DNA of 64,000 nt from an uncultured Actinomycetota bacterium. Lineage in GTDB: Bacteria; Actinomycetota; Actinomycetes; Mycobacteriales; Mycobacteriaceae. Under the pieces are notes generated by a model. It saw only the letters and a list, made by a program, of their open reading frames with translations, was not told where the DNA came from and ran no database searches. The DNA lies in contig CAWCSO010000012.1 of assembly GCA_963798245.1 (NCBI GenBank), positions 361,358 to 425,357 on the forward strand, in the 5' to 3' direction. This document shows, in pieces, positions 1-64,000 of the stretch. A program made the translations under genes and the position numbers. How positions within the stretch are numbered: position 1 is the stretch's first letter; each line of letters starts with the position of its first letter.

Positions 1-280
1 GGCGGCCGCATTGTGGCGCAGCTTCCCCGAACCCGGCCACGACCTACGCGCCGCCGCCAAGGACATCACGGTGCCAGTGTTGATCACCTGGGGAGCAAGG
101 GATCTCACCGCCCCCGTTGGTTGGGGTCGGCTCGTCGCCAATGCGATCCCGGGCGCGCGGTTCGCCACTCTCCCCACCGGCCACGTGGTGTTCTCGTCGG
201 CCCCCGAGGCATGGCTGCGCGAAGTGGTGCCCTTCATCGAGGCGGCCCATTGCGCCGACCGGGACGCGTTGCATGGCTGA
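1..280 (+). CDS. alpha/beta hydrolase, C-terminal fragment (5'-truncated by window)
   Basis: PVLITWGARD (acid residue) and TGHVVF (catalytic His) motifs typical of alpha/beta hydrolase C-termini. Confidence 0.75.
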   Translation, partial: AAALWRSFPEPGHDLRAAAKDITVPVLITWGARDLTAPVGWGRLVANAIPGARFATLPTGHVVFSSAPEAWLREVVPFIEAAHCADRDALHG

Positions 281-321
281 CGAGGCCCACATCGTGGCCA
301 GGCATTCGGCGTGGGGTGTTC

Positions 322-377
322 GCCGAGCGTGACGTCACTGCGAGAAACTGGATTCTCGCGATGGCGTCACGTTCGGC
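322..377. repeat. REP-like intergenic palindrome
   Basis: gccgagcgtgacgtca...tggcgtcacgttcggc arms; similar to elements at 1863 and 24426. Confidence 0.65.
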
Positions 378-400
378 CGCCGACGATCGGCGAGCGGGCG

Positions 401-1774
401 TCAGGGCTCGTCGTCATCGGGGTCGAAGAGCATGCGTTCGGGGTGGTGGTAGTCGTTGGTGGTGTGTGTGCGTGCGGTGTTCAGGTGTGGCGGGGGGATC
501 CATTCGGTGCGGCCGTCTTGGCGTTTGCGGGTGGTCCAGCCGTCTTCGTGGACGAGGCGGTTGTGTGGGCCGCAGGCCAGGGTGAGGTCGTCGATGTTGG
601 TGTGGCCGTCGTCGGCCCAGTCGGTGACGGCGTGGTGAGCCTGGCAGCCGTATCCGGGCACGGTGCATCCGGGGAAGGTGCAGCCGCGGTCCTTGGCGTG
701 CAGCACGATGCGCTGTGCTGGTGAGGCGCAGCGTCGGGTGCGGCCGAGGTGCAGGGCGGCGCCGGTGTGGTCGTCGAAGATGGCGAGGTAGTGGTGTGCG
801 TGGCTCGCCATGCGGATCAGGTCGGGCATGGGCAGCAGGGTGCCGCCGCCGGTGACCGCGTGTCCGGCGCCGGATTCCAGTTCGGCCAGGGTGGTTGAGA
901 CGATGATGGTGGCGGGTAGTCCGTTGTGCTGGCCCAGTTCGCCGGAGGACAGCACGCTTCGGCCCATGGCCAGTAGTGCGTCGTGTCGGCGTTGGGCCGG
1001 GGTGCGTAGGTCGGTGCGCGCGGCGTCGTCGTTGGGTTCGCCGTCGACGACCGGTTTCTGGTCGTCGGGGTTGGCCATGCCGGGGGCGGCGAGTTTGGCG
1101 TTCACCGCTTCGAGGGTGGCGGCGGCTTCGGGGGTGAGCCAGCCGGTGATGCGGCTCATGCCGTCGGGGCCTTGAGGGCTGATGGTCAGCGAGCGTCGCC
1201 GTGCTCGTTCTTTGTCGTCGGGTGGTGGTCCGTCTTGGTCGATGAGGGCGGCGAGGCGGGCGGCGGCCTTGCCCAGTTCTTCGGGACCCAGGCCGGCGGC
1301 GACGCGGCAGAGGGTGGTTTCGGTTTGTTCGCGGGTGGTCACGTCGACCCAGTGCGGCAGTTTGGCGTAGAAGGTGCGGATCACGTCGACGTGCTCGGGT
1401 CCGATCGTCCCGGCGGTCTGGGCTGCTGCGGTCTGAGCTAGCACCGGTGCCAAGGGCTCGCCGGTTAGCGCGGTGCGCGGGCCCAGGTCGGCGGCTTCGC
1501 TGATGCGTCGGGTGGCTTCCTTGGTCGAGATTCGCAGCCGGTAGGTGAGCACTTCGCGAAGCGACTTGGCGCCCAGTTCGGTGGGTGAGGCCTCGGCGCT
1601 CAGGCGGGCGATGATGCGGTGCCCGATGGTCGGGGTGCGCCAGGTCAGGGTTTCCAGATCGGCGAGCACGTCGAGCAGTTCGGGATGGGTCAGGGTGTCG
1701 AGGTCCGCCTCGGCCAGCGTGTCGAACGCCGAGCGCAGCGCGCTGACAGCGTTGGTCACCTCTGCCGAACTCAT
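401..1774 (-). CDS. DUF222/HNH endonuclease (REP13E12 family)
   Basis: DRGCTFPGC...CQAHH...WADDGHTNIDDLTLACGPHNRLVH HNH/Zn motif; N-terminal DUF222-like region; start taken at MSSAEV. Confidence 0.92.
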   Translation of the reverse strand: MSSAEVTNAVSALRSAFDTLAEADLDTLTHPELLDVLADLETLTWRTPTIGHRIIARLSAEASPTELGAKSLREVLTYRLRISTKEATRRISEAADLGPRTALTGEPLAPVLAQTAAAQTAGTIGPEHVDVIRTFYAKLPHWVDVTTREQTETTLCRVAAGLGPEELGKAAARLAALIDQDGPPPDDKERARRRSLTISPQGPDGMSRITGWLTPEAAATLEAVNAKLAAPGMANPDDQKPVVDGEPNDDAARTDLRTPAQRRHDALLAMGRSVLSSGELGQHNGLPATIIVSTTLAELESGAGHAVTGGGTLLPMPDLIRMASHAHHYLAIFDDHTGAALHLGRTRRCASPAQRIVLHAKDRGCTFPGCTVPGYGCQAHHAVTDWADDGHTNIDDLTLACGPHNRLVHEDGWTTRKRQDGRTEWIPPPHLNTARTHTTNDYHHPERMLFDPDDDEP

Positions 1775-1777
1775 ACC

Positions 1778-1793
1778 TCGAACATTAGTTCGA
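1778..1793. promoter_or_regulatory. LexA SOS box
   Basis: TCGAAC-ATTA-GTTCGA, perfect mycobacterial SOS consensus, 3 bp upstream of the HNH gene start. Confidence 0.9.
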
Positions 1794-1862
1794 TAGACCG
1801 ACAACCCGGCCTCGATATGTGACTACTGAAACCACAGTGACGCAAGAGCTTTCGTTGGTCCG

Positions 1863-1921
1863 CGAGCGTGAAGATATCGCTGAACTCGACCGGCGTGTCG
1901 CCACGAAGAACTTCACACTCG
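1863..1921. repeat. REP-like intergenic palindrome
   Basis: cgagcgtgaag...cttcacactcg arms. Confidence 0.55.
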
Positions 1922-2031
1922 AAGAAGGAAAAGCCGGCCGCCGAGACCCCCGTCACATGCGGTGGAACAGGTGTCCTAGCTAACCTAGGCTTTCGTTGTC
2001 ATCTGTCCACGAAGTGCCCTACCGTGATCAC

Positions 2032-2607
2032 ATGGCCGCACGAACCCACAGTTCTGATCCCCGCGCCGAACGGGTCCGCACCCTGCTACGTGAGGCCGCC
2101 TTCGCGCTGGCACACGAACGCCCGGTGGACGAGATCACCGTCGCTGACCTCGTGGCCCGCGCGGGCGTCAGCAGGCAGGTCTTCTACCAGCACTTCTCCG
2201 ACCGCGACGACGCCGTCTCCACGGCTTTCGCGGTGGCATTCTCCGCGGCCGCCGCCGACATCCGTGGCGACGCCAGGGCCCGGATCACACGCCTCTTCGA
2301 CTTCGCGTCCGAACACCGCACCATGTACCGCAACGTCATACCCAGTGCCGTCACCCAGAGCGTCGTCGCGGCCTTCCGCACCGAACTTCTGCCCGCCTGC
2401 GAGGAGATCGCCGCGCAGGGCATGCGGGTCGTAGGGCCGATCGCGGACATCGCACCCGAATCCGTCAGTCGGTTCCTGGTCGGCGGATTTCAGGAAGTCC
2501 TGCGGTCCTGGATGGAGGACCCCGAGGCCACCGATCTTCGTGGCCGTGTCACCTCAGCCCTCGACACCGTCGACGCGCTTCTCGGCCTCAACGCCACCGC
2601 ACGCTGA
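2032..2607 (+). CDS. TetR/AcrR family transcriptional regulator
   Basis: ITVADLVARAGVSRQVFYQHF helix-turn-helix. Confidence 0.9.
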   Translation: MAARTHSSDPRAERVRTLLREAAFALAHERPVDEITVADLVARAGVSRQVFYQHFSDRDDAVSTAFAVAFSAAAADIRGDARARITRLFDFASEHRTMYRNVIPSAVTQSVVAAFRTELLPACEEIAAQGMRVVGPIADIAPESVSRFLVGGFQEVLRSWMEDPEATDLRGRVTSALDTVDALLGLNATAR

Positions 2608-2650
2608 TCCCTCAACCACACACGATCCCTCAATCACGAAAGGCTCCTCC

Positions 2651-3744
2651 ATGGGCAAGCACCACTCCGTACGCGACGTCGCGTCGAACCGTCGCGTCTC
2701 GCGGACCGACGTACGCAACATGGCCCTGGCGATGGCGGCGCTGACGATCTTCGTCGTCGCCATGATCGCCAGTTACTCAGGGGCGTTCGCCAAGCCCACG
2801 CTGCACCACCTCGATGTCGCCGTCGCCGGGCCCGAGCAGATCGTCGATGCGATCCGCGGCCAGGACAGCCTCGGCGTGACAGAGGTCGCCGACGCCGCGG
2901 CTGCCCGTGCGCAGGTCTACGACCGCAGCGCCGACGCGGCCTTCGTCGTCGCGCCGACCGGTGACCTCACGATCTACGTGGCGGGCGGAGGCGGCCGCAG
3001 CGTGGCCAACGCCGCCGAAACCGTCGGACGCGGCATCGCCGCTCAACGCGGGCCTGATGCCGACGGTCGAAGACGTCGCGCCCACGTCGTCGACCGACCC
3101 GCAGGGCACCGTCGAGTTCTACGCCATCATCTTCCTGTCGATCGGCGCCACCGTCGGTGCGGCACTGTTCGGGCGGATGATGGGCAGCGTCCGCAGAGCG
3201 TCCACGCTCGCGTTGCGCACGCTCAGCCTGGCCGCCTACTCGGCGCTGCTGGCCGGCACCGTGACGCTCTACGTCGACGGCGTGCTCGGCGCGCTGACCA
3301 GCCACACCTGGCAGATCTTCGGAGCGCTGTGGTTGTACGCGATGGCCGTGGGCGGAGCGGTCACCGGTGTCTCCGCCGCCCTTGGCACGGGCGCCTCGCT
3401 GGCGGTAACGCTGTTCCTGGTGATCGTCGGCAACGCGGCCGCGGCAGGCCCTGTCGGCAAGCCGCTTGCTGTCGGGCTTCTACACCACTTTCAATGCGAT
3501 CGTGCCCCAGGGTTCGGGCGTCGCGCTGCTGCGCAGCATCGAGTACTTCGGCGGCAACGGCGCGCTGACACCGGTTGTCACTCTGGCCATCTGGGGAGCG
3601 GTCGGGGGCGTCCTCGCGGTGATCGCAGTCCTCGCCCCGAAGCTGTGGACGGATTATCGTTCCAGTCATGACGGTTACCACGTCCGCTCAGCCGGACGAG
3701 ACCGAGCAGTACTTCGACCTGGGGTCCTATCACCGGCCGACTGA
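2651..3744 (+). CDS. ABC-2/DUF3533-like membrane protein, frameshifted near 3045 and 3465
   Basis: N-terminal TM (SYSGAFAKPTLHHLDVAVAG), soluble loop, then several TM helices spread over three reading frames. Confidence 0.7.
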
Positions 3745-5365
3745 CACCGCGTCGCCGCAGGCGCAGGTGTGGTTCGACCGCGGCATGGTGTGGGCCTACG
3801 CCTTCAACCACGACGAGTCGATCCGCTGCTTCGAGCGGGCGTTGGCGCTCGATCCCGGACTGGCCATCGCCCGCTGGGGCATCGCATACGCAATCGGGCC
3901 CAACTACAACAAGGCGTGGGGCGCGTTCGACCCGGTCGATCTGGCCGCCTCCCTCGCCCGCGCCCGGATGGAGCTCGAGCTGGCCCGCACCGGGCGTGCG
4001 TCCGTCGTCGAACGCTCCCTGATCGAGGCGCTCGTCACCCGCTTCCCCACCGCCGACCCGCATGACGCCGACGCGCTCGATGCCGGTCATGGCGCCTACG
4101 CCAACGCCATGGCACGACTCGCCAAGGCCGAACCCGACGACGTGGACGTGGCTGCGCTCGCCGCGGATGCTCTGGTCAACGTCACGGCATGGGCGCTGTG
4201 GGACACGGGAACTGGCGAGCCCGGCCCGAACTCGCGTGTTGTCGAGGCCAAGCGGATTCTCGACGACGCGCTCGCGACCGATGCCGGCCGCAGGCACCCC
4301 TGCGTGCTGCACGTCTACCTGCATGCCATGGAGATGTCGGCGCACCCCGAGGAGGCGCTGCCCGCCGCGGACCTGCTGCGCGGTCTGGTACCCGATGCGG
4401 GCCACCTGCAGCACATGCCCAGCCACATCGACGTGCTGTGCGGCGACTTTCGCAGCTCCGTGATCGCGAATCAGGCTGCAGTGCAGGCCGATCACCGGTT
4501 CGTACAGCGCGAGGGGCCGCTGAACTTCTACTCGCTCTACCGTGCCCACGATCTGCACTTCATCGTCTACTCGGCGATGTTCGAGGGCCGGCAGGCAGTC
4601 GCAATCAAGGCCGCCGAGGAGCTCGCCGACCAGCTGACCCCGGAGCTTCTCGCGATCGAGTCGCCGCCCATGGCCGACTGGCTGGAGGCGTTCGTGCCGT
4701 TGAAGGTCCACGTCCTCGTCAGGTTCGGCAGGTGGGACGAGCTGATCGCGCAGCCCCTACCGAACGACACCACGCTGTACTGCACTACCACCGCGACCAT
4801 TCACTACGGTCGCGGCGTCGCCTACGCCGCCACGGGCCGCCTCGACCAGGCCCGCGCCGAACGGGAGGCGTTCGCTGCGGTCTACGACCGGATTCCGGAC
4901 AGCCGGTACCTGTTCAACAACACCAGCCGCGACATCCTGAGCGTCGGCGCAGCGATGCTCGACGGCGAGATCGCCTATCGGGAGCGTCGTTTCGAGGAGG
5001 CGTTCGCCGCGCTGCGGCACGCGATCGCACTCGACGACGGGCTTCCCTACGACGAGCCATGGGGGTGGATGCAGCCGACCCGCCACGCTCTCGGCGCGCT
5101 GCTGCTCGAGCAGGGCCGCGTCGAGGACGCCGCCGCGGTCTACGCGGCCGACCTCGGCCTGGATCCGACATTGAGCCGACCGTGCCAGCACCCGGGAAAC
5201 GTCTGGAGCCTTCACGGCTACCACGAATGCCTCAAACGCCTGGGCCGCGCCGACGAGGCCACCATCATCGCCAGGCAGCTCGAGATCGCCGCCGCCCGCG
5301 CCGATGTCTCGATCAACGCATCCTGCGCCTGCCGGCTCGACGTGACGACTACCGCCACGACGTAG
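3668..5365 (+). CDS. TPR-repeat protein
   Basis: AQVWFDRGMVWAYAFNHDESIRCFERAL and further TPR-like helices; 565 aa. Confidence 0.8.
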   Translation: MTVTTSAQPDETEQYFDLGSYHRPTDTASPQAQVWFDRGMVWAYAFNHDESIRCFERALALDPGLAIARWGIAYAIGPNYNKAWGAFDPVDLAASLARARMELELARTGRASVVERSLIEALVTRFPTADPHDADALDAGHGAYANAMARLAKAEPDDVDVAALAADALVNVTAWALWDTGTGEPGPNSRVVEAKRILDDALATDAGRRHPCVLHVYLHAMEMSAHPEEALPAADLLRGLVPDAGHLQHMPSHIDVLCGDFRSSVIANQAAVQADHRFVQREGPLNFYSLYRAHDLHFIVYSAMFEGRQAVAIKAAEELADQLTPELLAIESPPMADWLEAFVPLKVHVLVRFGRWDELIAQPLPNDTTLYCTTTATIHYGRGVAYAATGRLDQARAEREAFAAVYDRIPDSRYLFNNTSRDILSVGAAMLDGEIAYRERRFEEAFAALRHAIALDDGLPYDEPWGWMQPTRHALGALLLEQGRVEDAAAVYAADLGLDPTLSRPCQHPGNVWSLHGYHECLKRLGRADEATIIARQLEIAAARADVSINASCACRLDVTTTATT

Positions 5366-5382
5366 GTCTCTATCGTCGACAC

Positions 5383-6003
5383 GTGAAGCGGGCATGGTCC
5401 AGCACGTCGCACTGGGTGGCAACGGCTCCCCTGACCTACCTCTGGCTGACTGCCCTCCTCGTCACGACGGTCGTTGCGCACCAGCTCGCCGGGCCGCGAC
5501 TCGATGCTCTGCTCCGAGCCCGGTCGACCAACCTGTATCACCTCGTCGTCGACCCGGAACGGGTCCTGTTCAGCAGCCTGCTCTGGATCGACGGCCGCTA
5601 CTGGTGGCCGTATCTGATCGCCTTCAGCGTCTTCCTCGCCCCGGCCGAGCGGTGGCTCGGTCACCTGCGCTGGCTGATCGTCGGCCTGGTCTGCCACGTG
5701 GGCGCGACATACCTCAGCGAGGGCTACGTGCTCTGGCGCATCCGGACGGACGACGCCCCCGCCCGGCTGGCCGACGTCCGTGACGTCGGCGTGAGCTACT
5801 TCCTGGTCGGCATCATCGGGGTGCTCGTCTTCCGCGTCCCCCCACGGTGGCGGTGGGTCTACCTGGCGAGCGCCGTGCTGGTGTTCGGCGGCGCATTCGC
5901 CCTCAGCCCGGGCTTCACCGCGCTCGGGCATCTCTGTGCGCTCGCCCTCGGGATCGCCTGCTACCCGCTGACACGCGGCCGCCAGGCCCCGGTCGCTGCG
6001 TAG
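5383..6003 (+). CDS. rhomboid-like membrane protein
   Basis: STNLYHL, DVGVSY and FTALGH motifs; multiple TM segments. Confidence 0.75.
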   Translation: MKRAWSSTSHWVATAPLTYLWLTALLVTTVVAHQLAGPRLDALLRARSTNLYHLVVDPERVLFSSLLWIDGRYWWPYLIAFSVFLAPAERWLGHLRWLIVGLVCHVGATYLSEGYVLWRIRTDDAPARLADVRDVGVSYFLVGIIGVLVFRVPPRWRWVYLASAVLVFGGAFALSPGFTALGHLCALALGIACYPLTRGRQAPVAA

Positions 6004-6014
6004 ACTCGGCCGCT

Positions 6015-6494
6015 GTGGGGATCAGCGGAGAGGACCTCGGGCGGCTGCGACGATGTGTCGAGCTCGCCGGGTCGGCTCTCGAAGCGGGCGACGAGCCGTT
6101 CGGTTCGCTTCTGGTCGATGCCGACGGTGCCGTCCGGTACGAAGACCGCAATCGCGTAAAGGACGGCGACGCGACCGCGCACCCCGAACTTGCGATCGCA
6201 CGGTGGGCTGCCGCCAACCTCGACCCGGCCGACCGCACTTCCGCCACCGTCTACACCTCGGGCGAACACTGTCCGATGTGTTCGGCCGCGCACGCGTGGG
6301 TGGGGCTCGGCCGCATCGTGTACGCGACCTCGTCGACGCAGCTGACCCAATGGCTGCTCGAGTGGGGAGCACCTGCGACACCCGTTGCACCACTGCCGAT
6401 TTCGATGGTGGCCCCCGACGTCACCGCGGACGGTCCAGTCGCCGAGCTGGCCGACGAGATTAAGTCGCTATACGAAGCGAGGTTCCGGCCATGA
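6015..6494 (+). CDS. nucleoside/guanine-type deaminase (CDA superfamily)
   Basis: PFGSLLV, HPE and EHCPMC zinc motifs. Confidence 0.85.
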   Translation: MGISGEDLGRLRRCVELAGSALEAGDEPFGSLLVDADGAVRYEDRNRVKDGDATAHPELAIARWAAANLDPADRTSATVYTSGEHCPMCSAAHAWVGLGRIVYATSSTQLTQWLLEWGAPATPVAPLPISMVAPDVTADGPVAELADEIKSLYEARFRP

Positions 6495-7837
6495 CGGCTA
6501 CGTCCAACGAGCACCCGAGCGAACCGGCGTGGGTCGAGCACGCGATCTGGTGGCAGATCTACCCACTCGGCTTCGTCGGCGCCTTTCCGGCCGACCCCGC
6601 TCCCTCGGCCGGCGAGCACAAATTGCGCCGGGTGAGCGAGTGGCTGGACCATGCGCTGGAGCTCGGCGCGTCCGGTATCGCGCTAGGACCCATCTTCGCG
6701 TCGCGCACCCACGGCTACGACACCACCGACCACCACCGGATCGACCCGCGCCTCGGCGACGACTCCGACTTCGACCACCTCGTCGCCGAAGCCAAGCAGC
6801 GTGGACTGCGCATCCTGCTCGATGGCGTGTTCAACCACGTCGGCACCGACTTCCCCCGCTACCGAGACGCCGAGGCGGGCGGTCCCGAGGATCCCGCCTC
6901 GTCGTGGTTCCGGCGGCGCGGCAGGGATTCCCACTTCGTCACGTTCGAGGGGCACGACGGTCTGGTCACGCTCAACCATGACAATCCCGACGTCGTCGAC
7001 TACACCGTCGACGTCATGTCTCACTGGTTGCGCCGCGGCGCCGACGGTTGGCGCCTCGACGCCGCCTACGCGGTTCCGGACGGGTTCTGGGCGAAGGTGC
7101 TCCCGGCCGTGCGGCGCGAGTTCCCCGACGCGTGGTTCGTCGGCGAGGTCATCCATGGCGACTACGCGGGCACCGTGTCCGCGGCGACGTTCGACTCGGT
7201 GACCCAGTACGAACTCTGGAAGGCCATCTGGAGCAGTCTCAACGACGTCAACTTCCACGAACTCGACCACGCGCTGCGGCGGCACGACGAGTTCCTCGAC
7301 ACGTTCGTCCCCATGACGTTCATCGGCAACCACGACGTCACCCGCATCGCCAGCCAGGTCGACGACGAGCGACACATCCCGCACGCTCTCGTCGTGCTCA
7401 TGACCACCGGCGGCACGCCGAGCATCTACGCCGGTGATGAGTGGGGCTACCGGGGCGTCAAGGAGGAACGCGTCGGCGGCGACGACGCCGTCCGCCCGGA
7501 GTTCTCGGCCCGTCCGGAGGAATCCGAGCACCTCGGTGAGGACACCTTCCGGCTCCACCAGCATCTCATCGGCCTGCGCCGTCGACACCCGTGGCTGTAC
7601 GCCGCACGCACCACCGCGCTGTCGCTGGCGAACGGTCAGTACGTCTACCGGTCGTCGGCCGAAGGGGGCGAACTCATCGTCGCGCTCAACCTCGACGACG
7701 CACCCCTGTCGGCGTCGCTGTCGGATATCGGTGCCGGCACCGGTCAGATCGTCGCCGGTTCGGCCGTGCCCGCCGAGGACCTCGTCGACCAACTGACGGT
7801 CGAACCGCACGGCTGGGCCATCGTCGCGCCGAGCTGA
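6491..7837 (+). CDS. GH13 alpha-amylase/cyclomaltodextrinase family glycosidase
   Basis: DGVFNH, GWRLDAA, GEVIH and FIGNHD conserved GH13 regions. Confidence 0.9.
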   Translation: MTATSNEHPSEPAWVEHAIWWQIYPLGFVGAFPADPAPSAGEHKLRRVSEWLDHALELGASGIALGPIFASRTHGYDTTDHHRIDPRLGDDSDFDHLVAEAKQRGLRILLDGVFNHVGTDFPRYRDAEAGGPEDPASSWFRRRGRDSHFVTFEGHDGLVTLNHDNPDVVDYTVDVMSHWLRRGADGWRLDAAYAVPDGFWAKVLPAVRREFPDAWFVGEVIHGDYAGTVSAATFDSVTQYELWKAIWSSLNDVNFHELDHALRRHDEFLDTFVPMTFIGNHDVTRIASQVDDERHIPHALVVLMTTGGTPSIYAGDEWGYRGVKEERVGGDDAVRPEFSARPEESEHLGEDTFRLHQHLIGLRRRHPWLYAARTTALSLANGQYVYRSSAEGGELIVALNLDDAPLSASLSDIGAGTGQIVAGSAVPAEDLVDQLTVEPHGWAIVAPS

Positions 7838-7849
7838 CGCCGGCGCGGC

Positions 7850-8587
7850 TCAGCCGTGGCCGGGGGGCGAATCGGTGGCGCCGTTGCGACTGGAGGCGTG
7901 CCCCGCGTTCGCCAGTCTGCGGATCTCGCCGCGAAGTTCCTCGATCTGCGCCGTGGTCGCCGCCTGGTGGGCGGTGTCCTCCTCGGCGACCCGCTGCACG
8001 ATCCACGACGCGAGCGTGCCCGTCACCACACCGACGAGGCTGATTCCCCCGATCATTAGCAGGGTGGCGATGACGCGGGCCGTGGTCGTCACGGGTGCCA
8101 GGTCGCCGTAGCCGACCGTCGTGACCGTCGTGATCGACCACCACAGCGCATTGCCGAAGGAGTCGATGTCGGAGTCGGGGCTGCCGCGCTCGGCCTCCAG
8201 CACCGCTAGGGAGGCCACGTAGACGAGCAACGTGGCCGCACACGCGGTGAAGATGACGACGCGCCCCCGGATCGCGTGGCCGACGGCACGCTGGAGCACC
8301 CCCAGCAGCGTCACCAGCCGCAGCAGGCGGAGCGGGCGCAGCATCGGCAGCGTCACGATCGCGAGATCCAGGAGATGGTGGGTGAACCAGTTCAGCCTGT
8401 CCCGTGCCAGCGAGAGCCGGGCCACGTAGTCCACGACGAAGACCAGGTAGAGCATGGCGTTGACGGCGCTGAGCGCGTTGTTGAGATTGCCGCTGAGCTG
8501 AGCCAGAACCTGCACCGAGTAGATGGCGAGGAAGACCACCGCGACGCCCGCGAGCGGGAACTCGGTGCGAGCTTCCCAGCGCTCCAA
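7850..8587 (-). CDS. potassium channel family protein
   Basis: TTVGYGD selectivity filter; RPLRLLRL S4-like segment. Confidence 0.92.
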   Translation of the reverse strand: MERWEARTEFPLAGVAVVFLAIYSVQVLAQLSGNLNNALSAVNAMLYLVFVVDYVARLSLARDRLNWFTHHLLDLAIVTLPMLRPLRLLRLVTLLGVLQRAVGHAIRGRVVIFTACAATLLVYVASLAVLEAERGSPDSDIDSFGNALWWSITTVTTVGYGDLAPVTTTARVIATLLMIGGISLVGVVTGTLASWIVQRVAEEDTAHQAATTAQIEELRGEIRRLANAGHASSRNGATDSPPGHG

Positions 8588-8809
8588 CCTGTTCTCGTCG
8601 GAGATGGGTTGGAGATGGGTTCGTCGAGATCGGTGCGTTGCGCGAATTGTGTGGAAGGCATCTCAGGCCGACCATAGCGGCTCTGCCGGACACTTGCTAA
8701 CTCCTGTCAGGCCGTGGCGCGGCGTGGCGAATCGGTCCTGCAAGGACTCGCGGGCCGGGGTCGGCGGACTGGCCGACTTCCCTGGACATGGCAACTAGGC
8801 TTTGCGGCG

Positions 8810-10984
8810 ATGACGATGCCCCCGGACGTGAATGACGCAGATTCAGCAGCTTCGCCACCGCCTGCGAGGCCGGCCCGCCGGCGGTCCCCTTCCCGGGTCA
8901 GCATCCAGTCGAAGCTGCTGATCATGCTGCTACTCACCAGCGTTCTGTCGGCCGCCGTGGTGGGTTTCGTCGGTTACCGGTCCGGGGTCGAATCGCTGCG
9001 TGCTTCGGCGTTCGAGCGGCTCACCGAGATTCGGGGAGCACAGACCCGGCACCTGCAGGCGACGGTGTCCAACATGACGAACTCGCTGGTCGTCTACACC
9101 CGCGGGGCAACCTCGGAAGAGGCGCTGCGCGCGTTCACCGCCGGCTTCAACGAACTCAACGACGCTCGGATCGCCCCGCCCCAGCAGAAGGAGATCGTCG
9201 ACCACTACCTCGACGTCTTCTCCCCCGCCGACGGCGAGGGGAACGAAGCCAAGGTCGACGTCGACGCTCTCCTGCCCAAGTCGAATCCGCAGCGTTACCT
9301 ACAGGCCTACTACTCGGCGCCATTCCAGAATCCGGAGGACGCCATCGCGCTCGACGATGCACGAGACGGCAGCGCGTGGTCTGCGGCCAATGCCCGGTAC
9401 AACGACTACTTCCGGGAGATCGTCGAGCGATTCAAATTCGAGGACGCGCTACTGATCGACACCAGCGGGACTGTCGTCTACTCGGCGTACAAGGGTGTCG
9501 ATCTCGGCACCAACGTGCTCAACGGGCCATACCGCGGCAGCAATCTGACCACCGCCTACAAGGAGGCGATGGACTCCAACGCCTTGGATTACGTCGCCAT
9601 CACCGATTTCGGGCCGTATCAGCCCTCACCCGAACCCACCGCGTGGGTGGTGTCGCCGGTCGGCCCAGCCTCCGACATCCAGGGCGTGCTGGCATTGCAG
9701 GTGCCCATTGCGAGCCTGAACCGGGTGATGACGTTCGACCGGAATTGGGAGGCTGCCGGCCTGGGCCGGACCGGTGAGACGATCCTGGTCGGTCCCGACG
9801 GGTTGATGCGCTCGGATTCCCGGCTGTTCATCGAGAACGAGGACGAATATCGCCAGCAGGTGGTGGCCGCGGGAACCCCCGCCGAGATCGCGGATCAGGC
9901 AATCCGCCAGCACGGCACCACCCTGGTGCAACCCGCGGCCAGCGAGGCGACGCGACGCGCCCTGCAGGGTCAGACCGGGACTCTGGTCGAGACGGACTAC
10001 GAAGGCCACCGCTCGTTGCAGGCCTACGCCCCGATCAGTCTGCCGGGCCTGAACTGGGTCATGGTGGCCAAGATCAACGCGACGGAGGCGTTCGGCCCCG
10101 TAGCCGCCTTCACCAGGACCGTCGTCCTGTCCACGGCGGCGATCATCTTCGTGGTGTGCATCGCGGCACTGCTGCTGGCGAGGTTGTTCGTACGCCCCAT
10201 TCGCCGACTCGAATCCGGTGCACAGCGGATCAGCTCCGGGGACTACGACGTCGCGCTCCCGGTCACCTCGAAGGACGAGTTCGGTGACCTCACCCAGACC
10301 TTCAACGAGATGAGCCGTAATCTGCGAATAAAGGAGGACCTGCTCGACGAGCAGCGCAGGGAGAACGACCGGCTGCTGCTGTCGCTGATGCCCGAACGCG
10401 TCGTGGCCCGTTACCGCGAGGGCGAGGAGACGATCGCCGAGGACCACCACGACGTCACCGTCATCTTCGCCGACGTCGTCGGGCTGGACGACTTGTCCAG
10501 CGAGCTGACGTCCGCCGAGTCCGTGTCGATCGTCAATCGCCTGGTCAGGCAGTTCGACGCCGCGGCCGAGGAACTCGGCGTGGAGAAGGTGCGCACGCTG
10601 CACAACGGCTATCTGGCCAGCTGCGGCCTGAACGTGCCCCGACTGGACAACGTGCGCAGAACGGTGGACTTCGCCATCGAGATGCAGCGCGCCGTGGACC
10701 GGTTCAACGCCGAGACCGGAAATCAGCTTGCCCTCCGCGCGGGAATCAACACCGGCACCGTGACGAGCGGGCTGGTGGGGCGTTCCAGCTTGGCCTTCGA
10801 CATGTGGGGCGCCGCAGTCAACCTGGCCTATCACGTCCAGAGTCAGTACCCGCAGCCCGGCGTGTACGTGACCGAGCAGGTGCATCAGAGGTTGCGGGAC
10901 TCGCGACAGTTCACCTCGGCCGGTGAGATCAGCGTCAAGGGCGTCAAGGAGCCGATCTGGCGACTGACGGAGCAGCGGGCATGA
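8810..10984 (+). CDS. membrane class III adenylate/guanylate cyclase-like protein (Cache-HAMP-CHD), Rv2435c-like, catalytically degenerate
   Basis: two TM helices, extracellular sensor, HAMP (DEFGDLTQTFNEM), CHD (IFADVVG...GINTG...DMWG). Confidence 0.85.
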   Translation: MTMPPDVNDADSAASPPPARPARRRSPSRVSIQSKLLIMLLLTSVLSAAVVGFVGYRSGVESLRASAFERLTEIRGAQTRHLQATVSNMTNSLVVYTRGATSEEALRAFTAGFNELNDARIAPPQQKEIVDHYLDVFSPADGEGNEAKVDVDALLPKSNPQRYLQAYYSAPFQNPEDAIALDDARDGSAWSAANARYNDYFREIVERFKFEDALLIDTSGTVVYSAYKGVDLGTNVLNGPYRGSNLTTAYKEAMDSNALDYVAITDFGPYQPSPEPTAWVVSPVGPASDIQGVLALQVPIASLNRVMTFDRNWEAAGLGRTGETILVGPDGLMRSDSRLFIENEDEYRQQVVAAGTPAEIADQAIRQHGTTLVQPAASEATRRALQGQTGTLVETDYEGHRSLQAYAPISLPGLNWVMVAKINATEAFGPVAAFTRTVVLSTAAIIFVVCIAALLLARLFVRPIRRLESGAQRISSGDYDVALPVTSKDEFGDLTQTFNEMSRNLRIKEDLLDEQRRENDRLLLSLMPERVVARYREGEETIAEDHHDVTVIFADVVGLDDLSSELTSAESVSIVNRLVRQFDAAAEELGVEKVRTLHNGYLASCGLNVPRLDNVRRTVDFAIEMQRAVDRFNAETGNQLALRAGINTGTVTSGLVGRSSLAFDMWGAAVNLAYHVQSQYPQPGVYVTEQVHQRLRDSRQFTSAGEISVKGVKEPIWRLTEQRA

Positions 10985-12384
10985 CCGACGTGCTGGCGGC
11001 GCCCTGGTTCTGGTGGGCCGTCGGCGTCGCAGTTGGGCTGCCGCTGGCGCTGGTTGCGCTGACCGAAGTTCACAACTCGCTGATCCGTCGGCGCAGTCAC
11101 CTCGCCAGACCGGTGAACCTCGTCCGCAACTACGTGCTGCCGCTCGGTGCGTTGCTGTTGCTTCTGGTCAAGGCCACCGAGGTGTCTGCCGAGGCAACCA
11201 CGGTCCGGATCATCGCGACCGTGCTCGGGTTCGTCGTGCTGGTGCTCGTGCTGTCCGGGCTGAACGCGACGATGTTTCAGGGCGCACCCGAAGGCAGTTG
11301 GCGCAAACGAGTTCCCTCGATCTTCCTCGACGTAGGCCGGTTCGTGGTGATCGCGGTGGGCATCACGTTCACCTTCTCCTACGTGTGGGGGGCCAACGTC
11401 GGCGGCTTGTTCGCCGCGCTGGGCATCGGTTCGATCGTCCTCGGGCTGACGCTGCAGAACTCCGTGGGGCAGATCATCTCCGGACTGCTGGTGCTCTTCG
11501 AGCAGCCGTTCCAACTCGGCGACTGGGTGGCGACCCGATGGATCGACGGCGGCCGCGTCGTGGAGGTGAACTGGCGGGCCACCCACCTCGAGTCCGACAG
11601 TGGCGTGTACGTGCTGCCCAACTCGCTGCTCGCCACCGAGTGGTTCGTCAACCTCAGCCTTCCGCGCGACGACCACTCGATCCAGGTGGTCACGGTCTTC
11701 TCGACCAGCGATTCGCCCGATGCGGTGTGCGGGATGCTGACCAGCGTGGCCGGCCAGCTGCCACTGTTGCGCCCAGGCGCCGAGCCGGAGTCGCGCAAGG
11801 GCCACGGGGGCGAGTACACGACGACGATCCCGCTGCACACGCCCGCCGACGACGGCGCGACGCGCTCGGCGTTCCTGCGTTGGGTCTGGTATGCCGCCCG
11901 ACGCGCCGAACTGCATCTCGACGGTGCCGACGACGAGTTCCCCACCGCCGTCCAAGAGGAGGACGCGCTGCGCCTCGTCGGACGGACACTTCGACTCGGG
12001 CGTACCGATCAACAGCTGCTTCGCGAACACGTCCGGGTGGTCCGGTTCGGGACCGACGAGACGATGCAGCTCGCGGGCGAGGTGCCCGAGGTCATGACGT
12101 TCGTGGTGAGCGGCCGGGTGCGGCTGTCGGTGACCACCGACGAGGACGTGATGATCGCGATCCGGACGTTGGATAGCGGCGACTTCCTGGGGCAGACCAG
12201 TTTGACAAGGGAGCCCGTGCGCGCCGCCGCCCGGGCCCTCGACGAGGTCACCGTCGCTCAGGTCGACCGGGAGCACATCGAACGGCTGGTCCTTCAGAGC
12301 CCGTTGCTGATGCAGGAGATCGGCCGCGCCATCGAGGAACGTCGGTCGTCGCTGCAGCGGATCCTGTCCGGTCCGCGGGCCTAG
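10981..12384 (+). CDS. MscS mechanosensitive channel with C-terminal cNMP-binding domain (Rv2434c-like)
   Basis: [30 protein letters not shown] MscS core; GDFLGQTSL cNMP domain; ATGA overlap with cyclase. Confidence 0.88.
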
Positions 12385-12395
12385 CGGGGACGGCG

Positions 12396-13646
12396 ATGAC
12401 GACTCGACGGCGGATGCCACGGCCCGCCGATCTGGCGCCCCTGATCCGCTTCAAGCGGCCCGAGTTCAACACGACCAGGCGGAGGCTCGACGCCGCACTG
12501 ACCATCTCCGACCTCCGGGACATCGCGAGGCGACGCACGCCGAGAGCAGCGTTCGACTACACCGACGGCGCCGCCGAGGACGAAATCTCGCTGGCGCGTG
12601 CGCGACAGGCGTTTCGCGACGTCGAGTTCCATCCGACGATCCTGCGAGACGTCGCGACGGTCGACACCGGCCGCGATGTGCTCGGCGGCCACGTCGCGTT
12701 GCCGTTCGGCATCGCGCCGACGGGATTCACAAGGTTGATGCAGACCGAGGGTGAGATCGCGGGGGCGCGAGCGGCCGCAAGGGCGGGCATTCCGTTCTCG
12801 CTGTCGACTCTCGGGACCTCCTCGATCGAGGACGTCCGGGCGGCGAATCCCGACGGCCGCAACTGGTTTCAGCTCTACATGTGGAAGGACCGCGAGCGGT
12901 CGATGGCGCTCGTCGAGCGTGCCGCGACGGCGGGGTACGACACGTTGCTGGTCACCGTCGACGTCCCCGTCGCCGGCAATCGCCTGCGCGACACGCGCAA
13001 CGGCATGTCGATCCCACCGGCGCTGACGATGCGCACGGTGCTCGATGCCGTACCTCATCCGCGATGGTGGTTCGATCTGCTCACCACCGAACCGCTGGCA
13101 TTCGCCTCCCTCGACCGGCTGCCGGGAACGGTCGCCGAGTACCTCGACAGCGCCTTCGACCCGACGGTGACGTTCTCGGACCTGGCGTGGATCAAGGAGC
13201 AGTGGCCGAACAAGTTGGTGGTCAAGGGCATTCAGACCCTCGATGATGCCAGGGCGGTGGCCGACGCCGGTGCCGACGGCTTGATACTCTCCAATCACGG
13301 TGGCCGCCAACTCGATCGGGCGCCCGTGCCCTTCCACCTGTTGCCGACGGTGGCGCGGGAGGTCGGTGGATCCTGTGAGGTTTTGCTGGATAGCGGCGTC
13401 ATGTCCGGTGCCGATGTCGTGGCGGCCGTCGCCTTGGGCGCGCGGTTCACGTTGGTCGGACGCGCTTACCTCTACGGCCTGATGGCCGGCGGTGAGGCGG
13501 GCGTCGATCGGGCCATCGAGATCCTGTCATCGCAGCTCAGGCGCACCATGGCACTACTGGGGGTCACGTCGCTCGACGAGTTGGCACCGCATCACGTGAC
13601 CCAGTTGCACCGCTTCTCGCGCGGCATGTCACCGCCTCCGCCTTAG
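12396..13646 (+). CDS. lldD2: FMN-dependent L-lactate dehydrogenase (alpha-hydroxy-acid oxidase)
   Basis: SNHGGRQLD motif; [11 protein letters not shown]; Rv1872c-like position. Confidence 0.88.
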
Positions 13647-13791
13647 TCACTCTTTGCAATCCATTCACACTGGTCACAGCGAACGACGACGGATCTTGCG
13701 GCGTCGAGGTCTCCGGCCCGAGTCCTGATCGTTAGCCAACCGCGACGTCAGAACGCGGTGTTGATCAACGGGGCGAACCACATCCACGTGA

Positions 13792-14859
<1,068 letters not shown>

Positions 14860-14876
14860 GCCCCAGACGCGAGACC

Positions 14877-14915
14877 GGGGAGCCTGCCGTAACCCCCCCG
14901 TACGGCAGGCTCCCC
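14877..14915. terminator. hairpin terminator between convergent genes
   Basis: ggggagcctgccgta-N9-tacggcaggctcccc perfect 15-bp stem. Confidence 0.8.
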
Positions 14916-14946
14916 TCTTGCGTGCCCGTCTCTTGGATGCCAAGCG

Positions 14947-16224
14947 TCACAGTCGGATGCGCTGCTCGATGTCCTCGGAGAACTCCGCGAGCATCGCGTC
15001 GGTCAGCGTCGGCCGGGTGTCGGCAATGGCGGCCAGGAAGTCGGCGGTGCACGGGGGATCGCCACGGCGACTCTCGATTTCACGTTCGAAGGCAGACTGT
15101 GCGCCCTTTCGCGAAGCGAACTCGATGTCGGCCGGGGTGAACATCTCGCTGGCGCGCACGAGTTCGTCGACATCCACGGTCGTGACCGTGGGGCCCAGGT
15201 AGCGGTGCCAGATCGCGGCCCGCGCCGTCGCATCGGGCGGTCCGATCGGAATGATGTAGTCGAACCGACCGGGTCGCAGGAATGCCTGATCCAGCGACCG
15301 CACCGAGTTCGTCGCGCAGACCAGTAAGCGCTCGTCGTGCTGTCGGAACGCCGGAATCAGCTTGAGCAGTTCGTTCGTGACCCCATGTGCGGGGTCCGAC
15401 GGAATCCCCGATCGTGAACCGGCGATCTCCTCGACCTCGTCGATGAACACGACCGCGGACTCGAGATCCATGAGTGCGGCAAACGTCTCGCGCAGCGCGC
15501 TGCTCATCGCCATGTCGGGCGTCGCCAGTCGGGAGGGGAACAACTCGACGAACGGCCATCCGAGACGCCCCGCCACGGCCTTGGCGAAGCTCGTCTTGCC
15601 GGTGCCCGGTGGACCGAACAGGATGACGGCCTTGGGCGGCGACACTCCATACCGTTGGGCGACATCGGGTTCGGCAATGGGCAGTACCAGGCGTCGTTCG
15701 ATGATCGCCTTCTCGGCTTCCATCCCCGCCATCGCGTGCCAGAGGCCCGGCGCGAGAACCTGTCCGCCCAGAGCGCCCAGTAAGGCGGCGTCCGAGGCGC
15801 CGACGTGGTCGACCTTCTCGTAGTAGGTAAGGCCGTGGCGTTCGGTGAAGCCGGAGTTGAGCAACGCGATCGATCCCGTTGCCTCCGGTGGCAGCAGGGC
15901 ACTGATCCGCCGTACGCCGCCGGTACGCAGCCGCAGTTCCAGGTTCTCGAAGAGTGCGCTGCCGACTCCCTGCTGCCGCCAGCCACTGCTGAGCGCGATC
16001 AGCGAGACCCATGCACGCTCGCCGTGTACCTGCGCCACGGCGATTCCGATCAATTGCTCACCGACCACCGCCACGACGGTCGGCTGGCCGGACCGGGCGG
16101 CCGATACCACCTCGGAGACGGGGAATACGGGCGGCGGGTCGTCGACCCGTCGGTTCTGCTCCCAAAGCGAGATGGCCTGATCGAGGTCGTCGTCGTGGAA
16201 GTCGCGCAAGCGCCAAGGTGTCAT
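14947..16224 (-). CDS. GNAT acetyltransferase-AAA ATPase fusion
   Basis: GNAT motif A (WRQQGVGSAL); Walker A GPPGTGKT, Walker B VFIDEVE, ATN sensor, RPGRFD arginine finger. Confidence 0.88.
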   Translation of the reverse strand: MTPWRLRDFHDDDLDQAISLWEQNRRVDDPPPVFPVSEVVSAARSGQPTVVAVVGEQLIGIAVAQVHGERAWVSLIALSSGWRQQGVGSALFENLELRLRTGGVRRISALLPPEATGSIALLNSGFTERHGLTYYEKVDHVGASDAALLGALGGQVLAPGLWHAMAGMEAEKAIIERRLVLPIAEPDVAQRYGVSPPKAVILFGPPGTGKTSFAKAVAGRLGWPFVELFPSRLATPDMAMSSALRETFAALMDLESAVVFIDEVEEIAGSRSGIPSDPAHGVTNELLKLIPAFRQHDERLLVCATNSVRSLDQAFLRPGRFDYIIPIGPPDATARAAIWHRYLGPTVTTVDVDELVRASEMFTPADIEFASRKGAQSAFEREIESRRGDPPCTADFLAAIADTRPTLTDAMLAEFSEDIEQRIRL

Positions 16225-16333
16225 TCCCCTATGTACCGAGCCGATGTCGGGGCCCGCATCGCCCAACTGGGGGTTTCGCGAGGGGATGACGAGAGCAACC
16301 GATTCGGTCCAGCGTCGCGGTATGGGTGGGCAG

Positions 16334-16993
16334 TCAGGGTGTGGTGCAGACGAACTCGTCGCCGTAGAAGTCGACGGTGACCTCCCCCTGGTGCTCCCAG
16401 AATTCGACGCCGTCACGGCCGTACCTGGCGCCGCTGCCCGACTGCTCGGCGAAGACGGTGGCCGAATCGGTGCCCCGCGTCAGTACGGCCACAGGCGGGT
16501 CGAACTGGTTGTAGAACCGCGCGGTGAATGGCTTGGTGGGGTCGGGACAGCGGTAGATCACCGTCTGCGGTTGGACCGTGTCGGGGTCGTCCACCTTCAG
16601 CTCGAAGAGCCGGGTCCGGTACGCCTCGAGAATGCAGCGGTGCGGGTCGTCGGCCTTCCAGCAGTCGTCACGACCCGTTACCCAACCGTTCTGGGTGGCC
16701 GTCAGCGCCGCGGTGTCGGCGCCAGACCCCGCAAGGGCGTGTTCGTACTCCGCGGCCAACTGCACGTCCAGGCGAGCAAGTTCCGGGTCGTCGCAGACGA
16801 TCTTCGCCGCATCGGCGTCTGCCTTCGTGCAGTCGAACGACGGCGCGGCGCCGGTCTGCGGGCTCGTCACCGCGGCTGAGGACGTGGCCGCCGAGGTCGA
16901 CGACGGGGTCTCGCCTTGCCCGTCGTTCGCGGGACCCGAACCGCAGGCGCTCACCGCCACCGCGACCAATGCCAGCGCCAGAGAAGTCTTCAT
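16334..16993 (-). CDS. LprI/MliC-domain lysozyme-inhibitor lipoprotein
   Basis: lipobox VSAC; PSFDCTKA and Q..W...RDDC (LprI); SGSGARY..FWEHQG (MliC). Confidence 0.85.
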   Translation of the reverse strand: MKTSLALALVAVAVSACGSGPANDGQGETPSSTSAATSSAAVTSPQTGAAPSFDCTKADADAAKIVCDDPELARLDVQLAAEYEHALAGSGADTAALTATQNGWVTGRDDCWKADDPHRCILEAYRTRLFELKVDDPDTVQPQTVIYRCPDPTKPFTARFYNQFDPPVAVLTRGTDSATVFAEQSGSGARYGRDGVEFWEHQGEVTVDFYGDEFVCTTP

Positions 16994-17152
16994 CCGGCCA
17001 CACAATCACACCGACCCGCGGAGGCGACTACGGTCCCGAGAAGCGGTCCTCTCGCGACCCGACCTGGAACGACGCACGGTCGGCACGGTTTCGCCGTGCG
17101 GGATGCGCAACGACCACTTCCAGGACGTGTCGCGTCGTCGACAAGGCCGCCT

Positions 17153-17855
17153 TCACAGTGCGTTTCGCGCGGCAAGCAGCAGCTCGAGCATGTCGCGGCG
17201 TTCGGTCGGGTCCAGGACCGAGTACGCGGGTGCGACGAGCTGATCGGTGAGGTCTTCGGCGGCCCGGCGCCGGTCGGCGAAGGCGTGCGGGGGCGGAAAG
17301 GGCTCGGGGTCATCCTTGCCGAGGATCGCTTCAAGGGCAGTGAGCTGGTAGGCGGCGCATGCCTGGATGTGGAGGTCGCCGCGCATTTCCCGCAGTACGT
17401 GCACGGCGAGCGCGGCGGCTGCCGCCGGGTTCGACGGCACGGGTTCTGCGCGCCATCCGGCGAACAGTGAAAGGCCCATGGGCTGGTGCACGGAGTCGGC
17501 CACACGCCGCCCGAGTTCGGCGAGCCGGTCGATGCCCGGCAGGTCGGCGAACAGCTGCTGGCCCCATTCGGCCAGGCCGCGGGCGTAGACCCGGGCGCAC
17601 TCGCGTGGGGGAAGCACCGCTACGGCTTCGCGATCACCGCCTGCGGCGGGAAGAACGCGAACGCGGACGCGACCACCGCCGGGTCGCAGTCACCGAGTAC
17701 GCCGCCGCGGCCGGCGGCGTAGAGGGCGAACCGGTCCGTGAGGCCGGCGTTTGCGCCGACACGCTGCACGGTCTCGGCGAAGAACCATGCCCCGCCGAGG
17801 CGGTGCACCAGCGGGCAGACTCCCGTTTACGAAGTCTCCGAGTTCGGCGTGCAAG
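17153..17855 (-). CDS. SCO6745-like helical protein, frameshifted; start uncertain
   Basis: YAAGRGGVLGD..VASAFAFF and LFAGWRA..LREMRGDLH motifs in different frames. Confidence 0.65.
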
Positions 17856-17859
17856 TGCT

Positions 17860-18842
17860 GAGCCGGTGACCGCGCTCCTCGGGCTTCCTCCGGGACTGTC
17901 TTGGGCTGCTTGGCTTCCGAGGTGGGTGCGGAACCAGTCGCAGGCGGGGTCAACGGAGGCATCGAAGGCCTCGTCGTAGCCGACGAAGTGGCTACCGGGG
18001 ATCAGGACGAGCTTCTTTGGGTGTCGGGCTCGCTCGTAGGCGTCGAGCTGCAGATCGGTGAAGGCAACCTCGTCATGGGTGGTGACCACCAGGAGCAGCG
18101 GGGTGGGGGCTATCCGAGCGATGTAGCTTCCGGGTTCGTACTCCCGCGTTCGGGCCAGCGATTGCAGGGTGACGGCGTTGACGAACGTCGATGGTTGGCT
18201 GGCCGGCCGGTTCATGAACTCGTGCGCTTCGGTCCCGGCGTACACCGGCGGCACACCGGTCCCGTCCTCGACCAGCGGGCGTAGTTGGGGGGGCGCGCCG
18301 GCGTAGATGGCTTCGCGGTCGGCGAACTGGGCGGCCACCGCGGCATCGGCGGCGTGCGGTCGGGACTCGTCGGCGTGCGGCTTGCGACCCGCCGATGGTC
18401 GGTACCTGCGCGACGACCGCCCGGACGCGGGGGTCGATGGCGCCGAGCACGCAGGGCGTGCCCGCCACTGAAGCTGGTGCCCCAGACCCCGATGCGCCCG
18501 GCGTCGACGTCGGCGCGGGACCGGGCGTAGGAGATGGCGTGCTGGCAGTCGTGGATCTGTGTCCACGGGTCGACGTCCTGGCGTGGCTGGCCGTCGCTGT
18601 CGCCGAAGCCGCGGTGGTCGTACGACCAATACGCGCAGGCCTGCGTCGGCGAACCGGGCGGCGATGCGGTCGAGGTACTGCGCCTTGACCGCGCCGAAAC
18701 CTCCCGACATGACGACGGTGGGCGCCGGCCCGGATCCAGTGTCCGGATGGAACACCCACCCGCGAAGTGTGGCGTCACCGGCACGGAATTCGACATCCTC
18801 GGGTCCCGCCTTGGTAACGGGGGTCGTGTTGAGAGACGGCAT
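17860..18842 (-). CDS. alpha/beta hydrolase (S15/AidA-like), frameshifted; 3' end uncertain
   Basis: YDHRGFGDSDG, GTSFSGGH nucleophile elbow, AQVP, D...GSHF distributed over three frames. Confidence 0.75.
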
Positions 18843-18852
18843 GTTTCGGCTC

Positions 18853-19581
18853 CTACTTAGCGGTGGGTGTGGTGTCGATCTCGCCCGGGACGCCCCCGAA
18901 GCGGCGCAGCACCGACAGTGCGGATGCGGGTTTGCCGTGGCCGAAGTGCAGGCGGCTTGCTCCGGCGGCGAGCACTGCGCGGGTGCCGGTGGTGATCTGG
19001 TCGGTGTCCTGGGCCAGAAATGGCAGGTTCGGGTGGTCGCGGCGGAACATGCCACCGGCGAGGAGGTCACCGACGAGCGCATCGCCGTCTTGCCGATGTA
19101 GCACGGTGATGGACCCTGGGGTGTGCCCAGGCGTGTGCAGCACCGACAGCGCGACCCCGTAGTCGTCCAGCGCTTGACCATCTTCGGGCAACACGTCGGG
19201 GCTGAAGGCGTCGAAGGTGGGTTGGAGCATACGGAGCAGCAGATGTCCGAACGGCCGGATCGGCGTGTAGAACTCGCTTCGCCCCGCGGCCGCCCAGTCC
19301 GCTTCGGCGGGGTGTACCGCGATTGGGACGCCGAGCAGTTCACGCAGGGCGGCGGCTGCGCCGGCGTGGTCGGGGTGGCAGTGCGTCAGCACGATCAGCG
19401 TGATGGTGTCCGGGTCGATTCCTGCGCGGGCCAGCCTCTTCAACAGGCGCCTCTCGCCACCCGGGGGGCCCGTGTCCACCAGTATGGTTCGGGCACCGCG
19501 CACCGCGTAGGCGGTGGACACGCCGAGGTCGACCGCGACGACGGCGGAGGCTGGACCGTGGTGTTTCGACGTCATCGACAT
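18853..19581 (-). CDS. MBL-fold metallo-hydrolase
   Basis: THCHPDHAG, HTPGHTPGS, GD, HFGHG metal-binding motifs. Confidence 0.9.
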   Translation of the reverse strand: MSMTSKHHGPASAVVAVDLGVSTAYAVRGARTILVDTGPPGGERRLLKRLARAGIDPDTITLIVLTHCHPDHAGAAAALRELLGVPIAVHPAEADWAAAGRSEFYTPIRPFGHLLLRMLQPTFDAFSPDVLPEDGQALDDYGVALSVLHTPGHTPGSITVLHRQDGDALVGDLLAGGMFRRDHPNLPFLAQDTDQITTGTRAVLAAGASRLHFGHGKPASALSVLRRFGGVPGEIDTTPTAK

Positions 19582-21224
19582 CAGCGAACCCCCACCGGGA
19601 TGGTGTCGTCGGTGGTCGCCGCGGTTGCCACGGTCATCAGGTACCGCTCGATGTCCGACCGGTCGAGGGGTCCGGCGTAGCCGAGGTGGCGGTCGGGTCG
19701 GATCAGGTAGGTCACGGGATGGCGCCGGTAGAGCGCGGCGGCGTCGCGACCGCGGTCGAGCAGTACCGGCACGACGCCGCTGAGCCTGTCGGCGGTCCGC
19801 CAGTCGGTGGTGATCACCAGGGTATCGAGGTTGATTTGCCAGCGGGCGCTCAGATCTGTAGCGAAGCCCCGCGGGTCATCGACCTCGCCGCCGGCGACGA
19901 GCATGGTGTACCCGATGCTCGACACCACGTCGTGCAGGCGAACCGTGCCGTCGGCCACACCGTCGAAGACCGGGTAGTCCGGGAGTCTGTCGCCGGGACG
20001 GAGCCGGCTGCGGCCGACCTGCAGCGCCGGGGTGCCGCGGTAGGTGTGCGCCAGCTGCGAAAGCCGCCGGGCCATCAACGCCCGCGCCCGCGGAGTGGTC
20101 TCGATGGCGCCGAACACCAGGTCGCGCAGAAACCGGCGGGGGTCGGCGCCGAGCAGCATCGCAGAGGCGCCGAGGTGGGTAAAGGTAACGACCTGTTCGG
20201 CCACCCCGTGACGCTCGGTCTCGTAGCTGTCCAGCAACGTGACCGGTGCGCGGCCTGCGCACACCTCGGCCAGCTTCCAGCCGAGGTTGGCGGCGTCGCC
20301 GACGCCGAGGTTGAGGCCCTGGCCACCGAACGGTGTGTGGACGTGCCCGGCGTCGCCGGCCAGGAACACCCGTCCGCGCCGGACATGTGGAGCCTGGCGG
20401 TGGGCCAGGTTGAACGTCCAGAACTGGTCGACCGATTCGACGGTGCCGACGATGCCGGTACGCCGCATCGCCCGCTGCGCATCGGCGATGTCGGGGTCGA
20501 CGAGGTTGCCGTCGTCGTCGTGGCTCTGCGTGTAGGCCAACCGGTAGCGGCGCAGCCCGGGCAGCGGGAACACCCCGTAGATGCCCTCGGTGTCCGCGGA
20601 GAACGTCATCTCGTTGCGTGGCAGCGGCCAGTCGACGACGGCGTCGCACAGCACCCAGTCGTCCGTGTAGTCCGCACCTTCGAACCCCAGACCGAGCAGG
20701 CCGCGCACCGAGCTGTTCACCCCATCGCATCCCACCACCCAGTCGGCGACCACGGTTCGGGGTGCGGATCCCCCGTCGGGGCCGTCGTCGGCCGACATCA
20801 GCGTCGCGGTGACGGTTTCGAGGCCGGCATCCATCCCGGTGAGCGTCCATCCCCGCTCGACGGCGACGCCTGCCGCGGCCAGATGGTCGATCAGGATGTG
20901 CTCGGTTCGGCCCTGGGGAATGTCGACCATGTGTGGGTACGCGGTGTCGCGCATCCCGCGGAAGTCGACGCTGACGCGATCCCGGTAGCCCGACCTCAGC
21001 CGCAGGATGTCCACCCGCTGGCCCTCGTCGACGATGGTGTTCGCGACACCGACGTCGCGGAAACACTCCAGCGCCCGCGCGTGCAGCGCCGCCGCCTTGG
21101 TCGCATCGAGGACACCGGGATGCTTGTCGACGATGCGGAAGTCGACGCCACGTCGATGCAGTTCGGCGGCGAGCATCAGACCTGTGGGGCCGGCGCCGAC
21201 GATGAGGATCTTCGTGCGTGTCAC
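19581..21224 (-). CDS. FAD-dependent aromatic-ring monooxygenase (PheA/TfdB type)
   Basis: GAGPTG, DG, and GDAGHVHTPFGGQGLNLG motifs. Confidence 0.9.
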   Translation of the reverse strand: MTRTKILIVGAGPTGLMLAAELHRRGVDFRIVDKHPGVLDATKAAALHARALECFRDVGVANTIVDEGQRVDILRLRSGYRDRVSVDFRGMRDTAYPHMVDIPQGRTEHILIDHLAAAGVAVERGWTLTGMDAGLETVTATLMSADDGPDGGSAPRTVVADWVVGCDGVNSSVRGLLGLGFEGADYTDDWVLCDAVVDWPLPRNEMTFSADTEGIYGVFPLPGLRRYRLAYTQSHDDDGNLVDPDIADAQRAMRRTGIVGTVESVDQFWTFNLAHRQAPHVRRGRVFLAGDAGHVHTPFGGQGLNLGVGDAANLGWKLAEVCAGRAPVTLLDSYETERHGVAEQVVTFTHLGASAMLLGADPRRFLRDLVFGAIETTPRARALMARRLSQLAHTYRGTPALQVGRSRLRPGDRLPDYPVFDGVADGTVRLHDVVSSIGYTMLVAGGEVDDPRGFATDLSARWQINLDTLVITTDWRTADRLSGVVPVLLDRGRDAAALYRRHPVTYLIRPDRHLGYAGPLDRSDIERYLMTVATAATTDDTIPVGVR

Positions 21225-21236
21225 GACCTTCTCCCT

Positions 21237-21301
21237 AAAACGAGGATTCGTTCTATTTATACTTCGGCCTCTTCTCGAGTGCAAGAGCGGACGTTCGTTT
21301 T
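21237..21301. promoter_or_regulatory. pair of candidate TetR operators in divergent promoter region
   Basis: aaaacgaggattcgttct (21237-21254) and agagcggacgttcgtttt (21284-21301), imperfect palindromes in inverted arrangement. Confidence 0.6.
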
Positions 21302-21312
21302 ATAGTGTTCTC

Positions 21313-21933
21313 ATGCCCAGGGTCAGCGCGGACTACCTGCTCGCCCGTCGTGAGCAGATCCTCGCCGCGGCCGCGACGCGGTTCGCGCGGGAGGGCTTCC
21401 ATCGCACGTCGATGCAGGACGTCATCGACGAGGCGGGCTTGTCACCGGGGGCGGTCTACCGCTACTTCGCGAGCAAGGACGAGATCATCGTCGCGATATC
21501 GCTGGACGCGATGGGAATGGTGGAAGCCGCCGCGCGGGACGCGCTTGCGGCCGACCATCCGCTGCCCCGCTTGGTCGGTGAACTCGTTCAGGCCCTGATG
21601 CTGCAGACCCAGGCCGACGACCGAATGCGCCTGGCCGTGCAAGCGTGGGGTGAGGCACTGCGCAACCCGACGCTCGCCGAAGCGATGCAACGCGGGCTGG
21701 TCGGAGTCCGCGCCGCGTTACGCGACCGCATCGGCGCCGGGCGTGACCGCGGTGAGATGGCCGCCGACATGGACCCCGCCGCAGCCGCCAACGTCGTGCT
21801 GGCGATGGTGCAGGGTTTCATCCTGCAGCACTGCTGGGACCCTGGCCTCGATTCCGAGAGCTACGGCAGGGCGGCCGCGATGTTGGTCGGCCAAGTGCAC
21901 TCAACCACGCAACGGTCTCGGCCCGGATCGTGA
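21313..21933 (+). CDS. TetR/AcrR family regulator
   Basis: TSMQDVIDEAGLSPGAVYRYFASKDE HTH. Confidence 0.92.
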   Translation: MPRVSADYLLARREQILAAAATRFAREGFHRTSMQDVIDEAGLSPGAVYRYFASKDEIIVAISLDAMGMVEAAARDALAADHPLPRLVGELVQALMLQTQADDRMRLAVQAWGEALRNPTLAEAMQRGLVGVRAALRDRIGAGRDRGEMAADMDPAAAANVVLAMVQGFILQHCWDPGLDSESYGRAAAMLVGQVHSTTQRSRPGS

Positions 21934-22027
21934 CCGTCGCCGGTCTCGGCAGGGCCAAGCGCCACCGGTAGGCGAACCGGCCACCCCCGGAACCACCAGG
22001 GTGTCGACCCCGACCGGCACAGGCCGG

Positions 22028-22071
22028 GGAACAAAGCCGCCCGCCCAAGGGTTGAGCGCATCAGATTCAAC
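22028..22071 (+). promoter_or_regulatory. SigH-type promoter overlapped by HspR HAIR operator upstream of lon
   Basis: GGAAC-N18-GTTG (22028-22054); GTTGAGC-N7-ATTCAAC (22051-22071) vs HAIR CTTGAGT-N7-ACTCAAG. Confidence 0.72.
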
Positions 22072-22083
22072 TTTGGAGGTTTG

Positions 22084-24417
22084 ATGTCAGAAACGACGAC
22101 AGCGGTGGCCGTGCCCGTCCTGTTCCTGAGTGAGCCGATCGTGCTTCCCGGCATGGTCGTTCCGATCGAACTCGATGACGCCGCCCGCGCCGCGGTGGAC
22201 GCCGCGCAGGCCAGTGAGAGCGGAAAGCTGCTCATCGCGCCGCGGCTCGACGACCGCTACCCCACGTACGGCGTGATCGCGTCGATCGTTCAGATAGGGC
22301 GGGTCGCCGGAGGCGGTGCTGCCGCCGTCGTGCGTGGCGAGCGGCGCGCACACATCGGCACCGGGACGACGGGTCCGGGTGCTGCGCTGTGGGTCACCGT
22401 GAATGAAGTGGCCGAGTCCGAAACCGACGACGCCACTACGGCCCTGGCCGCCGAGTACAAGAAGCTGCTACTGGCGATGCTGCAGCGTCGTGAGGCGTGG
22501 CAGATCGTCGACGTGGTCAACAAGATCACCGATCCGTCGGCGCTGGCCGACACCGCCGGCTACGCGTCCTACCTGACCGACGTGCAGAAGCGCGAGCTGC
22601 TCGAGACCGAGGACGCGGGCGCGCGGCTGCGGGTGCTCATCGACGTGACCACCGACCACCTGGCCGAGACCGAGGTCAACGACAAGATCGCCGACGACGT
22701 CCGCTCCGGCATGGACAAGCAACAGAAGGAATTCCTGCTGCGCCAGCAGCTCGCCGCCATCCGCAAGGAGCTCGGCGAGGGTGAACCCGACGGGTCCGAC
22801 GACTACCGGTCCAGAGTCGAGGCCGCCGACCTGCCGGAGAAGGTGCGCGAGGCTGCGCTGCGCGAGGTCGGCAAGCTCGAGCGGGCCAGCGAGCAGAGCC
22901 CCGAGGGTGGCTGGATCCGCACCTGGCTGGACACCGTGCTGGACCTGCCGTGGAACGTCACCACCGAGGATTCCGCGGACCTCTTGGCCGCCAGGGAGAT
23001 CCTGGACGCCGACCACCACGGCCTCGACGACGTCAAGGACCGCATCGTCGAGTACCTCGCCGTGCGGGCGCGTCGCGCCGAGCGTGGGATGTCCGTCGTG
23101 GGTGGCCGTGGCTCGGGTGCCGTGATGGTGCTCGCAGGCCCTCCCGGGGTCGGCAAGACATCGCTCGGCGAATCCGTCGCACGGGCGCTGGGACGCACGT
23201 TCGTTCGCGTCGCGCTCGGCGGCGTGCGTGACGAGGCCGAAATCCGTGGCCATCGTCGCACCTACGTCGGCGCGCTACCCGGACGCATCGTGCGGGCCAT
23301 CGGCGAGGCGGGGTCGATGAACCCGGTCGTGCTGCTCGACGAGATCGACAAGGTTGGCTCGGACTACCGGGGCGACCCCAGCGCGGCGTTGCTCGAGGTG
23401 CTGGATCCGGCACAGAACCACACGTTCCGCGACCACTACCTGGATCTCGACCTGGACCTGTCCGACGTCGTGTTCCTGGCCACCGCCAACGTCATCGAGA
23501 ACATTCCGTCGGCACTGCTGGACCGGATGGAGCTGGTGACGATCGACGGGTACACCGAGGACGACAAGGTCGCCATCGCCCGTGACTACCTGCTCCCCCG
23601 GCAGTCCGAGCGCGCCGCGTTGACGGTCGACGAGGTCACGGTGACCGATGCCGCGCTGCGCAAGATCGCGGCCGACTACACCAGGGAGCCGGGCGTGCGT
23701 CAGTTCGAGCGGCTGCTGGCCAAGGCACTGCGCAAGGCCACCACGAAGCTGGCCGCAGGCGACGTGAACGAGGTGACCATCGACGAACCGGATCTGGTTG
23801 CCTACCTGGGACGTCCGCGGTTCACGCCGGAATCCGCCGAACGCACCGCTGTGCCGGGCGTGGCGACGGGGTTGGCCGTCACCGGCCTCGGCGGCGACGT
23901 GCTCTACATCGAGGCGAACGGCAACGCGGGCGAACCCGGGCTGAAGTTGACCGGCCAGCTGGGTGACGTGATGAAGGAGTCCGCGCAGATCGCGCTGTCC
24001 TACGTCCGAGCGCACGCCGAGCAGTTGGGCGTCGACCCCGCGACGCTCGACAGGCAGATCCACGTGCACGTGCCCGCGGGTGCGGTGCCCAAGGACGGTC
24101 CGTCGGCAGGGGTCACGATGGTCACCGCGCTGGTGTCCATGGCGACGGGTCGCCAGGTCCGGGCCGACGTCGGCATGACGGGTGAGGTCACCCTCAACGG
24201 CCGGGTGCTACCCATAGGCGGGGTCAAGCAGAAGCTGCTGGCCGCGCAACGGGCAGGGCTGTCAACGGTTTTCATCCCGCAGCGCAACGAGCCCGATCTG
24301 GACGACGTGCCGGCCGAGGTGCTCGGCGCGTTGGAGGTCAAGCCGATGACGGACGTCGCCGACATCGTGGCGCTGGCTCTCGAGCCCGCGGCCCAGGAGT
24401 CGACTCGAGTCGCCTGA
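22084..24417 (+). CDS. lon: ATP-dependent protease La
   Basis: GPPGVGKTS, GHRRTYVG pore loop, PKDGPSAG catalytic Ser, GGVKQK catalytic Lys. Confidence 0.97.
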   Translation: MSETTTAVAVPVLFLSEPIVLPGMVVPIELDDAARAAVDAAQASESGKLLIAPRLDDRYPTYGVIASIVQIGRVAGGGAAAVVRGERRAHIGTGTTGPGAALWVTVNEVAESETDDATTALAAEYKKLLLAMLQRREAWQIVDVVNKITDPSALADTAGYASYLTDVQKRELLETEDAGARLRVLIDVTTDHLAETEVNDKIADDVRSGMDKQQKEFLLRQQLAAIRKELGEGEPDGSDDYRSRVEAADLPEKVREAALREVGKLERASEQSPEGGWIRTWLDTVLDLPWNVTTEDSADLLAAREILDADHHGLDDVKDRIVEYLAVRARRAERGMSVVGGRGSGAVMVLAGPPGVGKTSLGESVARALGRTFVRVALGGVRDEAEIRGHRRTYVGALPGRIVRAIGEAGSMNPVVLLDEIDKVGSDYRGDPSAALLEVLDPAQNHTFRDHYLDLDLDLSDVVFLATANVIENIPSALLDRMELVTIDGYTEDDKVAIARDYLLPRQSERAALTVDEVTVTDAALRKIAADYTREPGVRQFERLLAKALRKATTKLAAGDVNEVTIDEPDLVAYLGRPRFTPESAERTAVPGVATGLAVTGLGGDVLYIEANGNAGEPGLKLTGQLGDVMKESAQIALSYVRAHAEQLGVDPATLDRQIHVHVPAGAVPKDGPSAGVTMVTALVSMATGRQVRADVGMTGEVTLNGRVLPIGGVKQKLLAAQRAGLSTVFIPQRNEPDLDDVPAEVLGALEVKPMTDVADIVALALEPAAQESTRVA

Positions 24418-24425
24418 CCGACCAT

Positions 24426-24481
24426 CGAACGTGACGCTGGAGTCACCCCGGACCCCGGGCGTGACTCCAGCGTCACGCTCG
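24426..24481. repeat. REP-like palindrome / possible terminator after lon
   Basis: cgaacgtgacgctggagtcac...gtgactccagcgtcacgctcg near-perfect 21-bp arms. Confidence 0.75.
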
Positions 24482-24506
24482 CGAATGCGGGCCTAGACTC
24501 CTGACC

Positions 24507-24839
24507 GTGGCCTACGACGAGGACCTCGCCAACCGCATCCGCGAAGTTCTCGCCGGGGAGAAGGGCCTCGCCGAGAAGAAGATGTTCGGCGGCCTGGCGT
24601 TCCTGATCGGTGGCAACATGTCGGTCGTCGCGAGCGGTCGAGGCGGACTCATGGTGCGCGTTCCACGGGACGAGACCGAAGCGCTGCTGACCCGCGCCCA
24701 CGTCGAACCCGTGGTGATGGCGGGCCGCGAGACGCGGGGTTGGGTGCGGGTCACCGCCGCCGGCGTCAAGACCACCCGTCAACTGCAGTCGTGGGTGGCC
24801 CGCGGCGTCGAGTACGCCCAGGGCCTGCCAGCCAAGTAG
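24507..24839 (+). CDS. TfoX/Sxy N-terminal domain protein
   Basis: MAYDEDLANRIR..EKKMFGGLAFL..LMVRV..GWVRV. Confidence 0.85.
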   Translation: MAYDEDLANRIREVLAGEKGLAEKKMFGGLAFLIGGNMSVVASGRGGLMVRVPRDETEALLTRAHVEPVVMAGRETRGWVRVTAAGVKTTRQLQSWVARGVEYAQGLPAK

Positions 24840-24941
24840 CAGGCGTTTGTGGTGGCTCCCACCGGGTAACCGCTTCCTCGAGGCCGTCCGCGGCGCCCGG
24901 TGCGCGCGTCGCTGGACCCCGAGACGAGAAGGAGCAGATGT

Positions 24942-26168
24942 ATGTCGACCACACCCACGTTCATCATCGCCGGCGGCGGTCTGGCCGGCGCCAAGGCCGC
25001 AGAAGCGCTGCGGGACAATGGTTTCAAGGGTCAGGTGGTGCTCATCGGGGCAGAGGATCATCTGCCCTACGAGCGCCCTCCCCTGTCCAAGGACTACCTG
25101 TCCGCGAAGAAGGGTCTCGACGACTTCACCGTCGAAGACGCCGACTGGTACCGCGACAACGACGTCGAACTGCGCCTCGGCACCGAGGTGACGGGCATCG
25201 ATCCGGCATCGCACACCGTCAAGCTGGCGGACGGCGAGTCCCTGCCCTACGACAAGCTGCTGTTGGCGACCGGCTCGAGATCCCGCAGGCCCTCGATTCC
25301 CGGCGCGGACGCCGCCGGGGTGCACTACCTTCGCACTGTCGAGGACGCCGACGAACTCCTGGGATCGCTCACCGAAGGGGCGACGCTCGCCGTGGTGGGC
25401 GCCGGCTGGATCGGTCTGGAGGTCACCGCCGCGGCCCGTGAGCGCGGCGTTCGGGTCACGGTGGTGGAGAGCGCCGAACTGCCACTGCTGTCGGCACTCG
25501 GTCGCGAGGCGGCCGAGGTGTTCGCCCAACTGCACCGCGATCACGGCGTCGACCTGCGTCTGCAGGCCTCGGTGGAGGCCATCACCACCGATGGCGGGCG
25601 CGCGACGGGGTTGACCCTCGCCGATGGGTCGTCTGTCACCGCCGACGCCGTCCTGGTGGCCGTCGGCGCCGCGCCCAACATCGAACTGGCCGAATCTGCG
25701 GGGTTGCAGACGGCTGACGGCGGCGTGATGGTCGATGCGTCGCTGCGGACCAGTGATGACGACGTCTACGCGGTCGGCGACATCGCGGCCGCCGAGCATC
25801 GGTTGCTGCGCACCAGGATCCGCACCGAGCACTGGGCCAACGCGCAGAAGCAGCCGGCGGTTGCGGCAGCCGGGATGATGGGCGACCCGCGCTCATACGA
25901 CGAGCTGCCCTACTTCTACACCGACCAGTACGACCTCGGGATGGAGTACGTGGGGCACGCCCCCGACTACGACCGGGTCGTCTTCCGGGGTGATGTCCCC
26001 GGCCGCGAGTTCACCGTGTTCTGGCTGGACGCCGGCCGCCGGGTGCTGGCGGGCATGAACGTCAACGTGTGGGAGGGGCTCGACGACATCAAGGACCTGG
26101 TTCGCGCCCGGACTCCGGTGAATCCCGACCGGCTCGCCGACCCCGAGGTGCCACTGACCGAGGTCTGA
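24942..26168 (+). CDS. NAD(P)/FAD-dependent ferredoxin reductase-like oxidoreductase (Rv1869c-like)
   Basis: GGGLAG, PYERPPLSK, GAGWIGLE, EHWANA, FYTDQYD. Confidence 0.9.
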   Translation: MSTTPTFIIAGGGLAGAKAAEALRDNGFKGQVVLIGAEDHLPYERPPLSKDYLSAKKGLDDFTVEDADWYRDNDVELRLGTEVTGIDPASHTVKLADGESLPYDKLLLATGSRSRRPSIPGADAAGVHYLRTVEDADELLGSLTEGATLAVVGAGWIGLEVTAAARERGVRVTVVESAELPLLSALGREAAEVFAQLHRDHGVDLRLQASVEAITTDGGRATGLTLADGSSVTADAVLVAVGAAPNIELAESAGLQTADGGVMVDASLRTSDDDVYAVGDIAAAEHRLLRTRIRTEHWANAQKQPAVAAAGMMGDPRSYDELPYFYTDQYDLGMEYVGHAPDYDRVVFRGDVPGREFTVFWLDAGRRVLAGMNVNVWEGLDDIKDLVRARTPVNPDRLADPEVPLTEV

Positions 26169-26278
26169 GCGGGTCCTGAATACGGCCCACCCGTGCCCGC
26201 GGGCGCCCACCGCGTAGGTAACAATGGGTCCATCTCGACGGGCAGCGATCATCTCGACGGGCAGGAAGGAAGGTTGGC

Positions 26279-26911
26279 GTGAGCGTGGCCGCCGACGAAC
26301 TCACGGGTACCGAACAGGCCGTTCTCCTCGTCCTGATGGCCGAGTCCCGGCCGGTCGCCAATCCCGAACTCGAACGGCTCGGGCCGAAGCTGGACAAGCC
26401 CGCACGTGACCGGCTGAACCGGCTCGGGCTGATCGAGACGACGCCTGGCAGACCGCTGGTGCACGAACTCACCGACGCCGGCTGGGCGTTGTGCCGCGAA
26501 GTCATCGGAGCCGACGTTCCGGCCCGCGCCTCGGGTCAGGGCAAGGCGCTCTACACCCTGCTCAAGGCACTGGGACGGTACTTCGGCCGTGCCGACCTCT
26601 CGCCGTCGGACGTTTTCCTGCCCGCCGGCGATCTGCCTCCATCGGGCGGGCCGGACATGCAGGTTCGCATCCGGCGTGCCTACGCCGATCTCACTCCCAA
26701 GCCTGGCGGTTGGGTCGGGCTGCTGGGTCTGCGCGGCGCGCTGTCCGACGTCGCTCGCGGCGACCTCGACGCCGCCCTGGTGACGCTGCACCGGGCCGCC
26801 GACGTCAGTCTCATCCCGGAGGAGAATCAGAAGACCCTCACCGACGCCGAGCACGCCGCCGCCGTGCGCGTCGGGAACCAGGACCGACACCTGATAGCGA
26901 TCCAGCCCTAG
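26279..26911 (+). CDS. hypothetical protein, probably two winged-helix-like domains
   Basis: RLNRLGLIETT..VHELTDAGW wing motif; RBS ggaaggaagg; stop overlaps next start (TAGTG). Confidence 0.7.
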   Translation: MSVAADELTGTEQAVLLVLMAESRPVANPELERLGPKLDKPARDRLNRLGLIETTPGRPLVHELTDAGWALCREVIGADVPARASGQGKALYTLLKALGRYFGRADLSPSDVFLPAGDLPPSGGPDMQVRIRRAYADLTPKPGGWVGLLGLRGALSDVARGDLDAALVTLHRAADVSLIPEENQKTLTDAEHAAAVRVGNQDRHLIAIQP

Positions 26912-29900
26912 TGGATTCTGCACAACGCGAGGCGCTGGCCGGCCTGAGACTAACCTGGGCGCCCACGGCCGACGACCTCTGGCACTCGCAGAGTTCGGTG
27001 CATGTTCGCGGCCTAAACGACTTCGCGCTCGACGACGTGCACGCTGCATTCACCGACGCCGCGCGCCATCCCGAGTCCAACCCATTGGGCGTGGTCATCC
27101 GGGGGCCCGCCGGTTCGGGCAAGACGCACCTGCTCGGACAGGTTCGCGAACGTGTGCAGGCCGAGGGCGGTTACTTCCTGCTGGTCGAACTGCTCGACGC
27201 CGCTAGTTTCTGGCAGTCCGCCCGTGGGGGCGTGTTGGAGAGCCTGGGTCGGCCAGGCGGAGAACGGGACACCCAGCTCAAGGATCTGTTGTGGGAACTC
27301 TCGACCATCGCTCACGTCAGCCGCGCCGACCGGCGGGCGATCGTCGGCGACGTCGACGTGACGCCCGACATCCTCGAGCGATTCATCGCCGCACTGCACC
27401 GCCAGCGCCGCCCCGTGATTCGCGAGACTCACCACACCCTTCGGGCGCTGGTGCTGCTCGGTGCCGGCGAGCTGACGCTGCAGGACGTGGGTCAGGCGTT
27501 TCTGAATGGCAACGACCTCGGTGATGCCGATCGGACCACCTGGCGGCTGCCGTCGCCGACGATGACCGCGCAGGAGTCGGTGCGCCACCTCTCGAGGATC
27601 GTCGCACTGGCGGGCCCCGCAGTGCTCGCGATCGATCAGATCGACACGCTGCTGGCGCAGTCGTCCGATAGCACGGCGACCGGCGACCGCGCCGACAACC
27701 GCGATCTCGAACAGGTCGCGCACGGACTCATGTCGATCCGACAGACGATGCGCCGCACTCCCGCGGTGGTCGCCTGCCTGCCGAGCGCCTGGGAGTCCAT
27801 CGAATCCCGGGCGACGGCATCCGTCGCAGACCGGTTTCGCGTGACGGCGCCACTGCGTCCGCTGCCGAGCGCTGAACTCGGCCGCGCGATTCTGGAACGC
27901 CGGTTCACGTCGAGCTATCGTGTCACGGGATTCACTCCGCCGTACCCGAGCTGGCCCATTCTGCCGAAAGCCTTCGCAGAGGCGCCGCAGTTCACTCCCC
28001 GGGAGCTTCTGAAGCGCGCGGACGCTCACATCCGCCGTTGCCTCGATCTGGATGCCGTCGCCGAACTCGACACGCTCACCGGTCAAGACGACGTGTTCGC
28101 GGGGACCGACCACTCGCCGCAAGCCCCGTCCAGCGAACTCGACGCCCGGTTCGACGACTACCGTAGGCGGGCAGTTCCGGTCGCGGCCCTGGATCCGGAA
28201 GGCGAGGACACCACCGCGCCGGCGCTGCTGTCGGCGGCGCTGGACGCATGGATCGCCGAGCGCGGAACCGACCAGGCGTTCCGACTCGACCCGCCCCCCG
28301 GCAGTCGCGTGGTGTTGCACGCACGGCTGCGGCAGAGTCTGGACCCCTTGACCGACGACGAGCGGCACTGGGCGTTTCGGGCGATCGCGGCCACCAACGC
28401 GGTCGCTGCCCAGAATCGGATCAAGAACGCCTGCAACGCAGCGGGATTCGGGCCCAAGAGGCAGCTCTTCCTGCTGCGCAACGCGCCGTGGCCTACCGGG
28501 CCGAAGACCGCCAAGCTCGTCGAGGAGTTCGAGGCGGCCGGCGGGCGCACGGTGGCCGTGTCCGACGACGACCTGCGCACCATGTCGGCGCTACGGGACT
28601 TGATGGACGACGACGATCCCGGGCTCGTGGACTGGCTGACCGTACGCAGGCCGGCCCATGGCCTCGCCGTGTTCCGAGACGCCCTGGGTGATCTGGTCGG
28701 AGAGTCGTCGCCGGTTCACGAATCCGCCCCTGCCGCGGAGTCCGTCGCCGCGGAAGCCCCTCCGCGACCGCACTATCCACCCGTAGCGGATACCCCGAAC
28801 GCGGTGCCGCTGGGGATCGAACTGCACTCCGATCGCACGCTGTCGGTGGACCTGTCCGCGCTGCGCAAGCACACCGTGATCTTCGCTGGGTCGGGTTCGG
28901 GCAAGACCGTGCTGATCCGGCGCCTGGTCGAGGAGTGCGCCCTTCGCGGTGTGTCCTCGATCGTGCTCGACCCGAACAACGACCTGTCCCGGCTGGGCAT
29001 CGCGTGGCCTCGGCGTCCGGACGGTTGGAACGATGGCGACGACCAGCGGGCTCAGGAGTACCTCGACAACACCGAAGTGGTGGTGTGGACGCCGCGGCGC
29101 GACGCGGGACGGCCGCTGTCCTTTCAGCCCCTTCCGGACTTCCCGGCCGTCGTCGATGACCGCGACGAGTTCTCCGACGCCGTGGAGTCGGCGGTGGCCG
29201 CGCTCGAACCGCGGGCGCTGATCTCTGGAAACACGCCCAAGGCCAACAGGTCCCGCGCGGTACTGCGCGAGGCGCTGTCCTATTACGGTGGACACCGGTC
29301 GACGACGCTGCAGGGGTTCATCGACCTGCTCGGCCATCTGCCGTCGGACGTTAGCGGACTGTCCGACGGCACCAAACTGGCGGCTGAACTTGCGCAGAAT
29401 CTGCGTGCGGCGACCATCAACGATCCCCTGTTCGGAGGCGGCGGCACGCCCGCCGATCCCGGGGTGCTGTTGACCCCGACGGCTGGGCGACGGGCCAGGG
29501 TCTCGGTGATCAGCATGGTCGGTCTGACCAGCGCAGAGCAGCGGGAGGGGTTCGTCAATCAGTTGCAGATGGCGTTGTTTGCCTGGATCAGGCAACATCC
29601 CGCCGGTGAACGTCCCCTCGGCGGACTCCTGGTGATGGATGAGGCGCAGAACTTCGCCCCGTCCGGTCGCGCGACGACGTGCCTGCAGAGCACCTTGGCC
29701 TTGTCGTCACAGGCACGCAAGTATGGTCTCGGCCTCGTCTACGCCACCCAGGCGCCTCGCGGACTGCACAACCACGTGCCCGGCAACGCGGCCACGCAGT
29801 TCTACGGATTGCTGAACGCTCCCGCGCAGATCGCGGTCGCCAAGGAGATGGCCCGCGTCAAGGGCGGCGAGGTGCCCGACATCAGCAAGCTGCAGGCCGG

Positions 29901-30042
29901 TAACTTCTATGCGGCGCTGGAAGGTGCAGCCTTCCAACGGATTCGGGCGCCGTGGTGCCTGTCCCATCACCCGCAGAGTCCACCGACGACCGAAGAGGTA
30001 CTCGAACTCGCCCGGCGGGAACCGCAGGAGAGACTGCCGTAG
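26911..30042 (+). CDS. double ATPase: N-terminal P-loop ATPase + C-terminal HerA/DUF87 translocase (1043 aa)
   Basis: GPAGSGKT/LAIDQID and AGSGSGKT/LDPNND/LVMDEAQ/ARKYG/ATQ motifs. Confidence 0.85.
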   Translation: MDSAQREALAGLRLTWAPTADDLWHSQSSVHVRGLNDFALDDVHAAFTDAARHPESNPLGVVIRGPAGSGKTHLLGQVRERVQAEGGYFLLVELLDAASFWQSARGGVLESLGRPGGERDTQLKDLLWELSTIAHVSRADRRAIVGDVDVTPDILERFIAALHRQRRPVIRETHHTLRALVLLGAGELTLQDVGQAFLNGNDLGDADRTTWRLPSPTMTAQESVRHLSRIVALAGPAVLAIDQIDTLLAQSSDSTATGDRADNRDLEQVAHGLMSIRQTMRRTPAVVACLPSAWESIESRATASVADRFRVTAPLRPLPSAELGRAILERRFTSSYRVTGFTPPYPSWPILPKAFAEAPQFTPRELLKRADAHIRRCLDLDAVAELDTLTGQDDVFAGTDHSPQAPSSELDARFDDYRRRAVPVAALDPEGEDTTAPALLSAALDAWIAERGTDQAFRLDPPPGSRVVLHARLRQSLDPLTDDERHWAFRAIAATNAVAAQNRIKNACNAAGFGPKRQLFLLRNAPWPTGPKTAKLVEEFEAAGGRTVAVSDDDLRTMSALRDLMDDDDPGLVDWLTVRRPAHGLAVFRDALGDLVGESSPVHESAPAAESVAAEAPPRPHYPPVADTPNAVPLGIELHSDRTLSVDLSALRKHTVIFAGSGSGKTVLIRRLVEECALRGVSSIVLDPNNDLSRLGIAWPRRPDGWNDGDDQRAQEYLDNTEVVVWTPRRDAGRPLSFQPLPDFPAVVDDRDEFSDAVESAVAALEPRALISGNTPKANRSRAVLREALSYYGGHRSTTLQGFIDLLGHLPSDVSGLSDGTKLAAELAQNLRAATINDPLFGGGGTPADPGVLLTPTAGRRARVSVISMVGLTSAEQREGFVNQLQMALFAWIRQHPAGERPLGGLLVMDEAQNFAPSGRATTCLQSTLALSSQARKYGLGLVYATQAPRGLHNHVPGNAATQFYGLLNAPAQIAVAKEMARVKGGEVPDISKLQAGNFYAALEGAAFQRIRAPWCLSHHPQSPPTTEEVLELARREPQERLP

Positions 30043-30055
30043 CAGGGGCGTCCGG

Positions 30056-31532
30056 TCAGCCCAGCGAGGCCGTGCCGTCGGCGGCGACCGAGACCTTGGC
30101 GCCCGCGATGTCCTCTCTCACACTGGCTTCGGCGTCCTTCGGGTCGGTCAGCACCGCGAGCGCACGCGACTCGTCTGGGGTGCGTACCCCCACGAACGTC
30201 TTCTCGGGGTTGCCCTCCCGGGTGAACGGCGTCGTCCACGTCTCGATTGTGCCCACCCCCTTCCATGCGCTCTCGGCGACCCTGGTGGGCTCGGCGTCGA
30301 CCTCGGGTTGCACATCCTGCCAACGGAATTCATGGTCCGGCGGTGTGGCACCGTACACCCCGAAGCTGTGCTTGGTGAGGTACCCGCCGTTTGCGGTGAT
30401 GAGACCGACCTGACCGGGTTGCGCGGCGAGCCGTTCGGCCATCGTGGCGATCGAATGCGACACGTAGTTGTTCCACGGTCCACCGGCGAACGTCAGTCCA
30501 CCCGTGACCGTGAGCGGCCGATCCGCATCGTCCAGCGCCAGGCCGAGTTCGCGGGCCGCCACCTGAACCGCCGACGGGAAGCAGGAGTACACGTCAACCA
30601 GGCCGACGTCGTCGATGCCGTGCCCCGCGAGCTTCCAGGGCGCGGCGGCCGGCGATCCTGATCGCCGGCGACCGGTGGAACTCCGCCCGCTCGCCGATCA
30701 GATACGTGTCGTGCGCATCGGTTCCCGAGTATGGGAACACCCACCGGTCTCGCGGGATCTGCAAGGAGGTGGCCTTCTCCGCCGACGTCAGCACCAGTGC
30801 CGCTCCCTGATCGACCATGTTGTTGGAGTTCATCAGCTTGGTGTACGGCCAGCTGATCATCCGGTTGTCCGGGCTGGGCTGCCAGATCTCCTCGGCGGTC
30901 ACCGGGTCCCGGCTCCAGGCATGGGGATTGCGCTGCGCCACGGCGCTGAACCGGGCCCATAGCTCGCCGATTCGGAGTCGGTGATCCTGCGGCGTCTCCC
31001 CCGCATCGATGCGCACCGCCTGCTCGAACATGGGGTACACGTAGGCGGGTCGGTCGAGCTTGATGTGGATCTCGACGTCACCGGCCATCTGGAACTCGTC
31101 GTCGGCGCCGGGCGGGACGGGCACTGAGTCGTCCTGTTTGGTCCAGTCGAGCTTGCCGCCCTCGCGACGGACCCGCGTTCGGGTGCGCCAGGTTTCGGCA
31201 CCGGCGATCAGGACGGTGTCCAGACGTCCGCTCTGGATGTCCAGGCACGCCTGGTTCACCAGTGACTGCGGGACGTTGCCGCCGATGCTGGTGTAGCGGC
31301 TGTCGGCGTCGCCGGCGCGAATACGTTGCGCCAGGAGAAGTCCGGGGTTGCGGTAGCGCCAGGACAGCAGGTTGACGATGCGCACCGAGTCGACCGCCTC
31401 CAGGACCCGGGGGTCGGCCGCGGCGCGTGCGGCGGCTTCCATGAGGTCGACGGGCTCCACCGAGGGATCGGATTCGCGCTGGTTGACCTGGCCGTATCCG
31501 ACCAGTACGGGCGTTCGTGGATCGATGGTCAC
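30056..31532 (-). CDS. thiolase-like acetyl-CoA acetyltransferase (Rv1867-like), frameshifted near 30600-30630
   Basis: DPRTPVLVGYGQ, PYTKLMNS, YSCFPSAV, TGGLTFAGGPWNNY. Confidence 0.85.
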
Positions 31533-31546
31533 GTGTACGACTTCTC

Positions 31547-33005
31547 TCAGGCGGGGCTCTGGTCGGCCGGGCCCACCCGGTAGATCGACTTCAGGTTCTG
31601 GTACGCCGCCAGGCCTTCGGGGCCGAGCTCGCGACCCATGCCGCTGGCCTTGACCCCGCCGAACGGCGCCTGCCATGTCGAGTTGGTAGTCGTTGACGCC
31701 GATCGTTCCGGTCCGCACCTTCCTGGCGACGTCGGTCGCCCGCGCGGTATCGGTGGACCAGACGGTGCCGCCGAGCCCGAACTCCGAGTCGTTGGCGATG
31801 TCGATCGCGTCGTGGTCCGAGTCGTAGGGAATGACGGCAAGCACCGGGCCGAAGATCTCCTCCTGCGCGATGCGCGCCCTGTTGTCGACGTCGGCGAACA
31901 CGGTCGGTGAGACGAACCAACCCCTTGGCTGGTCGGCCGGAACAGAGCCTCCCGCAACGAGTTTGGCCCCTTCGGAGGTGCCGACCTCGATGTAGCTCAG
32001 CACCCGCTCGCGCTGGCGGGCGCTGACCAGGGGCCCGACGTGGGTGGCTCGGTCCAGCGGGTCACCGACGGTGAGCCCGTCGGCGAGCGCGGCGAGCGCG
32101 GCCACGACCTCGGCGTAGCGCGACCGCGGTGCGAGGACGCGCGAACTCAGGTGACAGGTCTGGCCATTGTTCACGAACGATGCGGAACGCAGCCCCTTCA
32201 TGGTGGCGTCGAGGTCGGCGTCGTCGAGGATGATGGCCGCGGACTTCCCGCCGAGTTCCAGTGTCACGGGCCGCATCAGGCGCCCGCACGTCTCGGCGAT
32301 GATTCGGCCCGCCGCGGTGGAGCCGGTGAACGCCACCTTGTCCACGCCGGGATGCGCCACCAGATGGGCGCCCGCCACCGGTCCGCCCGCGACGATGTTG
32401 AGCACCCCGGCCGGGAGTCCCGCCGCGTCGGCGGCCTCGGCGAAGATCAGGGCGTCCAGGGCGGTTTCGGGTGCCGCCTTGAGCACCATGGTGCAGCCCG
32501 CCGCGAGCGCGGGTGCGATCTTCATCGCTGCCAGCGCCTGCGGATAGTTCCACGGGGTGATCGCCCCGACGACACCGACGGGCTCCCGACGCACGATCGT
32601 ATGACCGATCATCGCGGGCCGGATCTCCTCGGTCGCGCTCGCAACGATCAGATCGGCGTAGTACCGAAGCAGTGCCGCCGGGAACGCACCGTTGGCGCCG
32701 CGGGACAGCCAGATGGGCATGCCGTTCTCGCGGGTGCACAACTCGTTGGTGTCCGCGGCGCGCGCGGTCAGCGCGTCGGCAATCCGGATCAGCACCTCGG
32801 CGCGATCGGCCGCCGGCGTCGAGCTCCATCCGTTGAGCGCGCCCCGCGCGGCGGCGACGGCATCGTCGATCTCGGATTCCGTTGCCGACGAGCCGTGGCC
32901 GAGGAGTTCGCCCGTGGCGGCCTCGAGCACCGGCTCGGTCTGGCTCGGGGCGCGGAATCGGCCACCCACGAACAACCTGGCCTCGACCAGCGACGTCATT
33001 GTCAT
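31547..33005 (-). CDS. aldehyde dehydrogenase, frameshifted near 31670
   Basis: PWNYP, FTGST, LELGGKS, GQTC, EEIFGPV; PFGGVKASG continues in another frame. Confidence 0.88.
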
Positions 33006-35407
33006 GATGGACTCCTCATCTCGTGGTTCGTCTTCTCTTGGCTGGCTTCCGGCCAACTGAACAGCACGCCGTCGGCGATGTGACGGTCGGTTTCATCGTC
33101 GCTCATGGACAGCACCTCGCGGCAGATCTGGCGGGTCTGTTCCCCCGGCATCGGCGCGGGGCGCAACGGGGCGTCGGGGATGTGCCGGTAGAGCGCGGGA
33201 TGGGTCTCGGTGGGCATCGGCGCGTCGAACAACGGGTGAACCATGTCGGTGTAGAGGGCACGACTGCGGAGCTGCGCGTCGGCCAGGACGTCGACGGCGC
33301 GGTTCATCGGCCCCGCGGGCACCCCGGCCGCCTGCAGCTCGACGGTGACCTCGGCCTTGCCGCGCCCGGCCGTCCAATCTTCCGCGAGTGCGACGAGTTC
33401 GGTGTCGCTGCTCGGCGGACCTGCCATGCCGAGGATGTCTGTAAGTGCGCGGCGGTGCGCATCCGAGGTGAGCGACACGACGCACCACTCGTCGTCACCG
33501 CGGCAGGGCAGCACCGCGTGCACGGCGTCGTCGGGTTCGGTCGGGAGCCCCTGCGCGCGGGCGGCCTGGGCGACGTAGGTGGCGGCGAGTTGGTTCACGG
33601 CGACCTCGGCCTGGGAGACGTGGACCCGCGACGCCGCACCGCTCGACCGTCGATGGATCAGGGCCGAAAGGGCGGCGATGGCGGTGATCCTGGCGGCAAC
33701 GTGGTCGGGAAAGACGGTGGTGGCATCGTAGAAGGCGCGATCGGCGTCGGCGTCACGACGATCGGTCCACAGGCTGCTGACGCCGGTAGTCGCGCGTACC
33801 AGTGGCCCGTAGCCCATCCTGGAACTCCACGGCCCGTCGGCACCGAACGCGCTGCTCTCGGCGATCACGATCCCCGGATTGACGGCACGCAGCGCGTCGT
33901 GGGAGAAGCCAAGGGATTCAAGCGTTCCGGGCTTGAAGTTGGCGAATACGGCATCGGATGCGGCGACGAGGCGCCGGAAGACGGCGCCACCATCCGCGTG
34001 GCGCAGATCGAGGCCGATACTGCGCTCGTTGCGGTGGGTCAGCGCCCACGACCGGCTCATCTGTTGGCCGGGCGGCGTCTGACGGAGTCCGTCGGGGTAG
34101 GCGGCACTCTCCACCTTGATGACGTCGGCGCCCATGTCGGCGAACAGGCGGCCGAGTTCGCCGCCTGCGACGATCACGCCGAGATCGAGTATCCGGAGGC
34201 CATCGAAGGGCATGGGCGTGATCGTCGTGGCACGGTCGGCGGGCGGTGGGGCCGCGGGGTCGGCGATCCAGACCGGCGCGTGCGCGGCAACCCCGGGGGC
34301 CGGCCACCGGAGTCCGGCGCGGCGGCCGTCGATGACGAACGGGCCGGTGGGCACGTCCACGCGCACATCGGAGGTCAGTTCGGCGTTGGTCAGGGCCCCC
34401 ACGTCGCGAAGGTGCGCCGATGCCAGCGCGTCGGCCGGGCTGAGCACCGCCGCGATGGGCACGCCGCGGGCCTGGCCCTCGGTGACGAGTTCCTCCATCG
34501 TGGCGTCGCGGAACAGGGCGGCGATGAGGGTGTTGATGTCCTCCGATGCCGCGTACCGCGCCGCGATGCTCTCGAACGCGGGGTCCGAGAATCGTTCGGG
34601 CTCGCCGAGCCAGGCCCGCATGCCCCGCCACTGTCGCGCCGACAGCAGGCAGATGCGGACATGGCCGTCACGGCAGGGGAACGTCGGGTAGATCTGCTGG
34701 TTTCTTGGCCTTCCGCGCCACAGTCGATGTGAGGGCTTCTGGCCGACGGCTGCCTGGCCCTCGGAGCCGAACGCCGGATCCAGCGACTGTACGACGGCCT
34801 CGAATCGCGAGAAGTCGATGAACTCCCCCCGACCGGTGCGCATCCGCTGCCACAGCGCGACGAGCACCGCCCACGCGGCCTGGACCGCGGCGGTCGCCGA
34901 GGCAATCCCGTCGGGGGGCGGCACGGGACGGCCGACGGTGGGCCCGGAACGCGACAGCGCGCTCGACATCGCGTAGAACACGGCGTCGGTGGCCTGCCGT
35001 CCGGCATAAGGGCCGGTCGCGCCGAAGTCGGTGACCAATAGGGCGACGACCGTCTCGAATCGGTTCGCGAGGGCCTCGCACGAGGTCCCGAACGCAGCAG
35101 CACCGCCGGGGAAGCCGCCATCGACGATGACGTCGGCCGACCGTGCGAGTTCCATGAAGTGGTCGCGGTCGCGCACGTCTTCGCCGTCGAGCACCGTGCA
35201 GCGCTTGTTGGCGTTGTCGAGAGCGAACGGGATGCTGAGGCCGGCCACGGTGGGCCGGCGGTCACGGGCGGGCGATCCGGTCGGCGGCTCCACCTTCAGA
35301 ACGTCCGCGCCGAGGTCGGCAAGGAGCCGGCCAACACCGTCTGACTGTGCGCCACCGAGGTCGAGCACACGCACCGGCGCCAAAAGCTGACACGTGTCAA
35401 GCGGCAT
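33002..35407 (-). CDS. tandem CaiB/BaiF family III CoA-transferase (Rv1866-like)
   Basis: two repeats of RVLDLG..LADLGADVLKVE. Confidence 0.9.
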   Translation of the reverse strand: MPLDTCQLLAPVRVLDLGGAQSDGVGRLLADLGADVLKVEPPTGSPARDRRPTVAGLSIPFALDNANKRCTVLDGEDVRDRDHFMELARSADVIVDGGFPGGAAAFGTSCEALANRFETVVALLVTDFGATGPYAGRQATDAVFYAMSSALSRSGPTVGRPVPPPDGIASATAAVQAAWAVLVALWQRMRTGRGEFIDFSRFEAVVQSLDPAFGSEGQAAVGQKPSHRLWRGRPRNQQIYPTFPCRDGHVRICLLSARQWRGMRAWLGEPERFSDPAFESIAARYAASEDINTLIAALFRDATMEELVTEGQARGVPIAAVLSPADALASAHLRDVGALTNAELTSDVRVDVPTGPFVIDGRRAGLRWPAPGVAAHAPVWIADPAAPPPADRATTITPMPFDGLRILDLGVIVAGGELGRLFADMGADVIKVESAAYPDGLRQTPPGQQMSRSWALTHRNERSIGLDLRHADGGAVFRRLVAASDAVFANFKPGTLESLGFSHDALRAVNPGIVIAESSAFGADGPWSSRMGYGPLVRATTGVSSLWTDRRDADADRAFYDATTVFPDHVAARITAIAALSALIHRRSSGAASRVHVSQAEVAVNQLAATYVAQAARAQGLPTEPDDAVHAVLPCRGDDEWCVVSLTSDAHRRALTDILGMAGPPSSDTELVALAEDWTAGRGKAEVTVELQAAGVPAGPMNRAVDVLADAQLRSRALYTDMVHPLFDAPMPTETHPALYRHIPDAPLRPAPMPGEQTRQICREVLSMSDDETDRHIADGVLFSWPEASQEKTNHEMRSPS

Positions 35408-35520
35408 GCCGAACAGTATCGTTGGGCCGCGTTCCGCCGTGCCACGGGGGTACCGCGGGGGCACCGGCGATGCTTCACGCGGACCGGGGCCGGCCGCATT
35501 CGCCGGTACACTTGGCGATC

Positions 35521-36285
35521 GTGCCCGATACCAGCGCCGTGGACGCGCCCGCCCACCCGCTGATCGGGCAACTCTCCGCTCTGCACCACTACCGCATCTA
35601 CGTCGACATCGGCGTCGTCATCGTGGTGCTGGCGCTGACCAATCTGATCGCGCACTTCACCACGCCGTGGGCGAACGTGGTCACCGTGCCCGCCGCCGCA
35701 GTCGGTCTCGTCGCGCTGGTCAGGTCACGCGGCCTGGGTTGGGCCGAGTTGGGCCTGGGTCGGGAACATTGGCGGGCCGGCGCCGGGTACGCCCTGGCCG
35801 CGGTGGCGCTCGTCGGCACGGTGATCGCGGTGGGCGCCGCGCTGCCGTGGACGCGGCCGATGTTCATGAACGACCATTACGCCACGGTGTCGGGCGCGCT
35901 GCTCGCCTCGATGATCATCATTCCGCTGCAAACCGTCATTCCCGAGGAACTGGCCTTCCGTGGCGTACTGCACGGCGCGCTCAACCGGGCCTGGGGATTT
36001 CGCGGCGTGGCGGCCGCGGGTTCGCTGCTGTTCGGGCTGTGGCACATCGCTACCTCCATGGGTCTCACCAGTAGCAACGTCGGGTTCACCAGGCTGTTCG
36101 GTGGAGGTGTCACCGGGATGGTCATCGGGGTGGTCCTCGCGGTGGTCGCCACCGGCGCGGCGGGATTCGTCTTCACGTGGCTGCGTGGGCGCAGCGGGAG
36201 CTTGATCGCACCAATCGCACTGCACTGGTCTCTGAACGGACTCGGTGCGCTCGCGGCGGCCGCGGTCTGGCACCTGTCGACCTAG
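35521..36285 (+). CDS. CPBP/Abi family intramembrane metalloprotease (Rv1863c-like)
   Basis: EELAFRG, FGLWH, HWSLN motifs. Confidence 0.9.
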   Translation: MPDTSAVDAPAHPLIGQLSALHHYRIYVDIGVVIVVLALTNLIAHFTTPWANVVTVPAAAVGLVALVRSRGLGWAELGLGREHWRAGAGYALAAVALVGTVIAVGAALPWTRPMFMNDHYATVSGALLASMIIIPLQTVIPEELAFRGVLHGALNRAWGFRGVAAAGSLLFGLWHIATSMGLTSSNVGFTRLFGGGVTGMVIGVVLAVVATGAAGFVFTWLRGRSGSLIAPIALHWSLNGLGALAAAAVWHLST

Positions 36286-36872
36286 CGCGACCCGCGACGT
36301 CGCCGGGCACGAAATTCCCGGTTCTTGAGTTTGTTGCCACATTCCGCCATGTCACACCAGGCGCCGCCGTGGTTTCGTGACCGGTCGTAGAACGCCCACC
36401 TGCATTCGTCGTTCGCACACGCCTTGAGGTGCGCCCATGTGCCGTCGCGCTGCGCGTCGAAGACGACGAGCAGCAGGCCGACCAGTCGGTCGCGGACCGT
36501 GTCGCCCACCGGCGCCAACGTCACGGCGCCCGATGCGGTGACGTCGGCGCGCACGCCCGCATGGGCCGCTACGGATCGCAGGGGCGCCATGCTCAGGGGA
36601 TCGGGCGTGGGGCCGCCGGCGTTGTCGATCACGAGGGCCCGCAGGCCTTCCCGGACTCCCACCAGCAGACTGAGTTCGTCGGTCGTGGGCGTGGTGCCGG
36701 AGCGGAGGAGGTCATTGGTGGCCAGCCACGGCGCCGCGTCGTGGGCCGACGCCAGCCGGTCCTGGCCGGACTCCCGGTCGAGGGTGTTGATCAGGGCCTG
36801 GACGCGACGCAGCGGACCGGGAGCGGGTTTCGTCTCCTCGTCGCCGGGCCATGCGGTGGTTGCGGACGGCAT
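36282..36872 (-). CDS. CGNR zinc-finger (ABATE-CGNR) protein
   Basis: CANDEC..FYDRSRN..WCDMAECGNK. Confidence 0.9.
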   Translation of the reverse strand: MPSATTAWPGDEETKPAPGPLRRVQALINTLDRESGQDRLASAHDAAPWLATNDLLRSGTTPTTDELSLLVGVREGLRALVIDNAGGPTPDPLSMAPLRSVAAHAGVRADVTASGAVTLAPVGDTVRDRLVGLLLVVFDAQRDGTWAHLKACANDECRWAFYDRSRNHGGAWCDMAECGNKLKNREFRARRRRGSR

Positions 36873-36891
36873 GGCACCAGCCTACGCCAAC

Positions 36892-36951
36892 ATGACCGGT
36901 AAAACAGTTTGACTAGTCATTAGTGACCGGTATAACCTTTACGAAGGTCAC
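36892..36951. promoter_or_regulatory. two tandem 29-bp imperfect palindromes, candidate CGNR-regulator operators
   Basis: ATGACCGGTAAAACAGTTTGACTAGTCAT (36892-36920) and GTGACCGGTATAACCTTTACGAAGGTCAC (36923-36951). Confidence 0.65.
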
Positions 36952-36953
36952 GA

Positions 36954-37448
36954 ATGGGAGAGGTTGACATGGCATCACGGCACGAACTCGGGCACGAAGA
37001 ACTCGGGTTCACGACGCTCGGGGACGACGTAAGCACTGCCGTGTGCCCGCAGCCGCCGTGGTCGGTTCGACTGCGCGCTCGCATGCTCGCGCAACGGTAT
37101 GACCGCGAGATCGAGGCCGGGGTGGTGGCCGATCCGGGCAGTCCACTGGCGGTGCACGGTGCGCGCCTCGCGTCGACAGGTGAACGCGACGATCTGATCC
37201 GCGCCCTACGACTCGTCGCGCACGGTGACGGCCCCGGACGCTCACGGGCGCCCGTCCGGTCCGACGAGGTTCGACGGAACATCGACCTGATCGGCCGCCT
37301 GTGCGAGCGACTCGCGGACCCGTTCCCGGTGCGTGTCCGCGGGATGGCCCGGTTGCGAATCCTGCTGTCCGACGGACGTGGCCCGCTGTATCGGGCGCGC
37401 CGCGGCACACTCGCCGCGGCGCTGCGCGGTGTGCTGGCGACGCTGTAG
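36954..37448 (+). CDS. hypothetical protein
   Basis: divergent ORF with C-terminal RGMARLRILLSDGRGPLY motif; plausible RBS gggagagg before alternative start 36969. Confidence 0.65.
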   Translation: MGEVDMASRHELGHEELGFTTLGDDVSTAVCPQPPWSVRLRARMLAQRYDREIEAGVVADPGSPLAVHGARLASTGERDDLIRALRLVAHGDGPGRSRAPVRSDEVRRNIDLIGRLCERLADPFPVRVRGMARLRILLSDGRGPLYRARRGTLAAALRGVLATL

Positions 37449-37451
37449 CGG

Positions 37452-37751
37452 CTAGCGCTTGCTCACCGCGCCGACGATGGACAACAGGATCACCGAGCCG
37501 AGGATCGCGGTGAACAGGGTGAACCACCAACCGCCCTCTGCCGTGTCCAGGAAGAAGCTCAAGAGGAAGCCGCCGATGAGCGCGCCGACGATTCCGATCA
37601 CCATGTTCATCAGGATTCCCGCGCCGCCACCCTTGACGATCTTTCCGGCGATCCAGCCGGCGATGGCGCCGATGATCACGTAGCCGATCCAGCCCACGCT
37701 CGTGACGGTGCTGGAGCGAGCCACGAATTCGGTAGCCGCAATCATGTCCAT
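37452..37751 (-). CDS. GlsB/YeaQ/YmgE (transglycosylase-associated) membrane protein (Rv1861-like)
   Basis: IIGAIAGWIAGKIV..IGIVGALIGG..TAILGSVILL. Confidence 0.88.
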   Translation of the reverse strand: MDMIAATEFVARSSTVTSVGWIGYVIIGAIAGWIAGKIVKGGGAGILMNMVIGIVGALIGGFLLSFFLDTAEGGWWFTLFTAILGSVILLSIVGAVSKR

Positions 37752-37884
37752 GACGAACTCCTGCCAGTCGGCGTCCAGCGGAATGCCGGACATCCCTTGG
37801 GTATACCCGGGGAGGGTAACGGTTGGGGTGCCGAAAGGAACACGATCGGCGAACCGTCGATGAGCCGGAGAACTGCGGGAGAAC

Positions 37885-38961
37885 CTATGCCGGTGGCAGC
37901 ATCTCCGGCGGCGCGTCGGTTACCGGCACCGGAACACCCACGGCGGGCCGTGGCGGCGGCGCATTGGGATCCGGTGGCGGGGCGTTCGGATCCGGTGGCG
38001 GCGCGTTCGGGTCCGGCGGCGCGTTGGGGTCCGGTGGCGGCGGCGGGGGCGGGGCCGTCCAGGGTCGGATCGACTGCGCCAACGCGACGGCAGCACCCTT
38101 GTCCACCGGATTGTTCGCGGTACCGAGCCACACGACGAACCACCGATCGGGTTCGCGTTGCCCGCGTGGCGCTCCCGCGGGGGGCGTCGAGCCCACCACG
38201 CCGGCCCAGATCTGACCCGTCGGCTTGGTCTCGTCGGTGAACTTCACGTCATACGACGAGAACGCACCCGGCATGCCGTCCGCGTCGAGGGGTCCCGCCT
38301 CCTGGTTGATACGAGTTCCGGCGAAGGGCATGAAGAACTCGCCCATGTCGGACGCGAGCCGCGTGGCGGCCTTGGCGTTATCGGCTTCTGCGCCGGCGAA
38401 CAGCTTCAGATCCAGCCGACCCAGCAGCACGCTGGTGTCGGTCGGCGACTGCTCGGAGCCCGGGGGCGGGATCTTGGTCAACAGGGCCTGCCCGTACGAC
38501 AGCTGGGTCTGCTCGGAGAGCTTCCAGCCCTCGGGTACGACATAGCTGAAATCGCCCGCGGCGTTGTCGACGCGGCCCGGCTCCGGCGGCGGTGGTGCGT
38601 TCGGGTCCGCTGGCGGTGCGTTCGGGTCCGGTGGCGGTGGTGGCGCGTTCGGGTCCGGTGGCGGCGGCGGTGCGTTCGGGTCCGGTGGCGGCGGCGGTGC
38701 GTTCGGGTCCGGCGGCGGTGGTGGCGCATTCGGGTCCGGCGGCGGTGGTGGTGCGTTCGGGTCCGGCGGCGGTGGTGGTGCGTTCGGGTCCGGCGGCGGG
38801 GCCGGGACCGTCGGCGATGGCGGCGGGGGCGGTGGCACCGGGTCCGCGTACGCGATGACGGGAATGGCGAGTGTCACCGCAGTGGTGCTTGCGACCACGG
38901 CGATCGCCAGAGTCCTGGCAAGGCTGTTGCGTCGTCGCCTGCTGGCATCGGGGTGTTGCAT
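37885..38961 (-). CDS. apa: alanine/proline-rich secreted fibronectin attachment protein (Apa/FAP/ModD)
   Basis: signal peptide; [27 protein letters not shown] and RWFVVWLG fibronectin-binding motif. Confidence 0.93.
38590..38800 (-). repeat. 24-bp tandem repeat encoding (PPPPPDPNA-like)n within apa
   Basis: about 8 copies of gcgttcgggtcc-containing units; shorter related array near 37955-38050. Confidence 0.9.
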
Positions 38962-39343
38962 GGGGAAGAAACTACCGTGTTACCGCCGTGACGCAAGTGT
39001 GAGTTGCTCTTAGAGTGTCGAACGCCGAAGTTGCTGTGACCGAATAGTCCATGCCAGAGGCGCATGCGGCGACTTGCTGGCACGACAGAACCCCGCGGGG
39101 CCTCAGCCGCGGGGGCCGGCGCCGTCTCAGTCGGCGTCCCAGACGTCGTTAGCGCGACGTCGTCGGCTTCATCGCGGCGGTCCGAGGTGCCGTTACGGCG
39201 CTTCGAGTCCCGGCCATGGTGTAGACCCCGAGTCACGGGCGTCACAGTTGACGGATCGCGCGCGTGGCGGGTTTCGCCTCCAAGCTACTGTCCAGTAACA
39301 TTACCCACGACTCGCTGGGTTCAGCGTCGAACACGAGGAGGTC

Positions 39344-40021
39344 GTGGTTATGGATGTGCTGCTCACCGGCGGTGACACCGAACTTGGACGCACCATCGCG
39401 GAGGGATTCCGGGATGACGGCCACAAGGTCGTGATCGCAGGCGCTAGCCGCGACGACCTCGAAGTCAACGCCAAGGAACTCGACGTCGACTGCATCGTCT
39501 TCGACAACACCGACGCAGGGAGCCTCGAAGGTGCCCGCGGTCAGTTCCCCCAGCACATAGACACCATCGTGAACGTGCCATCTCCGCGATTCAGCGCCGG
39601 CGACCCGCGAACCCACACGCTTGCCGAACAGGCCGCGGCGTGGCGCAACTCGCTCGACGCCACCCTGTTGTCGGCAGTGCTGACCGTGCAGATACTCGGC
39701 GACCACCTCCGTTCGGGCGGTTCGATCGTCAACGTGGTGTCGGAGAACCCCACCGACGGCAGCCCGGAGGCCGCGATCAAGGCCGCCATGTCGAACTGGA
39801 CGGCGGGCCAAGCCGCCCACTTCGGCATCCGCGGCATCACGGTCAACACGGTGGCCGCGGGCAGGGCCGTCGAGCCCGGCTACGACGGCATCGCCCTCAC
39901 GTCGCCGTCCGTCGCTGCCGAGATCACGCGGCTGGCGCTGTTTCTCACCACTCCCTCGGCCCGACACATCACCGGCGAAACGCTGCACGTCAGCCACCGT
40001 GCGCTGGCCAACTTCGCCTGA
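39344..40021 (+). CDS. SDR family oxidoreductase (Rv1856c-like)
   Basis: VLLTGGDTELG, GITVNTVAAG, HITGETLHV. Confidence 0.85.
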   Translation: MVMDVLLTGGDTELGRTIAEGFRDDGHKVVIAGASRDDLEVNAKELDVDCIVFDNTDAGSLEGARGQFPQHIDTIVNVPSPRFSAGDPRTHTLAEQAAAWRNSLDATLLSAVLTVQILGDHLRSGGSIVNVVSENPTDGSPEAAIKAAMSNWTAGQAAHFGIRGITVNTVAAGRAVEPGYDGIALTSPSVAAEITRLALFLTTPSARHITGETLHVSHRALANFA

Positions 40022-40113
40022 CGCAGAGTCTGCAAAACCGCGGCGAAAATTCCCGAGTTCGCGCCGAGCGAAACCGTGCGCCGCCGATCCGCGCGTGGCT
40101 AGGGTTCGCTCGA

Positions 40114-41041
40114 GTGACGATTCGACTCGGACTCCAGATCCCCAACTTCTCCTACGGCACCGGCGTCAGCGAACTGTTCCCCACCGTCATCGCGCAGGCA
40201 AGGAAGCCGACACCGCGGGCTTCGACTCCGTCTTCGTGATGGACCACTTCTATCAACTGCCAGGAATCGGTACGCCCGACCAGCCGATGCTCGAGGCGTA
40301 CACGGCTCTGGGCGCTCTGGCCACCGCGACCGAGCGCGTACAGCTGGGCACCCTGGTCACCGGCAACACCTACCGGAACCCCACGCTGCTGGCCAAGGCC
40401 ATCACCACCCTCGACGTCATCAGCGCCGGCCGGGCGATCCTCGGCATCGGGACCGGCTGGTTCGAACTCGAGCACGACTCAGCTCGGCTACGAGTTCGGC
40501 ACCTTCACCGACCGCTTCAACAAGCTCGGCGAGGCGCTGCAGATCATCCTGCCGATGATCGAGGGCGAGCGACCGACGTTCTTGGGCAAGTACTACCAAA
40601 CCACCGAGGCGATGGCCGAATCCCCGTTTCCGCGAGCACATTCCGCTGATGATCGGCGGCAGCGGCGAGAAGAAGACGATCCCGCTCGCGGCGAAGCACT
40701 TCGACCACCTCAACATCATCGCCGGATTCGACGAGTTGCCTCGCAAGCTCTCGGTGGTCCGCGAGAACTGCGAGAAGATCGGGCGCGACCCGGCCACGCT
40801 GGAGACCAGCATGCTGGTCGGTGTAATCGTTGGCGAGGCGTGACCGCCGACATGATCCCGGACGACTTGCGGCAGCAGGCCGTCGTCGGCAGCCCGCAGA
40901 GCGTCGCCGACCAGATCAAGACCAAGGTCCTCGATGCAGGGGTCGACGGGGTGATCATCGCCCGTGCCCACGAGCTGGCGGATATCAGCCGCGGTGCAGA
41001 TCACGGAACTCGGTGAAGTGCTCAAACCGCTGCTCACCTGA
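40114..41041 (+). CDS. LLM-class F420-dependent oxidoreductase (Rv1855c-like), multiple frameshifts
   Basis: IRLGLQIPNF, MDHFYQL, GTLVTGNTYRNP, IGGSGEKKT over several frames. Confidence 0.82.
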
Positions 41042-41150
41042 CGGACAAACGGTGCGGTGCGCCATCTCACCGCGCTGCAGGGAAGCTCGCCGACTAACCT
41101 ATCCGTTGTACTGATTGTCAGAGCAGCAGGTTGCACGTCGAGGAGCTGAA

Positions 41151-42536
41151 ATGAGCCATCCCGGAGCTACGGCATCGGAGCGGCCGAGGGTCGTCATCAT
41201 CGGATCGGGTTTCGGCGGTCTCAATGCCGCCCAGTCGCTCAAGAAAGTCGACGTCGACATCAAGTTGATCGCCCGGACCACCCATCACCTGTTCCAACCC
41301 TTGTTGTACCAAGTGGCCACCGGCATCATCTCCGAGGGAGAGATCGCGCCGCCGACCCGGCTGATTCTGCGCAAGCAGGAGAACGCCCAGGTGCTGCTCG
41401 GTGACGTCACCCACATCGACCTCGAGAAGCAGACGGTCGACTCGGTGCTGCTCGGCCACACCTACCGCACGCCGTATGACAGCCTCATCCTCGCTGCCGG
41501 TGCCGGTCAGTCGTATTTCGGCAACGACCACTTCGCGGAGTTCGCGCCCGGCATGAAGTCGATCGACGACGCGCTCGAGCTGCGCGGCCGCATCATCGGC
41601 GCGTTCGAGCAGGCCGAGCGCTCCAGTGACCCCGAGCGCCGCAGGAAGCTGCTCACATTTACCGTCGTGGGCGCAGGCCCGACCGGTGTGGAGATGGCCG
41701 GGCAGATCCAGGAACTGTCGAATCAGACGCTGAAGGGCAGCTTCCGGCACATCGATCCCGCCGAGGCCCACGTCATCCTGCTGGACGCCGCACCCGCCGT
41801 GCTTCCCCCGATGGGCGAGAAGCTGGGCAAGAGGGCCCAGGACCGCCTGGAGAAGATGGGCGTCGAGATTCAGCTGAACGCCATGGTGACCGATGTCGAC
41901 CGCAACGGGCTGACCGTCAAGGATCAGGATGGCACCGTCCGTCGCATCGAGTCGGCGTGCAAGGTGTGGTCGGCGGGAGTGTCCGCCAGCCCGCTGGGCC
42001 GTGACCTGGCCAACCAGTCCGACGTCGAGGTCGATCGCGCGGGCCGGGTGAAGGTCGAACCCGATCTCTCGATCCCCGGTCACCCCAACGTGTTCGTCGT
42101 CGGTGACATGGCGTTCGTCGAGGGCGTGCCAGGCATGGCCCAGGGTGCCATCCAGGGCGCCACGTACGTGGCCAAGATCATCAAGAACGAGGTCAAGGCC
42201 AAGGAACACGGCACCCTCCCTAAGCCCCGCGAGCCGTTCAGCTACTTCGACAAGGGCTCGATGGCAACCGTCTCCAGGTTCAACGCGGTCGCCCAGGTCG
42301 GCAAGCTGGAGTTCAGCGGATTCTTTGCCTGGCTGGCCTGGCTGGGGCTGCACCTGATCTACCTGGTCGGCTTCAAGACCAAGATCGCGACGTTGATGTC
42401 GTGGGCGGTCACGTTCCTGAGCCGCGAGCGTGGTCAGTTGGTGATCACCGAACAGCAGGCTTATGCGCGCACCAGGATCGAGGAACTCGAGGAGATCGCC
42501 GCGACGGTGCAGGATACGGAGAAGGCCGCCAGCTGA
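41151..42536 (+). CDS. ndh: type II NADH dehydrogenase
   Basis: GSGFGG, FQPLLYQVATG, GAGPTGVE; Rv1854c synteny. Confidence 0.95.
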   Translation: MSHPGATASERPRVVIIGSGFGGLNAAQSLKKVDVDIKLIARTTHHLFQPLLYQVATGIISEGEIAPPTRLILRKQENAQVLLGDVTHIDLEKQTVDSVLLGHTYRTPYDSLILAAGAGQSYFGNDHFAEFAPGMKSIDDALELRGRIIGAFEQAERSSDPERRRKLLTFTVVGAGPTGVEMAGQIQELSNQTLKGSFRHIDPAEAHVILLDAAPAVLPPMGEKLGKRAQDRLEKMGVEIQLNAMVTDVDRNGLTVKDQDGTVRRIESACKVWSAGVSASPLGRDLANQSDVEVDRAGRVKVEPDLSIPGHPNVFVVGDMAFVEGVPGMAQGAIQGATYVAKIIKNEVKAKEHGTLPKPREPFSYFDKGSMATVSRFNAVAQVGKLEFSGFFAWLAWLGLHLIYLVGFKTKIATLMSWAVTFLSRERGQLVITEQQAYARTRIEELEEIAATVQDTEKAAS

Positions 42537-42551
42537 CGTACCCCGAACTGG

Positions 42552-43178
42552 TCACAGCCGGGTACCCTGCCAGGTGGCCAGGCAGCCGCCAGAGGCCAAC
42601 TCGAGGAGCGTCCCGGCGGCGGCGAAACTGCATTCGGGATACCGCAATTCACTAATGCACGCCAACGGCGTGCCCAGGTCGTCGTCACCGACTGATCCGG
42701 TGCCGAGTTCGATGCGGTGCCGCAGCAGCGGGCCGTCGTGAACGTCGGCGTGCATTGCTCCCGACCAGTTGCCGTGCTCTTCATAGGATCTGCCGATCTG
42801 GACGCGCTCCCGAATCCGGACCCGGCCGCCCTGCGCCAACGTCAACCGCGTGGACGTCACATGCCGGGATCCGCCCGCGACGATCGTGGGCTGCGGATCC
42901 AGATCGAGTTCGCCGGCCACTTCCAGGTCCCAGTGCGATCGTGACTCGGCCGTGCCGGCACCCGGTAGCGCGACCGTGGCCGCCACGCTGCGCAGCCGAA
43001 GTCGCGCACCGGATTCCACCACCACGCGAACGGTGACGGTGTCACCGCCCAGCGGGGTCGCCGCTGCCGACACCAGGTGCACGGTATCGGCCTCGGTGCG
43101 ACGTGCCGAGATCCCACCGTTGCACTCCAGCCGTGGCCCGCGACCGGCACGGGCAACGATCAGGACGTCGGAAAGCAT
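42552..43178 (-). CDS. ureD: urease accessory protein UreD
   Basis: VHLVSAAATPLGGD; last gene of urease operon. Confidence 0.85.
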   Translation of the reverse strand: MLSDVLIVARAGRGPRLECNGGISARRTEADTVHLVSAAATPLGGDTVTVRVVVESGARLRLRSVAATVALPGAGTAESRSHWDLEVAGELDLDPQPTIVAGGSRHVTSTRLTLAQGGRVRIRERVQIGRSYEEHGNWSGAMHADVHDGPLLRHRIELGTGSVGDDDLGTPLACISELRYPECSFAAAGTLLELASGGCLATWQGTRL

Positions 43179-43209
43179 GGTGTGTGACCGTTCTCCTTTT
43201 CGCGTTCGG

Positions 43210-43893
<684 letters not shown>

Positions 43894-43940
43894 GACTGTC
43901 CTTTCGTGCGTGGTGACTCGTGGTGCTCAGGAGGCCGTGT

Positions 43941-44576
43941 TCAGGAAACGAATAGTGGACGTTCGCGTTCGGCATGACGTTGGGCCAGTGCGTCGAGGAG
44001 GGGGTCGGACAGGTCGGCGAGCTCCTTGACCGCCTCGGCGGCGATCTGATCGCACAGCGGCGACAGCTCGAACGTCAGGATGGCAACGTCTGCCGGATCC
44101 AACGCAAGGAGGCGCTGCGCGGCGGTCGCCGAGCCCGTCATGGTGGTGTACACCAGCGCGAGCGCGGTGTGTTCGACCGGCATTGCGCCCGCGATCCCGA
44201 CGACACCCGCGGCCACCGCTAGGTGCGGTCGGGTGCCGACGGCGGACCAGTCGCGGTCCGGCCACACGCGGCGGGCCAGCCGGGCCAGCCCCCTCCCCTG
44301 CGCCCGGGATGCGTCGCGCGCAGCGGGAGCCGGTGTGCGGGCGTCTGTTTCGCGCTCGGCGCGTTCGGGTGTCAACGCCCCGGTGTGCACGGCGGCGGCC
44401 ACCGACGCCGTCACGAGCGCCTGGGTGCGGATCCGCCTGGCCAGGAACGCACGCAACGTGGGAAGGTCGGCGACCAGGCCACTGGTGACGGCCTCCTCCA
44501 CCCCACCGGAATGGACATGGCCCCCCGTCGGGAGGCGGGAGTCCGCCAGCGTCAGCAGGGTGGTGAGACCCGTCAT
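43941..44576 (-). CDS. ureF: urease accessory protein UreF
   Basis: LADSRLPTGGHVHSGGVE; C-terminal LFVS. Confidence 0.93.
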   Translation of the reverse strand: MTGLTTLLTLADSRLPTGGHVHSGGVEEAVTSGLVADLPTLRAFLARRIRTQALVTASVAAAVHTGALTPERAERETDARTPAPAARDASRAQGRGLARLARRVWPDRDWSAVGTRPHLAVAAGVVGIAGAMPVEHTALALVYTTMTGSATAAQRLLALDPADVAILTFELSPLCDQIAAEAVKELADLSDPLLDALAQRHAERERPLFVS

Positions 44577-44595
44577 CGTGCTCAGCGAACACCCC

Positions 44596-46317
44596 CTAGA
44601 AGAGAAAATACCGTTGCGCCATCGGCAGTTCGGCGGCCGGTTCCTCGGCCCACACCTCGCCCTCGATACGCACCGTGAAGGTGTCGGGGTCCACCTCGAT
44701 GTGTGGCATGGCCCCGTTCAGGGGCATGTCGGACTTCCCGACCTTGCGCACGTCGCCGACGGCGACGAAGCGGCGGTTGACCGCGATCCGGTCGGCGATG
44801 CCGTCCTCGATGGCCTGGGGCGCGACGAAGTGCACCGAGGTGGCCGCCGCTGCGGCGGGTGAGGCTCCGAACATCGGCCGTGGCAGCACGGGTTGCGGCG
44901 TGGGGATCGATGCGTTCGCGTCACCCATCGCCGCCCATGCGATCATGCCGCCCTTGATCACCACGTGCGGACGCACACCGAAGAAGGCCGGTTCCCACAG
45001 CACCAGGTCGGCGAGCTTGCCGACCTCGACCGAGCCGACTTCGTGGTCGAGGCCGTGGGCGATGGCGGGGCAGATCGTGTACTTCGCGACGTAGCGGCGG
45101 GCGCGGTTGTTGTCGGCGGCACCGTCGCCTTCGAGTGCCCCGCGGCGGCGCTTCATCACGTGCGCCGTCTGCCAGGTGCGCATCACCACCTCGCCGATCC
45201 GGCCCATCGCCTGCGAATCGCTGCCGATCATCGAGATCGCGCCGATGTCGTGCAGCAGGTCCTCGGCGGCGATCGTCGAGGGCCTGATCCGGCTCTCGGC
45301 GAATGCCAGGTCCTCGGGCACGGTGGAGTTGAGGTGGTGGCACACCATCAGCATGTCGAGGTGTTCGTCGAGCGTGTTGACGGTGTGCGGCCGGGTCGGG
45401 TTGGTGGAACTGGGCAGCATGTTGGGATGGGAGGCCACCGTGATGATGTCGGGTGCGTGCCCGCCGCCCGCTCCCTCGGTGTGGTAGGCGTGAACGGAGC
45501 GGCCGTTGATCGCCGCAAGTGTGTCCTCGACGAAGCCCGCCTCGTTGAGTGTGTCGGTATGCAGCGCCACCTGAACACCGGCCGCGTCCGCCACGGTGAG
45601 GCAGGCGTTGATGGCCGCAGGCGTCGATCCCCAGTCCTCGTGAAGCTTGAATCCGGATGCGCCGCCCCGCAGTTGCTCCCACATGGATTCGGCGCTGACC
45701 GTGTTGCCCTTGCCGAGCAGGGCGATGTTGACCGGCCAGGTATCCAGCGACTCCAGCATGCGTGCCATGTGCCAGGCGCCGGGCGTCACGGTGGTGGCCT
45801 TGGAGCCTTCGGCCGGGCCGGTGCCGCCACCGACCATGGTGGTGATGCCGCTGCCGATGGCCTCTTCGAGTAGTTGCGGGCAGATGAAGTGCACGTGACT
45901 GTCGATGGCGCCGGCGGTGAGGATCATGCCGTTACCCGCGATCACCTCGGTGGATGGGCCGACCACCAGGTCGGGGTGCACACCGTTCATGATGTCCGGG
46001 TTGCCGGCCTTGCCGAGGGCGACGATGCGTCCGTCGCGGATCCCGATGTCGGCCTTGATGATTCCCCAGTGGTCCAGCACGATCGCGCCGGTGATGACGG
46101 TGTCGGGAGCGCCGTCGGCGCGGGTCGCCCTCGACTGACCCATCGACTCGCGCAGCACCTTGCCGCCGCCGAACACCGCCTCGTCACCGGCCAGGCCGGG
46201 TCCACCGCTGCGGTCCTCGGTGACCTCGATGAGGAGGTCGGTGTCGGCCAACCGAATGCGGTCGCCGGTGGTCGGCCCGAACATCTCGTCGTAGTGGTGC
46301 CGGGGTATCGAGGTCAT
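44596..46317 (-). CDS. ureC: urease alpha subunit
   Basis: DSHVH, KLHEDWG, MVCHHL, DSQAMGR; ends MAQRYFLF. Confidence 0.98.
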
Positions 46318-46664
46318 GGCGCGTCCAAACGTCCGGGCGGCTGCAGCGATATCCCGTGTACCTCGCGCAGGCCGCCCAGTGCCACGAGATGTACGTGTTG
46401 GGCGATGCCCGGTTCGAACCGCACCGCGGTGCCCGCCGCGATGTCGAGCCGGTAACCGTGGGCGGTGTTCCGGTCGAAGTCCAGCGCCGAATTCGCCTGG
46501 GGCAGATGGACGTGGCTGCCTACCTGGACCGGTCGGTCGCCCGTGTTCACGACCGTCATCTCGAGTCTGGTTGCCCCCTCATTGAGCGTGATGTCGCCCT
46601 CGCCGTAGAGGACCTCACCGGGGATGATGCCCGTGCGACTGGATCGTGGCTCCGTCTCGCTCAT
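46314..46664 (-). CDS. ureB: urease beta subunit
   Basis: [29 protein letters not shown]. Confidence 0.97.
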
Positions 46665-46674
46665 GCCGGTCTCC

Positions 46675-46977
46675 TCACGCGATCGGGTCGTGGACGCTGA
46701 CGAGCTTGGTGCCGTCGCGGAACGTGGCCTCGACCTGAACCCGGTGCAGCATCTCCGGCACCCCCTCCATGACGTCGTCGCGGCCGAGCACCTCGCGACC
46801 GCTGACCATCAACTCGGCAACGCTGCGGCCGTCGCGGGCGCCCTCGAGCAGGTAGTCGGTGATCACCGCTACCGCTTCAGGATGATTCAGACGCAGGCCG
46901 CGCGCTCGTCTGCGCCGGGCCAACTCGGCTGCGTAGGAGATGAGCAGGCGTTCCTGCTCGTGCGGGGTCAGGCGCAT
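46675..46977 (-). CDS. ureA: urease gamma subunit
   Basis: [28 protein letters not shown]. Confidence 0.97.
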
Positions 46978-47042
46978 AGTGCGCGATACTGCCACGGCGG
47001 GCCGGAGTCAGCAGCGCATGCCTTGTGGGGCGAGTGGGGGCG

Positions 47043-47462
47043 CTAGCCGCCTTCGGGCGTGGCCGGGAGGTTCTGCAGCCGCACCTGGCCGCGGGCGACC
47101 AGGCGGTCGTCTGCACCCGTGATGTCGATGAGCCACAACTGCTGGCGGCGGCCGCGGTGGATCGGGGTCGAGACGGCCGTCACGACGCCAGCGGTGATCG
47201 CGCGGATGAAGTCGGTGCTGTTGTTCACACCTACGACGTTGCGGCCGGCGCCTCGGGACTCGAGCCACACCGCGGCCGACACGCTGGCCACGCTCTCGAC
47301 GATCGAGCAGTAGACGCCACCGTGCACGATGCCATGTGGCTGCAGCAGCTTGTCATTGATGGTCAGTTGCGCGGTGGCACCGTCGGGGGTTGCCTCCAGA
47401 TAGGTCAGCCCGAGTTCGTCGTCGAAGCCTCCGCCGAAGTTCGGCGGCACGGAGTTCGTCAC
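47043..47462 (-). CDS. PaaI family thioesterase (Rv1847-like)
   Basis: QPHGIVHGGVYCSIVE hotdog-fold motif. Confidence 0.9.
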   Translation of the reverse strand: MTNSVPPNFGGGFDDELGLTYLEATPDGATAQLTINDKLLQPHGIVHGGVYCSIVESVASVSAAVWLESRGAGRNVVGVNNSTDFIRAITAGVVTAVSTPIHRGRRQQLWLIDITGADDRLVARGQVRLQNLPATPEGG

Positions 47463-47504
47463 ACAGATGTGTCTACACGCTCGGCGGCGACTACGAAAAC
47501 GCGG

Positions 47505-47605
47505 GACGAAAACGCGGGCGGGCCCCGCACCGATGTGCGAGGCCCGCCCTTCGAATGGACCGGGGGTCTCTGCAGCCCTCAGGACTCCGGCGCGGTCCGC
47601 ACCCA
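47505..47605 (-). ncRNA. mrsI: MrsI-like iron-responsive small RNA (ends approximate)
   Basis: IdeR box at 5' end, structured body, GC hairpin 47516-47549 plus U tract; lies between blaI and the Rv1847 homolog, co-oriented with the latter, as ncRv11846/MrsI does. Confidence 0.72.
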
Positions 47606-47607
47606 TA

Positions 47608-47626
47608 GTAGGCAAGGCTTGCCTAA
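47608..47626. promoter_or_regulatory. IdeR iron box (sRNA promoter)
   Basis: GTAGGCAAGGCTTGCCTAA, 16/19 to TWAGGTWAGSCTWACCTWA. Confidence 0.8.
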
Positions 47627-48402
47627 TTAAACAAGGCTTTCGATGGATGCCCCCGCGCCGAGCCGCGAACGGGCGCGCCGAATCCGGCCAACGCGTCGAG
47701 AACTGCCTGGCCGCGGCACATACCGGTCAGTTCACCGGACCCGGCCAGCAGCGGGATCTGAGTCGCCGCTGTCACAACGGTCGCACCGACGATGTGCCAC
47801 ATGGCTGGCACGGGGAGAACCCTGCCGCTCACCGCGTGCAGCCGGCCGAACAGCGGCTCGAGCGCCCGATGGCTGCGATGCGCCAACCACGTGGTCAACG
47901 CCGCCTCGCCGGGGAGGGCGACGATCCCGTCGCGGGCGCCGTGGCGTCGCCGCGTGCCCGGACGCTGCCCGAAGCCGGGGTCGTCGGGCAGTGCCCGCAG
48001 AGTGGGGTCGGTGACGCCGACCCAGTCGATCGCGCCCTCGGAGTCGACGTGCATCCAGAGGTTCTCAAGACCCGTGTCCCACGCTCGACCCTCGAGGATC
48101 AGCAACGGAACCGCCCGGCCGATCACCACGTGCGCCAACGTCGCGCTCAGTTGCGCCGCGACCGCGACCCGGCTGTCGGTCTCGGCGGCGGCGTGGTCGA
48201 ACATCACCTTCAGCCTCTCGGTGGTGAGCAGCTCCGAGAGGGGCCACCACCGCCTGTGTGACAGATCGGCCATCACCGCCACGCCGTAGACGCGCGGACA
48301 CTCGGGACACAGCTCACGCAGTCGCCGACTGGATTCGTGTAGAGGCAACACCCGATCGATCACCATGGCTGCGATCAGCGGGTCGTCGACCACGGTCGTC
48401 AT
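47623..48402 (-). CDS. putative siderophore/ferric iron reductase-like protein (FhuF-like)
   Basis: IdeR box directly upstream; helical FhuF-like body; family call tentative because no C-terminal CC-x-C 2Fe-2S motif is visible. Confidence 0.55.
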   Translation of the reverse strand: MTTVVDDPLIAAMVIDRVLPLHESSRRLRELCPECPRVYGVAVMADLSHRRWWPLSELLTTERLKVMFDHAAAETDSRVAVAAQLSATLAHVVIGRAVPLLILEGRAWDTGLENLWMHVDSEGAIDWVGVTDPTLRALPDDPGFGQRPGTRRRHGARDGIVALPGEAALTTWLAHRSHRALEPLFGRLHAVSGRVLPVPAMWHIVGATVVTAATQIPLLAGSGELTGMCRGQAVLDALAGFGAPVRGSARGHPSKALFN

Positions 48403-48415
48403 GACGGCTCCTTGG

Positions 48416-48434
48416 TTAGGGTAGCCTTACTATA
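48416..48434. promoter_or_regulatory. IdeR iron box
   Basis: TTAGGGTAGCCTTACTATA, 16/19 to consensus, 13 bp upstream of the 48402 start. Confidence 0.78.
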
Positions 48435-48461
48435 GTGAGACCTCGGAGCGACGAAAGTCCT

Positions 48462-48477
48462 CGTGACCGGATTCACA
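48462..48477. promoter_or_regulatory. CRP-type site
   Basis: CGTGA-N6-TCACA. Confidence 0.5.
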
Positions 48478-48551
48478 GCGCCGAAAAAAGGGGATGTTGA
48501 CCGGGGCGCTCGCGACGTGATCGTGGCCCACACGGTCAGGGCCCCGGCGGA

Positions 48552-48568
48552 TACGACGCCCGGTAGTA
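48552..48568. promoter_or_regulatory. BlaI operator
   Basis: TACGAC-GCCCG-GTAGTA matches TAC[GT]AC-N5-GTAGTA upstream of blaI. Confidence 0.75.
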
Positions 48569-48613
48569 CGTCCGTAGTACGCTGAATTCAGTGCTCAAGA
48601 GAGTGAACGGAAG

Positions 48614-49030
48614 ATGGTCAAGGTGACGCGACTCGGGGAACTCGAACGCGCGGTGATGGAGCACCTGTGGTCCATGCCCGAACCCCAGACCGTGCGCCAG
48701 GTCCACGAAGCGCTCTCTGCGCATCGCGACCTCGCCTATACGACCATCATGACGGTCCTTCAGCGGTTGGCGAAGAAGAACCTCGTCGTTCAGCATCGCG
48801 ACGACCGTGCCCACCGCTACGCACCGACCCACGGCCGCGATGAACTGATCGCCGGCCTCATGGTGGATGCGCTCGACCAGGTTGCGGACTCGGGAAGTCG
48901 CGAGGCGGCCCTGGTGTACTTCGTCGAACGCGTCGGAGCCGACGAGGCTGCCGCGCTGCGCCGGGCGCTGGCCGAACTCGAGGCCAAGGACCGCACCGGC
49001 CCGCCGGGTAGCGATCCGGGTACCGGCTGA
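48614..49030 (+). CDS. blaI: BlaI/MecI/CopY family repressor
   Basis: LGELERAVMEHLW..LAYTTIMTVLQRL; Rv1846c synteny. Confidence 0.93.
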   Translation: MVKVTRLGELERAVMEHLWSMPEPQTVRQVHEALSAHRDLAYTTIMTVLQRLAKKNLVVQHRDDRAHRYAPTHGRDELIAGLMVDALDQVADSGSREAALVYFVERVGADEAAALRRALAELEAKDRTGPPGSDPGTG

Positions 49031-49044
49031 GGGAGACTGACGGC

Positions 49045-49992
49045 GTGTCCGCGATGGCCTTCGGAATCGTCGCGCTGGTCCTCGTCGGACCCGTGCCGGC
49101 GCTGTTGGCGCGGGCATCGTGGCCCCTTCGCGCACCCCGCGCCGCGATCGTGCTGTGGCAGTCGATCGCCCTGGCGGCGGTGCTGTCCGCATTCAGCGCC
49201 GGTATCGCCATCGTCACCAGGTTGTTCGCCCCGGGCCCCGACGGCCGCCCGACGTCCACCATCACCGGTGAGATCGCGGCCCTCGGACTGCCGCTGTGGT
49301 CGCTGTACATCGTGGTGTTCGCACTGACCGTGATGATCGGTGCCCGGCTGGTGCTGGCGGTGCTGCAGGTTGCCATCGAGACCCGTAGACGGCGGGCCCA
49401 CCACCGGATGATGGTGGACCTTCTCGGCAGGTCGCATGTCGCGGCGCCCGAAATCTGCTCTCGTGCCAGCGGCCTGAGGATCCTCGACGTCAAGCAGCCG
49501 CTGGCCTACTGCCTGCCTGGGGTCCGCAGCCGTGTGGTCGTCAGCCAGGGCGCCCTCACCCAGCTGTCCGACAACGAGATCACTGCCATCCTCACCCACG
49601 AGGGTGCCCACCTGCGCGCACGGCATGACCTGGTGCTGGAGATGTTCACCGCGGTGCACGCGGCCTTCCCGCGGTTCGTCCGAAGCGCGAGCGCCCTCGA
49701 CGCGGTGCGGTTGTTGATAGAACTCCTCGCCGACGACGCGGCCGTGCGGACCGCTGGCCCAGCGCCGCTGGCCAGAGCGTTGGTCGCCTGCGCATCCAGC
49801 CACACGCCCAGCGGTGCGCTGGCAGCCGGCGGGCCGACCACCGTCATCCGGGTGCGTCGACTCGGCGGCGCACCCAACAGCGCCTGGCTCGCGATGCTGG
49901 CCTACTCGACGGCCGCCGCCGTGCTGTTGCTGCCGACGGTCGCGCTCGCGGTGCCCTGGCTGACCGAACTGCAGCGGTTGTTCTCCGCCTAG
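49045..49992 (+). CDS. blaR: M56 family metallopeptidase BlaR
   Basis: HEGAH zinc motif, ELLADD; Rv1845c synteny. Confidence 0.9.
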   Translation: MSAMAFGIVALVLVGPVPALLARASWPLRAPRAAIVLWQSIALAAVLSAFSAGIAIVTRLFAPGPDGRPTSTITGEIAALGLPLWSLYIVVFALTVMIGARLVLAVLQVAIETRRRRAHHRMMVDLLGRSHVAAPEICSRASGLRILDVKQPLAYCLPGVRSRVVVSQGALTQLSDNEITAILTHEGAHLRARHDLVLEMFTAVHAAFPRFVRSASALDAVRLLIELLADDAAVRTAGPAPLARALVACASSHTPSGALAAGGPTTVIRVRRLGGAPNSAWLAMLAYSTAAAVLLLPTVALAVPWLTELQRLFSA

Positions 49993-50039
49993 CCCGTCTC
50001 GAAACCCCAGTGCGACAAGCACACAACGAAAGGCTGCCC

Positions 50040-52944
<2,905 letters not shown>

Positions 52945-53040
52945 AGCGCGCGCCACGACCCGCGCGTCAGGTTTGGCCGGACGGTGACGACGTCATGCTC
53001 GGCTAATATGAAGCTCTCGACACCGATCGAAAGGGAACAC

Positions 53041-53181
53041 GTGCCGCAGGCACCCGCCGACGCTCCCGGTTCTGGGCGGGCAGGCGCTAGCGAACCGCCC
53101 GCGCCCGAGCCGGCCGACGCCGAGCCCTCCAGTACTGCGCCGGGCTCACTACCCGGCGAACGTTTCGCGAGGCCGTCATGA
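53041..53181 (+). CDS. putative proline-rich leader ORF (46 aa)
   Basis: RBS gaaaggga before GTG; stop overlaps next start (ATGA). Confidence 0.4.
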
Positions 53182-54536
53182 GCCTTCCCATGACCCTGTT
53201 GAGTCTCTTGGCCTTCGTGCTGCTCACGGCGGGCACCGCGGTGTTCGTGGCCGCGGAGTTCTCGCTGACCGCTCTGGAGCGCAGCACGGTCGAAGCCAAC
53301 GCCAGATCGGGCGGGTGGCGCGACGGCATCGTCCGCAAGGCGCACCGCACGCTGTCGTTCCAGCTGTCGGGCGCGCAGTTGGGCATCTCGATCACCACGC
53401 TGGCCACCGGCTACCTGGCCGAGCCGGTCGTGGCCCGGCTCCTGCACGGCCCGCTCGTCGCGATTGGTGTGCCAGCCAACCTGGTCGACGGCATCGCGCT
53501 GGGCTTGGCGCTCCTGATCGCCACGTCGGTATCGATGGTGTTCGGCGAGCTGGTGCCCAAGAACCTCGCCGTGGCCAAGGCCGCGCCCACCGCGCGCTGG
53601 TCGGCGCCCCTGCAGTGGTACTTCTCCTGGTTTCTCACCCCCGCGATCAAGGTCACGAACGGCACTGCCAACTGGATCCTGCGCAGGCTTGGCATAGAGC
53701 CCGCCGAGGAGCTGCGCTCGGCACGCTCGCCGCAGGAACTCGTCTCGCTGGTGCGGACCTCGGCGCGTAGCGGGTCGCTCGACCAGCAGACCGCAGACCT
53801 CGTCGACCGGTCGCTGCAGTTCGGCGCGCGTACCGCCGAGGAACTGATGACACCGCGGTCCAAGATCCAGGCACTCGAGATCACCGATACGGTGTCCGAC
53901 CTGATCGCCGCCGCCATGGAGACCGGCTTCTCCCGGTTCCCGATCGTGGACGGCGATCTCGACGAGACGGTCGGCATGGTGCACGTCAAGCAGATCTTCG
54001 ACGTACCCATCGACCGTCGGTCCACCACCAGGCTCGCAGCCGTTGCCCTGCCGGTACCGACGGTGCCGTCCACCCTGGACGGTGACGCCGTGATGACCCA
54101 GATCCGTGCCAACGGACTGCAGACCGCCCTCGTCGTCGACGAGTACGGGGGTACCGCAGGCATGGTCACCGTGGAAGACCTGATCGAGGAGATCGTCGGC
54201 GACGTCCGTGACGAGCACGACGACGCCACCCCCGACGTCGTCGAGATGCGCAACGGCTGGCAGGTATCGGGCCTGCTCCGCATCGACGAGGTGGACACCG
54301 AGACGCCGTTCCGGGCGCCCGAGGGCGAGTACGAGACCATCGGCGGCCTGATCCTCGAGGTGCTCGGACACATCCCCGAGCCCGGCGAGACCGTCGAACT
54401 GACGGCGTTCGACCCCGACGGCCCCGTCGACGACCCGGTGTACTGGCAGGCGAAGGTGATCCGCATGGACGGCCGCAGAATCGACGTGCTCGAACTCACC
54501 GAGCTCGGCAGGCGCGGCCGCGTGCAGGAGCGATGA
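53178..54536 (+). CDS. CNNM/CBS HlyC-CorC family transporter (Rv1842c-like)
   Basis: [30 protein letters not shown]. Confidence 0.92.
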
Positions 54537-55588
54537 TGGGATCCGACGTATTCGGCGTGCTGCTGACCGTTGCGCTGCTCGGCGCCAACGCGTTCTTCGT
54601 CGGGTCTGAGTTCGCGCTGATCTCCGCGCGCCGCGACCGCCTGGAGGCACTGGCCGAACAGGGCAAGAAGAGTGCGGTGACGGTCATGAGGGCCGGCGAG
54701 CACCTGTCGCTGATGCTTGCCGGCGCGCAGCTGGGCATCACGATCTGTTCGATCCTGCTGGGTCGCGTCGGCGAGCCCGCGGTGGCGCACCTGCTCGAGA
54801 AACCCTTCGGCGCGTTGGGAATTCCGGACACCATGCTCCATACCGTGTCCTTCGTCATCGCGTTGGGCGTGGTGGTGACGCTGCACGTGCTGCTTGGCGA
54901 GATGGTGCCCAAGAACATCGCGATCGCAGGACCCGAGTCCACGGCGATGCTGCTGATCCCGCCGTACCTGGTCTACATGAAGGCGGCCAAGCCGTTCATC
55001 GCCTTCTACAACTGGTGCGCCAACGCCACCTTGCGCATGATCGGCGTCGAACCCAGGGACGAACTCGACGTCACGGTGTCGACCGTCGAACTGTCGGAGA
55101 TGATCGCCGAATCGCTCTCGGAGGGTCTGCTGGACCCCGAGGAGCACGGCCGGCTGACCCGTGCGCTACAAATTCGCAACCGCGTCGTCAGCGATGTCGC
55201 GATACCGCTGGACGACATTCGTGCGGTCCAGGTGGTCGCCGATGGTCGCGGCCCCGCGCTCGTCGACGTGGAGCGGGCCCTGGTCGACACCGGGTACTCC
55301 CGGTTCCCGGTCACGGACATGGCCGGCTTATACATCGGCTACCTGCACATCAAGGACATCCTGGCGATGGCGGACGATCCCGAGGCGGTGGTCGACCTCT
55401 CGATGGTGCGTCCTCTCCCCCAGGTCTCGTCCTCGCTGTCGCTGCCCGATGCGCTGTCGACTCTGCGCCGCGACAACAGCCACCTGGCCCTGGTGACCGC
55501 CGACGGCTACGTGACGGCGATGGTGGCGCTGGAAGACCTCGTCGAGGACTTGGTCGGGACGGTGCGCGACGGAACGCACCGGGTCTGA
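54533..55588 (+). CDS. CNNM/CBS hemolysin-family protein (Rv1841c-like)
   Basis: [33 protein letters not shown]. Confidence 0.92.
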
Positions 55589-55761
55589 GACCGCCGCCAG
55601 TCCACCACCAGCCACCTGACGCGGTACGCGCCGGCCAGGACGGGCCATTCAGGTGCAGTGGCGCGCAGTCGCGTCAAGCCCAACTGATCTGGCGAGGTCT
55701 GCTCATCCGCGATGAAGCGGGACCAGTCGCCGCGGATCGCTCAATGCAGGCGCTTCTGGAG

Positions 55762-56585
55762 TCATGCGCGGCCAACGATCGTCACATGATGGCGGTTGGC
55801 TTCGGGGTTGCGCCAGAACATGTCGTCGTCGTAGCGGTGGAACAGTTGCGGGGGCAGGACGGTCTGGCGGGGGATGATCTCCACCTTGCGGCGGATCGTG
55901 TGCAGGCCAGGTGCGCCCAATGCCAGATCGAATTCACCGGGGTCGTACTCGACGTTGTCGAAGTCGTGTTCGAACTGCGGTTCGCCGATGAAGTCGTAGA
56001 TCATCTTCATGGCCCGGGCGGGATCGCCGACCAGTGCGTCGTATTCCACCAGAATCATGGCAGGGGCCTGTTCGCCGAAGAATCCGTCCTTGAGCGCATC
56101 GAGGGCGTAACCAACCAGCCCGTCGGAGGTGGCCACCGCACCGATGCGGGAGAACACCGTGCCACCGGACTCGTAGCCGAACATGCCGGACGGCTCGAAA
56201 GCGTTGCGGCGAACCAGACGTTCGATGGAATCCATGATCCAGTTCACGTCCCGCACGCAGCAGATGACCTTGGCATCGGGGAACAGCTGGGTCAGCGCCG
56301 GCAGCTTGGCGCACCACAACCGGTTGGTGTCGAACACAACTTTGCGGTGTGGACCTCGTCGTAGTAGTTGGTGAACAGGCCGGCCAAGATGTCTTGGCGC
56401 TGCTTGGTGTCGATGAACACCGCCGTCTCGTTGCGGCGGCTCATCGATTTCTCCAGCGCGAGATACATCGACCCGACCGGGCTGGTCATCCCGGCATGAA
56501 AGCGCGGGTTCTGCCGCAGAATCCCCGCCAGCAGCGTCGAACCCGACCTCGGCAGCCCAGAGATGAAGTGAATACCTTGTCGCAT
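55762..56585 (-). CDS. PAPS-dependent sulfotransferase, RaxST-like (about 274 aa), single frameshift near 56345
   Basis: 5'-PSB HFISGLPRSGSTLL, LRQNP, FDTNRLWC, 3'-PB CCVRDVNWIMDS; RBS gggaga; N- and C-halves in two frames. Confidence 0.85.
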
Positions 56586-56636
56586 ACAAGTCTCCCGTCG
56601 ATGAACGTGATGGCCGAGCGTCGAGGCACGCGCTGG

Positions 56637-59600
56637 CTAGCCGGACGCCGCTGCGCCGCGGAGCCCGATCAGGTCGCTAGTCGGGGAGTCCCCCCGGGAG
56701 AAGTCGTCAGCCGAGATCCCCGCCAGGTCCCACCGAGTACCGCCGTTGCCGCCAGTACCGCCCGCCCCGGCGCCGAGACCGCCAGGTGTGCCGGGCGATC
56801 CGGTGCGCGCCCGGGCCGCCTGGATGCCATGGAACGCGCCGCCGGTGCCACCGCCGCCACCGGCACCACCGGCACCGCCGCCGGTGCCGCCGCTGTTCAG
56901 GCCACCAACACCGCCGGTGCCGCCCGCGCCGCCGGTGCCGCCATCGAATTGGCCTTGTCCACCAGCGCCACCGGTACCGCCCGCCCCGCCCGCGCCGCCC
57001 GGAGCGCCCGTGCCAGGTGAGCCCGCTGAGCCCGGACCGACGCCGGCCCCGCCGCCGGAACCGCCGGGACCGCCGGGACCGCCGGGACCGCCGGGACCGC
57101 CCGTAGTCCCGGTGTAGTAGCCGTAGCCGCCGACGCCGCCCGCGCCCCCGGTGCCGCCGCTACCGCCGTCACCGTTGGCGCCCGCCGCCCCGGCTCCGCC
57201 ACCGGCAGCACCGCCGTCACCGCCGTCGCCACCGGGCTGGCCGGGCCCACCTTCGGGGTTGTCCCCATCGCCGTCGATGCCGGGCACGCCATAGCCGCCG
57301 TCGCCGCCCCTACCGCCGTTCCGTTGGGGCCGGCGGTACCAGCGATGCCCGGGCCGATACCAGCCGCTCCTCCGGTACCACCGGTGCCACCGTCACCGCC
57401 GTCACCGCCACCTGTAGCGCTGGCCGCGCCGTCGCCGCCGGCCCCGCCGTCACCGCCGGCGCCACCGTTGCCGTCGGTGCCCGCTGCTCCGGGTCCGCTA
57501 CCGGCTGCCCCGCCGTCACCGCCGGGACCACCGATAAGTCCAGCGATGCCATCGGGGTCGTCCGGAGTGCCGGGACTACCGGAACCGCCGGCACCGCCGT
57601 CACCGCCGTTACCACCGTTGCCGTTGGCACCGTGGGTACCGTTGCTTCCGGTAACACCACCATTTCCAGCACCCGTACCGGCCAATGCCGCCGGGACCGC
57701 GAGTACCGCCGTTACCGCCGTTACCGCCGTTGCTGCCGGCTCCGCCAAATTCGACCGACGACGCGCCGTCGGCGCCGTTACCGCCGGTGCCGCCGTCACC
57801 GCCGTCACCGCCGTTGGTGGCGCCGGCGCCGGCGTAACCGCCATCCCGCCGGCGCCACCATTACCGCCGTTGTAGCCATTGGACCGGAGCCGAAGCATAA
57901 GCCGTAGAGGCCGTCGCCGCCATTACCGCCGTTACCGCCGTTACCGTTGGTCCCGGCAGTGCCGGCGCCCGCTCCGGCGCGCCGCCGTCGCCACCGTTAC
58001 CGCCGGCATTGCCTGCAAAGCCGGCGTATGGTAAATGCCAGAGCGTTGCCGCCGTCGCCGCCGTTCCCGCCGTTGCCGTTGAGGCTCCCGCCGGCACCGC
58101 CGACTCCGCCGTTACCGCCAGCCCCGCCCCGCCGTAACCGAAGCGGAAGGCGCTGCCGTCACCGCCGTCTCCGCCATTGCCGGCGTTACCGCCAGCAGCG
58201 CCTGCTCCCGCGCCGTTACCGGCGTCGCCACCGTTGCCGCCGTACCGCCTTTACCGCCGGGGTAATTGAAGGCGGCGTAATAGCCCTGCCGTAGCCGACT
58301 CCGTTACCGCCGGCACCGCCGTTACCGCCGTTACCGCCTTGACCGTTGATGCCACCAGCGGTCGCGGCACCGCCGTCACCACCGTTACCGCCGTCACCGC
58401 CGTAGTAGCCGGACCCCCAGCCGAGGTAGCCGCTGCCCGGGACGTAGACGCTGCGGTTGTAGCTGCCGCCGTCACCGCCGTTACCGCCGCTCCCACCGAT
58501 GCCGCCGGCACCAGCCCCTTGGCCCGCGTCCCCTCCGCGACCGCCGGCACCGCCCGAGTAGCCGTAGGCGTAGCCGGTATAACCGCCGTTTTCGCTTCCT
58601 GAGTTACCGCCGTCACCCCCGTTACCGCCGTTACCGTTGGTACCGCCAGCGGTCGCAGCCCCACCGGCCCCGCCGTAACCGCCGTCACCGCCGAAGGCGT
58701 CGTCAGTACCGGCGTTACCACCGGCTCCGCCGTTACCGCCGTTACCGCCGATACCGCCGGCCCCCGCGCCTTGGCCGGCGTCACCGCCGTCCCCACCGTT
58801 ACCGCCGTAGAAGCCGGTTTCGTCGCCGTAACCGCCGTCACCGCCGTCACCGCCGGTTACCGCCGTTACCGTTGGCGCCACCCGCGGCCCGCGGCGCCGC
58901 CGGCACCACCAGCACCACCGTTACCGGCCAGAATAGCCGTAGGCGCCGTCGGGGTTGTCAACCGTCACCGCCGTTACCGCCATGACCGCCGGTACCGCCG
59001 ACCCCGGCGCCGCCACCGGCACCACCGGCACCACCGTTACCGGCGGCACCGGCTTCGTACAGTCGCCGTCACCGCCGCCTACGACGTAGTAGCCGTAACC
59101 GCCCCGGCCGCCCTGCCCGCCGGCACCGCCATTGCCGCCGGTACCACCGTCGCCGGCGTTGCCGCCGGCACCACCGTTACCGCCGTTACCGCCCGCGTAG
59201 CCGTTGCAGTAACCGGCATCATTCAACCGAGTTACTGCCGAAACCGCCAGTACCTACCGGCGTACCGCCGTCACCACCGATACCGCCCGGCCCCGGCGCC
59301 CAGGCCGGCGTTACCGCCCGCCGCCTGTACCGCCGTTGCCGCCGGCGGCGCCGGCGTCTGCGTAGTAGCCGCCGTACGCCGGTGTAACCGCCGTCACCAC
59401 CATTGCCGCCGGCACCGCCGTCACCGTTGGTTCCGCCCGCGGTCGCGGCCCCGCCGGCACCACCGTCACCGCCATTGCCGCCTGAGCAGCCGTAGCCGTA
59501 GACGCTAGGTAACCGCCGGTCGCCGCCGTTACCGCCGTTACCGCCGACACCGCCGGCCCCCGCGCCTTGGCCCGCGTCACCGCCGTCACCGCCGGCCGCC

Positions 59601-62600
59601 GCCGCACCTGGCCGTCGCTGTCGTTGTCCGCCGTCACCACCGTTACCGCCGGTACCGCCGTCGCCGTTGTACCAGCGTCACCGCCCGCGCCGCCCGCACC
59701 GCCGTTACCGCCGGCACCGCCGGTACCATCGTCGTACCCGCGCGCCGTCGCCGCCGTAGCCGCCGTCGCCGCCGTTACCGCCGTTACCGTTGGTGCCCGC
59801 GGCGTCCCTGGCTCCGCCGGCACCACCGCCACCGTTACCGCCGTCGTAACCGCCGTATCGCCAACGCCGGCGTCGCCGCCGTTGCCGCCGTTGCCGCCGT
59901 TACCGCCGTTACCGCTGGCTCCAGCGCCTACGCCGGCGTTGCCGCCAGCACCACCCGCACCGCCGTTACCCGCGTAGCCGTAGCCCGCCGGGGTCATTGC
60001 CGTCACCACCGTCACCGCCGTCACCGCCGTCCCCAACCCCGGCGTTACCGCCGTTACCGCCGTTCACCGTTGTAGCCCGTCGCGGACCCGGCTACCGCCA
60101 GCCCCACCGTAATAGCCGTAACCAGCACCGCCGTAGCCGCGTAACCGCCGTAGCAACCGTACACCGCACCGTAATAACCGTTGCCGCCGTTGCCGCCGTT
60201 ACCACCGTTACCGACGGAAACGCGCCGCACCACCATCGGCGCCGGGGGTGGACCGCCGTGCCACCGGTGCCGCCGGCCCCCGCGATACCGGCATCGCCGC
60301 CAGCACCACCGCACCGCCGGCACCGCCGGTTCAGCGATGTTGTAGTAGCGGCCGCCGTTACCGCCGTTACCGGCGGTGCCGCCGTCACCGCCGTTACCAG
60401 CGTCGCCGCCGGCGCCATCGACACCTGCCGTGCCCGAGGTCACCGTACCGCCGGTACCGCCGTTACCACCGTTACCGCCGCACCGCCGGCACCGCCGCTG
60501 CCGCCGTCCTGACCATTCTCCCCGGATCCACAGCAGCGTCATACGCCGTCGACACCGTTGCCGCCGTTACCGCCCAGAGCGCCGACACCGCCAGTTCCGC
60601 CGTTACCGCCATCACCGGAGATGGATCCGCCCGCGCCACCGGCACCACCGTTGCCGCCCGCGCCACCAGCGACACCGTTGGTGCCGCTGACACCTGGACC
60701 GTCACCATCGGGCCCGTCGCTGCCAGAAGCACCGGTACCACCGGTGCCGCCGGTGCCGCCGTTACCCCGCGATCCGCCGTTGCCGCCGGCCCCACCGGTC
60801 CCGCCGGGAGTACCGAGGACAGTGCTGGCGCCACCGGCGCCACCGGCACCGCCGTTGCCGACTGGGCCGGTCAGCGGTGTGCCGGCGCTCCCGGTGCCGC
60901 CGGGCGTGGATCCGGTACCCCCGGGCCCGCCGGCGCCCGCGGTGCCCGCTTCGCCGCCGTTCCCGCCGGTGCCGCCGACTCCGCCATCTAGTGCGCTGGG
61001 ATCCCCGCCGGTAGCGCCGGTCCCGCCGTCACCGGGCCTACCGGCCGCGCCACCATCCCACCGGTGCCGCCGGCACCGGTCGTGCCGGTGTTGCCCGACC
61101 CCAGCGCGGTTCCGGCAGCACCACCGTTACCACCAGTCCCGCCGGTGGCGCCGTTACCACCGTCACCACCGTTACCGCCGGCTTCCCCGGGAGCTACACC
61201 AGCAGCTCCGACAACACCGGCGCCACCGCCACCACCGCGACCCCCCATGCCGCCGGCGCCACCGTTGCCGCCGTCACCGGAGATCGAGCCACCCAAACCG
61301 CCGGCGCCGCCCTGGCCGCCGTCGGTCCCGGCGACACCATCTCCGCCACTGGCACCCGAGCCGGCACCATCAGGGCCGTCGGTGCCAGAAGCACCGGTAC
61401 CACCGGTGCCGCCGGTGCCGCCGTTACCACGCGATCCGCCGTTGCCGCCGGCCCCACCGGTCCCGCCGGGAGTACCGAGGACAGTGCTGGCGCCACCGGC
61501 GCCACCGGCACCGCCGTTGCCGACTGGGCCGGTCAGCGGTGTGCCGGCGCTCCCGGTGCCGCCGGGCGTGGATCCGGTACCCCCGGACCCGCCGGCGCCC
61601 GCGGTGCCCGCTTCGCCGCCGTTCCCGCCGGTGCCGCCGACTCCGCCATCTAGTGCGCTGGGATCCCCGCCGGTAGCGCCGGTCCCGCCGTCACCGGGCC
61701 TACCGGCCGCGCCACCATCGCCACCGGTGCCGCCGGCACCGGTCGTGCCGGTGTTGCCCGACCCCAGCGCGGTTCCGGCAGCACCACCGTTACCACCAGT
61801 CCCGCCGGTGGCGCCGTTACCACCGTCACCACCGTTACCGCCGGCTTCCCCGGGAGCTACACCAGCAGCTCCGACAACACCGGCGCCACCGCCACCACCG
61901 CGACCCCCCATGCCGCCGGCACCACCATTGCCGCCGTCACCGGAGATCGAGCCACCCAAACCGCCGACCCCGCCGGCACCGCCAATGCCGCCGGCGACAC
62001 CGTTGGTGCCGCTGGCACCAGAACCGATTCCAGGATCACCATCGGTGCCGGGGGCGCCGGTACCACCGGCACCACCTGTGCCGCCATTACCCCGCGATCC
62101 GCCGTTGCCACCGGTACCACCGGTCCCGCCGGGAGTACCGAGGGCGGTGCTGGCGCCACCGGCGCCACCGGCACCACCGTTACCGACCGGGCCACTCAGC
62201 GACCCGCCGGTGCTCCCAGTGCGGCCGGGCGTGGATCCGCTACCACCGGCCCCGCCGGCACCCGCGGTACCCGGATTGCCGCCGTTACCACCGGTCCCGC
62301 CGACCCCACCATCAGGTGCGCTGGGATCCCCGCCGGTCGCGCCGGCCCCTCCGTCACCGGGCCTACCGGCCGCGCCACCATCGCCACCATCGCCGCCGGC
62401 ACCAGTGGTGCCATCGCTACCAACCCCCAGCGCGATCCCGGCAGCACCACCGCTACCACCAGTTCCGCCGGTGCCGCCGGTGCCGCCGTCACCACCGTTA
62501 CCGCCGGCTTCCCCGGGATCTACCCCAGCGGCGCCGGAAGCACCGTTGCGACCGGCACCACCGCGACCGCCGACACCGCCATCGCCGCCGTCACCGCCGT

Positions 62601-64000
62601 CACCAGAGATCGTGCCACCGCTGCCACCAGCACCTCCGGCCCCACCAATGGCGCCGGCGAAACCATTGGTGCCTGCGGCGCCGGTACCACCGTCACCGCC
62701 GTCACCGCCATCACCCAGCGAACCACCCGCACCGCCGTCACCGCCGTCACCGCTGGCTCCGCCGTCACCGCCGTCACCGCCGTCACCACCTGAAGTGGCC
62801 GGGCCCCCGGCAGTGCCGTCGGAGCCGGCGCTGCCGCAATGGCCTGCACCGGCCGCACCGCCCATACCCCCGGCGCCAGCAGTACCCGGATCACCGCCGT
62901 TGCCGCCGTTGCCGGCATCGGGATGCACGTTGGTGCCGTCCGCTCCGTCGCCGCCGTCACCGCCGACCCCGCTGGCTCCGCCGTCACCGCCGTCACCGCC
63001 GTCACCGGCCTGCCCCTTGGCCCGCACAAAGAGCAGTTTGCGGGCGTACCCGGCGTCTCCGCCCGCCCCGCCGTTACCGCCGACCCAACCGGTCCCGCCG
63101 GTCCCGCCGTCGTAGCCGTTGCCGTCGTTGTCGTCAAAGCCGGTGGAATCGGCGCCGGTACTCCCAGTCGCCCCGACCCCGCCGTTACCACCGCGCCCAC
63201 CGTCACCACCGGCTCCCGGATGGCCGATCAGCAGACTGCCGACGCCGCCCTCGCCGCCCGCGCCGCCATCCCCGGCCGGCCCGACCACGCCGTCACCACC
63301 ACGCCCACCGTCACCACCGGCTCCGGTGCCCGCCGCAGAGTCGCGGTTCGGCAAGTTGAAGATCCAGGAGCCGTCGCCGCCGGCGCCGCCGGTGCCACCG
63401 TCACCACCGTCCGCACCGTCACCGCCGTCACCACCGTCACCACCGCTGCCAAGTATCGACAACAGCCCCACATTGCCGCCGCTGCCGCCGTCGCCGCCCG
63501 CCCCGGTCGCCAAGGCGTCCGCACCGGCGCCACCGTTTCCGCCGCCGTGGACGAACAGCGCACTTCTACCGCCGTTGCCGCCGTCACCGCCGCCGCCGCT
63601 GCCCATCCCGCCGTCACCACCGGCGCCACCGTCGCCGATCGCCGACAACAGACCGCTATTACCGCCGTCACCACCACGACCGCCCACCCCACCGGCGCCC
63701 GAAGCCTCACCACCGTCCCCGCCGCGACCCGCGTCCCCGATCGGCGACAAGAACCCCGTCGCTCCGCCATCACCGCCCGCACCGCCGACACCACCGACAC
63801 CACCGTGATCGATGTCACCACCGGCACCGAAGGCCGCACCACCGGCCCCGCCGTCACCGCCGAAACCGAAGAACGAGAACAAACCGGTCCTGCCGCCGGA
63901 ACCACCGGCGCCACCAGAGGTCAGGCCGTCGCCACCAGCGCCACCGTCACCGCCATCACCAGTGAACAACCCGCCAGCGCCGCCGTTACCGCCGGAACCA
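56637..64000 (-). CDS. giant PGRS-like glycine-rich repeat protein, 5'-truncated, many frameshifts
   Basis: continuous GGxGGxGG (x = A/N/D/T) repeats over >7.3 kb; 993-aa uninterrupted stretch 60988-63969; stop at 56637; N-terminus outside window. Confidence 0.85.
60590..62620 (-). repeat. about three tandem 663-bp (221-aa) units inside the PGRS-like gene
   Basis: gcgatccgccgttgcc recurs at 60769, 61431 and 62094 (spacings 662 and 663). Confidence 0.85.

Follow-up and report, generated by a model that had tools for sequence, protein, structure and literature searches.

The Orc/CDC6-coupled HerA/FtsK capture systems, the closest described relatives of the locus analysed here, are known from a computational description only (Rakesh, Aravind and Krishnan, Nucleic Acids Res 2024; PMC10853773), and the proposal is restated in PMC12839542. 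As set out in section 22 of the former paper, an inactive restriction endonuclease (iREase) lies between an AAA+ core and a winged helix, the HerA/FtsK version carries an inserted four-helix bundle, a separate protein supplies two to four winged helices, and interception of invader DNA is proposed. A literature search returned no experiment on any member, so a defence role is a comparative-genomic prediction; the search likewise returned nothing relevant linking DUF559 with HerA, or on A0QYB1, the Mycolicibacterium smegmatis orthologue of the large protein described below.

The locus lies in a 64-kb stretch of DNA (the window) and comprises a small gene encoding 210 aa (26279-26911) and a large gene encoding 1043 aa (26911-30042), both on the + strand, as are all features given below. 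With a probability of roughly 55%, we regard it as a two-gene, nuclease-less derivative of a three-gene Orc/CDC6-coupled HerA/FtsK capture cassette, operating by the DNA-motor mechanism proposed below. The full cassette consists of a DUF559 endonuclease, a double winged-helix protein and a single polypeptide in which an ORC-like AAA+ module, an inactive REase-like domain, a winged helix and a HerA-FtsK ATPase are fused. Several features are shared with the capture systems. The large protein opens with an ORC/Cdc6-clade AAA+ module; next come a domain whose topology resembles that of a REase and a putative winged helix, and last a HerA/FtsK ATPase that has a sensor-1 Q, an arginine finger and a four-helix bundle as an insert. 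A second, separate protein supplies multiple winged helices, and most relatives carry an active REase-superfamily gene in the operon. Unlike them, the window's copy has no nuclease gene. The design is not an undescribed one, since it fits this class predicted in 2024; the assignment is a match to the published description, and the supplementary text searched gave no match to this exact family.

Several other systems were compared. DndFGH shares only the C-terminal pump (the C-terminal HerA/FtsK domain of DndH, PDB 7es4); the locus has no DndF kinase-like protein, DndG triple winged helix or DndH inactive methylase/REase domains, and no phosphorothioate genes lie near the pair. The PADLOC match to DndH was marginal (0.035), and we did not assign the pair to this system. 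In contrast to SIR2-HerA/Nezha, DUF4297-HerA, TdpAB and HerA-NurA, the pump here has no HAS barrel and shares its polypeptide with an ORC-like AAA+ module, the winged-helix subunit is obligatory, and the partner in relatives is DUF559 rather than SIR2, DUF4297, NurA or TdpB; the neighbouring genes are metabolic, and we excluded the HerA-effector and HerA-NurA pairs. The best defence-database match was to PADLOC mad8 (6.3e-17; large-protein residues 645-953), MAD7 and MAD8 being described as an ATPase-nuclease module (PMC13662399). This match covers the HerA-type domain only; the other seven genes of the eight-gene mad1-mad8 (MADS) operon gave no matches and no methyltransferase is encoded nearby, so MADS was set aside. 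BrxC (BREX) and SspC-type proteins are also ORC/Cdc6-like ATPases, but the locus lacks PglX/PglZ and Ssp modification genes, and the ORC-like module of the pair is, unlike theirs, fused to a DNA pump.

Architecture of the two proteins

The coordinates confirm that the two reading frames overlap at TAGTG, in which the TAG stop of the small gene and the GTG start of the large gene have one G in common. Every motif quoted for the 1043-aa protein in the initial annotation was found at defined residues, and translational coupling to a protein with two intact, different NTPase modules is supported. Directly 5' of the small gene's ribosome-binding site (GGAAGGAAGG) lies a 19-bp tandem duplication, seen as two perfect 15-nt direct repeats of CATCTCGACGGGCAG (26231..26264; start-to-start distance 19 nt); the segment is single in the syntenic relatives L013 and L014. 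Scanning 25900-30700 for promoters and terminators gave no signal above chance.

AlphaFold2 (AF2) models of the two proteins had pLDDT values of 90-92. The large protein begins with an ORC/Cdc6-clade AAA+ module (residues 1-392; 26911..28086) with an intact active site, in which Walker A (GPAGSGKT, residues 65-72; 27103-27126) and Walker B (LAIDQID, residues 239-245; 27625-27645) are separated by about 170 residues. This gap is filled chiefly by helices (residues 100-234), in agreement with the long helical insert noted previously, and R308 and R364 are invariant. Pfam identified AAA_22/AAA_16 at the N-terminus. A likeness to STAND ATPases had also been suggested. This was not borne out: matches to NACHT, nSTAND and Avs2 fell below the cut-offs and covered only the P-loop (residues 40-91), and the structural neighbours of the module are ORC/TnsC-type AAA+ proteins. 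We therefore did not place it among the STAND/Avs NTPases.

The middle domain (residues 403-596; 28117..28698) was delimited by DSSP of the AF2 model. Its elements follow the order alpha(432-451)-beta-beta-beta-alpha-beta(517-522) and are succeeded by a helical or winged part with helices and a strand (residues 531-592); the conserved residues are D433, E450, H470, R491, R503, R523, GG544-545 and W575. The topology is restriction-endonuclease-like, but the suggestion that this is a diverged nuclease failed on the catalytic residues, as no D...(D/E)xK triad is conserved in the alignment; if the domain is a restriction-endonuclease fold at all, it would thus be inactive. We read it as a putative inactive restriction-endonuclease fold followed by the C-terminal winged helix of the ORC-like family, a reading that follows the secondary-structure order within the whole-protein model. 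That order agrees with the published position of an inactive REase between AAA+ core and winged helix. At the sequence level the domain gave no match, whether in a profile search of PDB sequences, with Pfam across 59 members or when compared by hhalign with the aligned DUF559 partners, and fold searches with the whole large-protein model were filled by the two ATPase domains. A disordered Ala/Pro-rich linker (residues 597-622; 28699..28776; pLDDT <50) leads from the middle domain to the pump.

The remainder of the protein is a HerA/FtsK-clade ATPase (residues 623-1043; 28777..30042), within which Pfam recognized DUF87, the HerA central domain, at residues 643-793. It contains Walker A (AGSGSGKT, residues 659-666; 28885-28908), Walker B (VMDEAQ, residues 908-913; 29632-29649), the arginine finger RKYG (residues 936-939; 29716-29727) and the sensor-1 Q of ATQ (residues 945-947; 29743-29751), together with a four-helix insert (residues 751-837). 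Structural alignment to HerA begins at HerA residue 106, equivalent to model residue 620, and a HAS barrel is therefore missing. Among 60 homologues with identities down to 31%, the Walker motifs, arginine fingers and sensor-1 Q of both ATPases are invariant or nearly so.

The small protein had been described as wHTH-like, and its AF2 model agrees, with two winged helices (residues 10-64 and 125-208) and, between them, a helix and a variable Pro-rich linker (residues 86-124). It therefore corresponds to the separate protein with two to four winged helices of the capture systems. Pfam, PADLOC and NCBIfam gave no match for it, and fold searches returned generic MarR/TubR/ScpB-type winged helices only; no specific likeness to DndG, SspB or FokI appeared in these searches, an absence that does not exclude one. 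Complex prediction with residues 1-600 of the large protein scored 0.00 and is uninformative either way.

The nuclease gene in relatives and its absence from the window's operon

In agreement with the initial annotation, no nuclease was recognizable at the locus: the operon in the window contains none. The gene upstream of the small gene encodes a ferredoxin-reductase-type flavoprotein and ends 110 bp before it. The question of an effector nevertheless has a different answer in relatives, in which a full-length orthologous DUF559 gene lies immediately upstream of the small gene in 39 of 54 Mycobacteriales loci, in most of them with a 4-nt overlap. These DUF559 partners are 35-45% identical over about 340 aa and share a conserved D...ExDG..H. 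The three-gene order recurs in two distant loci, on a Desulfobulbaceae MAG (L035) and on an unassigned metagenome contig (L037). A DUF4365 gene replaces DUF559 in one genus (three loci), and in three loci belonging to a single genus the nuclease gene is reduced to a 5' stub of its first 35-40 codons; these stubs are deletion scars. The genus of the window lacks a nuclease gene at this place.

The pair might still form a complete restriction machine by recruiting an unlinked nuclease in trans. The window's genome and its congeners do carry several generic DUF559-domain genes at other places, and the assembly is only 80% complete. However, these generic genes match only the DUF559 core of about 100 aa and lack the N-terminal region of about 230 aa common to all operon-linked partners, and neither the 80%-complete genome nor four congeners yielded a full-length DUF559 of the operon type. 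Moreover, the nuclease is translationally coupled in complete cassettes, which suggests stoichiometric assembly. We consider recruitment in trans distinctly unlikely.

With its effector gene lost, the pair might instead be a functionless, decaying remnant, and degraded copies do exist in relatives: one locus (L031) retains only the N-terminal 658 aa of the large protein and a 96-aa fragment of the small gene, and another copy (G010) is broken by stops. Against decay in the window, both ORFs are intact although the same assembly has frameshifts at other places, and all catalytic residues are kept. Across four congeners dN/dS is 0.10-0.37 for both genes, values that indicate purifying selection on the nuclease-less pair. 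A remnant is thus very unlikely.

Distribution and inheritance of the pair

Homologues of the two genes are adjacent in all 54 Mycobacteriales loci, so the pairing is not due to chance. The small gene is also adjacent in Nitrosococcus, in a Desulfobulbaceae MAG and on a metagenome contig. In total, the family comprises 610 clusters (50% identity, E <1e-30). In the window the neighbours encode Lon, a flavoprotein reductase, an aldehyde dehydrogenase and a CoA-transferase, which are metabolic genes and not a defence island. The proposal that the pair occupies a variable chromosomal slot holds, since same-genus genomes without it have different gene content there. Between the thiolase-like gene and the reductase or Lon region, these congeners have either a gene of 699-778 aa with no relation to the pair or an ORF of 202 aa; the 699-aa gene of one congener has an N-terminal NAD-binding domain.

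A TraB/TrwB/VirB4-like pump beside a TubR-like centromere binder could in principle be the DNA transfer or partition apparatus of a mobile element. Yet the surroundings contain no integrase, relaxase or other transfer genes, chromosomal positions are fixed, relatives are coupled to a nuclease, and the pair is practically absent from plasmid records (n=72,556), with full-length matches on three large replicons only, of 0.22, 1.6 and 11.9 Mb. Such a role is extremely improbable. Phage records (n=50,697) held no match to the pair.

In the gene tree of the pair the genera are monophyletic, except that one genus has three separate clades, and inheritance within Mycobacteriales appears to be mostly vertical. 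PMC10853773 terms the neighbourhoods of capture systems mobile; the Mycobacteriales cassette, in contrast, is often fixed between two ribosomal-protein operons, its place in at least five genera being between S10 and spc (rpsQ and rplN/rplX).

HerA and FtsK relatives act in repair and segregation, and the structural matches of the pump are to such proteins. The pair, and perhaps the whole Mycobacteriales cassette, may have been co-opted to serve the cell's chromosome, for instance in repair, in segregation or in resolving DNA structures, and no longer oppose invaders. A defence-type cassette would then have become a resident DNA motor, the nuclease-less pair serving the host non-destructively in surveillance, clearing or segregation. 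The tree that follows genera, the fixed ribosomal position, the repeated loss of the nuclease with the pair kept under purifying selection, and the absence from phages and ordinary plasmids all favour co-option, as does presence in all 12 genomes from one genus and in 9 of 11 from another. However, within the window's own genus the pair was found in just 4 of the 10 other genomes, at three different chromosomal contexts. A sample of 401 genomes from across the phylum contained it in 5, yet it also occurs in Gammaproteobacteria and Desulfobacterota. This patchiness is unlike that of a housekeeping gene, and the three separate clades within one genus also speak against a host function. Overall, we hold co-option to be possible but unlikely.

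Proposed mechanism and implications

For the nuclease-less capture derivative, we propose that the double winged-helix protein would recognize DNA and recruit or license the ORC-like switch module. When bound to ATP, this module may oligomerize on DNA, as do ORC/Cdc6, TnsC or MuB, so that six HerA/FtsK domains would come together as a ring and pump double-stranded DNA. The DUF559 enzyme of a complete cassette would cut the DNA fed to it; in the window's genome the pair would be limited to binding and translocating DNA. The most likely role here is predicted to be interference in which foreign replicons are displaced or stalled and not restricted by cleavage. Several observations weigh against an anti-invader role: the metabolic surroundings, the long-resident vertical behaviour, the absence from phages and, with no nuclease, the lack of an evident effector activity for the pair.

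The window's own result, an intact nuclease-less copy of a predicted class, is of modest novelty. The family to which it belongs is large, is present in the laboratory model M. smegmatis, and combines within a single polypeptide two DNA-dependent ATPase machines that differ in class, so that a HerA/FtsK pump would be under the control of an ORC-like loader. Its members form a natural series from three-gene cassettes through a swapped nuclease and a deletion scar to nuclease-less pairs, allowing the motor to be compared with and without its nuclease. Should the pair indeed have become a resident chromosomal motor, a cassette anchored between S10 and spc in several genera would have shed its nuclease repeatedly, and this would be an exaptation from immunity to housekeeping that is testable in M. 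smegmatis.

The gene pair and its predicted proteins

The small gene (26279-26911, forward strand, 210 aa) is followed by the large gene (26911-30042, forward strand, 1043 aa), whose GTG start has one base in common with the TAG stop of the small gene. A ribosome-binding site, GGAAGGAAGG, lies 5' of the small gene. The large ORF has an alternative in-frame start at 26491, which would create a 420-nt overlap with the small gene; this start is unused by homologues of the large protein, whose alignments begin at residue 2-5. Directly 5' of the ribosome-binding site, a perfect 15-nt direct repeat, CATCTCGACGGGCAG, occurs twice with a 19-bp period (26231-26264). As the related sequence is present in single copy in two syntenic relatives, we regard this repeat as a recent 19-bp tandem duplication.

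GC content was approximately 0.69 and flat over the locus. Upstream, the pair is flanked by genes for Lon protease and a ferredoxin-reductase-type flavoprotein; on the downstream side, thiolase-like, aldehyde dehydrogenase and CoA-transferase genes run convergently towards it. The thiolase-like gene (TLP1; 30056-33056, reverse strand) carries an apparent frameshift: an 820-aa ORF (30594-33056, reverse strand) covers, in a single frame, an aldehyde dehydrogenase together with the N-terminal part of the thiolase-like protein, and the C-terminal domain forms a separate ORF (30056-30592, reverse strand) beginning just past its stop. In relatives, one ORF of about 490-520 aa encodes the whole thiolase-like protein (as at locus L082, 907-2472), and the apparent frameshift reflects an error in the assembly or else a pseudogene.

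No match to the small protein was found in Pfam, PADLOC or NCBIfam. Its AlphaFold model (28-sequence alignment, pLDDT 91.7) shows one winged-helix domain at aa 10-64 and another at aa 125-208, connected by a helix plus a variable linker rich in proline, and a fold search returned generic MarR/TubR/ScpB winged helices as structural neighbours. All motifs listed for the large protein in the initial annotation were located in the sequence. The Walker A and B motifs of the two ATPase modules, R308, R364, the HerA-type arginine finger R936 and the sensor-1 glutamine Q947 were invariant or nearly so among 60 homologues (down to 31% identity), and both motors therefore look catalytically competent. 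In the model of the large protein (60-sequence alignment, pLDDT 90), the middle domain (aa 403-596) has the secondary-structure order alpha-beta-beta-beta-alpha-beta, followed by a helical/winged part; the homologue alignment revealed no conserved acidic-lysine triad in this domain.

Relation to predicted capture systems and nuclease partners

The only meaningful PADLOC match was mad8 of MADS, in which MAD7/MAD8 form an ATPase-nuclease module (PMC13662399); the likeness of mad8 to the large protein is confined to the HerA-type domain. A closer counterpart is the computationally predicted class of "Orc/CDC6-coupled HerA/FtsK capture systems" (PMC10853773). These neighbourhoods combine an Orc/CDC6 ATPase with a HerA/FtsK domain, one version having an inserted four-helix bundle; an inactive REase is in every case an insertion separating the AAA+ core from the C-terminal winged helix, one of two families supplies an active REase, and a subset encodes a rapidly evolving protein that has 2-4 winged helices (PMC10853773). 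The pump was proposed to capture invader DNA and feed it to the nuclease (PMC10853773), a proposal restated without experiments in a 2026 paper from an overlapping group (PMC12839542). All testable features of the window pair fit this class except the active nuclease, which is absent at the window locus. By its secondary-structure order, the middle domain would correspond to the inactive REase.

We surveyed 54 loci from 11 genera. The two genes were adjacent throughout, with the small gene directly upstream of the large gene in 54/54 loci. Directly upstream of the small gene, and usually overlapping it by 4 nt, 39 of the 54 loci carry a 340-390-aa gene with a C-terminal DUF559 (Vsr/REase-type) domain. 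The operon-linked DUF559 proteins are full-length orthologues that keep D...ExDG..H. A Desulfobulbaceae MAG and another metagenome contig share this three-gene order; in Nitrosococcus there is just the pair. The initial annotation had recognised no nuclease, and indeed there was none at any of the five loci from the window's genus, the window's own among them; an operon-type nuclease profile detected only generic DUF559 cores elsewhere in the genomes that hold these loci. Despite the missing nuclease gene, dN/dS within the genus was 0.10-0.37 for both genes of the pair.

In genus g24 (L025 5831-7369; L026; L061), two genes take the place of DUF559 directly upstream of the small gene: a conserved DUF4365 gene of about 180 aa and a gene of about 330 aa without a Pfam match. 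This is a cassette variant with a swapped effector. Three loci of genus g33 (L024 12783-12887; L076 14325-14438; L077 6114-6236) lack all of the operon-type DUF559 gene beyond its first 35-40 codons. Since sister genomes keep the whole gene, these stubs are deletion scars of secondary nuclease loss.

Distribution, chromosomal siting and inheritance

The large-protein family gave 2345 matches in a clustered database; at E below 1e-30, clustering at 50% identity yielded 610 clusters, most of them full length. Members include M. smegmatis A0QYB1 and proteins of Nitrosococcus oceani, Desulfobulbaceae, Candidatus Magnetomorum, Glycomyces, Salininema, Actinophytocola and Nonomuraea. The large gene was matched in 72/201 genomes of the window's GTDB family, including 4/10 other genomes of its genus and 12/12 and 9/11 in two other genera; a phylum-wide sample gave only 5/401, all within the window's order. 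No match occurred in 50,697 phage records, and the only full-length matches in 72,556 plasmid records were three, each on a very large replicon. One g6 genome (G060, contig C47, 87743-90529) has a second, divergent large-gene copy (48% identity, split in two matches) besides its main copy. Genome G169 has a truncated copy (L031 7708-9836), in which the large gene breaks off at about 658 aa, leaving just the ORC-like half, and the small gene is reduced to its last roughly 96 codons.

In genera g6, g11, g15, g16 and g33, the cassette lies on the opposite strand between rpsQ/rplP, at the S10 operon end, and rplN/rplX/rplE of the spc operon; where only one flank was fetched in these genera, rpsQ/rplP adjoin the cassette. 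For g9 and g21, the neighbours observed beside it were rplX/rplE only. The loci so sited in the five genera are L019 (6958-14462), where the cassette appears to occupy the whole S10-spc gap, L020, L021, L028, L029, L051-L058, L063, L065-L071 and L073-L080. When the large protein was placed in a maximum-likelihood tree, six genera formed single, well-supported clades, and g6 fell in three clades and g21 in two. The window copy groups with two congeners of the same Lon/reductase/thiolase context.

In two further congeners the pair has another location (L015 694-7128; L048 11807-14149), adjoining PIF1-like helicases that are 78% identical to each other. At L015, the pair also adjoins genes for a 1118-aa SbcC/SMC-like ATPase and a DUF2293 protein, and genes for DNA processing or defence may be clustered in this neighbourhood. 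In congeners without the pair, the slot that the pair occupies in the window holds an unrelated 699-778-aa gene or a 202-aa ORF. At one such locus (L082 2572-4671), the gene between the thiolase-like and reductase genes encodes 699 aa, with an NAD-binding (epimerase/NmrA-like) domain at the N-terminus; it is unrelated to the pair, and we take it to be probably the Rv1868 counterpart to which the initial annotation referred.

Taken together, the siting, the tree, the congener slots and the scarcity in phages and plasmids indicate that the cassette has long resided in the order and descended mostly vertically, being transferred occasionally and losing its nuclease gene repeatedly.

Functional meaning

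The window locus is a functional-looking, nuclease-less member of the predicted capture class. The observation in the initial annotation stands, and its interpretation holds in part. What the 54-locus survey adds is the record of nuclease presence and losses, the ribosomal-operon siting and the tree. The pair most likely binds DNA and translocates it in an ATP-driven manner under the direction of the double winged-helix protein, a predicted activity that would serve either defence or a host function. Because the ribosomal-operon siting is conserved and the nuclease has been shed repeatedly, the idea that the pair was exapted for a host function gains some weight.
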